Under the pieces are notes generated by a model, which saw only the letters and a list, made by a program, of their open reading frames with translations, was not told the origin of the DNA and did not search any database. A stretch of DNA of 55,163 nt, counting the filler, from Bipalium vagum (lineage: Eukaryota), in the NCBI GenBank assembly GCA_037834085.1. It is 3 parts of 3 records of this genome, joined end to end, with 100 filler letters (N's around TTAATTAATTAA, not from the genome) between each part and the next. Parts side by side here need not be neighbours in the genome. Positions count along the whole stretch, not along the records: positions 1 to 16,667 come from JBBMKC010099477.1; 2 more parts are not named here. One strand, given 5' to 3'. Position numbers and translations under genes: made by a program. Below, piece by piece: positions 1-55,163 of this stretch. Position 1 is the stretch's first letter. Each line of letters starts with the position of its first letter.

Positions 1-221
1 TAAATTTTTTTTATTTATTGTTGAGAAATATGGTCTCAAAAATTAGTTTATAATAAGTTGGATTTTGAACTTTACAACATAATATTTATATAGTTAAAAT
101 TAGGCCTGATAGACATAGATAATTTGAAATGAAATTATTGTTTCCATTAGGAATTTATGAGTAACTGGCTGTTTTGAATTTAATGAATTATTATAAATTT
201 TTAGTCACTAAATAAATAATT

Positions 222-633
222 TTAGTTATAAATAAAAGTTAGTAAACATGTTGTTTCAAATACATGTCCTACTGCCAACGCAACAGTGGCTATTTTAAGA
301 TCTCTGTTTCCGGGCCGGTTAATCTCTAAATCCGGAGACATTGATTGGCCCCCAGAATTAACAGTCCCTGGCTTTTTTCTATGGGAGTACTTGAGTATTA
401 TTATGGACCTCAAACAAAATATCCAGAAGGCTGTCCTAAATATTTCCCCGGAATTATGTGGAAACCTGATGGAAAATACTATGAAAAGAGCACGTAAGAG
501 TAAGGCATCCAGAGGATGTTATTTCCCATATGTAAATTTTGTATCTAAATAAATTATTACAGTAAGTCTCGTTTACATTTTTATAAAAAGATATTGTAAA
601 AATAAATCATCCAATAACTTATAGGTGACCCTG
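222..633 (+). mobile_element. Tc1/mariner transposase relic (3' part) with right terminus
   Basis: The translation GDIDWPPELTVPGFFLWEYL resembles the WPPRSPDLTPxDFFLWGYLK motif. The element ends in GGTGACCCTG followed by TA (634-635), typical of a Tc1/mariner end. Confidence 0.75.
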
Positions 634-639
634 TACTTA

Positions 640-1165
640 GGAGCTTTATTATTGTCAAACCATTGTTTCGGGCGTTTCCTCTATCGTTTCATAGAATTTA
701 TTTCTAGTCATATATCAAGATTCATTGAAGAAAAAGGTCACTTTTATTGCGCAAAACCAATGAAAGTCCCACTTCAAAACTGTGGATCCTTTGTTTTTCA
801 CTCAAGTGGTGCGACATCCACTTCTTCATTTTTTTACCTTTCCAATTTGATGAAAATGACAAACTACAATAATATGGTTGAGGTTGAGGTTTTCTTATAC
901 TTTTATGATTGATTTTGATGTATTAGCTTCGATTATCTTATCCAGCCGGTCATTGTCAATGTCGGATGTACGGCCATTACCTTCTGACATTCAAGAATCT
1001 CATCTCTCGGAGAAAATATTCATAACAAGGTTACATTATAAGATTACTAATGGTTCCTTGGCCATATATTTCATTGATTTTGCGAGCCTTCCCTGTGGTT
1101 TTGTGCTTAATTTTTTTTTACCTAAGCTCGTAGAAGAAAATTTTTTTAATTTGACTTCCATTTTC
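640..1165 (-). mobile_element. Degenerate mariner transposase (HTH to WVPHEL region)
   Basis: Frameshifted minus-strand pieces EGNGRTSDIDNDRL and HFHQIGKVK..(W)..HLSEKQK resemble mariner ERSGRPxEVDNDQL and HLKQIGKVKKLDKWVPHELS. Confidence 0.7.
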
Positions 1166-2546
1166 CGTTAAATAGTATCTAAAAAAATTATAAGTAATAA
1201 TCATTTTAAGTAATTTATTATAAAAAAAATACTTAATGAAAATAAGGTTTTAAAATCTATTAAGTTAAATAAATAAAAAACGGCATTAATTTTGCATCAG
1301 CTTAATGTTTTATTCTGTTTCTGAATTAATTTCTATGCATGAAAAAAATTCATTTAAATTTAAATCAGAAAGTCCAATAAATTATCTTTCATTTAATGTA
1401 TTTAATAAGCAACTTTCTTGTTATTTTATTTTCATTTAATTATTAGTTTTTTCTTAAATTTTGAAGATTAATTTAAAAAGATTTAACAAAATCCATTTAC
1501 TTAATATAAAGTTAAGTAAAAATAACAATAAATAAAAATCCCCTAAAAATTGTTTACGGTAATTATTTTTGTGATTGTGAAATAGATGAAAAGTAGTTTC
1601 AATCTTTTTGGACCATGTGAGATAGCCCTGAACACAGCATCTTCGAAACCACACCTCAACAATTCCGCAGTTCTTATCCTCAATCAAGAAAACTTTACAA
1701 ATAACACTTAATTTTCTATTGACAAATAACAAATGTATTTATTTAATTTTAAATAATTTTGTAATCGATAATAAAAGTTAATGATTATTTATTTATTTTA
1801 AATTTTTTACTGAAAATGTTTAATTATACGATTAATCCGTAATTTAAAACTCAATTTTATTCTTTTAGAGGTGACAAGTTTAAGTAAATATTAATAAATA
1901 TTTTTGATTGTTATTCAATAATGTTATTGGAAGTAAAATTCAAAAGTAGCGATAGACCTGTATGTTAACATTAGAAAATCTGTTAAATTAAATGAAACAG
2001 TTTTCGACATGCTTGGTAATGCAAAACTGGTCCTCTCTGAAGACCGGTTGTGAAAGAGGCATATTATATGATGTTGAAATAGCAATTTAAAACAAATGAT
2101 AGATTTAAAATGAGATATATAAAGTAAAATATATGACAAATTATTTATTTAATATTCAAAACAGTTTATTAACACATTGAATACCGGACCAATTATAGTC
2201 TTTGAAATTTTGGAAATATAATTAAACCTAAAGGTTATTTAATTTTCAGTTGAAACTATCCATATGTGCATTCCCTAAATGTCAGCAATATAACTATTAC
2301 TGTTAGAAAACCAGAATAATTTTTTCTGAGAGGCCGAATCACATATTTAACACAAAAAAGACCAAGACAAACGTTGCCAGTTTTAAGTTTCTAGCGTTTT
2401 AAACTGATTATCACAATTATATTTTTATTATTACGTTCAATTGAATTTTTTAACTTTATCAATATATTTAATCGATATATTTTTATATTAAAAATTAACT
2501 GATATTTCTATATCGAGTGTCTCAAGACTATAAAATATGAATTCTA

Positions 2547-4270
2547 ATGTCGGTTGAAGTGGATGATGTTTGGCTTTATGAATTGATTTTGAGTTATCTG
2601 AAAAAAATCGAAGAGGAGAGTCCAATTTTAATAAGGGAATCCCCTCATTTTACAAACGGAGATAGAAAAGTGATAATAGAATGGATTAATAAGCTGATCC
2701 GAATATTCAAGATCGGAATCGAAGCTCACCATTTGGCCGTTTTTTTGTTCGATTATTTTATCGCTGATCATCAAGCAGATCCCAAAGGTCTGTATTTAAT
2801 TGGAGCTGCATGTTTTTCCGTTGCATGTAAGCCGTATATTAATAAGTTCAGAGACAATGAGATTATTATTTTTCTTAGGTAAGGTCAATGATGTCGAAGT
2901 CAATGTTCCCCAGGCATCCAAAATTCTTAGGTTGGCACCTTTTGACAATGTTATGCAAAGCTATCTGCTAAAGTCAACTGAGATTCTTGTTTTACAAGTA
3001 AATTTTCAAAAATTAAATTTTTCTGTCCAAAAAAATTTTTCTAAGCATTTCAACTGGAATATTCACAAAACCACTGAAGCGTCATTTCTTGAGTATTATG
3101 GAGCATCGTGTTTGGCTGTTGAATTAGAATATGTTGAGGATATGGAATATGCTCATAGATTGGCAAGAGATTATGATAAATGGATCACGTATTTTAGAGA
3201 AAAAGTTTTATTAAGTAAAATTATTTAAAACTATTTTTTATAATTTTGTAAAATAAATTATTCAAAGATATTTGCTTCATGATTACGAGAGTATTGAGAA
3301 GTATTACATTTGATATCTTGAAATGAATCTTTAGAAAATTATTATTATTCAATTACACTAAAACGTATATAGTCATATTTTTCACTTGTCATTATTGTTT
3401 ATAAAAATCAAATCAAATGAAATCTATTAGAAATTATCATACAGAATGTTAATCTGTCTTTAAAAATATGGGTGTTAAATAAATCCTTTCCGATTTTTAA
3501 TATAATGTCATCAGAAATTTTATATTTACAGTTAAATAATAAATATTATATAGCTACATACAAATAGCAATTCCATTTATTCTTCAAAAATGTCACCTTT
3601 ATTGATGCAGATTTCAATACGTTTGGAAAAAATAAACTCAGTAAAATAAATTTCTGTTGATATTACATATTATAAAATCCGAAAGGACTTATTTAACACC
3701 TTTTAGAAATCTAAAAACCACTTGTTAGATCTTTTTCAGAAAGAAACTAGTGTGTCTGTTAATTTAATTGCTTAATTTTTAGTTTTTAAATTAATTTTTA
3801 ATTTTTTTGTTCAATTAATTTTTAATAAAATGTTAAGAAAAATTAGTACTTAGATCACACAAATAAAATAATTTTGTTGAAAAATTTTTGTTAACATGAG
3901 AGTTTTATTGCATTTTAGATCTGTCATTTTTCGATAAAAAAAATGTTATCATTATATATTTTGATATAATTTTTTCACGATAGATGACGAATTCCGTGAT
4001 CATAGACCATCAAAGGTTGCCAGCTCTATTGTTATATCCACTAGACTTTCAATGAATCTGGTTCCCGATTGGCCAGATTTCATGGTTCATTTAACTGGAT
4101 GGTATAAATCAGATTTGATTTTCATTATAAATAATTTAAGAAGGTATTTTTAATATTGTACATAAAAAGTAGCCTTTTATGTTTCATCTTTTTGTTCTGG
4201 ACATGATCTTAGAAATTAATTCTTAATTTCATTGATACTCTAGAAAATATTTTTGCCTATTTAAAATTTC

Positions 4271-4333
<63 letters not shown>

Positions 4334-5571
4334 CTTGATATTTTCAGTAATAAATTGAAGTCTTATAAAAATGACAAATGGCATATAATTAAAAATGTCA
4401 CTTAAGTAACAGTTTATATGTTTTAATAACACAAATTATCTACAGTAGTAGTACTATAGTAGTACATTATTTAAATTACATTTATAACCTCTCTTTGTGG
4501 CATGTCCTCGGATAAGAGACACCTCATTATCCGGAACAAATTCACTTATTCTTGTATTAAATATTCTTTAATAACTATTGGTCTAATAGAAAAAATATGA
4601 ACCTCAAATGCACCAAAATATTGTCAGTAATTGTAAGTATAATAATTATAATTTAAAACTGTACCATGAAGTTCCGCTGTACCATGCATTTGCTAAGGTA
4701 AAATTAACTCATGTGACTAAATACTTTTGACCGTAATTGTATTTAATTTTCAAAATTGCATTTAATATATATAATATAATTTGTTTTTAATATATCAAAA
4801 AAATATTTTTAAATTACTTAATAATTAATTACAATAAATAATAATTACGTACGATTAATTAAAATTGTAGCTTTTAATATTTATTATTTAAGCAAAATTT
4901 CATTTATAATTTACATTTTTGCTTTAATAATGCAAAAATATTTCAAAGTAATACAAAAAGTGCAAAAAATGCATTTGGTTGCCCTAGTAATAACATTTAT
5001 TTTTTGAAGAAATAAATAAATAAATGTAAATCATAAAATAAATTATATCCTGAGATTAAAAAGATTTCAGAAGCCTTTTATTTCAAATTACTTTGAGTAG
5101 AACAAGTTATTAAAATTTCATGTAAGTGTTTAAAATATATTAAGACCTTATTATTCTACAAAATGACTTTAATATGTGAAAATAAGACTAAATTTCAAAA
5201 TTAATTATCGCTTCCGAAATAAAATTAATTTAAGGTTTGTTTAAATGCATCATTTTTAAGAAAAATTAATCTGCTATAAAAAGATAATTTTGTTTAAAAT
5301 CATTTTCTTCTAAGAAACTAAATGAAATATTTACATCATAATAAATCAATTCACACTTCAATCACTGGCGTCATTTTTTTATCACTATAGTAAATATAAA
5401 AATTATATTGTATTTTTAAGACATTAAAATATCCCGATTTTTAATTTATACTTTGACTTATAATAATTCAGGTATATCCTAACCTATGGACTTGACATTC
5501 ATAAGACTTCATTTGTATTTGTGACTAAACTTTTTTTAGTTCGGGAGAAAATAATTTTCTTTCTCACTTAA
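2547..5571 (+). CDS. Cyclin J-like cyclin (5 exons, ~275 aa)
   Basis: Phase-consistent GT-AG exons: 2547-2826, 2879-2997, 3046-3214, 3984-4143, 5472-5571 (828 nt). Cyclin box DRKVIIEWI...AHHLAVFLFDYF...LYLIGAACFSVACK; TEILVLQHFNWNI..T.ASFLEYY; C-lobe HRPSKVASSIVISTRLSMNLVPDWPDFMVHLTGW. HLAVxLxD and the WPxxLxxLTxY-like motif are closest to cyclin J. The last exon is less certain. Confidence 0.8.
4273..4333. repeat. (TAT)n microsatellite
   Basis: About 20 perfect trinucleotide units in cyclin intron 4. Confidence 0.95.
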
Positions 5572-5743
5572 ATAAAAATAAATTTGTACGTTTACTTAAA
5601 ATAATTTCTGCTTTTCTCGATTTAAGTTTGTTTGCCTTTGATATACTAAAATAAATAAAAATGAAAATGGAATATAACTTAACTATTTTTAATACAATAT
5701 ATTTATTGAATATGTGGATAGTGACTTAAGATCAGATTTATTA

Positions 5744-6565
5744 ATGGAAAAGTATTCCGATTTAAACCAGTCGTTCAATAAACAACCGACCTTTCGTCAA
5801 CTCATGACTAACGCACAAAGATGCAATAGTAATGTGGATCCGGGAATTGGTAATGCTTCAATGGAAGACACATTTTTTCAATATAGATCTTCAAATATAA
5901 TTCATTCTGGAAATTCATCAAATGAAACTCTTCAGGCAGAAGTATTTGAAGTCCCTTCAAACTATTTTTTATCAAACACGTGTTTCAACAACAATCTAGA
6001 TTGTTCCCAAAATAATCCCTATCCAATGTTGTCTTCGTCTTATTTGTCTGTTGAAAAATCACATTCACAATCTCCGTTACTTAATTCTATTATGTTGGAT
6101 GACGATCTGAATCTTTCACTGTCTGGTACAAACAATCAATTACATTTGCAAAACACCATTCCATATGACCAACCAAAATCCATAGATAACTTCTCAACAG
6201 CTTGTGAACTTGGCCTGAAAATGCCTGAACATCAATATTTCTCAAATCTTTCGAATGTATTTCAAACATCATTAATGGAAAACCTGAATCCATCTATCAG
6301 TTATCCAAATACTGTTTCTACCTCAATCACCTCATCTTCAATATATGTAATTTTATCCCAAAAAGAAAAAAAACTTCAGTGTTACAATAAAAGTTCTCAA
6401 TCTTTGAACGATCAGCCCAATGCAATTTCATCACGACGATCGCAGACTTCTGATTCCATAATCTCAAATTGTGAAAGAAATGGGTATCGCTCATTAAGAA
6501 AACGAAGTCCAAGACTTATGGTCAATGTCAATGGTGGAGGATCATCACATTCGTTAAATTTCTAG
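5744..6565 (+). CDS. Ser/Asn-rich low-complexity ORF (273 aa from first ATG); either an alternative terminal exon of the cyclin or a separate single-exon gene
   Basis: An 850-bp stop-free frame with higher GC than its flanks, followed by AATAAA near 6700. There is an in-frame TAA at 5690-5692 and the first ATG is at 5744. No recognisable domain. Confidence 0.65.
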   Translation: MEKYSDLNQSFNKQPTFRQLMTNAQRCNSNVDPGIGNASMEDTFFQYRSSNIIHSGNSSNETLQAEVFEVPSNYFLSNTCFNNNLDCSQNNPYPMLSSSYLSVEKSHSQSPLLNSIMLDDDLNLSLSGTNNQLHLQNTIPYDQPKSIDNFSTACELGLKMPEHQYFSNLSNVFQTSLMENLNPSISYPNTVSTSITSSSIYVILSQKEKKLQCYNKSSQSLNDQPNAISSRRSQTSDSIISNCERNGYRSLRKRSPRLMVNVNGGGSSHSLNF

Positions 6566-7948
6566 TGAAAATATCAAACGTTACAATTGTTAAAGAATAA
6601 GAATTTTTTATTTTTCTTCTAAAATCACGTTAATGTTTACTAATCGGTATTGTTAATTGTTTGATCACAACATTTGTGACCATTGTACATTTTTCGTTAA
6701 AATAAAATTTGTTTATACATTTCATTTTTTAGATATTAAATTACAAAATAACTGGCGATTTAAATATATTTCCAGTGATTTAATTGGTTTACTCATTTGA
6801 ATTAAAATTACCACAAAAAATTGAAAGATATTGTGCCAAAATATCGAAAAATTACTCAAAGCAGCGATCTGAGAGGCTAAATGTGTGCAACACAATCGTC
6901 TAGTTGCTTCTAGAGCAAATCTTATATGAACATTAATTAATTTACGATTTATTAATTTTATCATTGTCACAAAATTAAAAAAGTTTTTCTTCGTTCTGAG
7001 TGATTTCAGATATTCTCATCTGCAGTTGTTTGTTTTCTGTTTTTGATTTTGTTCAACAATAACAAGAGTTATAACCAATATGGAAAGCATTGAGAATTTT
7101 CATCAAAAACATAATTATTAGCATATCTAACAAATGAAAAATATTAAAATTCAGAATCAGATAAATAGGAAAAAATCAATCTTTGGTACAGTATATCCTC
7201 CGTTCGATAATTATATTAATCTAAGATTTTCAAATATACTTTTTAAACAAAATTTAAGAGTTTTTAATCCTAACCATAATTTTAACAATAATTTTTCATC
7301 TTAACCATATTAAATCTTAATATTAAAACTTAATTTTTATTGGTCCATAGTGGCGCACTAACCAATGGGTGGATAGTATATTATACAAAGATAATATACC
7401 AAAAGCTCCGCAAATTCTGTCAATCATTTAACCTGATTAATTTACTAAACTTTAATAGAAAACATTAATCTAACTCAAATTAATATCTTTATTCTAAAGA
7501 ACCGGTCCTCAGAATTTTTAATATCAAAAATTCATTTAATAAAACTGCAACATTACTATTATTTAATAGCAAAGAATATAATATTCTGGTTTGGAATTCA
7601 TCCGATTTCTGTTAACTAATTCAGCTTGAAATTGTATCGAAAACTGATGACAATGTTCGATGAATCCATTGTAAATTATATCAAATAATTACATTAAATC
7701 AAAATATTTATAATTTCATTTAATACCAGTGAAAACCAAATCACTTAAAGTAAGCGCTTGAAGCACCAAAAATCAGCTCTTAACAAATTTTGAAAAATAT
7801 TATAAGAGTTGAAGATGTAAGGGCACATTAACAGTTAACGAAAAAAATAATATTGAGAAAATTAAAAAACCTGGAAATTTTTTTTACAAAGTCAAGAAAC
7901 ATGAACGAGTAATATATAATTACAAAATAAATAATGATCTGAAAAAAT

Positions 7949-10900
7949 TCAATCTTGCAATTTTAAGATCATTAAATTATCGATTATTGATTTTACTATA
8001 TTTTCCGTGAACCCTGTCGATCCAATCCCTATCAACTGATTTATCAGATCGGAACCTTTCAATGTAATTGACTGATATTGATTTATCAAATCATTGATTG
8101 AGTGAAAATTCGATAAATCATCAATAATATCGATTTTATCAAAATCTGCATAATCGATGATGAATATGGAAATTTCATACGTCAAATATGACGAAATCTG
8201 AGAACGAGATTGATTGAGCTGCTTCGTCACCAATTTTGATTGGATTTTTTGTCGTAAAATCGATAGATTTGTCTTCTCGTATTTCCGACAAATGTTTCGA
8301 ATCAAATTCCAAATTTCCACCAGGTTTTTCCTGTCTCGCCAAATCAATTCGTGTACTTTCAAAAGAACGAAATAAAAAGATATTTCACTCGTGTTTTCTA
8401 TTCGATCCACCCACTGTTTCCACCAATCGCAATCAGCCGAATTCTCATCATCCTCTGCCGATTCCAGAATCAAAGCATTGACGAAATTGAAAGCACATTG
8501 ATCTGCCAGTTGAAACTGACAATGTATGATCAGAGTTTTTATTGTTACCCAATTGGCCAACTTCGATGTTCTTCGATTCATGGAATCGATAAAACCCTGA
8601 TAATTGTGCAATTCCAAGTAACAAAGTGCGCACAATTCAAAACTGCCAATTTTGAAAAAATGATCTTTCAATTTGATTAATAATTCGCCAATCAAACCGT
8701 GATTTGGCGGCAATCGAAGTTTAGCCATCACAAGAGCTTCTCGGAAGCATTCGTTCTTTAGCAGAACATTAACAGCGTGCTCTGAATCCGACAAAGCTAG
8801 GCAATATGTGGCCGCCAAAACTGGATCATTTTTGTTTGTCAAGATGTTGCTGACGATCATATCAATCAGATCTTTCGGAATATCGTGCGATGTGTACGCA
8901 AAAATAATCATCATTAGCCAATCAGGACAGTACTTCATCGAGATCGATTCGCGAACAACTTGACCGATTTTCCCCACCCAGATCAATAAGAGAAAATAAT
9001 TTTCCAGATTTCCGTCTTTTTTCAGATTTTCTAGTTCGACTGAGATTTGCTTCAAAATAGCCGCCCGAGAATCCAAAAGTGACAGACAAGGTAAATAATC
9101 GATCTTGTTTTCAACGAAATTTAAAACTCCATTCTGGTACGTTTCCAGGCCGTGGTGAACATTGAAAATCGTTGTCGGAAATAGACTGTTTCGTTTCTTG
9201 ATGAATTTCTGAGCAGCTTTCTTTTGATTCCCGAAATCTAATTCAACATCAGTTTTTATTCGTTTCTTTTTATCGAGATTATTTCGCATCTTTTCCTCTT
9301 CATCATTCTTCTTTTCTTTCTCATCACCGTTTCCAACGACAGTTGTCGATTGATCGATTTCCTCCACAATTTCCGACGCTTTATGACCTTGAACATTGAC
9401 TCCCGGTAGAAAAGGAGCTAGATTACGTCTTTTGTTGAGATCCCGGTGCAACCTCTGTTCCGAAGGGCGCCACACAAAAAGGTTCGAGTCTTCACCACCG
9501 GAATAGATGAGATCGGGATCCCGGTTGCTCCATTTGCAGCACAAAACCCGTCCCTGGTGACACGTGAAGCTGACAACTGCCGCATTATCTGTAATGCTCC
9601 AAATGAAAACGGTGTGATCATATGATGAACTGGCAAGTTTGTTCATGTCCATTGTGCACCAATCAACACAGGTGATCCGGTCCCCGTGACCTTTGAACTT
9701 GGCCAGAGTCTCGTTGAACTCTACGATTCCCCAATTCGACTGTCTTTTGTCACTACTCATGACAACGGTCGTTTCGAACTTGGTGATCACTGATTCGAAA
9801 TCAGTAACGGTAAGGAACCGTTCATTTGATCCGACAGCCAGTCGATAACGATTTCCAGATGGACACCATTTCATGCAATTGATTCCTTTCGTATGGGTCC
9901 TAATCTGACATACCTGCATGAGTGGGTTTCGGTCAGTTTTCATGGCAAAAATCATCACGACACCGTTGCTATAGCCAACAGCAAAATATCGCATGGATCC
10001 GTGCATCACAAAGTCGCAAATCTTCTTTGAATCAGCTGAACCACCTATATCACTGACGTTCTCCAAATCGTTAACCAGATAAGGTGTGACATCACAGAAT
10101 TCATTGCGACGAAAATCATGGAGAAGCAATGCATTGCTTCCCACCGTGTAGACGACCAGGTCATCGTGTTCCTCGTCACCAAGGCCACTAGTGTCACTGG
10201 TATCTATCTTCCATTTGACTTTTACACTTCGACGGATATCCTTTCCCCATGTCGTGATAAAAACTTTGGACTTGTGCAATAACTTTGACGGAGTCGCAAT
10301 CTTTTTGTCGCCACGGGCAACGTTGACGCAACCAACTTCACCGTTATCAGTACCGAATGCCAAAACACCTTCACGAGATGGATGCCAGCTGATTGATAAA
10401 ACTTTTCCGTTTACCCCGTTCCAAATATTGGTCGATTCATACGTGTTACTCTGGTGAACGGACCCGGACGGTGTCATTTTCTGTCGCCAAAGACGAATCA
10501 TGTCAGCACAGCCAATAGCCAATTGGTTACTGTGATCGACAGAGTCCATGCTCAAAACCGATCCTCCTAGACACGGAATGGAATAAATATATTCTCCATC
10601 ACCACCCTGGGTCGTTATTCGGGACACATTCAGCATCCTGTCCAGGCTGTGAGACAACAAAATTCCGTCACGGTTTTCGAATTCTACAATGCCGAAAATA
10701 GATTTCGAGTGCGATTTCGTAAAGCTGTTCTGGCTAAAATACTTGATATCAGCTGATGTTGGAGACTTCAATACACCGAGATTACCAAATGCCGTTGTCA
10801 CAATCAACGTACCATTGTTGACTGGTGACCAGTGAAGTGTCAGCCAATTCGAATTTGTATTGATTGATGTGTCCTTTTCATTGGACCCTTCTAGACTGCT

Positions 10901-11758
10901 ACAATTGACTTTGGCTGGCATAGTGATCGTTTTTAAATTGAAATTCTTTTCCACACGCCACAGTTTGATTCGACGATCTTTGCCCGACGTTGCTAAATCG
11001 CCCCACAATTCCAAATTGGTCTCAATCGGATTCCATGCCACACTGCACACATCGGAATTATGGGCCCTGAATTGTGTCTGTTTGGAAATGGAATCGAATT
11101 GGTTCCAAAGAAAGATCACAATCACGCCTTTTTTATGGGATACCGCAAATCTGTTTTTATTCCATGCTATTTGCACAATATCTTCCGTAACACCGGTATA
11201 AAATGATTTCTGTGGAGAGTACTCATGTTCCAGATAATTCCATGACAAAAATACTCCTTTTTCAAATCCACACGTGATATTATTAAATTTACTGATAGAA
11301 ATACATGTAGGTAATCCGCTGATTTTTGTGGTGCTCAAATTAAACTCTTTCAGACAACAACATATATTGTCAATATTGTTATTTTCTATTTCATTAAATG
11401 ACCAAATACGAATCATCTTGTCTTTACCGCAAGATGCAAATCGTGGTATTATAGACATCCCATTGAATTTCATGTAAATTCCATTTGGTATCGTACATAA
11501 ACCAGTAATATACTCATGATGGGCTTTCATGTAGTAGTAGATCTTAGTATCAAAAGAATTTCGGTGTGACTTATTATCATCCAAAATAATTTGAGACGTA
11601 TTTTGGTTTTCAAGCAACTTAATAAAATATATGTGAGTTCGTGAACCGTAATAAAAGATCCCGAATTTTTCATCGTGATTCCACTCAAATGTGTCCATGA
11701 TACTAGAGACGTACCACATTGGGGAATTTATTAAGGCAGAATAAATAGGAAGAGCCAT
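7949..11758 (-). CDS. GEMIN5: Gemin5-like (rigor mortis-like) WD40 + TPR-like protein, single exon, 1269 aa
   Basis: Multiple WD40 repeats (AHHEYITGL...SCGKDKMIRIW; AHNSDVCSVAW...TSGKDRRIKLW; GHGDRITCVDW...SSSYDHTVFIW; HQGRVLCCKW...IYSGGEDSNLFVW). Gemin5-typical WHPSREGVLAFGTDNGEVG and a TPR-like AVNVLLKNECFREALVMAKLRLP...ALCYL. The first in-frame ATG (MALPIYSALINSPMWY) is at 11758; the ORF-track start at 11851 is a GTG in AT-rich UTR. Confidence 0.85.
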   Translation of the reverse strand: MALPIYSALINSPMWYVSSIMDTFEWNHDEKFGIFYYGSRTHIYFIKLLENQNTSQIILDDNKSHRNSFDTKIYYYMKAHHEYITGLCTIPNGIYMKFNGMSIIPRFASCGKDKMIRIWSFNEIENNNIDNICCCLKEFNLSTTKISGLPTCISISKFNNITCGFEKGVFLSWNYLEHEYSPQKSFYTGVTEDIVQIAWNKNRFAVSHKKGVIVIFLWNQFDSISKQTQFRAHNSDVCSVAWNPIETNLELWGDLATSGKDRRIKLWRVEKNFNLKTITMPAKVNCSSLEGSNEKDTSINTNSNWLTLHWSPVNNGTLIVTTAFGNLGVLKSPTSADIKYFSQNSFTKSHSKSIFGIVEFENRDGILLSHSLDRMLNVSRITTQGGDGEYIYSIPCLGGSVLSMDSVDHSNQLAIGCADMIRLWRQKMTPSGSVHQSNTYESTNIWNGVNGKVLSISWHPSREGVLAFGTDNGEVGCVNVARGDKKIATPSKLLHKSKVFITTWGKDIRRSVKVKWKIDTSDTSGLGDEEHDDLVVYTVGSNALLLHDFRRNEFCDVTPYLVNDLENVSDIGGSADSKKICDFVMHGSMRYFAVGYSNGVVMIFAMKTDRNPLMQVCQIRTHTKGINCMKWCPSGNRYRLAVGSNERFLTVTDFESVITKFETTVVMSSDKRQSNWGIVEFNETLAKFKGHGDRITCVDWCTMDMNKLASSSYDHTVFIWSITDNAAVVSFTCHQGRVLCCKWSNRDPDLIYSGGEDSNLFVWRPSEQRLHRDLNKRRNLAPFLPGVNVQGHKASEIVEEIDQSTTVVGNGDEKEKKNDEEEKMRNNLDKKKRIKTDVELDFGNQKKAAQKFIKKRNSLFPTTIFNVHHGLETYQNGVLNFVENKIDYLPCLSLLDSRAAILKQISVELENLKKDGNLENYFLLLIWVGKIGQVVRESISMKYCPDWLMMIIFAYTSHDIPKDLIDMIVSNILTNKNDPVLAATYCLALSDSEHAVNVLLKNECFREALVMAKLRLPPNHGLIGELLIKLKDHFFKIGSFELCALCYLELHNYQGFIDSMNRRTSKLANWVTIKTLIIHCQFQLADQCAFNFVNALILESAEDDENSADCDWWKQWVDRIENTSEISFYFVLLKVHELIWRDRKNLVEIWNLIRNICRKYEKTNLSILRQKIQSKLVTKQLNQSRSQISSYLTYEISIFIIDYADFDKIDIIDDLSNFHSINDLINQYQSITLKGSDLINQLIGIGSTGFTENIVKSIIDNLMILKLQD

Positions 11759-12020
11759 AATAAACTGAAATATATTGTATTTTAGAAATATAAAAATTAA
11801 TTTATCAAATATTAAAATATCATGTTTTAAACTAATTACTGAAAACTTCACTAAAACAAAATAATTAAATAAAACTAATTTTTATAATATTATAATTAAG
11901 AATGTAATTAGAAGAAAATTAATCTACTTAACAAACTCTTTGAAATGATCGTAATTCATATACTTAGTAATTAATTTTTAAAATTTTAATAATGACAATA
12001 GAAATAATTATTAGTATATA

Positions 12021-14430
12021 CGTACAGTCAAGATCATAATCATTTTTCGCAAAAACTTTATCAACTTTTCTTATCACTGCTTGGAGATTTGTTTTTAAGT
12101 ACGGGCTTTCAATTTTTATTGATTCAGAATTTTTAATTGATTTCACCAAAACATTTATTGAATCTGCAATTGGCTCACTTTCCAACTCAACTACTTTTCC
12201 CAATCTAGTTTTTGAATAAAAACTCTTCTTTTTGCTCAAAATTCAACAGCCGAATTGGTATTCTCCCTTCTCTGACGTACTACCTCTTCTTGAGCACCGT
12301 ATATCCATAATAATTCCTTTGAGAAGTCGAAGCATAGAGTTCCTTTATATCCTACTGGTGCATTTACAAAATACACTGTTTCTACTCTTCCTGTAATTGT
12401 AATAGTTTCTGACAAGACTACTTCGTTATCTGCATGTCACTTCCGACCTTTTCCTCTGACAGTTATTAATTGTCCTATTACTAAATCAAAAACTACTTCT
12501 TCTAACTGTGACAGAATATCCATTCCTACTAAGCTGTCATATGGGCAGTTCTCCATTATCCAATTGCTTGCCTCCAATTTCCAGTAGACAAACAACTTTT
12601 CCTTTAAACAGTACATATTCCATAGTTAACGTTTGTGTTGATCCTTTAAGTAATAATTTACTCTTTTCCTTTTGATTTAAAACTGTTTCATTAATGATTG
12701 ACACTGAAGCTTCCGAATCCAATAGTTATGTCATTGGTCTTCCATTTACCAGGAGTTGTATAAAGCTTTTTCCTTCAGTTCTGACTACATTGACTTGATC
12801 CTTATATACTGGTATGCCTAGTATTGCTGCTCGGTCTTCATACAATTCCTTTTTTGAATTTTCGTGAACTTGCGCTTCTACATACATCGGCTTTGAACAT
12901 ACTTCATCATAGGCTTCTGGTAATTCTGGATATATCTGTACCCGTGTTGGAATATTTGGCAACTGTTTCCTTATATATGGTGGTGTAGATGGTTGATTTT
13001 TCTTTAATGACGAGTATTTACTGTTTTTCCTTGGTCTTTTAGTTCATTGTGTTTTACTTGAAAATATTCCGGACTCCCCTTCTGAATGAGAAGATGAATT
13101 ATCACTTTCATTTTCTTTATCGAGCTCCTCGATTGTTTCCATTTTCACTTTCTGGTATTGATCATCTGCAAATATTTTCTTTTTCAATCTGGATAACTCT
13201 ATACCATGATGATGAATTATAACAAACTTCGCTAAAAACGGTATGTACGCTGCTATTAATCTCCATATAAATCCAACAGTTCTGTATAATTGAGAAAGTG
13301 CCCATTGTGTAAATCCCAATTAATGGTAAAATGAAAACGAATCCACATCGAGAAAACTTGGAGCAACAAATCCCAATATCCAACAGTTAAAGAAAAAATG
13401 TATTAGAACAGCAATCAAATGGAGCAGTCGATGCTGGCAAGCCCACAACAACAGCGGGTATATTTAGAAGATGCCAGTCAGAAGAATAGAAAGAAGCTGA
13501 AAATTGTGAAGCGCCTTAGGCTCTCACTTTAATTTTGTTTTTGTTGTGTTAAGTTCCTAAAAAGATGGTTGATTTTAAAAGACTTAGCTTGGGGCTTTTA
13601 GGTTACTTAACAAAGTCTGTGCTATCAGAAGGGTTTACGGATGAACGTTGTAGCACTAAATATTCACTGACACTCGATAAAAAGTCGATCAAAAAATAAA
13701 CTAAAAGAACACAGCTTTTAAACAAAATCTTTATTGAGAAATGAATTCTTTGACAAATTTTTAATTACAAGGGTTGATAAGATTTTGGGCTGACTTATCA
13801 GAATCTTTAAACACAGGCTTAGCCTAGTGTGTTAAAGCCATCAGGAAGTTTACCAGCTAGCGGCTGTGTAAACTTTAAACAAAAAAGGAAGAAATGGTGA
13901 AGCACCGAGTAATTATTTATAAGAAGAATTAATTAAAAGTTTAGGTCAATCGGTTAAACTTGGATTAGATATATAAATAAGATTTTTAAAGAATAATATT
14001 TAATTCAATACTTCTGTGCTCACAGAGTATGAATCTTGTAATGTTTAAGGTTAATAATATTAATAATAATACTAGAAATAATATCAATAATGTGAATTAC
14101 CAGTTAATTGAAATCTTTGAATTCCTTAGTTTGTTGACCTTGTGGCTGAAATAATCTCGTCTTAAATACCTATGCTGTGGAATGTCGAATTATGTTAATT
14201 TGGTTCCACGATAATTATTCTGGAATGTTCGAAATCTGATCAAGATGATATGTCTTACGTCATTCTATCGGCTATTGGAATTTGTTTTCGACAACGATCT
14301 TTCCGTGTTTAGCTATGAATTCGACTAATTAGTTCTGCCTTCTATTATTCGTTTCTTGAGATTTTTATGCTCGTCTGTCGCGTGAATTTATTGTTGGGTC
14401 TCCCTTTATGCTCTTGGGTAAGCCTTTTTA
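12021..14430 (-). mobile_element. Truncated, decayed Ty3/gypsy-type LTR retrotransposon (LTR-like region + 5' pol with aspartic protease)
   Basis: ORFs 13044-13319, 12726-12962 and 12537-12722 are one frame broken by single stops. It contains retropepsin FIQLLVNGRPMT*LLDSEASVSII (DSGAS motif decayed). After a frameshift come YDSLVGMDIL and then LQAVIRKVDKVFAKNDYDLDCT, the pre-RT signature of gypsy pol, cut at ~12021. The upstream ~13530-14430 region is LTR-like, with TATAAA at 13916-13921 and AATAAA at 13730-13735 on the minus strand. Boundaries are approximate. Confidence 0.8.
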
Positions 14431-14689
14431 TATTATTTATTTTTTATGCATTTTTATTTTTAGTAATATGTAATTTCTTTTTTTAGAAATTACTATACTT
14501 TTATTTATCTAAAAACTATTTTTAACAACCTATATAATTTTATTTCTATTGTTTTCTATTTTTAGTAGTGTTTATTTTTTATTTTTTTATATAAATTCTT
14601 TATTGTTTTACTAATAATGATTTATAATTAATAATAACAATAATAATTATTATTATTATTTAATAGAGAATTTTCTGACAGTCAGCTAT

Positions 14690-15720
14690 AAATCTTTACA
14701 TGACCAAAATAAAAAATAAAATCAATATGTTTATTAACAATAAAATTATGATCACTAAATGTTTGTTCAAAGTTTAAATGTTTATTTTGGGATGCTCCAC
14801 AGTTGTAATAAATAAATGTTTCCCCCTTGTGGGGATTAGTAAACAAAATTTTGTTGTTATGCCAAAAATACTTTATTTTCCCTATCATTCCATATTTCGT
14901 AGTCACTTTTTCTAGAGTGAGCTGATCTTTCAAAGCCTTCTAAACATTCTCTATCGAATTCATGTCAGTCCAAAAGTAGATTTTTTTGCATTGAAATATT
15001 TTTGAATTACATTAGCTCTGTGACAAAGTGTTCCATCATGCATGAACTGAAATCGTTGACGACCAGGCAACCAAATTCGTAATTGAAGCCATAATTAATT
15101 TTGGAGCACTTGCAGGTACTGCTGCGAATTCATGTTATCAACCACAAAAAAGTTTTCAAACCCCTTTCGTAGATCTAATGGACCATTTTGTTACTTGGAT
15201 CGGATGCTTAACCTTTTGGCTTACATATTCAGTTAAGTATCTTTCATTTGACTGAAGACGAACAATACAATGTACTGTCTTTTTTTAATGAATAATACTG
15301 TCATTCTTAAAAAGGATTGAACTTTCATCCGAGAAGCAAACATGACGTAAGAAATCAAACCGAGTAAATGAAAACCATTTTGTAGAAATTAATTTTTATT
15401 TAATTTTGACCAAAGTGTGTTTCGGTAGTGTTTGTATTTGAGTTCCCAAGTTGGTCTTTTCTTTATCATGGCCGGTGTTAATTATGCTTTATGGTTGGCG
15501 GTGAACAATAATGTTTATTTTTCTCAGCCGTCGTTGCACAGTCCTCACCTAAACATTTAAAACTGAAGACACAATGTCAGATGTATTTCTTTGATGGGTT
15601 TCTTTCGAAGTCGTAAAGTATTGCTTATTATTGTTCTGTCGTCTCTAGCAGTTGTTTTTCAAGCTGGTCCTTGAAACTGAGACTTTAGACTCTGTCCATT
15701 TTTAATCTTTTTTTATTCAT
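14690..15720 (-). mobile_element. Degenerate Tc1-family transposon
   Basis: Minus-strand fragments RHVCFSDES (first catalytic D), HDGTLCHRA (second D region) and a decayed DMNSIENV (DLNPIEN). Many frameshifts. Confidence 0.75.
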
Positions 15721-16065
15721 TTTTGATAGCAGACTGATAAAATAAATTTCTAATATATCTCACCTTGAGTCATCGTTGTTTCTTCCAATAGCACTTTAAG
15801 TTGAAATATTATGCATTCGGAAAGTGCTTATTTTCTTCCCATTTTAACAATATTACCAATAACCTTAATAAGTGTAAATAAATAAAGGTAAAAGTGACTG
15901 CGAAATGTAAAATGATTGAGAAAATAAAGTATTAGTGGCATAAAAAAAATTTTCAATAGACAGTCATAAATTCTGTCAAAAGCATGCAAGCAAGAGTCAA
16001 TTTCTTCTTAAAAAAAAGGAAATGTGGACCAAATATTAATTTCTTTTGTGTAATCGATATATATA

Positions 16066-16667
16066 TAGTAACCGCTCGATATAAGCAATAAAATGAACCA
16101 AATAAATTTCTTATATCGAATTTTTATTTTTGAATAAAAAGACACGTATAAAACTAGAAATTAATATTTTTTCACTACAGCCTTCTCTCGAATTCTAGGC
16201 AACAAAAGCATCTCATTGATCGAGATATTATTATTTTCACCCCATTCTATAATAGTATTGAATGAGTTAATAACATTGTCCGTACTTTTCTTTATGTCAT
16301 CGCCCATTTTGTTTATTTCTTCATCGTCAGTTTCTGTGATTGATTTCATGGTTTTATCATGAGACCCTTCAGCCCAGTCTGAGATTTCATTATCTGTAAT
16401 TACACTATCTCCGAAAATGGGCTTTTTACTTTTTTTAATCTTTTCCCTAATTCAGAATTTTGTGTGCCTTTCATTCGTTTCATTAAAGTCGTAGCTTTCA
16501 AATTAGTCGACACAAAAGTATGAATAGTTCCATTATTAATTTTGATTCTAGATAATGTTGATGCATTGATAGAATATTTTTTACATTTTACGTTTGGCTT
16601 GTTCCCACTTTCAATCTCTTTTAAAATTGATAATTTGTCTTGCATAGAAATAGAGCTCCGTTTATTT
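16066..16667 (-). mobile_element. Internally deleted pogo/Tigger element, cut by assembly gap
   Basis: MQDKLSILKEIESG...KKYSINASTLSRIK is an HTH-psq/CENP-B N-terminal domain, followed by an acidic C-terminal piece (ITDNEISDWAE...ETDDEE). The terminus TAGTAACCGCTCGATATAAG with internal inverted CTTATATCGA is Tigger-like. Confidence 0.75.
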
Positions 16668-16767
16668 NNNNNNNNNNNNNNNNNNNNNNNNNNNNNNNNN
16701 NNNNNNNNNNNTTAATTAATTAANNNNNNNNNNNNNNNNNNNNNNNNNNNNNNNNNNNNNNNNNNNN
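16668..16767. other. Artificial scaffold linker (N44-TTAATTAATTAA-N44)
   Basis: Exactly 100 bp with a palindromic 12-mer giving stops in all six frames; identical to the linker at 34475-34574. Confidence 0.97.
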
Positions 16768-16959
16768 AATTATTAAGTCTTCTCGGGTAATGTCTTTGGT
16801 CAACTCAATATTAGCTTAGTAATGAGTAATCTATATTTTTATTATTTTTATTTTTTATTATTTTATTATTAATATATAATATATAATTGAATTTTTTAAC
16901 AATTTAAAATTGATTTTCAGATCAAATATTCAAGTGGCGAATAGTTTCAAATTTCCAAA

Positions 16960-17135
16960 ATGAGAACAGAAAATGTGTGCATTTGGCATTGTATCTTATA
17001 CGAATTTCAAATATTCACAAATGCAACATGAGAATCAATTTGCCCTGTCTTTGGCAAAGACGTAGCAACGTATAATGTGTTTGTTTTATGGTTCTCAAAC
17101 TTCAAAGGTGATTTTAGTCTCATAGACAGTCCAGA
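16960..17135 (+). mobile_element. Mariner N-terminal fragment
   Basis: MRTENVCIWHCILYEF...VFGKDVAT...WFSNFKGDFSL resembles the mariner HTH region (HIRHCMLYEF...WFxKFxxGDFSL). Confidence 0.65.
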
Positions 17136-17414
17136 CCAATGTGATATAATAAACTTTTAAATCCTAAAAAATGAAAAAAATGCTTGATTAAATGGATCAA
17201 TTAAATGTAACACTAAGTATTTAATTAATGACATTATTTGGTGGTTGTTCGTTGAATTTAATTTATCCGAAGTTTTAACATTTTTTAAATTGATTTTTCT
17301 GTTTGGCTTCGTTTTTAAAATTTGATAATATTTGAATAAAGGATTAACATTTCTTCGGTTTGATTGTTAAGTTATTTTGTTCAATTAAATTATTATTGTT
17401 AGTTGAAAATTAAT

Positions 17415-17488
17415 TGGAGATACCTGGATTCGAACCCAGAACCTTTCACATGTGCATAGACCGCTCTAACTGCTGAGATACATCCTCC
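17415..17488 (-). pseudogene. tRNA-derived sequence (Ala-like backbone; tRNA pseudogene or SINE head)
   Basis: The reverse complement is GGAGGATGTATCTCAGCAGTTAGAGCG-GTCTA-TGCACAT-GTGAA-AGGTTCTGGGTTCGAATCCAGGTATCTCCA. It has A-box/D-arm and B-box (GGTTCGAATCC) features and tRNA-Ala-like ends, but the anticodon stem does not pair. Confidence 0.75.
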
Positions 17489-17689
17489 GATTAATTTTCA
17501 TTTTATCTCACATTCCCCTCCCTTAAAGCTCACATCCAGATCCTTAACCGCCCCTAGTTTCTTATTTCCATTTCTTTTTCTTTTACTTTGTTTTTTCACT
17601 TTCGAGACCTCATTCCCTGGTTGGTGTCAAAATTTGATTGACTCTATCAACAACATCGTGTGGCAACTTCGGAGTAGTACTTGAAGCTA

Positions 17690-18312
17690 TACAACATTTT
17701 ACAGATTTTTTCAATCTATTTTTTCAGTTGATCAAACCTGGCTTCATCATTGTACGCCGGAAACAAAAATTCGATATCAATGCAATGGACAGCAAAGGGT
17801 AAACCAGCTCCCATGAAGACGAAAACGGTTCCCTCCCTGGTAAAACCTTTGGCTACCGTTTTTTAAGGTGCTACAGGTATTTTTTTTCAGAATCTGAATT
17901 GAAAAACATAAAACGATAACTTGATTATATTATGCAAACCTACCTGATAAACTGTTCCCTGATATCCAGGTCTGTCGAGGAAAAAAATGTTTTCCCATAA
18001 TGATAATGCACCTGTTCACACCTAGTTTCAATGAAAATAATGAAAAAGTTGCACTTTGAATTAGTTCCACACCCACCCTATTCTCCAGATCTGGCCCGTT
18101 AAATTTTTTTTGTTCAGAAACCTGATTACGTCTTTGGCTGGCTATTTTGCAGACCTCGACAAATTGGCCTACAAAAATTGTATCCAAGATTTTAAGAAAC
18201 GTTTAATAAATTGTATTCAGCTTGTACCAGACTATATTGAAAAATAAATTGTTTCAAATTTTTGATTTTATTGTTTTCATATTTATTCATCGAACTTTTC
18301 AACGCATTCTCA
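17690..18312 (+). mobile_element. Degenerate mariner transposase (catalytic domain and 3' end)
   Basis: HNDNAPVHT and FELVPHPPYSPDLAPLNFF (YSPDLAP motif) read on the plus strand, followed by a TIR-like end. Confidence 0.8.
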
Positions 18313-18419
18313 TATATTAAAATCGAATTTTAGTTTGATCCAGATCAAGATTTAAAAAATAGAAGCCAAAATGGAATCCACGTTGGATTATATAGGGAGA
18401 AATATTCACTAAATGAAGA

Positions 18420-18905
18420 TCAATTTTGGTAAAATTTCAAGGCAAGATTGACTCAAAATCGTATCAAAGAATATTATAGAAAGCTCTGCCAAGCATTAGG
18501 AAAACGTTACCAAAAATTCTTCTGGTGCAAGATAAAGCAACAACCCATACTTCAAAATAGATTGCTACAAATAATGTAACCGTTACCCGCTGGTCAGCAA
18601 ACTCTGCAGATCTAAACCAAATAGAAAATGTTTGGGGACTAATGAAGAGAGAAGTATAACGACAAAATTCAAAAAGTATAATTGATTTGGAGAGAATTGT
18701 TGATAAGGTTCGGGATGGACTTGCACTGAAATATTTGAAGACATGACTTCTATCCATGCCTCGAAGAATTCAAAGTTACATTGTTTTGAAAGGAGAAAGG
18801 ACAAAATATTAAACTTTGTAATATTTATTGTGTAAATGTCTTTAATAAAACAAAAAAATTATAATAATCTTAGAGTAAATTTCATTTAAAAGTGACACTT
18901 TTTAT
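18420..18905 (+). mobile_element. Tc1-family transposase relic (3' half)
   Basis: LVQDKATTHTSK...WSANSADLNQIENVWGLMKREV resembles QDNAPCHTS...WPANSPDLNPIENVW. Confidence 0.8.
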
Positions 18906-19549
18906 AGTAAATTCAAATTTTAGGGTTCAACAAAGTCTTTAAATTTATTACAATAGCAAAGCTCAAGATTGCAACCCAGAAATTTTGTCCCAATCTTTAT
19001 TTTCATTTTTTTTTAAAAATTACCCAAATTCAAGGTAAAGACATCAAGGAATTTCAAAAACGAAGGTCAAGTCGGAAGCAATTATTTAAGCCACAGTTTG
19101 GATTTAAAGTTCCATTTACAATATTTTAAGTCTTCAAACTCGTTACCACCTTGCATTAGTTTTGTTAATTACAAATAAAGTATGAATGCATACTAATATA
19201 TGACAAATTTGAATACGTTTTCGTCGAAATAAAAATAATAAGGATTGTTAGGATAACAAAAATAGTATCTGGTGGATGATGGGAGCTAATAAACATCTTT
19301 ATTCATAAATATGAAAATAATAAGAAGTGGTTAACGACAATAAATAGTGGTACACAATCCTATAAGAAATTAAAATTAAATTAAAACAAAAATTATTTAT
19401 AAAAACCACTACTCATTAGAGTGAGTAGCTTATAAAAAGCACAAAAATCACAAATGTGATGATATCCAACTGCTAAAAATACACACAAATACAACGTGCA
19501 CCTAGAGATAAACATGATTATTTGTAACAAATAACGGTACCCAGTCATA

Positions 19550-19770
19550 TATAATTTCACAAAGTTGCTTCGTCCACTTCTCAATTCAGCAATCTCTAAT
19601 TTGCAACCAAACGATATTTCATATACAGGTTTTCAATTGTGTAAAAATATCAAGTTAAGTGAAATGTTTGAAATATGATGGAGCAAAAGCTAAAATACTT
19701 CATCAGATCTTGTAAATAGCTCTGGCCTGAGATTTTCAAATAAAAATCCTCTGGTTATGGTTTCCATATT
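19550..19770 (-). mobile_element. Highly decayed mariner N-terminal fragment
   Basis: Frameshifted pieces QDLMKYF, FAPSY and IAELRSGRS resemble mariner APSYxTVKxWxAEFKRGRTS. Confidence 0.4.
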
Positions 19771-20989
19771 GGCTACTTTTTCAACAGTTTCATACAATTT
19801 TATAATAGATTTATTCCTTCAAATAAAAATAGTAATACTTAAATAATTTTCACAAATTCAATTTCTGATAATATTTGAAAATGTAAAAACAAAATTAGTT
19901 CGCAATTTTAAAATTTATCAAAGATTTTTTAAAATATGAATATAAAAAATAATGGGCACTATAAAATTTATTAAAATTCTAAAATATGTTTAAATATTTA
20001 CACATAATTGTATAATGAGCTTATATATTATTTTAAAATCATTTTTTAATGTTAGGGTGAACCTATAAACTTAACAAAATTGTAAAATGAATGAAGATAA
20101 ATATAAAAATGTTTCTATAAGTTGACTAAGGAAAACTGAATTAATTAATATTTAAATTTAATAAAAAATAAATGCGATTTATTTAAAATATTCATTTTAG
20201 TATGTTTCTTTTATTTAATGAATCTCAATTATAATCTTTTCCAGCATTATAAAGTATTATTATTCTGGGAAATTTAATATTATTTCAAATTTTACGTATG
20301 AACATATAAATGATAATTCTTCAAATAAAAAAACTATGACAGATAATAAGCATTGAAAATATAATGAATTTTGTAAAACCTAATTGTAATAATCTATAAA
20401 ATATTATTTGGGTAAAATGACAATTGTTTAATCATATAAAGATAAATTACAAATAAGATAACGCTTGTTTAAAATTAACAATAGTAAATTTTTTGTGGAA
20501 AATGATTATGTGGACTTGTGTTTAATTTGGAAATGTTAATTGGCAAACGAAATTGCGGATATCATTTATTAAAAAATCGTGATTTCTGTTCAAGAAATCT
20601 TGTTAGAATATTTATCATCTTAATAAATCTGTAACATTTTAACTTTCCATTTTGAATATTTCCGTTGTTTAGTTTTGGTACAACAATTATTTTGTTGATT
20701 TCGAATGAAAATGTAAAATTTTTTCAACAAATCAGAGTCAGTTACTTTGCTATTATTAAAATTTGTTGAAATGATTTGTTTAAGGTTAAATAAAGATTGA
20801 TGTTAAATTTCCATAATATTTTGATCCAAGTTCATTGATTGGTGCTGGCTTAAAATTTTTTCAGATCAAAATGTTATTTTAGAAAGAAAACAGTTATTAT
20901 AAGTCCTTTGTTCTTTGTGGAGAAGGCCATGATAGCTACAAGTTATCCTGCTATGATCCAACAAAATATCATCAAAAACTTCAAAGAAA

Positions 20990-21200
20990 TAACACTTTCA
21001 TTCCACAACTAGATGGTGTTTCGCCGCACTAGAGTCTTTCGGTTCGCTATTTCCTCAATAATTGGTTGCCTAAAAAATGAATAGGAAGAGGCGGCTCGAT
21101 TCCCTGGCCACCACGGTCACCAGATTTAACCCCACTGGATATTTTCCTCAGGCATTATGTTAAAGATCGCGGGTATTCATTCAAAATAAAAAATTGAAAT
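20990..21200 (+). mobile_element. Tc1/mariner catalytic-domain fragment
   Basis: QLDGVSPH*SLSVRYFLNNWLPKK*IGRGGSIPWPPRSPDLTPLDIFLRHYVKDR. Confidence 0.85.
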
Positions 21201-21289
21201 ATTTGAAAAGTAAAATCGTTTTCTGCTGCATCGTGACATGATTTACTTATCTGCATTAAATTTTGTTTTATAAGTGAAATTTGAATTCT

Positions 21290-21410
21290 GAAAACAATTC
21301 ACAAAACATATGACAATGAAAGCTTGTCCAAAACTCAGGTTTACTGCTGACAACACTTTCTATGATGATCGACAAGCAATCACTATTGGGCTCCTTCTGG
21401 ACAACCGTAA
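21290..21410 (+). mobile_element. Mariner HTH fragment
   Basis: YDNESLSKTQVYC*...DDRQAI...PSGQP resembles YGDxxLSKTQVYRW...DGRExxxDxPRSGRP. Confidence 0.55.
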
Positions 21411-22401
21411 AAATCAACAACAGATATATATAAACTATTATAATCAAAGGAATTTTCAAAAAATGCCTTAATTTTTAAAATTAAAATGATCATTTTAAAC
21501 AAATGTGGATAAATGACTGAAGTTGGCCAAATTTAGTAATGTTTTTAGTTATAATTTTAAATGAAATATTAATTAAAATTAAGTTTAATAGTTGAGACTC
21601 AGATTATAATGATTCTTCTCTCTTTCAAGAAAGCATTTTATGTCAAGGAGTTTATTGTTTTAACCCAGCCATATTAAATATTTTTAATAAAATAAAGTTT
21701 AATTTTTCCTTTTTTTAGCTAGTTTATTAATTTACAATTAATTATCGACTGTTTTATAGCTCTTCTTTGTACTCAATTATGATCTGAAATATTTCACATC
21801 TGAAATATGTTATCGATTTATTTCTTATGAATTTGACCTTTTATGGAAAATTGTTGGATCATTTTTTTGACATCTATCACATCTAGTATCTTTTTCGACC
21901 GATCTCTTTTTATAAGTAAAAAATAAACTTTATTAAGTTGATAATAACGAAATTTATATTAAATTAATCAATAACATAGTGATGTGTGTTCCATCTGATG
22001 TAATTATGTTTTTAAGAGAAAACAGTCTCTTAATACTATCGGGTAATTTATAAAACTAATAATATTAATAATAATAAATGTTTTCAGATAAATTGATAGT
22101 TGTGGCAAAAGATTCAAAGAATGCACATTAAAAAGAAACATTGTTTAAAGATGAAAATTGTGTTCATCGAACTGTCAACCACAATATGAATTTTGTTGGC
22201 ATGAGACTGGTTCTCAGATCCAAAGAATTGAAGAGATTTGGGAGAAACTGAACACTAAGATCGTGTCAATGAATGGTGTCTACACTGATCTCTTGGAATC
22301 ATAAATGAATGAATGTGACTCCAAAATATTCAATCGTTGAATTGTGAATAAGTTTCTTCTTAATAAATTTGTAAATCGAAAATTAATTGTTTTTGTTAAT
22401 A

Positions 22402-23671
22402 CACCGTTTTCGCTTCTATTTTGACATCGCAAATTTAATTTTGACATTGTAAAGTTTAATTTTGACTTTTTAAATTTCATTTTTGTTTATTTAGATTATT
22501 TTCAAATTACAAACCATAAAAATTACAAATTGTAAAAATGAACAATTACGAAGGTAATATATTGTTAATACTGTATACATATATGTAAATTTACTACAGG
22601 TGTGGAGAAAAAAAGGAAACATCGAACGAAGATAGAAAAAGAATTGTTAAATCATACATGACAGGGAAATCAATTTCAACTATTTCTGAATTGTTAAATG
22701 TCAAACGAACCACGGTACAAAAAATAGTCAGGAAATATAATACTCAAGGAACTCATAAAAAAATAAAAGAAGCACCTCCAGGCCAAAAAAATTATCGGCT
22801 AAACAACAAAATGTTATTATTATTATTAAAATGTTATTGATGAAGACTGTTAGATCTCTTTAACAAAATTGCTGATAAATTGCTGAAATGAGTGCATAAT
22901 TTTCCAGAAAAAAGAAATGATGCATTCTATATAAAATCAAGATTTTTTATGAACAAGATTTTATTAAAATTCCTTCTCAAGTTTCTGAAAGTAACGTATT
23001 TTTTATTGACGAAGTTGGCTTTAATGTAAGCATGAGAGCTAAGAGAGGTCGATCTTTTAATGAAAAAAATCTATTCAGGTTGTCCAATCTTTAAGATAAA
23101 GAAACATATCTGTTTCCTGTGTAATGAATAGGGAATCTTTATTTTATTATGCTGCTCAAACTCGTCCTTTTATTAGTGATTTGTTTTTGGAATATATAGA
23201 AAAACTAATAGCTTTGCTTTAAAAAATATGTATACGAAATCGATAATGTAATCTTAATAATGGACAATTTTCCTTTCTATAAAACTACAAGAATAAGGAA
23301 ATTGATAGAGAAAACGGTTTCAGTTTATTATTTTTTACTTCCATACTCACCTTTTTTAAACCCCACTGAAAATTTTTTTCAAAATTGAAGGAATTTGTAT
23401 AAAAGGAGAGCAGAAAATGAAGAATCTTTAATGGAACTTATAAATAATTGGTCAACTTATTACAAGCGAAGATTGCTCCGGTTTCTATCGCAATATGGTT
23501 TCATAAATTCCAAGATGTTTGAACAAGGAAATTATTTATGAGTAAATGTATTTCTGTTTGAATTTTTTTTAACGTTATGAACATATACCTGTTGTAATTA
23601 ATATTTTGTCAAAATAGAATTTTACAATTTCAAAAATAACCTTAACGTTGTCAAAAGAGGTGAAAACGGTG
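22402..23671 (+). mobile_element. Full-length but decayed IS630/Tc1-type DNA transposon (1270 bp) with TIRs and TA flanks
   Basis: Left end TA|CACCGTTTTCGCTTCTATTTTGACA; right end TGTCAAAAGAGGTGAAAACGGTG|TA. HTH: GKSISTISELLNVKRTTVQKIVRKY. Catalytic motifs FIDEVGF, ILIMDNF and FLLPYSPFLNPTENFF. Frameshifts and stops are present. Confidence 0.9.
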
Positions 23672-24534
23672 TAAATATTTTTATTTGTATAATCGTATCT
23701 TTTTGGTCGGTCAATCGTATCAAGTGTACCGGTAATTCAAATGGTCGACAATTTTTACTTTTTTTTAATCATTTTTGATTTTTTCAAGTATTTTAATTTT
23801 AAAATTAGTCGTTAAAAATCATCAACTAATTTTTTCGTTTTACCAAAATTTAAAATTTTAGGTTCTCGTATGCTTTATACCGCTGTTTACAAATTTTATA
23901 AAAGGTAAAAATTGAAATGAAATTATAAAATGCGAAACATTTAAAATATGATTTTTATGGTTTATGTTGATCTTTTTAAAACATTTTTACTCAACTCTCA
24001 TCAACTGCAGTCATCGGTAGTCTACGACTTGTACTTTCCAGTATAAAATCGTCTTGGAATTTTCAAATTATTGCATCAAGTAAATGGTACAAATACCTCA
24101 TTGATTTCTTTGAATGTTATCTTTGGCATTAATGTCTTTTTGGATTTGGAAAAGAGAGCAACCTGAAAATCTCAAAGATAACATGCTTTTAAAAGGCAAA
24201 CAAAGTTTGATTTATGATGTGATGAAATTATAAACAAAGTAATAATTCTTTGCTACACCAATGAACTTAAAATCATGTTTTTAACAATAATATCAATAAG
24301 ATTGTTCATAACTAAATATTTTAATGAAAAAATCATTTTTAAATTTGTAATAATTAACCGTTTTTACATTTACATCATAGTAAATTGACTCTAATTTTTG
24401 TAAATTAAATACTCTATGAAATAATGATCGAATGTGAACATTTACTTTTTAATAGCACACAAATCAAAAATTAAAAACATTTAAAATGAACTAAATTAAA
24501 ACAACGACATAACAAGTTAAAAATCACTATTCAG

Positions 24535-25431
24535 CTAAGAACTCTTTTTTGGAATCGCAATTGATACAGCCTTGATTTCTGTGTATGGATCTATTCCGTT
24601 AATGCCACTGAATCATTGTTAAAAATTAATTTAAATCAAATTAATTATTAAAATAATTATTTGGTATACCGATGAAAACATTACAAATTATTGGAACTCG
24701 TGAAAACTAAAAATAGTGAAACTAATTTAAATTTCAGATTTTAATGAAATTTTTGTAAATAGCAATTAATATTTTTGTGAATAGTAAGTATAAAGAATGT
24801 TTATAATAATTATACAACATTTTTAATCTGTTTATAATAAATAATAGCTGGAACATTCCAGTGATAATAATAATAATATCAGATAAACATTAGATGTCCA
24901 CAAAACTATCCAGAAGTGGATATATACATTTGATAATAATAGTATCTTATTATAAAAATTGATATAAAATTAATAAAATTAATTGATATAAAAATAAAAA
25001 TTAATATTATGTATGGATTGACTGAAGGTATTGATCAAGAACCTTAAGAATGTATTCTTTTGGAAGTCATTGAATGTTTGCTAATTCATTATGTCAAATC
25101 CAGTTTAGCATTATTCAATAAGTAATATAAGAAACTATTAACTATGTAAATATATATAAAAAAATAAATTCACTTTAGTCTATAAAAAGAATTTGATCCA
25201 TTTTGACAACTCAAACAAAAATATTTAAATTTAAAAGTATAAATTACAACATTGCAATAATTTTGAAAGGATTTATATAAAATTCAGACAACTACTTTAA
25301 GGATATATAGAATCATTATAATAGAATCATTAAAATTAAAGTTTTTCATAGTAAATTAGATTCAAATTTTATTAATATATAATTATTTGATGAATTTGTT
25401 TTCCAAAATGATTTTAGATGAAATAAAAACT

Positions 25432-25499
<68 letters not shown>

Positions 25500-28400
25500 T
25501 TTAAAGTCCTCAAAAATGAGCCCAGTGATGGAGTTTTTTAAAAAAATTACTAGCTTTCTCATATTTTCAGTAAAATCCTGTTTCTGAAGGTATTTTTTAT
25601 CCAATAATATTAATTTTAAATTAAAAGTAAAAATATACATAAATTTTTGTGCAAATTGAAAGAAATTAAACATTAAAAAGAAAATAAGATATTAACATAA
25701 TTTATTTATTCATTTTAATTTAAAACGATACTTAATATGACAGAAAGCACATTAAAATTTCTTTTTAATTTATAAATAAAATTTTGTAGTTAATAGGAAT
25801 TAATTTAATAAATTAATGAAGTCTATGTGATCAATTATGTTTTTTGTAAAAAAATCTAATTTCAAATTAAAATTCTATTCTATATTAATTTAATATTACT
25901 TGTTAAAGTTAAAATAACCAATATTTTAATTTAAGAAAAAATTAATCATGCATTGATCTCGGCTTTCTATAATATATTTTGTGAATAATTTTGAGCTTTC
26001 AATTTTTTTGATTCAGAACCAATCACGGCTTTTTTGGTCATTATCAAAACAATTGATTTACTAAAGAGAATTCATTTTCATTCGAACATTTCCTTTCTCT
26101 AAAATTCACAGTGAGATCAATTGTTTTGTCCATTCTCCTTTTTTGATTGTCAAAATTTGACTTGAATATCGTCTCTCTTCTACACACAAGACTAAATTCA
26201 AGTAAGTAAACAAAATTAAATTGCGTTACTTTCTTATTGCGCTAATTTCTTATTTACAAAAAAAATCGTAAACAGGTCTTAAAATTTGATGTAGAAATTG
26301 GATAAAAATTTGCGAACTATCGTTTTTAATAGAAAACAGTAAACAAAATTGAAAATATCTAACATGACATTGTTGAAAATTTTTTGTAAAAAAACTATAA
26401 GCTTAATGCCAGGCTTGTAATAATTGTGCTCATCGTCTTTTTCACATTCTAATTTTTTTTTTGAAGTTTCTCTTCATTCATTGAAATGAAACAATTTTCA
26501 CTTTTCCGGGGCCTTTTGAACAACTAAAAAAGAGCACGTCCAACTGCTGACTTAAAAACCAACAATCGGAAGCAAATTTCAATAAAAAATTGAAAGGAAA
26601 ATTGCAAATTTTCATAACAACCAATTATTAAAGGCAATAATATTTTCAGAGAAAGTTTTACAAGCCAATTAAAAAAAATATCTAAAATGGCAGTCAAAGC
26701 CCTAAGCTTTGTAATATGCACAAAACCTAAATTATAAAAAACCTTAAATTGGTAACTTTGTGAATTTTACAGTAAAACGATTTTGTATAACAATAATTCC
26801 CGAAAATTTTGATTGCATAATTTTCACACAGAAAAAGAATTTCCATAGGGTTTCATGGTCTTAACATTTTGAATTACAAATCGTTTACAATTCCGATGCA
26901 GACATTAAAGTATTATTATCCAAATATTTACAATTTGTAACATTTATCAATATTTCACCGCAAATAAAATTTCGCGCAATTCGTCTTGGATCTTTCGATA
27001 CCTTATCAATACAATAAAAAAATTCGCAGAATTTTACATTCACATCAAAAATTTTAATTAAAGTTTTTACTCCATAAAGTCTTCAGATCTACCAATGTTT
27101 TTTGATAAAAATAAAAATCAATCATTTAATTAATTGATTGCTTAATTACCAAATAAAAATAATAATTAAAAAAATTAAATGTATTTTATTAAAAATTAAA
27201 AATTTAAAAATAAATAAGATTTAAATAGATTTTTAAAACTTATTTTCACGGAAACTGTACTTAATAATAAAATTTTTAAAATGAAAAACTAACAGCTCTC
27301 TTCCGATTCCTGATTGCTTATAGCCACCAAATGGAGCATGGATCAAGCCGGCATCATAACAATTCACCCTGAAATATATTCTCAATCAATGTCACTATGC
27401 ATTTTCAACGAATAATTCCCAACCAAACAGAACCCGCTTGCAGCGCCTGAATCATCATAAAGGCCTTATTGAGATCTGAGGTGATAACTCCAGCGCCTAA
27501 ACCATATGTCGATTTATTGGCTCTATCAATTACTTCGTCCATTGTAGAGAACTTGAATACCGATTGAACTGGACCAAAAATTTCTTCCTTAGCAATTCTC
27601 ATTGTGTCCTTTACATCACTAAACACGGTCGGTTGCACAAAATAACCACATCTATCCAGTCTTTGACCACCGGTCACTAATTTGGCACCTTCCTTCTTGC
27701 CACTTTCAATTAGATCCATAATCTTGTCCATCTGTTCCTTATCAACCTTTAAAAAAAGTAAAACAGTTTTTGGTTCTGTCATTTATTAGTCCAATCTTGT
27801 TCCAACCTGCGGACCCTGAACCGTTTTTTCATCAAAAGGATCACCAACAATTCGACTTTCAGCAAGACGTTTCAATTTATCGACAAATGTATCATAAATC
27901 TTGTCTTCAACAAACGTCCTCGTGCCTGCAACACAACATTGGCCGTGATTTGCCATGCAAGCCTCATGTGCTATTTCTGCAGCTTTGTCCACTGTGAAAA
28001 GTATTAATATTTTTCATAATCATTAATGAGAAAATTAAAACGTACAATCATGAGCATCGGCAAAAACTATCAGAGCCGATTTGCCTCCCAATTCCAAAGT
28101 GACTCTTTTTATCGAGCTCTCACCCATACCTTTTAAGATCAAATGCCCGACTTCTGTACTTCCAGTGAAAGATATTTTATGGACATCTGGATGTTTCACA
28201 AGAGCACCTCCGGCAGTAGGGCCATATCCAGGTACAATGTTTACAACGCCTTTTGGAAATCCTGGACAAGACTCAGATGAAAAGTTATTATATTTATCCA
28301 GACTTTTTGAGTCGATTTAATATAAAAATGATTGATAATAAATGTAGACTTAATAAACAGAGTTTTACAAGTATTTTATTATTCGAAAATAAAAATGAGT

Positions 28401-31040
28401 AATTTTCAAAACGTGAACCTTTCATTTATAATAATTCATAATGAATAACTTATTTCTATTTGTTCTACATTATATTTGAAAGTATGGAATGTTTTAAAAA
28501 AACAGCATTTTAAAAAATTCTGAAAATTGAAATTGCACAACTTCTTGAGGAAGATAAACGTTATCCATTATAGGAACCTCAGGTCTTACTAATTTCGGCA
28601 TAAGTTCAGTATACCGAATCGTGTCTGATAAACTTTTTTTAAAGTGCGTCCATACAAGGTGGGTTCCTCATAGATTAACAAAATCTCAAAAGATCCAATT
28701 ATCACAAAATTTGCTTAGAAATCTGAAAATTCCTACTGTGGTCGTAATAACATTTCATACTAGATAGCGGCAGATGGTGAGCGATCAGCAATTGTCAGAA
28801 GAACAATATTAAACATGAAATTTCATATAATTGTTGTTTACAACTTTTTGGTGATTTCCGCTTGAAAGATTTAAGGCGTAACCAATTCATTAATTCTAAA
28901 CGTTGTATTATTTCTTTCAAACGATTTTGGATATCAAAAGAATTTAAATTTTAGACTTCATATGTGACAATATTTGTTACCACGTAGATGCCATGAGATA
29001 GTCTTCTAAAAAACATGGGACTAAAATTCTAAGACAACAACTTTAAAATCCAGAATTGAATTTTAGCAAATATTAATTCTCTCTATGAATGTAGCAAATT
29101 TCATGCAAAGTAAAATGACAAAATCGTATAAATATGTAATTCATTTTTAATCTGTAGAGGGCCTTGTTTGTGCTGAAAAAGTTTTTAACTGATTTAATTT
29201 AAGTAGATCATAATAATTAAGTATTTTTAATAATAAAAGTCACAAGTTGTGAGAAACTAATGGACCTGTCAGATTAAAATGATCAAAGAAAACCATAGAT
29301 TCCGTTATAATATTTTACAATAAATTTTAAAAACAAATAATAATTATTATTATTTTTATTATCATTATAATTATTATTCAAATAATCAATAATTTTTAAA
29401 ATAACCATACTGGTTCAATTCATATATTAAAGTTTTATAGGAAAAATCTTTATTATAAAATCCTCAAAAAGAGTATTATTTTTAATTGAAATGTTGTTTA
29501 TATTAAAATATATAAATAAATTATTATCTCTGAATTTGTGATATCTTATACTTGATTATGGTCCTGACCATGGAAAGTCTAAAACAGCAATACAACAGGA
29601 GTAGATGTTAGCTTATATTATGTTAAATCTGGTATGTTAAGAAAAAAAATCATTTATTATGAACTTCTGTGCAATAAAAAGATCGATCATAATCTACTAT
29701 ATATTGTGATCAGTTAACAAAGTAAAAGTAAGAGATTGAAAAAACTAGACTAAAATTGATAACCGGATGATCATTGTGCCCCAATTTTTGATCGCACTAG
29801 TTTTTAAAGTTCCGATAAAGATTGAACAAGTTAACCATTTATTTAGATCTCTGCACAACTCTTTCAATGTGATAAGATTCAATTCTATATTGGACTGTAA
29901 AGAATTATTCTGAGTTCTGCATTCTCCGTGTACCTTTAACACACATCCACATTCAAAGTCCTACGAAACTATTTTCGTACATTTTCCTGCTATTTTAATT
30001 GATCTGTTCTTATTACTTTTTCAAATTTCCGTTATTTTTGTCGTCGTTTCTTGAGAATTGTTATTCCTTAGCATGTTCTATTCACTTGGCTCTGGTATTT
30101 GACTGTTTCCCGTATTTTCCTCTACATCAATTCTTATACGGTACAATTTTCAATATTATACTGTACAAAATTCAATAAAGTTTTCAATCATGGAATGAAA
30201 GTAGCAAAAAACTATAGATGTATAAGATGCATTACTACTCTTAATATATCAATTTTCAATGTTTTTATAAATTATGTAAAAACTTTTCCCCGTTCGATAT
30301 TTATAATAATTTTAATGTAAAAATTATTAAAAATAAGTTGCTTTATAAACTAATTTTATAATCATAATGGAAATTTAACCGGCTTTTACAATAAGATCCC
30401 CCAAAAACAGAGCTGACAAAGGTGTCTGTTCTGCAGGTTTGATGACCAATGTACAGCCAGCTGCAAGAGCAGGAGCAACTTTCCAAATAGCAATCATGAA
30501 CGGGTAATTCCACGGTATGATTGCTCCGACAACTCCGACTGGTTCCATTCGAGTATAGCACACAAAATCCCCATCAGGTGACGTCGTCATTCCGGTGATT
30601 TTATCCGCATAACCGGCATAAAATCGCGTAACGACGACGGAAAATTCGATATCACCTCCTGCCATAACATAAGATTTTCCATTGTCTAAAGCGTCAAGTC
30701 GAGCAAGGTAGTCTTTATTTTCTTCAATGAGATCTGCCAATTTGTTCAGCAGTGCCCCTCGTTTAGAAGCATCCATGCAACGCCATTCTGATCCAATTTT
30801 GAAAGCTTTTTTGGCTGCTTTGACTGCTTTGTCAATGTCCTTTTCTCGACCCTCTTGAATTTTGATGATCTCCTTTTCCGTAGCCGGATTAATTGTGGAA
30901 AACGTTGCCTTTTCCGCACTATCGTGCCACTCGTTGTTAATGAAAATCTGATCAAGTTAAAATGAAATGATAACGAACTTGGAAAGTTGTCGAAAAATTG
31001 AATTGCTTACTTTTGTGAATTTGACTTCTGGAATCGACAT
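24535..31040 (-). CDS. Aldehyde dehydrogenase, ALDH1/2 family (7 exons, 489 aa, no mitochondrial presequence)
   Basis: Phase-consistent GT-AG exons 31040-31011, 30947-30380, 28261-28046, 27991-27807, 27746-27424, 27368-27294, 24607-24535 total 1470 nt. Motifs: [22 protein letters not shown], catalytic Glu in TLELGGK, catalytic Cys in [28 protein letters not shown]-terminus [16 protein letters not shown]. Confidence 0.95.
25438..25498. repeat. (AAT)n microsatellite
   Basis: About 20 perfect units in the last ALDH intron. Confidence 0.95.
28420..29270 (+). mobile_element. Decayed mariner in ALDH intron 2
   Basis: [21 protein letters not shown] and RWVPHRLT (WVPHEL-like) fragments; otherwise heavily mutated. 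Confidence 0.65.
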
Positions 31041-34000
31041 TTTGATTTAGTAAAACAATGAACAAATGAGTTTCTGATAATTAAATTAACTATTTATATT
31101 GGAACACCAAAAAATGAACTTTATTCTAATCTGACGTTTACAAAGCTTTGTTATTTTCAAGTAATTTTTGTGCATAAAAACCTGCTATATGCCTTCAAAG
31201 AATTAAAATTCAACCTTTGATTTGTGAGAAGTCAACTGAAATACGGCTGAAAATAAATTATTGTTTATCAATGTAGTAAACTGATATTTATCGGAGTCAA
31301 TTAGCATGTAAACGTCGTAAATGAAATAAAAAAGTTTTTAAAATTCTTATCAGATAAATTATATGTTTTAGTAGTAATAAAACGAGAATTAATGTTAATT
31401 AGCATTTCAGTATATTAATGTTTGTGGATTAAATATCTTTTGTAAATTGTATTTTTCATAATGTTATAATTTCAGAATTTTTTAAAAATCCTTTTGTTGC
31501 AATGTTGAATATTCAAAATTGTCCTTTAGATATTTCAATTGTAATTTTATTAAGATTTTTTCCCTCTTATTTATGTATTTTTATTTCTGCATATATTATA
31601 TATTATTAAATCTAACTATTTGTGACAATTGACATTTTATGAACCTTTTAATGTGAACCATTTTAAAGTGGAATCAAAATAACTTGATAGTTAAATTGCA
31701 CTTGTGCAAATTATGGATAACAATTTTCGGAGTTTTATTTTAAAGTTCAGTTCTCTGATGAAAATGTAAAAAGAACTTCAGAGTTTTATTTATGAAGTAC
31801 TTCAGTTGAAGGTCAGTATTTATGTTATCTGTTAATAATATCTTTGATCAAATTCCAGGATTAAAAGAAAGAATAGATGAAATTATAAATTGGGAGAATT
31901 TTCAATTTTGTTTACATCAAGTTTTAAGGAATAATTTTGAGTTTACAAAGATTTATGTAAATAATGCCAAAACAAACTTAAACAAACATAAACCTTTTAG
32001 CTAATCTTAATAATAATGATAATATATACAAAATGATACCTTCGGGCTTCCTAATAAAAGCATAATAATTAATAATTTAAATATTTATTATGTTTATGCA
32101 TTATTCTATTAGATTTACTTGGGTGGTGAGTCCAATAAGTAGTGAGACTTATAAAATGAATTAAAGGAAAAATCTGTAATTATGCATATGAATAAATATA
32201 TATTGATAGATTAATAACTTAATTTTTGTTTTAATAATTTATACATTGTTGTGTCAAATATTCGAAAATGTTCAGATAAAAATTTCTATATTATCGAGTG
32301 ATTAGATTTTTATTTAATATAGGAAGACCCAAAAAGAAATACGTTTGGACTCAAATGTTGTACATATGCTGATCAGTGTATTTCAATTGCAGAAATTTAC
32401 CAATGGTAAAACAGGTTTCAGAGACTTGGCTGCTTTCTGTCGGAAATTTGTTGCTGAATTTTGTAACTATATAGAAAAATAAAACCAATATTATTTGATT
32501 TTTATGTTACGTAAATATTATAATACTCTTGTATCTCTTTCTTTTTGACTTCAATAGTCATTGGGTACATTTCGTTAGGAATATAAATATTATGAATATT
32601 ACTTCAAATAGAAAAATTAAATGAAATACATGGAAAAAGTAAATTTAATAGAAATTAATAACCAAACAGGTTAGAACAGTGTAGAAAAACTTAATTTTCT
32701 ATAAAGTTGTGGAAAGTACAACCAAAAATTATAAATTATTTAAGAGGAAACGAATAAATAAAATAATTGAATTCTTTAGTGGATTCTTTTTTTCTTAATT
32801 ATATCAATTTAATATAGCGAATTCGTGTGTAACTTGATTTATTAGAATTTCAAAAATTATGAGATCATTCAACATAATATCTTTCAAAAAGGCTACCTAC
32901 TCTCACACTTAGCCATATCATTAGAAAAACTGTATATCCAGGTAGGAAAACATCTAATCTAGCAAAAAGAGATCAAAGAATGGAAGAAATGTTCATCAAA
33001 CAGAGTCAATAATCCAATAATTATTTATGCGTTACTTTTATTTACTAGTTCATTAAATAAAGGCGATATTTAGAAAACGTATAATATCTTATCGACGAAT
33101 AAGATGACCTAAAAACATTGTCTATTAAATTGAAAAAAGACCACTCTGGTTTTTTATTACCTGACAGCAAAGAAGGTATAAAACACACTCAAATTTTCCG
33201 TTTCTTCAATGTTTTAGGGCTAACTTGTTGTGTACAGTTTTCCGGAGAATATAAGCGATTCCCTCAATGATCATGGAGGATATATATTTCAACATTTCCA
33301 TTATAAAGTTATAACTGAATCAATATTCAAAAAATTTAAAAATAAAATTCAGATTTAATATTTTTTCCTCAAATTTTTATTGGTTGAATTACTAACAATT
33401 TTTATTAATTACAATTAAATAAGAGTAAATTGTATTTATGCTTAAAACATAAAAAATAAAATTTTTCTGATTTACTAAAATAGCTGATGGTAAATTAAAA
33501 TTTCTAATAGTGATTAAAACATTATGATTAATTCTTCTATAAAGCAACATTAAAATTTGTAAAACATTGAATTTTATTTTTATAATATAAAAGGAATTAC
33601 ATTTTGAAAGAATTAAATAAAATATTATGAATGTGGCATTACAATTGTTAATGTTTTAAAAATGTAAGTTGAAAAATTGTCATTATATTTATTAAAACAT
33701 TTTTTATTATTAATAAGGAAAATTTCTTGATAGAAATAGTTCGATTTATAACAATTTTTTTAAAACAAAATTTTAAAAATTTTAAAAAAATAAAATAAAT
33801 AATAATAGTAAAATTAGTTATAACATAAAATATTTATAATTTATTTAAAAATTTTAATTAAATGAATTTTTAAATTTTTGATCTTTATTTTATGTAAATA
33901 AAAAAATAAAATAATTATAAGTGAAAAGTATTTTCTTTAAAGATAATACAATTTAACGAAAACCTACAAATCTTATAAGCTAATATGATCAAAGATAATA

Positions 34001-34474
34001 ATTTATCTACATTTTGTGTCTTATATTTTAAACTCGAGACTCTTTCCTTACTAAAGATTTCCTTTTATTTCAAAAAATGTGTATTTAAAAGAAAATCGTG
34101 AATAAAATAAAAAACCCTAATTATAAAGATTTGTTTCCATAAAGTTTACAATTTCAATATAATTTTTAATAATTTTTTTTATTAATCTGTTTAATTAATT
34201 AATTAATTAATTTATTTATCTGTTAAAATTTTTACATTTTTGTTTTAATTATCTAAAAAAAAGAATGCGACGATTTTAATTCAACCAGATACGTTTTTCA
34301 ATGAAAATTATCTTTTTAAAATTATATTTGAAGATTCTAACTTTTTAAAAATATAATTCATATATTGTTCTAAAAAGTATAATTAATTATTTTATTAAAT
34401 TATTTACATAAGTAGTTAATTAATCAATTAAAAAGGATAATAAGAAATAAGTAAAATAACCAATATAAAAAAAT

Positions 34475-34574
34475 NNNNNNNNNNNNNNNNNNNNNNNNNN
34501 NNNNNNNNNNNNNNNNNNTTAATTAATTAANNNNNNNNNNNNNNNNNNNNNNNNNNNNNNNNNNNNNNNNNNNN
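34475..34574. other. Artificial scaffold linker (N44-TTAATTAATTAA-N44)
   Basis: Same 100-bp structure as 16668-16767. Confidence 0.97.
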
Positions 34575-34647
34575 TTTTTAGAAATATCATGTTTCTTATT
34601 TTAATTTTCTACTAAATTCCTAAAATATCTACTTATCTTTCTGTATT

Positions 34648-34649
34648 AC

Positions 34650-34698
<49 letters not shown>
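34648..34698. repeat. (AAT)n microsatellite
   Basis: Run of AAT units next to the gap. Confidence 0.9.
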
Positions 34699-34701
<3 letters not shown>

Positions 34702-34879
34702 TAAATAATAATTACTAATTTTATTTAATTAAAGAGAAAGGTTTTTGTCTTTCAAAAATCCTTACATAAAAAATACAAATAAAATTAAATTAAAAACACA
34801 AAAATAATCACAATTGTCAATAAATAAATGTTTATTGTGGGATACTCCACAATATTGATAATGCTGAAAACCTTATTTA

Positions 34880-35555
34880 TGTTATACAGAAGTCAGGACA
34901 TACGAAACATCTATCAATATCAGGTTTTTCATCGATTGATACCAATTCTTTTCCGCATAATTCTTTTTTTTCAAAAATATAGTTCTATTTTAGCACAATT
35001 CACTATAATTCCTTCGTAAAGTTGATTGATCTGGAATTGTCTATTTGTGTAATTTGTTGAAAAGTTGAAATCTTACGTTTCTCAATTTTCCATGTGGAAT
35101 ATTTGCTGAAATAAAAGCGTTGCGTAAATTCATTGAGAATTTTGATAGATCATGTTGTGATGATTAGTTTTTTTTAATAAAGTTTATTTAATTTGTCCAT
35201 GATTTTTGATTCCACTTCTGTAAATATTTGCTTGAATATTGAATTTTTTGTTCCGCATTTACTTTTGAGTGACATATTGCAACACAGAATGTCTCCATAG
35301 CTTGAAAATATATCCTTGCCAAATTCTTCAACCATATTTTTTAAAAAAATTTTGGTGTACTTCATTTTATTTTCGGCATAATTTGTAATTCTTTAAATAA
35401 CTTTTTGAAAATACCTATTTATTATGAAAAACTGAAGAACTTATGACGTTAAAATGTTATTTGTGACTAAATAATTTTAAATATGACTTCAGAAATTTTT
35501 GATAAATATAACTAACACTTTAGAAATATGAAATTTCATAAAAATCCAAACCCTA
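34880..35555 (-). mobile_element. Decayed hAT-type transposon with CGGBP1-like N-terminus
   Basis: Frameshifted minus-strand pieces: MPKIK..LKNMVEEFGKDIFSSYGDILCCN, NAFISANIPHGKLRN, IPDQSTLRRNY and VSIDEKPD (first catalytic D; usually SIDETTD). The terminus reads TAGGGTTTGGATTTTTATG on the minus strand. Confidence 0.7.
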
Positions 35556-36339
35556 GTTATCATAATAAAAGGGGGCGGTTTGGTCATAAAACTTTAATAT
35601 CAATAAATCTGTTACATATTTTGAAGGTCACGCGTTTTTTCTAATCATTAGGTGACATACCTTTGAAGAATACATAATAATTTTAAGTTTCATCTCATAA
35701 GGATTTATAATTTGATAATTTTCTTAAATTAATTGTTCAAAATGAGGACCACGGATCTTCAAGTTTAAATATTCTACAAAAAAGTTATTAGTACCCTGGA
35801 GAAAAATATCTAAATTAACCGGAATACCTTTAAGAACAGTAGAAAAGACATTTTCCAGGTACAAAAAGGTTATGAGGCAGATTTATGTTATTATGGAGGT
35901 AACACGTGAACACGATGTCTTTATTACATTCATGAGTTACTTAAAATAAAAATCTTATCGTGACTGCCTTCAAAAGAAGGAGAAAATTATCTCCTTCACA
36001 CAAAGAATAAACCAACAGATATTATAATTTGGAATAAAATAAAATAGTAATAATAAAACGAAATTCTTCTGATTTCGAACCGAAAATCATGTTCCAAATG
36101 AATATAAATATATTAAACTACATTGTAACAAATGTGGAAAATCCAAACATAAAAAGTGTGTTCAAATAGTCATACAAAAGATATGGAAAGATTGTAACAG
36201 TTATGAAGCTTGCGATAGAGTTCCCAGAGTATAGAGAAGCTCTCACTGCCATCTGACATGGTTTGACAAGATGCTTCTTACTTGGGACCCAGTTAATTAA
36301 AAATTATAAAACTAGTTCTTCCGACCCATATATTCAACA

Positions 36340-36600
36340 ATGTTAAGAATAATCATTGGGTGTTTCAACAGAACTCTGAACCAGCTCATAATGCTAAGAA
36401 TAACTTCAGAACAGCGACTCTTTGAAGCCAAAACTTCAGTCCTCTGGATGACAAGATATGGTAATTTTTAAAGGTTTGCACTAAGCCTCAAAGGAATTTG
36501 GAAAAGTTAATTAGTATTAGTTAGAGCAATTGATGAAAAAGATGTGAATATGTGCCATTTAAGGATCAAAAGAGTGGATCAAATCAAGAGGTAACCATTT
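36340..36600 (+). mobile_element. Tc1/mariner catalytic-domain fragment
   Basis: HWVFQQNSEPAHNAKN and a decayed SPLD..IW segment. Confidence 0.55.
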
Positions 36601-39497
36601 ATTATCGTTCATAACTCTTTGCATTTCAATATAATTTTCTTTTCCTAATTTGTTTTATTATAACATTTTGAAGCTGCCACATAAGTTATTACGAGACTAC
36701 CATGGCTGGATATTGAGATTTATATGATCCATGAAAAAGATTGAGTCTAACTACATATAGGAGAATATATATACATCAACAAATGAGATTTCATTTTTAT
36801 CTCTAAAAGATTTTTTTAAAGAAGAGCTGTTGAATGATGATCTCCAGACCATTTTCCGTGAAAATGAAACTTGAAACCGGAAACATGAGCATAAGAGCCA
36901 AAGCGCAACACTTGATATTTATTCAAGTTGCATAAATCATAGTCAAATCAATAAAATGCATACAAATGCTCAACGTAACATTCATTCAGCCTCTTGACCG
37001 ACATGAACGATGAATAATAGTCCCATGACAAAATCAAACAAAATTGTTGATGGTGGCATTGATCGGATCATGCGGTATCTGATTATTTTGTTGTTGCAAC
37101 AGATTCTGTTCACATTCCAAAAAGAATCTACAAGTCTCATTTGCCTGTACGACTGTGTTTGTACAACCGTGTCAGCATGCATTTGACTGTGTGTACGTTT
37201 GTATGCATCGCTACATGCATGAACCAGATCATTTTAAAATCCATTTCTATCATCGTTTATTTGGGATAAGATCAACTGACAAATTTCGATTTCTTTTTGA
37301 AGGTTTATGATATTTTTCGAAATTTAGCCTTTCTCATCTTTCTTATTGTGACTTTATTGATTCGAATTTAGAAAAATCAGGTTGGTGGATTTTTATTTGT
37401 TCATTGATTTTAAGTTTTTGATGAAATTTGTTCTGGCAATTTATTTGTAGTCATTTTTCATTAAACGTTTTTGCTGTTATTTGTTTTGAATATTTTTTGT
37501 GAAAACTTTATAAATATGAATAAATGATAAATATAAATAACCTCTTAAGCTATATAAGTATATTAAAGTTCCAGAGAAAATCTTAGAAAATCAAACATTT
37601 GTTCATCATACAATTTCATTTCAATTTATCAATTTTGAATAAATCAAATGGTACGTTGCTAAGGAACAATGGTTTTGGTAGCTTACGTGTAATTTATCAA
37701 TTTAAAAGACTAGGCTTTGTTAATAATAATACTAAATATTATTATTATTATTTAAATGTGTTTTACATGTTTATTTTTTTAACATTATTATTTACCATTT
37801 TTTCTTTTTTACTGTAAATTTGAATATTATATTTTAATGGTTTCATATTGAAAATTTTTCAAAAAATTACCAGGTTAACATTAATAATAATAAATAACAG
37901 TTAGCAATAATCCGGAAAAAAATCTTGCTATAAAGGTTGGGGTTTTAATTTCATTTCATTGTAAAAAATCTATATCTGAAACGTTTTCATGAATCTCGTT
38001 TTTAAATAAAGAATTTCAGTGTCCCATTTGGGGCTAGAACCGTTTGAATATCCTCAAACTTATTTCTGTTGAAGTTTTCAGATAAAATTTTGTAAGAAAA
38101 CCATTTGGAATTCAACATGTAATGGTGAAAGTGTCAACAGTGTTAATAGATGAACGAAATGGCATTTTTAAATTAATAATGAAATTATGTTGATAAAGAA
38201 CTGAGTACGATTTTGGTGTAAATTTCTTCTGTTTTCTTTTAATAATTTAATTAAAGTTATAAAGTAAAGGTGCGCTTAAAAGTGAAAATTCCAAAGGTCC
38301 CTTTAAACTACAGTGATTTTTAAGAGAAAATATAAAATAAAAGACTTACAAAGAAGCCAACTCTTACCTATAAATATTATACTCAAAAGGCTTTGGTTGA
38401 TATTGAAAATATTTATGCATTTACATTGAAAAAATGTTCTTGGAAAAATCCTATTGGAACAAAACCAGAATCTTTTGTTATTTCGGATTCATTATTTTTA
38501 TTCTTCATCATTTCGAATTCAACTTGGAATTCAAGAAAGTGTGAATGGCATGGTGAAAATATTTTGAAATAATCAGTTTATATTCATTTTAAATAAGATA
38601 TCCTTAAAGTCGATAAAATATCGTAAGCTGATATTTTCTTCTCTTTTGGGAAAAGAGGCTCAATTAGATTTCCTTATTTGACTCAGTGGAGAGTTAAGAG
38701 AGTAATTGAAAAATGCATTAAAAAATTCCCATTTCTAATTTTACTAAAAATGCTATCAATAAAGCAAGTGAAGTCACCTGGTTACGAGTTATTAGGGTGA
38801 GTCTAGGTAATTTCGTTTGGAGTATTTCAAAAAATGTAATTATGAATTAATTATAAATCTTCAACATTGATGTTATTTATTATTTTTCAGGTTTCGACTT
38901 TATTTCGACACTGACTAAACTGTTTAGGAAAATCTTCATATTTCGATTAAATTATTGTCATTATCATCTATTCTTGTCGTTTTTCGGTTTTAAATCCGTG
39001 TCCTTAAGTGAGTTTTGTATTACTGATTTTATCTACTATATACAGTGTATTATAATATATTAACGATCTGATTGCTTTAATCCTTATTGTTCGAATATCC
39101 TGTAATTTCTAAGTAATAAAAACCCAATTTTGTTTTTATTGCTGTTATGTTTCCTTTAGTTGTTATGAAGTTATTATTAATAAATAATATATATTATTGC
39201 TCTCTAAAATTATCAAATATGAAAGAATTAAGTCTTATAGATAACCCTCAAGAAATTAGTAAATAATTGGTCGAATATTTATTTATTTATAAAGCAAAAC
39301 TTCTTATATTACCAAATAAAGGAAAATGTGATTTGATTTTGTCTTAGTTTTGTAAAATTAAATTTTTTTTTTAAAAATTGTAAAAAAATTATTTATTAGT
39401 ATTATTTTATATATCATAATTAATATTATTTATTTTATTATTGTTATATTTTTATTTGTTGGTTTTCATTTTCTAGTTAATGACCCTGTAGTGGCAT

Positions 39498-42400
39498 ATG
39501 GACTCGGATTTTTCCTTCTCATATAAGCAATTACCAAATAAAGTTTATCCGTATTATTTAAAGAAACCCATAGTTTTTTCAGACTCATTAAAAAATTCTA
39601 GTAAACCTCCAAATAGAAAATTGCAATATTCTTCAAAAGTATTTTTAAAATTAAACCCTTTTATTATCATGGAATTATTTCTTTAGCCATTTGTAGTATA
39701 TTCTAAGCAACCTCACAAAAGTCAAATCAAAGAATCCACTATGAACCAGCTCGCTCCACGATTTCAGCAGAGAGCACTGTATTCACAGCATTATCGAACT
39801 GATTATGATACCTCCTGGAGAGCTAATCTACTGGCAGCAACATGTAGATCAAAATTATTTACCAGAGTTGAAGAAGATAATTTAAATAACAAATTTTGTA
39901 ATCTTGGAATTCGGTTAGAGCCTGAAGGGGCCCCTTCTACAAAATTCGATGAACGTGAACAGTCGTCCTCAATCACAGATTTTGATAAAGTACTAAATGA
40001 AGAAAGCGTTTTATATTCAGACTATGGCTCAGATAGCGAAGAACTCCCTGGAGTTGACGATTCAAAATCGTGTAAAGATTCAGAGGAAAATGTTCCAAAT
40101 TCTTCTTGGTCAACTGCATCTTTAATCACACATGCGTTTAATATGGCAAATTGTAATAAAGTAACAGTAATGTCTTATGCAGTAATCGGAGCTGAATTAC
40201 ATTCTATTGCTAAATTATCTACATCAAAAACGGAAATGGACTTAATCAAAATATCCTTAAGAGCTCAAAAATTATCAGAAAATATAGACAAGGCACGTAA
40301 AAATCTCAAAGAAATAGCATTGGGCTTAAGAGATTGTAAACAAGACCTGAAGGCAAAAAACAAAAAGTAAATTCCTAATTAATTTTTTCTTATTTATTAA
40401 TTTTATTTAATATTCCAAAGATCAAATGAAAAATATTTGTTACTTTTAAAGTTATTAAAATTAAAATTTTTTATTATTTTTTAATAAATATTATTAAAAT
40501 AATTTTTCTTTAATACAAATAAATAAATAAATTTTATTTTGTACATTTCTTAAAATATTGATTAAAATCTTCAAACAGAATTGGTGCTTCTTTATTTTAA
40601 AAAACTATTTATTGAAAATCGATTTTAATATTTATTTTATTTATAAACATTTTTATTATTGATTAATTATTATAAATTAGAACTCTTCGCTATTAAAAAT
40701 AACTTTCTTTTCTTAAAAATCAATAAAGCAACCTTCACTTTTATTTAATTTATTAATTCATCTAGAGTATATCGATTTACATAAATTTGTTCTTGACTAA
40801 TGATCAATGTATAATTAGTGCATATTTTATATATGCCCAAACTAGGATCTTCGAAAACATCTCTAGCTTTTGAAAAGGATGCTTTACAAAATAATTTTTA
40901 TCTGCTTACATTTTTGTTTTACTATGTTAGTGATACAAGGATCATCAATCATATAGTTGTTTTTTACTTAAAATACTTTTTCTATCATATGATGTATTTC
41001 AAAAATGAGTACATTTTATTTTAATAATAAAACATTTTCAAAGTTTGAAAATATATATTTCGTTCGAAATTACAAGCATCGGTGGTTTCGGGCTTGTTGA
41101 AATATACTTTATGTTTGGCATAATTTCGAAGAAAGAAACATAATCTGGTCAGTTCAAAAAATCTAATGGTTGATTCCCACCATTCCCTATGAGATTACAT
41201 TTTTTGTAATGCTGTATGCATTTCTTGGTAGAATGTCATGCTTCAATGTCTTATTGAAACCATTTATTATTCTCGTCAACATTATCTTTTTAAGTCATAA
41301 GACATTTATAATCATCTTTTCAATAGATTTTCATTTAAATCATACAACGCTCTAATTTCTTCACTTTTCCGATTTACTTTATAAGGTAAATTATTTTTAA
41401 GTCAATATCCAGTTCTTGTAAAACTAAACGACTGGTTATCCGCGAATCAGCTTTGATTACAACAGCTATTAATTAGTCCTTATCAAGCAATATTTATTTG
41501 ATTGCTTTCATTTACACTAAGAAACTTTCTACACCACCACTTCAAAGAACTTACCAAGTAAGTTCCATAGTGATACCTGCTCCGAAAACATTCAACTGCT
41601 TTTGTACCTAATGTTAACTAACACTAAAAATTGATATATTTAAGTATTATTACAAGACTACTTGAACAATATCAAAACAACAATTTGCCTTACATTTAAA
41701 TAATACTACCCATTATTAATTACGCATTAAATTCCTGACATTTGATTTATCCATTGCCATTTGGAATACTAAAATGATTATCTTATAATTTTACGAATAT
41801 ATTGAAAATATTTAAAATTCTTGTTACAGGATTTCAAATACAACTGAAAAATCCCATAAACATTCCGCTCCGATCACAATGCCAAAATCAGATTTGTCTT
41901 TCAATTCCCAGGATGAAACCAGGAGATTTCATAAAAGGAAGTCAGTGGCATTATTAGAAAAAGTATTGGTTTAAACTTTATTTATTAAAAAATAAATACC
42001 TAGAATGAAAATATAATATAATTATTATTTATTAATTTTGAATTTATAGTTTTGTTGACTTGTATAAAAATAAAAAATTATCTAACTGGGCTGAATAAAC
42101 TGTCAATTATTTGTAAAAATATTTCCTTTTTCTTTTTGAATCATTGCAATACTAGATTTTTTAAAGATATAAATTCATTTTAAAAAATATTTTTTCTTAT
42201 AAAATTAAAGTTTAAATAATCGTCTTTTGTTAAATATTTCTTAAAAATTAATTCTTTTGTGTTTTTAAACTGCCTTTTTAAGAGAAATAATATAACCTGG
42301 AATTAATTAATTTAAAAAATTATAAATATTGGAAATATTTTTCTAATAATTCTTTATAAATAATTTCACATAATTTTTCATTTATATTAACCTCTAAAAA

Positions 42401-45400
42401 ATAAATCCAAGGATAAATTTTGTTTAAAAGACTACATAATTCCGTATTTTGGATTCATTTTTCAGAAATGTTTAAATGCTTTCATATTTTTTTAAAATTC
42501 CCTGCGAAATTCATAGCGAATACAGTATCGAATAAAGAATTCATAGTTTCTATATATAAAATATATCTAAATATAGATTATTAATAAATTAACAAAACAA
42601 ACCGATAAAATGCTTTAAATAAGATAATTAGTAATCAAGATTATATTGAAGAAATACTTTTAATAAAAACACTCTAAAACCTATTTCTACAACTAATATT
42701 TTCTTATATTCAGACAGAATAAGAGAATTTTTGATAACCTACTTCTCTGTATAAAATACCTTCGTTTTAGACACATTCAATTATTAGATTATGTAATTAT
42801 CAATATTTTTTACAATCCTTTTAATTTGAAGATCTAAAATCCCATGATCTTACCTTTCTGCCATTCCTATATTTTCACTACTGTAATTTGAAAGTCATAT
42901 TTCTCTCCTGTATATTATACTAATATGTTCAAAATTTTCAAAAAATATAAAATAAGACGAAAAATAATTTTTATTCCTTAAAGTTTATATTTTCTTCAAA
43001 ACTTTACATAAAAAAGAATGTTTTTGTAGTTTTTCAATTATCCATAGTTATTTTTAATGTATATTTTTTTGAATCAGGCTCCTCGTGGAAATTTGGTTAC
43101 CTTCTTTGATTTTATTCAAATTTTTTCTCATGCAATAATAATAATATTTACAAATTCACTTTTCCAACTTATAAAATCACTTCATTAAGTAACTTGTATT
43201 GGTTTCGGTCTGTATATATTATGAAATTCTTTTTCTAATTACTTTATGTAATTAAATATTAAAGAGGTATAATGATTTTTATTTCGTGTCTTGTGAAATC
43301 AGCAATTAACCATAAAAAGAATTTTTTAAAAAACCAAAAATATTATAAAAAAAGGAGAGAAATCTAAAATTCGTCACAGCATAATTTCTCTTGTAAAGTT
43401 TTGGAATTTTCTTTAAAAAAGAAATTTTTAATTTTAAAAATTAAAATAAAATATTAAAAGTGAAAACTCTAAAAAAAATATAAGGTTATTTCAATTTTAC
43501 AGAAGAGTTAAAAGATGATTTGTTTTATTAATACTTTTCGGGTTTCCAAAAAACTACTCAATTGAAAATTCCCGGAAAGGTGAAATAAATAAAAATTACA
43601 AAAATAATAATTAGTATTATTAATTTATTGATTAATTGAAATTGAATATTAATTTATCATTCTTTTGAGCTTTTTTTATGCATAAATCAATAAAATTTTT
43701 TTAAAAAAATATTAAAAAAATATATTTAATATTGAACTTTGAATACATAGGTTTTAAAAAAAACAAAACATAATTAATCCCAATAACAGCTATGCGATTC
43801 AACACACTTTATACAACAAGAGAGAAGTATTTATTTATATAATACATTTATTTCCGTTGAGTAAAATTTCGGAGTTCTCAATTGACGAAGTTGTTTAAGG
43901 GGTTTTGGTATCATCCGGATTTATAAAATATCTTTCCTTCAAGATGTTTTGCAAATATTTAAAGAAATGTTAATTAGTAAACAAAATGACTGGCGACGAG
44001 TATAGTGGATGAGTTAGGGTTTCTTGTACCAACTAGTTTAATTTCTGTTATATCGATTGTACCACATGAGGCTGAGGATTATCATGAAGAATTGGTCCTT
44101 TCCTATTGATTAATAATGGCTGTTGACGAAGTTTCAAGTGCATTTCGTTGATTTCATAACAATATTTCTATGCCATAAGGATTTCAGCGGGTTTCAGATA
44201 ATGTGACCAGCAGCAGACCACTAAACAATAACTATTAACAGTTTGTGGGGGACCCAAACGTCTAGTTTAATAAATTTCACAATTTCCTTCAAATGGTGTA
44301 AAATGGCTGTGTGACTGACGCCAAACTTCTGAGCTAGCTCTTGTGATGTCATATGTGCATCAGCTTCCACACATGAGCGCAAGAGGTTATTGTCGTTAAT
44401 GAATGACCACTCTTGAACTTTTTGAACCAATCAAAGGCTGTACGATGACCAATTGTATCTTCTCCAAATGCTTCGTTCTGGCATCGCTTCGCGACTGGCT
44501 TGTGTTTATACCGGATTTGAAATCATATAATAAAAACATACGCAATTGTTCGTGAGATAAGATGATTTTATCAGCCATATTGGATATTAAAATGTGCGCT
44601 AAAATAAAAAGTAATATTTCAAAATATATATCTATATTTAAATCAATTAGTTATAAATAATTTTAAAAAAGCATATAACAAAATAGTGCGAGAACTTTGT
44701 TTCCAACCTAATATAACCTTCTTTTGATGTGAATTTGGTTTTCAACAATAATGTGCAGATTTATTATGGTCTAACCAGTGAACTTGAGCGACGCCGGTTG
44801 TCATATATAATTCAATTTTCATTACACGTCATATGATCGAGGAGAAATGAAAAAAATGAAAGAAGGCGCAGCTTCAAATAGATGATTTTTCTGGTTTTAT
44901 TCAATGATGATGAATCCAATTGTTCAAATTTTTTGATTTAACAATTTCTAACAAGTGGTTTCAAGTTGTATCAATACTGACATCCATCTCTTCTGCAAGT
45001 TCTTGAACCATTGCACATATATTAACCTCCATCAAAGCCTTCAATTTCTCTTTTTCGATGATAGTCTTTCACTCAAGACCTTCGTCATCCTCTCCATATA
45101 GAATTTTTTAAAATCAGTGTTGAAGCTTAAGTTTGTTGTTCCCTCTTCGAATACATTGTTGATATTACGACTGGCTTCCGTTCTTTTGTGGCTCAGTTTA
45201 AATTTGTATAAGAAGATTGTGCATAATGTCTTCCTTTCCTCATTAAGTTATAATTATTAAATATTTTACATTAAAAGAAAGATTATAATGAAATGTGTGC
45301 TTTAAAATGATACATAATAAAGCAAAAAATATTTTTAAAAAGGTAAAAATGTGGTGGCAAATAAATTGTGACTGATAAAAAACGACATTATTTTTTGAAC

Positions 45401-48400
45401 AACCTAATAGAATGACTATAAAATAATGATTATATATTAATAATTAATTATATATATTAAAAAGTTAATGAATGAAATGATAACTCGGAATAACCATACA
45501 CTAAAATTAATATTTCAGTCTGTCGACATCAATTATTAGTAAATTATAATTATTAAAATAATTAATTTCATTAATATTTCGAAACCGGTTCTCGGGCCAA
45601 TGCTAATTACAATCTGGTAAAATGTTTGTAGACATCTCTCATTATAAATCTGAAATGTAATGACATAAAATCATTAAAAATTGCTCAGCAGCAGAAAACA
45701 AAGTTTGAGAACTTGATCAACACCTTTCAGTTTTTGAGGAGTTTTTGTGACTGAAACTCTTGAGACAATAAATATTCATAACAGATAGGTCGTCTCATTC
45801 ACAATAGCCTTTACTTCCAGATATCTCGCTGTAATATTTAATGAATATTTAAATAGTTCAATTAATTTTGTAATTGCTTATCTTGTGATAACAGATTTTG
45901 TAACTAAAGTTATTTTATTTTTAGAAAAATATTTCTTTTTTGTAAATTTTCTTATATATTTATACTTGATTTTCGGTTTCTTTAAAAGGAAGATAAATAA
46001 ATGTAAAAATCCAAAAAATTGCGCTTTTTAACATTTCATTTTAAACTGATAAGACACACTTGTAACAATATTTTTGCAATTTAAATAAGACCCATTCGAT
46101 CATACACTTTTTTCCAATAGAAACAATTTTATTTAATTCTGCCGAAAATTTTATAATTTCGGAAATTTACGAAGCGGTTGGAGGCAGTTATTACGTTTTT
46201 CCAGTTTCTAAAGTTTTTTTCAAATAAGAAATTAGCCAACTGCCTGAAAAAATGAAAGTATAAATGATAAATTCATTAATTACCTTTGATTTCAGCTATT
46301 AGTTAATTGTTACCAAACAGGGATGGATCTAGTACCAAACAATGTTGTACCTTCAACTAAAGCATCATTTATTGTCATGCTTGCTTCACCGGGTTTATGA
46401 CTAATATTAAACAATACTGAAAATCAAATTATATTCTTTGATATGATTTTCAGAACCTAAATTTAATAGAAAATATATGGGTGGATCAGATTTAATATCA
46501 CTAAATCAATTTTAATCTCTAAATGTCAAAATAAAATCCCCAGATTGATATTTTTAAATATATTGTTAATATATTCAACTAAACGAATAGTGGGGTTTTA
46601 AAATTTTGAGTCATCTTTACCCTTATTAATGGTTATATAATATATAATGAAAGAAAAATAATTAGTTCAACAATTAAACTTTGTTAACAATACACAACGA
46701 TCAATACAATTTTCAAATGTTGTACATCCACCAATTCCTGTTATTCGAAATCAAATAGATCAACTGTTACTCGTAAATATATGTATATATATACACTAAG
46801 TTAAGATCAAATAATGATATCAATGTCAATAAGAATCAATAAATATCAAACTAAAATCAAAGAAATTATTCAATCAATAACAACAATGAAAGGAAAAGTA
46901 ACTGAAAGAGAAAGACAATATATGAGCCCTTACCCAAAAAAGTGATTTCTACCAAACTATCTAAAATGATTGAATTCCATCGAATCGCTTGATTCTCCAT
47001 TGAAAAAAATTGCAAAAATACAACATAATAGAATAAAATATATCCGTAAAATATTCTAATCGTAGAATTCTTTGTAATTGAAAAGGAAAACTGCGCTTCT
47101 AATCCAAAAATCTTCGACAAAAACGGATCTTCTTGAAATATAAGTTTCTGGGAAAATCAATTCAAAAATCGTCAACAAAAAAATTCTTCTTGCTAAATTT
47201 CTGGGTAAATCTCCCATATTTACCACTCCTTATATAAGCTCGCCCAGTGTTCTTTATTCGAGCAATGGTGTCTTAAATTGGAAAACCTTCCAAAACAGTA
47301 TTCTGAATTTCTCTAAGTAACAATACCTTTCCAAACATAGCCATCACTCAGGAAATTCAGCACGTCAATAATTTTTTTTCAAAATTAAAAATATTTAATT
47401 ATTAATATTAGTATTTTATTAGTTTTATTATCCTTTTTGACCCTCCTTTTGGTCCTTTTTCAAAATTCCTTTTGGAATTGTCTGGCGTGAACCCAACAAT
47501 ATTTAAGTAATATAAAAATCACAATTTTTCTTTACAAACCTATGATAAGCTATTAGTAGATAATAAAAAATTATTTATGAAAAACACCTATTTCGAGGAA
47601 AATGAGCAATTAGCACCATCAATTGCGTTGATTTTGTATCTTTTTCTTTTCATTTTGTATTTTCTTTTTTAGCCGCCTCTGCTCATCTGTTCATATGTAA
47701 CAGAAAAAATAAAGATACTATTAATAGCAACAACAATAACAAAAGTTAGAACGTCAATTAATTTCTTTCAATTTTATTTTGAGTTAGATAATTTTTAAAA
47801 GAAATAATAACACAAATTACTTTATGCGTATTATTCAAAAATATCTTGCTTAAGAAATATGTTCTCTTCAATTGTTATTTTATTATTTTATTATTTGTGA
47901 AATCAATAAAATTATTTACCCGTCAATAATTGACTATTAAAAGAAAAGAAAACTCAAATAAAAATTGTTAGTTTGATAAATGTTATCAAATTGTTGTTGT
48001 GAAAAGCCTATCAAACCTGTCAAAGAACTGGGAAACACCAGCCACTATTCGTGATCTGAAAAACAATTGCTAAAATTGGAAATAATAAAAATCCTTAGTG
48101 ACAGTATGAAGTGCAATTTTCGAAAAAGATAGTTGCAGAAATAAAATTTTCAGAGTTCAGTCTCTGTAATACAGTCAAAAAGCGAACAAACAAAACAAAA
48201 CGATTGAATGAAAATACCGGGGAAAAAATTTATCTTTTATTGCTGGAGTGTTATGCTCAATACCATCGAGAAATGGTTGTTACAGATGAAATACTTTTCC
48301 AATAAGTAACCTCACGACAGCAATACTTTCCTCTAATGCCTTTTCGGTTAAAAAAAAAGTAAAGATTATTTCAAGCCCCCAGAAGCCTGAGGACGTCATT

Positions 48401-51015
48401 GTTTAGACTCTTTTATAAACAAAACTGAACTTGATAAAAATTCTGCTAATAATTACGTAAGAAATATTTTCGATGCGAGTGTGTTTCCTTGAGGCTGTCT
48501 AACATATTCAGGTTTATAGTCGATCCACTACTGAGATTCAGCCTCTTTAGATTTAATTAAAATGACATACTATTTTTGTTAATCCAATTTTTCAGAATTT
48601 ATCAAGTCAAAATAAGGGCCGTTGTATTCATGAAATTTAATGCACTGAATAATACCAGATGCTAATTCATGAGCCAAGATTTGTTCTAAGTTTCAAAAAT
48701 CGATACAGTCAAAAAATTACATTTTGCAAAGACTTGAATAACAAAGTGAACCTTTCACTGGACAATTATCATCGAACTTTTAGTGACACTAGTGAATTTT
48801 ATAATTCTATTTTTTTTCAGGGCATCAAAGTTTATGAAGCAATAACTTAAAACCACTCGAGAGAACTTAAGTAATATCCTTTAATTAATAATAAAATAAT
48901 ATTAACAATTTTTTAAATCAAAATATTTTTCATAGTCTAAAGTCCAAAAGTCTCGTCCAAAATTATCTTATAAATTAGTTACAAAATAATAAAAACCCGT
49001 CCTCATTTTCTTAAGGACAATTCTGGGAATTATCAAGCCTCATAGGGAAATGTAGAAGTCTTATTAAAATTATTCCCACATTATTTACCAAACGTCATGA
49101 TTGGTCAGCTTGTTATAGGACATTCTATAAAGGAGAGTTCAGTAAAATTTATTGCCAGACAAAATATTGAAGAGTTTTATTGTGTTTGTCTTTTATTGAT
49201 CAGGAAAGTTATTGCTGAATTTTGTTGTTGATCAAAATAATTATCGTTGAATAGTTTTTGGAACAACAAACTATCTGTTAAAGAAGATTATATCGTTTCT
49301 GTCTTACAGATATATTATTATATTTATGCAGCATCATAATTACATTTGGGTCCCCTAGAGTTCGGCGGTCGTCGAGCGAATCGTTGGGCTCGAATAACGG
49401 TCCGGGTACCAAGTGAACACTGTATTTCGGTTATTTATTTCATTGGTTTTTTACCCTTATGTATTGATTAATTAAATTTTTGTTAATCAACGGATTGTGA
49501 ATTAAATATTTTGAGCATGAATAAAAAAAATTCATTTTTTAATGTTCCGATTATTTCCGTTAGAATATGAATTCAACTAATAGCATAAGAGTCAGTTTGG
49601 AGTAGGGTTAATTTACTGATAGTATTAACAAAAAGAATTTGATTTATTTATTTATTAGTATTTTAAGGTATACATGTCAAAAACTTTCATTCATTAATCT
49701 TTTGATTGAATTACCAACCCCTCGTCTCTCCTTGTATGATAATTGATTAATAAAATAATTTATATTATGTTCAACGAATCTTGAAAGATTCAGTCCGTTA
49801 TCTATACTTTATATATTAGGTTTCAAACGACCAATTTGAGAGTTACAATCTTCCTAATTATTGTACCATTGACCGAAGACACAAATATTACAAAGACCCC
49901 CGAAACAAAAAACATGATCCGAATTTTATGAATCTTGACAGTGCAGAAAATTTACAACAAGTAATACCTTATTTTTATCTACAATTTTAAAATCTTTCAT
50001 TAAAATATTTGCTCAGACAAAAATGTTCTTACGAACTTTGCTTTATTTAGTGCTTGGAAATTTTGTTTTATAACAATGTGCTAAAAATCATCTCTGAACG
50101 TTTATTATTAAAATCTAAATTTAGAATTTTATTTATTTACAGACGGAATTATTTCCCGTACAAGAAATGAAGTTGAAATCTGTTAGTACAAGGTCTTAGA
50201 TGCATTTCCCTATTACTTGCCTTAGACATTTTAATATTGGTTGTTTTATTATCGATTATTAACATTAATACGTTTCAAACAAGTTTTTTTACTACACCAC
50301 AAATTGAAACTTTCAAACAATATTCCAACATGATTGTGTTCTTTAAAGCCTATTGTGATTCAGTGTTGAATTATTTTCGTTTAATATTGTAGAAAGTAAG
50401 GATTAGTTTTAGATAAGGTTATAATTTTTCCAATCTTCGGTTTAAAAGTTAAATATTAACACCCAACAATTCAATCATTTTTTATCTCTTCCTTAAAGTC
50501 CACACGGATAAATATTCGTCACTTTTTGAGTTTCTACTTCATTATTTTTGGTTTGGAAAATTTTTTATATTGACTTTGTTTATGACAATAAAATTGCAAA
50601 ATAGTTCCCAGTTGATAAATGCAGCTGATTTGATTTGAACACGAAAATGTCAGCAGGATTTATCAATTAAATTTTAGGTCAAGTGAATGAAAATACAAAT
50701 TAGAAAAATTATCAAATTTAGTGAACATTCAAGTTAAACAGTCTACATATTGATTATCTTAATTTATTACCATTCACAAAATTTTTCATGCATGAACAAA
50801 ATTAATTTTACTTTCCCTCAATATCGGAACTTTTTCATGCAAAAAGATCAAAATCTTTGAAAATCATTCTACACCATTGTATCCCACTTAATTGTTATGA
50901 TTCTTAATAAAAAGAGCAAAAAATAAACTGTCGCTAGAAATTATATTTTCTGTGAAATTACACAAAATACACATGAAAATTTTTTTTTAATTTTTATTTA
51001 CATTTATTATTATTA

Positions 51016-51054
<39 letters not shown>

Positions 51055-53917
51055 TTTTTTAAACAGAATATAATTATTAAAGAAATAGATTTTTGAATAT
51101 CAAGGAAAATTTTCAAATTGATTGTGATAGCTTGATCTAAAATATAACCTTAATTGAAAAAATCACTCAATTTATTTTGTAAGGTAATTAATTCTCATCG
51201 TTTTTTATGAAAATAAAATCTTTATTTAAAAGTAACAAAACATTTATTTCAGTCAAAATATTTGCCGTTAGCAGCTATAACTTTTGACCATCTTTCGGAC
51301 AAAAAATGGATTCCGCGGTAAAACAAATCTTGCAAGATGTGGTCTGTTGTTATCGTGTTGCAAAATAATCTGATCATGTCTTAGTCCACATTCTGGTCTC
51401 TTGGTACTTATTGCTCGATTTAAATCGAGTAATTTCTGCTAATATAGATCAACAGTTACAGTTTTGAATGGTTTGAATAGCTCATGGTACAATACTCCCG
51501 TTTGGTCCCACCAGATACATAGCATCACTTTGCTTTTTTTCGACAATCCTTGTTCTGCGGATGTAGATGGTTCTCTGAGCATTGTCCATGATTTTCTGCG
51601 ATTGGGATTCTTATACCACACCTATTTTTTATCAACAGTTATAATTCGATGCAAAAATGAGTACCTTGTAAGTAACACTTCACAAACATTTTTGCAATTT
51701 TCTTGCAGCCTTTCGGTCAAATCACATGGTATTCATTTTTCATACTTTTGGATCATTCCCAATTATTGCATCCATTTACCAGCAGTTGACCTTTCAACAT
51801 TCAATATATGTGCTATTTCTTCAAGGGTTTGGCATGGATCTTCTTTGATAATTCTTTGTAAGTCATCATCTTCGAACTTCTTTGTTTTAGACGCTAAAGT
51901 CACCTGTTTTAAATCACCGATACCGTTCTCGTCCTGTTGGTTTGAACTGGATATATGCACCGTAAGGTTTTGTCATTAATCTATGTACCTTGGCTGCTGA
52001 TTTCTTTAAATTGTGGCAAAATAATATTGATTCTCACAAATGCTGTTTTCCTGGTCTATGATTTTTCATTTTCGCTAAAATAAATAAGCCATTTAATCAA
52101 TTAAAACAAATACTAACTATTGATATCATATAGATATATTACAATATTACTTTTTAGTTTTATTTTCAATAACAAATGCACGATATTTATAATAATAAAT
52201 AATCTATAACAAAACGATTAGAGCTAATTTATACCTAATATATTGAAAAATTTTAATTCACCACAAAAAAGGTTTGATAATAAAAGTTTATATCCAGAAT
52301 TTCTTCTTAATAAGCTGGTTCTTTTAAAAAAGGAGATATTTGGCAATATTAAAATTTTATCAATTAATTTTGTACCCAGCTTGAAACACTGTCCATATTA
52401 CGTTCCAGATCGCTTTTGAATGCTTTTCCAAGCTCGACTTTTTAAAAAATTAAAATTATTTTTCTGACAAAGTTTAAAAGAAACTGTAAATTTAATTACT
52501 GAATTTTTAAGAAATAAAAGGAAAACCTTTTTTCTAAATTTACTTGATTTTTCGGTTCTCCTATATGAATTTTAAAAAGTCTTGTTATTGTGAATAAATT
52601 ATTAAAATACATTTTTCGATTTGGTTTATTCTTAAGTTATTATTATTTTCAATAATTATGAATAGGCTAAAGGCGTCCGAAAAATTATGTTATCAACGAG
52701 CATTTATTCTAAAAATTTGAAATCTGAAAAAATCCGGTTTTATAGTCGATTAAGCAGTTAGTAGTAGTCTTTTGTTGATTTTCTAACACGAAACAAACTT
52801 TTTATTATTTATTTATTTATTTAAACGAAAAATAATTTCAATGTACTTTGCAAAAAATATGTAAATTTTTTGTTCAAAGAAAATATCACAAGAGGTTACC
52901 ATTCAACTTAATGTTGAGAATTCAAAAAAGTTTGGCAATTGAAAAACATTGTAAGATTGAAGAAGCTCGACAACAGAGTATCAATATTACATGAAACATC
53001 GGCATTATTTTTGAACCAACAATTTGTATCTCAATAAATAATCATAATTATAATTTATAAATAATATATAATATAAATAATAATATAAATAATAATATAT
53101 AAATAATATATAAATAAATAATATAAATAATCCCCTCAGTATTGTTATACATGATTAAAGAAAGAAACTTTACTGTAGGTAATAATGTAAGATAATAAAA
53201 AGACTACTCTTTTTCTGCTTATAGTCGTCCTTAGGCAATTTAATTTTTTTAATTTCAGGTCTTTGTTGGTCTTCTATCATTTTTTAAGATAACATGAAAA
53301 ATTAATTATTAAAATGATTTTTTCAGATTTCCAAAATCGGACCAGACCACTCATCAAGTCGACAGTAAAAAGATGGTTATTGATCTGGATAAAGTGGCTA
53401 TCGGTGGATATTTATCATTGAAAATGATTTATACTTTCAATTTGAGTTTTTGTACATCATCTATCTAATAAATCTTGGGAACATCGTCTTTCTGTAAATT
53501 TTTGATTATTTCATTTCTGTTTTATTTATTTTTATTATATTTATGGTGGTCTTTCTTTATATTTTTTTGCTCTTTAAAGAAATACTTTGTAATGTCTCAC
53601 GTTTTTACAACTGAAACTGAGTTCCTTCACATTATGTGGAATAGCAAGCCATTAGATAAGACTAAGGAAAAATCAGACATCGATTTCAGATTGTAATTGA
53701 AATTATTTGTTAGAAAACAAATTTTCAGAAATCAAGAATAAGATTTTTTTAAATTAGTTGAGTATTAAAAGTAATATTGTGGTATTCATTGCCTAACTGT
53801 ATTTATTAAAAGAGGATCATGAATGAACTAGTAATTTTTTTAATGTAATAATTTCAGAACGAATTGAAGATGAGGATTGTTTACCATTATTCAAATAAAA
53901 TAAGTTTCTTAGATTGA
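39498..53917 (+). CDS. Multi-exon gene of unknown function (~420-423 aa; Ser-rich with a coiled-coil-like segment)
   Basis: Phase-consistent GT-AG chain: 39498-39638, 39687-40366, 41830-41962, 49820-49960, 50143-50192, 53327-53393 (or -53403), 53858-53917 (or -53898). The apparent stop of ORF 39741-40370 lies within the donor AA|GTAAAT. Exons 1-2 are strong; the downstream linkage rests on phase and splice-site fit. Confidence 0.65.
41050..41760 (-). mobile_element. Highly decayed mariner
   Basis: NVFGAGIT...WWCRKF and VIKADSRITSR resemble mariner NNAFGxGT..WFxKF and IEADPRxTTR. Confidence 0.5.
43770..44712 (-). mobile_element. Internally deleted mariner transposon
   Basis: LRMFLLYDFKSG, TSQELAQKFGVSHTAILHHLKEIVKFIKLDVWVPHKL, LHDNPQPHV and LTHPLYS motifs. 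The 5' TIR reads TATTAGGTTGGAAACAAAGTTC. Confidence 0.9.
44720..45410 (-). mobile_element. Second mariner relic (5' half), tandem to the previous one
   Basis: FLYKFKLSHKRTEASRNINNVFEEGTTN and LYDNRRRS fragments. TIR TATTAGGTTGTTCAAAAAATAATGTCG at ~45383-45410. Confidence 0.85.
45795..47000 (-). CDS. Candidate small nested antisense gene (~80 aa, 4 exons)
   Basis: Phase-consistent exons 47000-46934, 46737-46699, 46416-46314, 45828-45795 give MENQAIRWNSIILDSLVEITFLGIGGCTTFENCIDLLFNISHKPGEASMTINDALVEGTTLFGTRSIPVCEISGSKGYCE*. No homology recognised. Confidence 0.3.
48870..49430 (+). mobile_element. LTR-like remnant with PBS-like and leader sequence
   Basis: TGATTGG at 49098-49104, TATAAA at 49126-49131, an end in ...TTACA (49344), then TT-TGGGTCCCCTAGAG and a GC-rich 70-bp stretch. 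No second LTR or coding sequence. Confidence 0.45.
51003..51051. repeat. (TTA)n microsatellite
   Basis: Near-perfect trinucleotide run. Confidence 0.9.
51180..52240 (-). mobile_element. Decayed mariner transposon
   Basis: KKFEDDDLQRIIKEDPCQTLEEIAHILNV, WYKNPNRRKSW, KVMLCIWWDQTGVLYHEL and LQHDNNRPH motifs. TIR-like TATTAGGTATAAATTAGCTCTAATCG at the 5' end. Confidence 0.9.
53055..53131. repeat. AT-only minisatellite (about 11-14-nt units such as ATAAATAATAT)
   Basis: Imperfect tandem units visible directly in the sequence. Confidence 0.75.
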
Positions 53918-54417
53918 AATCCTGTTGAGTCTTCATTATTCTATGATGATATAATGAAAGTTTGAAATAGTGAAGATAATAAATTAAGTTATCAAATAAC
54001 TCAGGAATATGACCAATTTATGATCATGCTAAGATATAAATAAGTAACTGTGAATACTTAAACAGATTGCAGAATTTTTAAAATTCTTATAATGTGCCTC
54101 AGTATTTAAAATAAACAAAAATTAGATTTTTTTATACTTAAAGATTTATTTCATTAAATTATAAAATGATATTTTGTAAAAAATGTTGTTTGAAATTAAA
54201 AAAAGGTATATTAATTTATTGAATAAATAGTTTTTCTTTAAATAACGGGCGATTTTGGAACGCTTTTGAAAAAAAAAATTTTTATTCACCAAAAGAATAA
54301 TCATAATAATGATTTTATAATAAAACCCGTTTTATTATTTTATTAACAAAAATATAATTATTAATTTTTTAAATAATAAATAAATTACCATGAAGCATAT
54401 CCACTTGATTAAAGTTT

Positions 54418-54872
54418 GGGTTCTTTTTGGTAGTCTATTTATATTCTAAGAAAAAATCTTGTGGATATAGCAGAAGTCCAATTAACAACAGAGGCCTTGG
54501 AATTATTTTAGTTATGGTGATTTTCATTCGACTTGTTAAAATCATTTTTTCAAATTTAAATAAAATTTTAAAAAATTTTTATTAATTTATACACTATTTA
54601 TACTTATAAAATAAAAACTAAGTAGGTGGATCAAGGCCAAAGAAATAACATGCCAACTCACACTTCATTTCTTGTGTATTTTTTTTAGTATTTTTAGTAA
54701 TATCATTGTAAAAATTCGATATTTATACGATGTCACGTCCTTTAATAATTTTTAAATTTAATATATTAAGTCAAATATAAATATTTAAATAAATTTACTT
54801 TACTCTAAAAAATTTCAACTAAAATAATTCCAAGGCCTCCTGCTATATAAATAGACGACCAAAAAAAGAACC
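54418..54872. mobile_element. MITE-like element with ~60-bp interrupted inverted ends
   Basis: Left GGTTCTTTTTGGTAGTCTATTTATAT..ATAGCAG..GAGGCCTTGGAATTATTTTAGTT is the reverse complement of right AACTAAAATAATTCCAAGGCCTCCTGCTATATAAATAGACGACCAAAAAAAGAACC. The AT-rich interior is noncoding. Confidence 0.75.
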
Positions 54873-55163
54873 GAAGTTGGTCATCAGAAGAATCTAAAAA
54901 CAAAAACAAAATAAATAATAAAAACAATTAATGAAATAACCTTTTCTCAAGTCAGTAGAGTAGACAGTAGTATCTGTCAATAAAAAAATCATGTCAGTTA
55001 TTCTAAACATGATTTAACCTGTCAAAAAAAATAAACACAACATACAAATAATTAAAAACGTGCATTAATAAAAATAATAGCATATAATATTAGGGTGAGT
55101 CATAATAACTCGCGTTTTTTAAGACTTTATAATGAAAGACAAAAAATAAAAATTATCAAACAT

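Follow-up and report, generated by a model that had tools for sequence, protein, structure and literature searches.

Genomic context of the locus

The window analysed here is a stretch of 55,163 nucleotides, filler included, from the genome of Bipalium vagum (assembly GCA_037834085.1). It is composed of three joined stretches, positions 1–16667 corresponding to JBBMKC010099477.1 with unchanged coordinates. The features recognised are collected in Table 1. Outside the gypsy element lies a Gemin5-like host gene, the first methionine of which is found 255 bp from the end of the gypsy fragment. Fragment, LINE end and solo LTR are located directly upstream of this methionine and might affect the promoter, and the long open frame of the gene sits in an AT-rich animal genome. 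On the minus strand at about 14856–15650 motifs are found which we take to be those of a decayed Tc1/mariner-like transposase remnant; five short pieces of this region yielded no transposase match in Pfam.

Table 1. Features of the window, and second predicted glycoproteins in sister copies elsewhere in the genome.
Feature	Position	Strand	Evidence or remark
Open frame, 290 codons	5693–6565	+	no Pfam family
Gemin5-like WD40/TPR host gene, one open frame	7949–11758	-	PF23774 TPR_GEMI5, E 3.7e-29
PR-RT spacer	12013–12479	-	frameshift near 12276
Dead retropepsin (ends approximate)	12480–12769	-	catalytic motif altered, stop just ahead of it, frameshift near 12559
Env cytoplasmic tail and charged Ser/Pro-rich linker	12770–13214	-	one stop, 13046–13044
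gB-like Env membrane-end remnant	13215–13324	-	sister copies, PF24664, helix scores
3' end of ORF and start of 3' UTR, R2-like (restriction-like endonuclease) non-LTR retrotransposon	13323–13546	+	copies, RT match
Solo LTR within the LINE 3' UTR (1255 bp, TG...CA; a different high-copy LTR family)	13547–14801	.	copies, target duplication
Rest of LINE 3' UTR	14802–14855	+	directly continues 13323–13546 in six of seven LINE copies
Aldehyde dehydrogenase gene exons (second stretch)	27405–30956	-	PF00171
Open frame, 227 codons	39687–40370	+	no Pfam family
Second predicted glycoprotein	L131:963–2165	+	in frame after integrase
Second predicted glycoprotein	L147:1058–2197	-	in frame after integrase
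Second predicted glycoprotein	L133:435–1601	+	in frame after integrase

The first-pass annotation had described positions 12021–13530 as a gypsy-like element with a hydrophobic membrane-like segment in the place of Gag, fused in frame to the protease. The underlying observations stand: the quoted peptides share one minus-strand frame (LLLWAC starting at 13454, AKFVII ending at 13215, VNGRP at 12749), this frame contains stops at 13322–13320, 13046–13044, and 12728–12726, neither a capsid nor a zinc knuckle is seen in 12021–13530, and the LTR starts at 13547, about 800 bp from the protease. What did not stand is the reading as one gene, the frame being that of a chimera. It also shifts within the protease (Table 1), and the hydrophobic pieces of the window itself gave nothing beyond chance level against Pfam.

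A junction of two elements

When the genome was searched with positions 13050–13520 (130 candidates, 40 scored), 31 other places matched only the half below about 13290, eight only the half above about 13320, and none both. A query of 106 bases across the junction was matched over its whole length at the window locus only (one of four candidates). The two pieces, one from a LINE and one from a gypsy element, meet with a 2-base overlap at 13324–13323, and their shared codon register is due to chance. The join of hydrophobic stretch and protease, on which the annotation was built, is thus confined to the window locus.

Seven of the eight upper-half places were fetched and are 79–82% identical to 13323–13552. 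In these LINE copies a sense frame runs on upstream on the plus strand as the C-terminal end of a non-LTR ORF, and therefore the first 44 residues of the hydrophobic stretch (LLLWAC...FSFYH, antisense of 13454–13323) are an antisense LINE reading. Motifs further upstream in the same frame are presumably endonuclease-like. The reverse transcriptase of one copy had R2 structures as its best match (E 8e-22), and a zinc-knuckle piece of another copy gave a weak R2 match (E 0.009). R2-like non-LTR retrotransposons are accordingly the source of the antisense hydrophobic stretch, and only about 280 bases of their 3' end are kept in the window. The antisense frame is stop-free over 196 codons in one LINE copy and contains stops in most others. 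In a codon-position test of the LINE sense frame against the antisense hydrophobic frame, differences fell mostly on third positions (88 versus 34 and 30), a result which cannot tell the two frames apart because both share third positions.

A reading of the LTR as the 5' LTR of the gypsy element itself was rejected. It is flanked by a 4-bp target duplication (13543–13546 and 14802–14805), and in five further copies of its family, checked after a search with 1288 candidates of which 40 were scored, the ends are the same and the target duplication is exact in three and has one mismatch in two. Its sequence yielded no match to 30 Gag-side loci or to the post-integrase stretches of the Env family, the shared 5' start of which is a different sequence. 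As this solo LTR is foreign and sits inside the LINE 3' UTR, its spacing of 800 bases to the protease carries no information on the layout of the gypsy family.

On the other side of the junction, positions 13324 to 12013 are 86–90% identical to sister copies of a gypsy family and stop just before the RT domain, leaving the window without an RT for the gypsy element. The piece begins in the membrane end of an envelope protein: PF24664 positions 464–633 match the same Env region of a sister copy with E 3e-23. In the window the first, membrane-spanning helix of this Env is cut by the junction, with most of it lost, and what remains is put out of frame by a deletion near 13306. A second, amphipathic helix is retained in frame at 13304–13215 and bears an in-frame deletion near 13290. 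From the tail to the protease the frame is open in four of the 16 loci matched, and PF13975 recognised the protease of a sister copy with E 4.5e-7. Gag, Env ectodomain and the true membrane helix have been lost from the window copy. Most of the hydrophobic stretch thus proved to be noncoding or out of frame, comprising the 44 antisense residues and an out-of-frame remnant of the Env helix ('LGFTQ'), and only the second, amphipathic helix survives in frame. The window copy is non-coding debris, unable to make a membrane-anchored Pol.

With high confidence we regard the window as containing, at one locus only, the antisense 3' end of a LINE joined to a decayed Env-tail/protease piece of a Ty3/gypsy family, the overlapping copies of which imply one Gag-Env-Pol polyprotein. 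The junction lies between two repeats in a very fragmented assembly (272,664 contigs), and 13324 might be an assembly error joining a LINE copy to a gypsy copy, in which case the description of the family would stand and the chimera would be absent from the animal. This is improbable. Locus-specific changes are borne by both sides of the junction, two short deletions private to the window copy lie within 40 bases of it, the flanking pieces match contigs of one sequencing run letter for letter at similar depth (23–33), and nearby nested insertions, which have a target duplication, are intact. The stretch is present in one run (share 0.42, kind not recorded), with no RNA run listed for it; the contigs of this run leave 13246–13341 uncovered and none bridges 13324. 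Since a hole in coverage proves nothing, the reads speak neither for nor against the junction. For a genuine join, the history of the locus may have been that a LINE landed in or beside an old gypsy copy, or that a later deletion fused both at the 2-base overlap, whereby Gag and Env ectodomain would have been removed, and that the solo LTR of another family inserted afterwards into the LINE 3' UTR.

Domain order and reading frame of the gypsy family

From the sister copies the order of domains could be read as Gag with four zinc knuckles, a SUMO-like domain, a Bcl-2-like domain, a signal peptide, a gB-like fusion protein, a membrane helix, and PR-RT-RH-IN. The capsid-like domain was assigned by its atlas similarity of 0.94 to Retrotrans_gag clusters (129 of 256 features shared) and had no match in Pfam or PDB sequences; the zinc knuckles matched PF00098 with E 5e-12. 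The SUMO-like (best E 0.1) and Bcl-2-like (E 0.004) domains are weak, the latter ranking behind a designed helical protein (E 1.5e-4). Upstream of the equivalent of position 13324 the sister copies encode a signal peptide, observed in five copies, and an ectodomain rich in cysteine. Matches to PF24664, the Monjiviricetes fusion glycoprotein, were obtained with six pieces of four sister copies, at E values from 2e-9 to 3e-23. An Env of a sister family, 33–50% identical to the pieces of this family, was folded together with 65 relatives and gave a model with a pLDDT of 86, which matched herpesvirus gB with E 2.6e-15 among 122 matches at E 0.001 or better. Going by sequence, elements with gB-type envelopes are abundant in the Bipalium vagum genome, a search with PF24664 having returned 86 matches, all over cut-off, from 68 scored out of 1562 candidates. 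A word-index protein search with the Env membrane end found nothing. The sister family itself (L070, L076, L080, L081) shows the order Env-PR-ankyrin repeats-second PR-RT, its protease being duplicated.

In one sister copy PR, RT and the integrase zinc finger are found in order with RNase H in between. The best PDB match of the RT was Ty3 RT with E 3e-50, compared to 3e-31 for a caulimovirus-type and 2e-18 for the foamy virus enzyme, no BEL/Pao reference being included in this comparison. The Pol order PR-RT-RNase H-integrase, the Ty3/gypsy-type RT, and a Gag with capsid and nucleocapsid place the family in Ty3/gypsy (Metaviridae), and its class III (gB-like) fusion protein, which has a signal peptide and a membrane helix and is located between gag and pol, is that of GAG-ENV-POL elements. 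Seven Gag-side copies have a common 5' start about 1 kb before Gag, most of them beginning with TG; the 1.6 kb following integrase did not extend as far as a 3' LTR. In L021:1824–5400, upstream of Gag, no family match over cut-off was obtained, and from its motifs we take this stretch to resemble a Maverick/Polinton remnant.

The two hydrophobic helices at the end of Env were compared using hydrophobicity scales. The first proved to be the better membrane span in all 18 relatives scored, one of 19 sequences having been dropped for want of the anchor motif and two pairs having identical stretches. A second membrane span formed by the amphipathic helix, which would place Pol in the lumen, was rejected by these scores.

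In the fragmented assembly no single copy has an unbroken frame between Gag and integrase. Natural copies do provide stop-free pieces, each from a single copy, that overlap at every junction from capsid to RNase H and on through integrase, the shortest overlaps comprising 15 to 27 residues, and each junction from capsid to the second glycoprotein described below is open in at least one natural copy. At the ten junctions probed, one to five of 6 to 32 matched loci were open, the others showing stops, frameshifts or partial cover. By this overlap of natural stop-free pieces a single ORF would extend in this family from Gag as far as integrase. Natural stop-free frames of 929–1054 codons, leading from Env through the membrane region into a protease, are found in four other elements of the genome. 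The Env membrane end has 280 relatives in the database; 12 were scanned, nine of which have Env and protease in one protein and four of these also RT; two further cluster members carry Env, PR, RT, RNase H, and integrase in one protein. Several protease-like repeats per polyprotein are seen in the relatives P0009 and P0152, the latter with 4844 residues and ankyrin and C2H2 domains. Another one, HBK71150.1 (P0012), is a 2627-residue Env-PR-RT-IN polyprotein that came from a metagenome bin and is recorded as a hypothetical protein of Flavobacteriaceae; it is probably due to animal DNA in that bin. A continuous gag-env-pro-pol ORF reportedly occurs in nematode endogenous retroviruses.

Most loci are broken at any given junction, and the PR-RT spacer is out of frame in five of eight stretches, the window included. 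The order Gag-Env-Pol might therefore be true without one ORF, if Pol or Env were made by way of programmed frameshifting, readthrough or splicing and decay had obscured the site concerned. This is very improbable: the five stretches show more than one kind of shift, the spacer is open in two copies of the family and in a close subfamily copy, and the database relatives are each one protein, the longest with 4844 residues. Moreover, Burro (GYPSM1), a group of planarian gypsy-like LTR retrotransposons, is described as having one ORF in which gag and pol are separated by an in-frame Env (Arkhipova and Yushenova 2019, PMC6431247). The overlapping open pieces, the open elements, and the single-protein relatives together make a programmed stop or frameshift in the family unlikely.

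The sister copies also bear on the two alternatives offered by the first-pass annotation. Deletion of Gag from this copy was borne out, since capsid-like domain and CCHC knuckles are found upstream in copies of the same family. The other alternative, a family with Pol anchored to the membrane, was correct in that PR and Pol follow a membrane helix in frame, which would tie Pol to the membrane through Env. It was mistaken in that this helix belongs to a gB-like Env lying between Gag and Pol, the family being neither Gag-less nor supplied with Gag from elsewhere. A Gag-less family with a new N-terminal hydrophobic domain and Gag provided from elsewhere, for which speak a frame with no breaks other than point stops as far as the protease and an antisense LINE stretch with the score of a passable membrane span, close to the scores of true Env helices, is largely refuted and hardly credible any more, as no second copy has the join, Env and Gag precede the protease in sister copies, the LTR is foreign, most LINE copies carry stops in the antisense frame, and the window copy contains three stops and frameshifts.

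A second predicted glycoprotein and the proposed working of the family

In sister copies the frame continues past integrase to a second signal peptide, a cysteine-containing head of about 135 residues, a Thr-rich stalk, a membrane helix, and a short tail, as predicted for a type I glycoprotein (Table 1). A search with the head gave 116 matches among 150 scored candidates, falling into tiers of about 80–95%, 50–60%, and 30% identity, and six pieces of the most distant tier have the head in frame with the integrase end. Five database relatives, picked for extending past integrase, likewise have a signal-like segment followed by a later hydrophobic segment. The head had no match in Pfam, PDB or, by word-index search, the protein database. 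Its atlas similarity to C-type lectins is 0.92 (139 of 256 features), and a model, at a poor pLDDT of 41, is all-beta; no Pfam lectin matched in 21 members of the head family and no lectin was matched in PDB. A C-type lectin-like head is hinted at by these data and may serve as a lead only.

Applying established ER translocation rules to the anatomy of the family, that is, to the domain order, frames and junctions found and to the Env fold class as seen in the sister-family Env, the following layout may be proposed. Gag with its capsid and four zinc knuckles and the SUMO-like and Bcl-2-like domains would be made in the cytosol, until an internal signal peptide directs the gB-like ectodomain into the ER. 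Transfer would be stopped by the first hydrophobic helix, the second helix would lie on the inner membrane face, and PR, RT, RNase H, and integrase would be back in the cytosol, tied to the Env tail until freed by the protease. The second signal peptide after integrase would then start the second type I glycoprotein with its small head, stalk and membrane helix, which would partner the fusion protein by providing attachment. The precursor would be cut by host signal peptidase and by the protease of the element. Gag, Env, and Pol would be produced in equal numbers and come together at one membrane. The attachment role assigned here to the second glycoprotein is derived from its predicted topology and position. 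That the family encodes a two-glycoprotein entry apparatus in one polyprotein, with a fusion protein of gB type placed between Gag and Pol and, after integrase, an attachment protein that evolves fast and is possibly lectin-like, the enzymes reaching particles on the Env tail and not as a Gag-Pol fusion, is put forward tentatively, with somewhat less than an even chance of being correct.

Relation to known elements and implications

An Env in frame between gag and pol is already published (PMC6431247, PMC13524379). The SUMO-like and BCL2-like domains which precede Env in Burro have candidate counterparts in the family, placed in the right order and with consistent but weak matches, and ankyrin repeats occur in the sister family of the Bipalium vagum genome. 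The family is more compact, with about 3,300 codons by summed domain spans versus 4,873–5,140 amino acids in Burro, and the MATH, BIR, and ankyrin cargo of Burro was found in none of the family pieces scanned. Four knuckles and the second predicted glycoprotein are further features of the family, the latter going unmentioned in the section on Burro in PMC6431247. As giant size and cargo of this kind were not found, the family works like Burro and is not filed as Burro, the comparison being with the published description.

GAG-ENV-POL 'ancient errantiviruses' with an HSV/gB-type ENV have been reported from Nematoda, Bryozoa, and Platyhelminthes, including six Schmidtea mediterranea families (Chary and Hayashi, eLife 2026, PMC13524379). 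They resemble the present family in their Ty3/gypsy Pol, gB-type Env, and Gag-Env-Pol order, but are intact where the window copy is a dead fragment. The main text of that paper has no passage with 'polyprotein', 'single ORF', 'ankyrin', 'accessory' or 'attachment', and a post-integrase glycoprotein is not described there. Metavirus-type nematode endogenous retroviruses, which belong to another host group, have env before pol, between gag and protease (Sacco et al. 2022 as cited in PMC13524379). A second glycoprotein after integrase was not found in the published literature as far as consulted; figures or other supplements of PMC13524379, Grohme 2018, and Sacco 2022 may describe it.

The 'hydrophobic domain in place of Gag' matters little, being the join of two dead elements, and calls for caution, as antisense frames of AT-rich LINE ends resemble membrane segments. 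With the family, a class of Gag-Env-Pol elements already described gains a further compact, Burro-like member. Its predicted second glycoprotein stays in frame across three subfamilies, at identities as low as about 30%, and is paralleled in five database relatives. It would matter if it were the receptor-binding partner of the gB-like protein, as it would then bear on how gB-type retroelement envelopes find their target cells. If the proposal is true, the family would amount to a retrovirus-like agent that follows the polyprotein plan of an alphavirus or flavivirus and keeps fusion apart from receptor binding, as herpes- and paramyxoviruses do.
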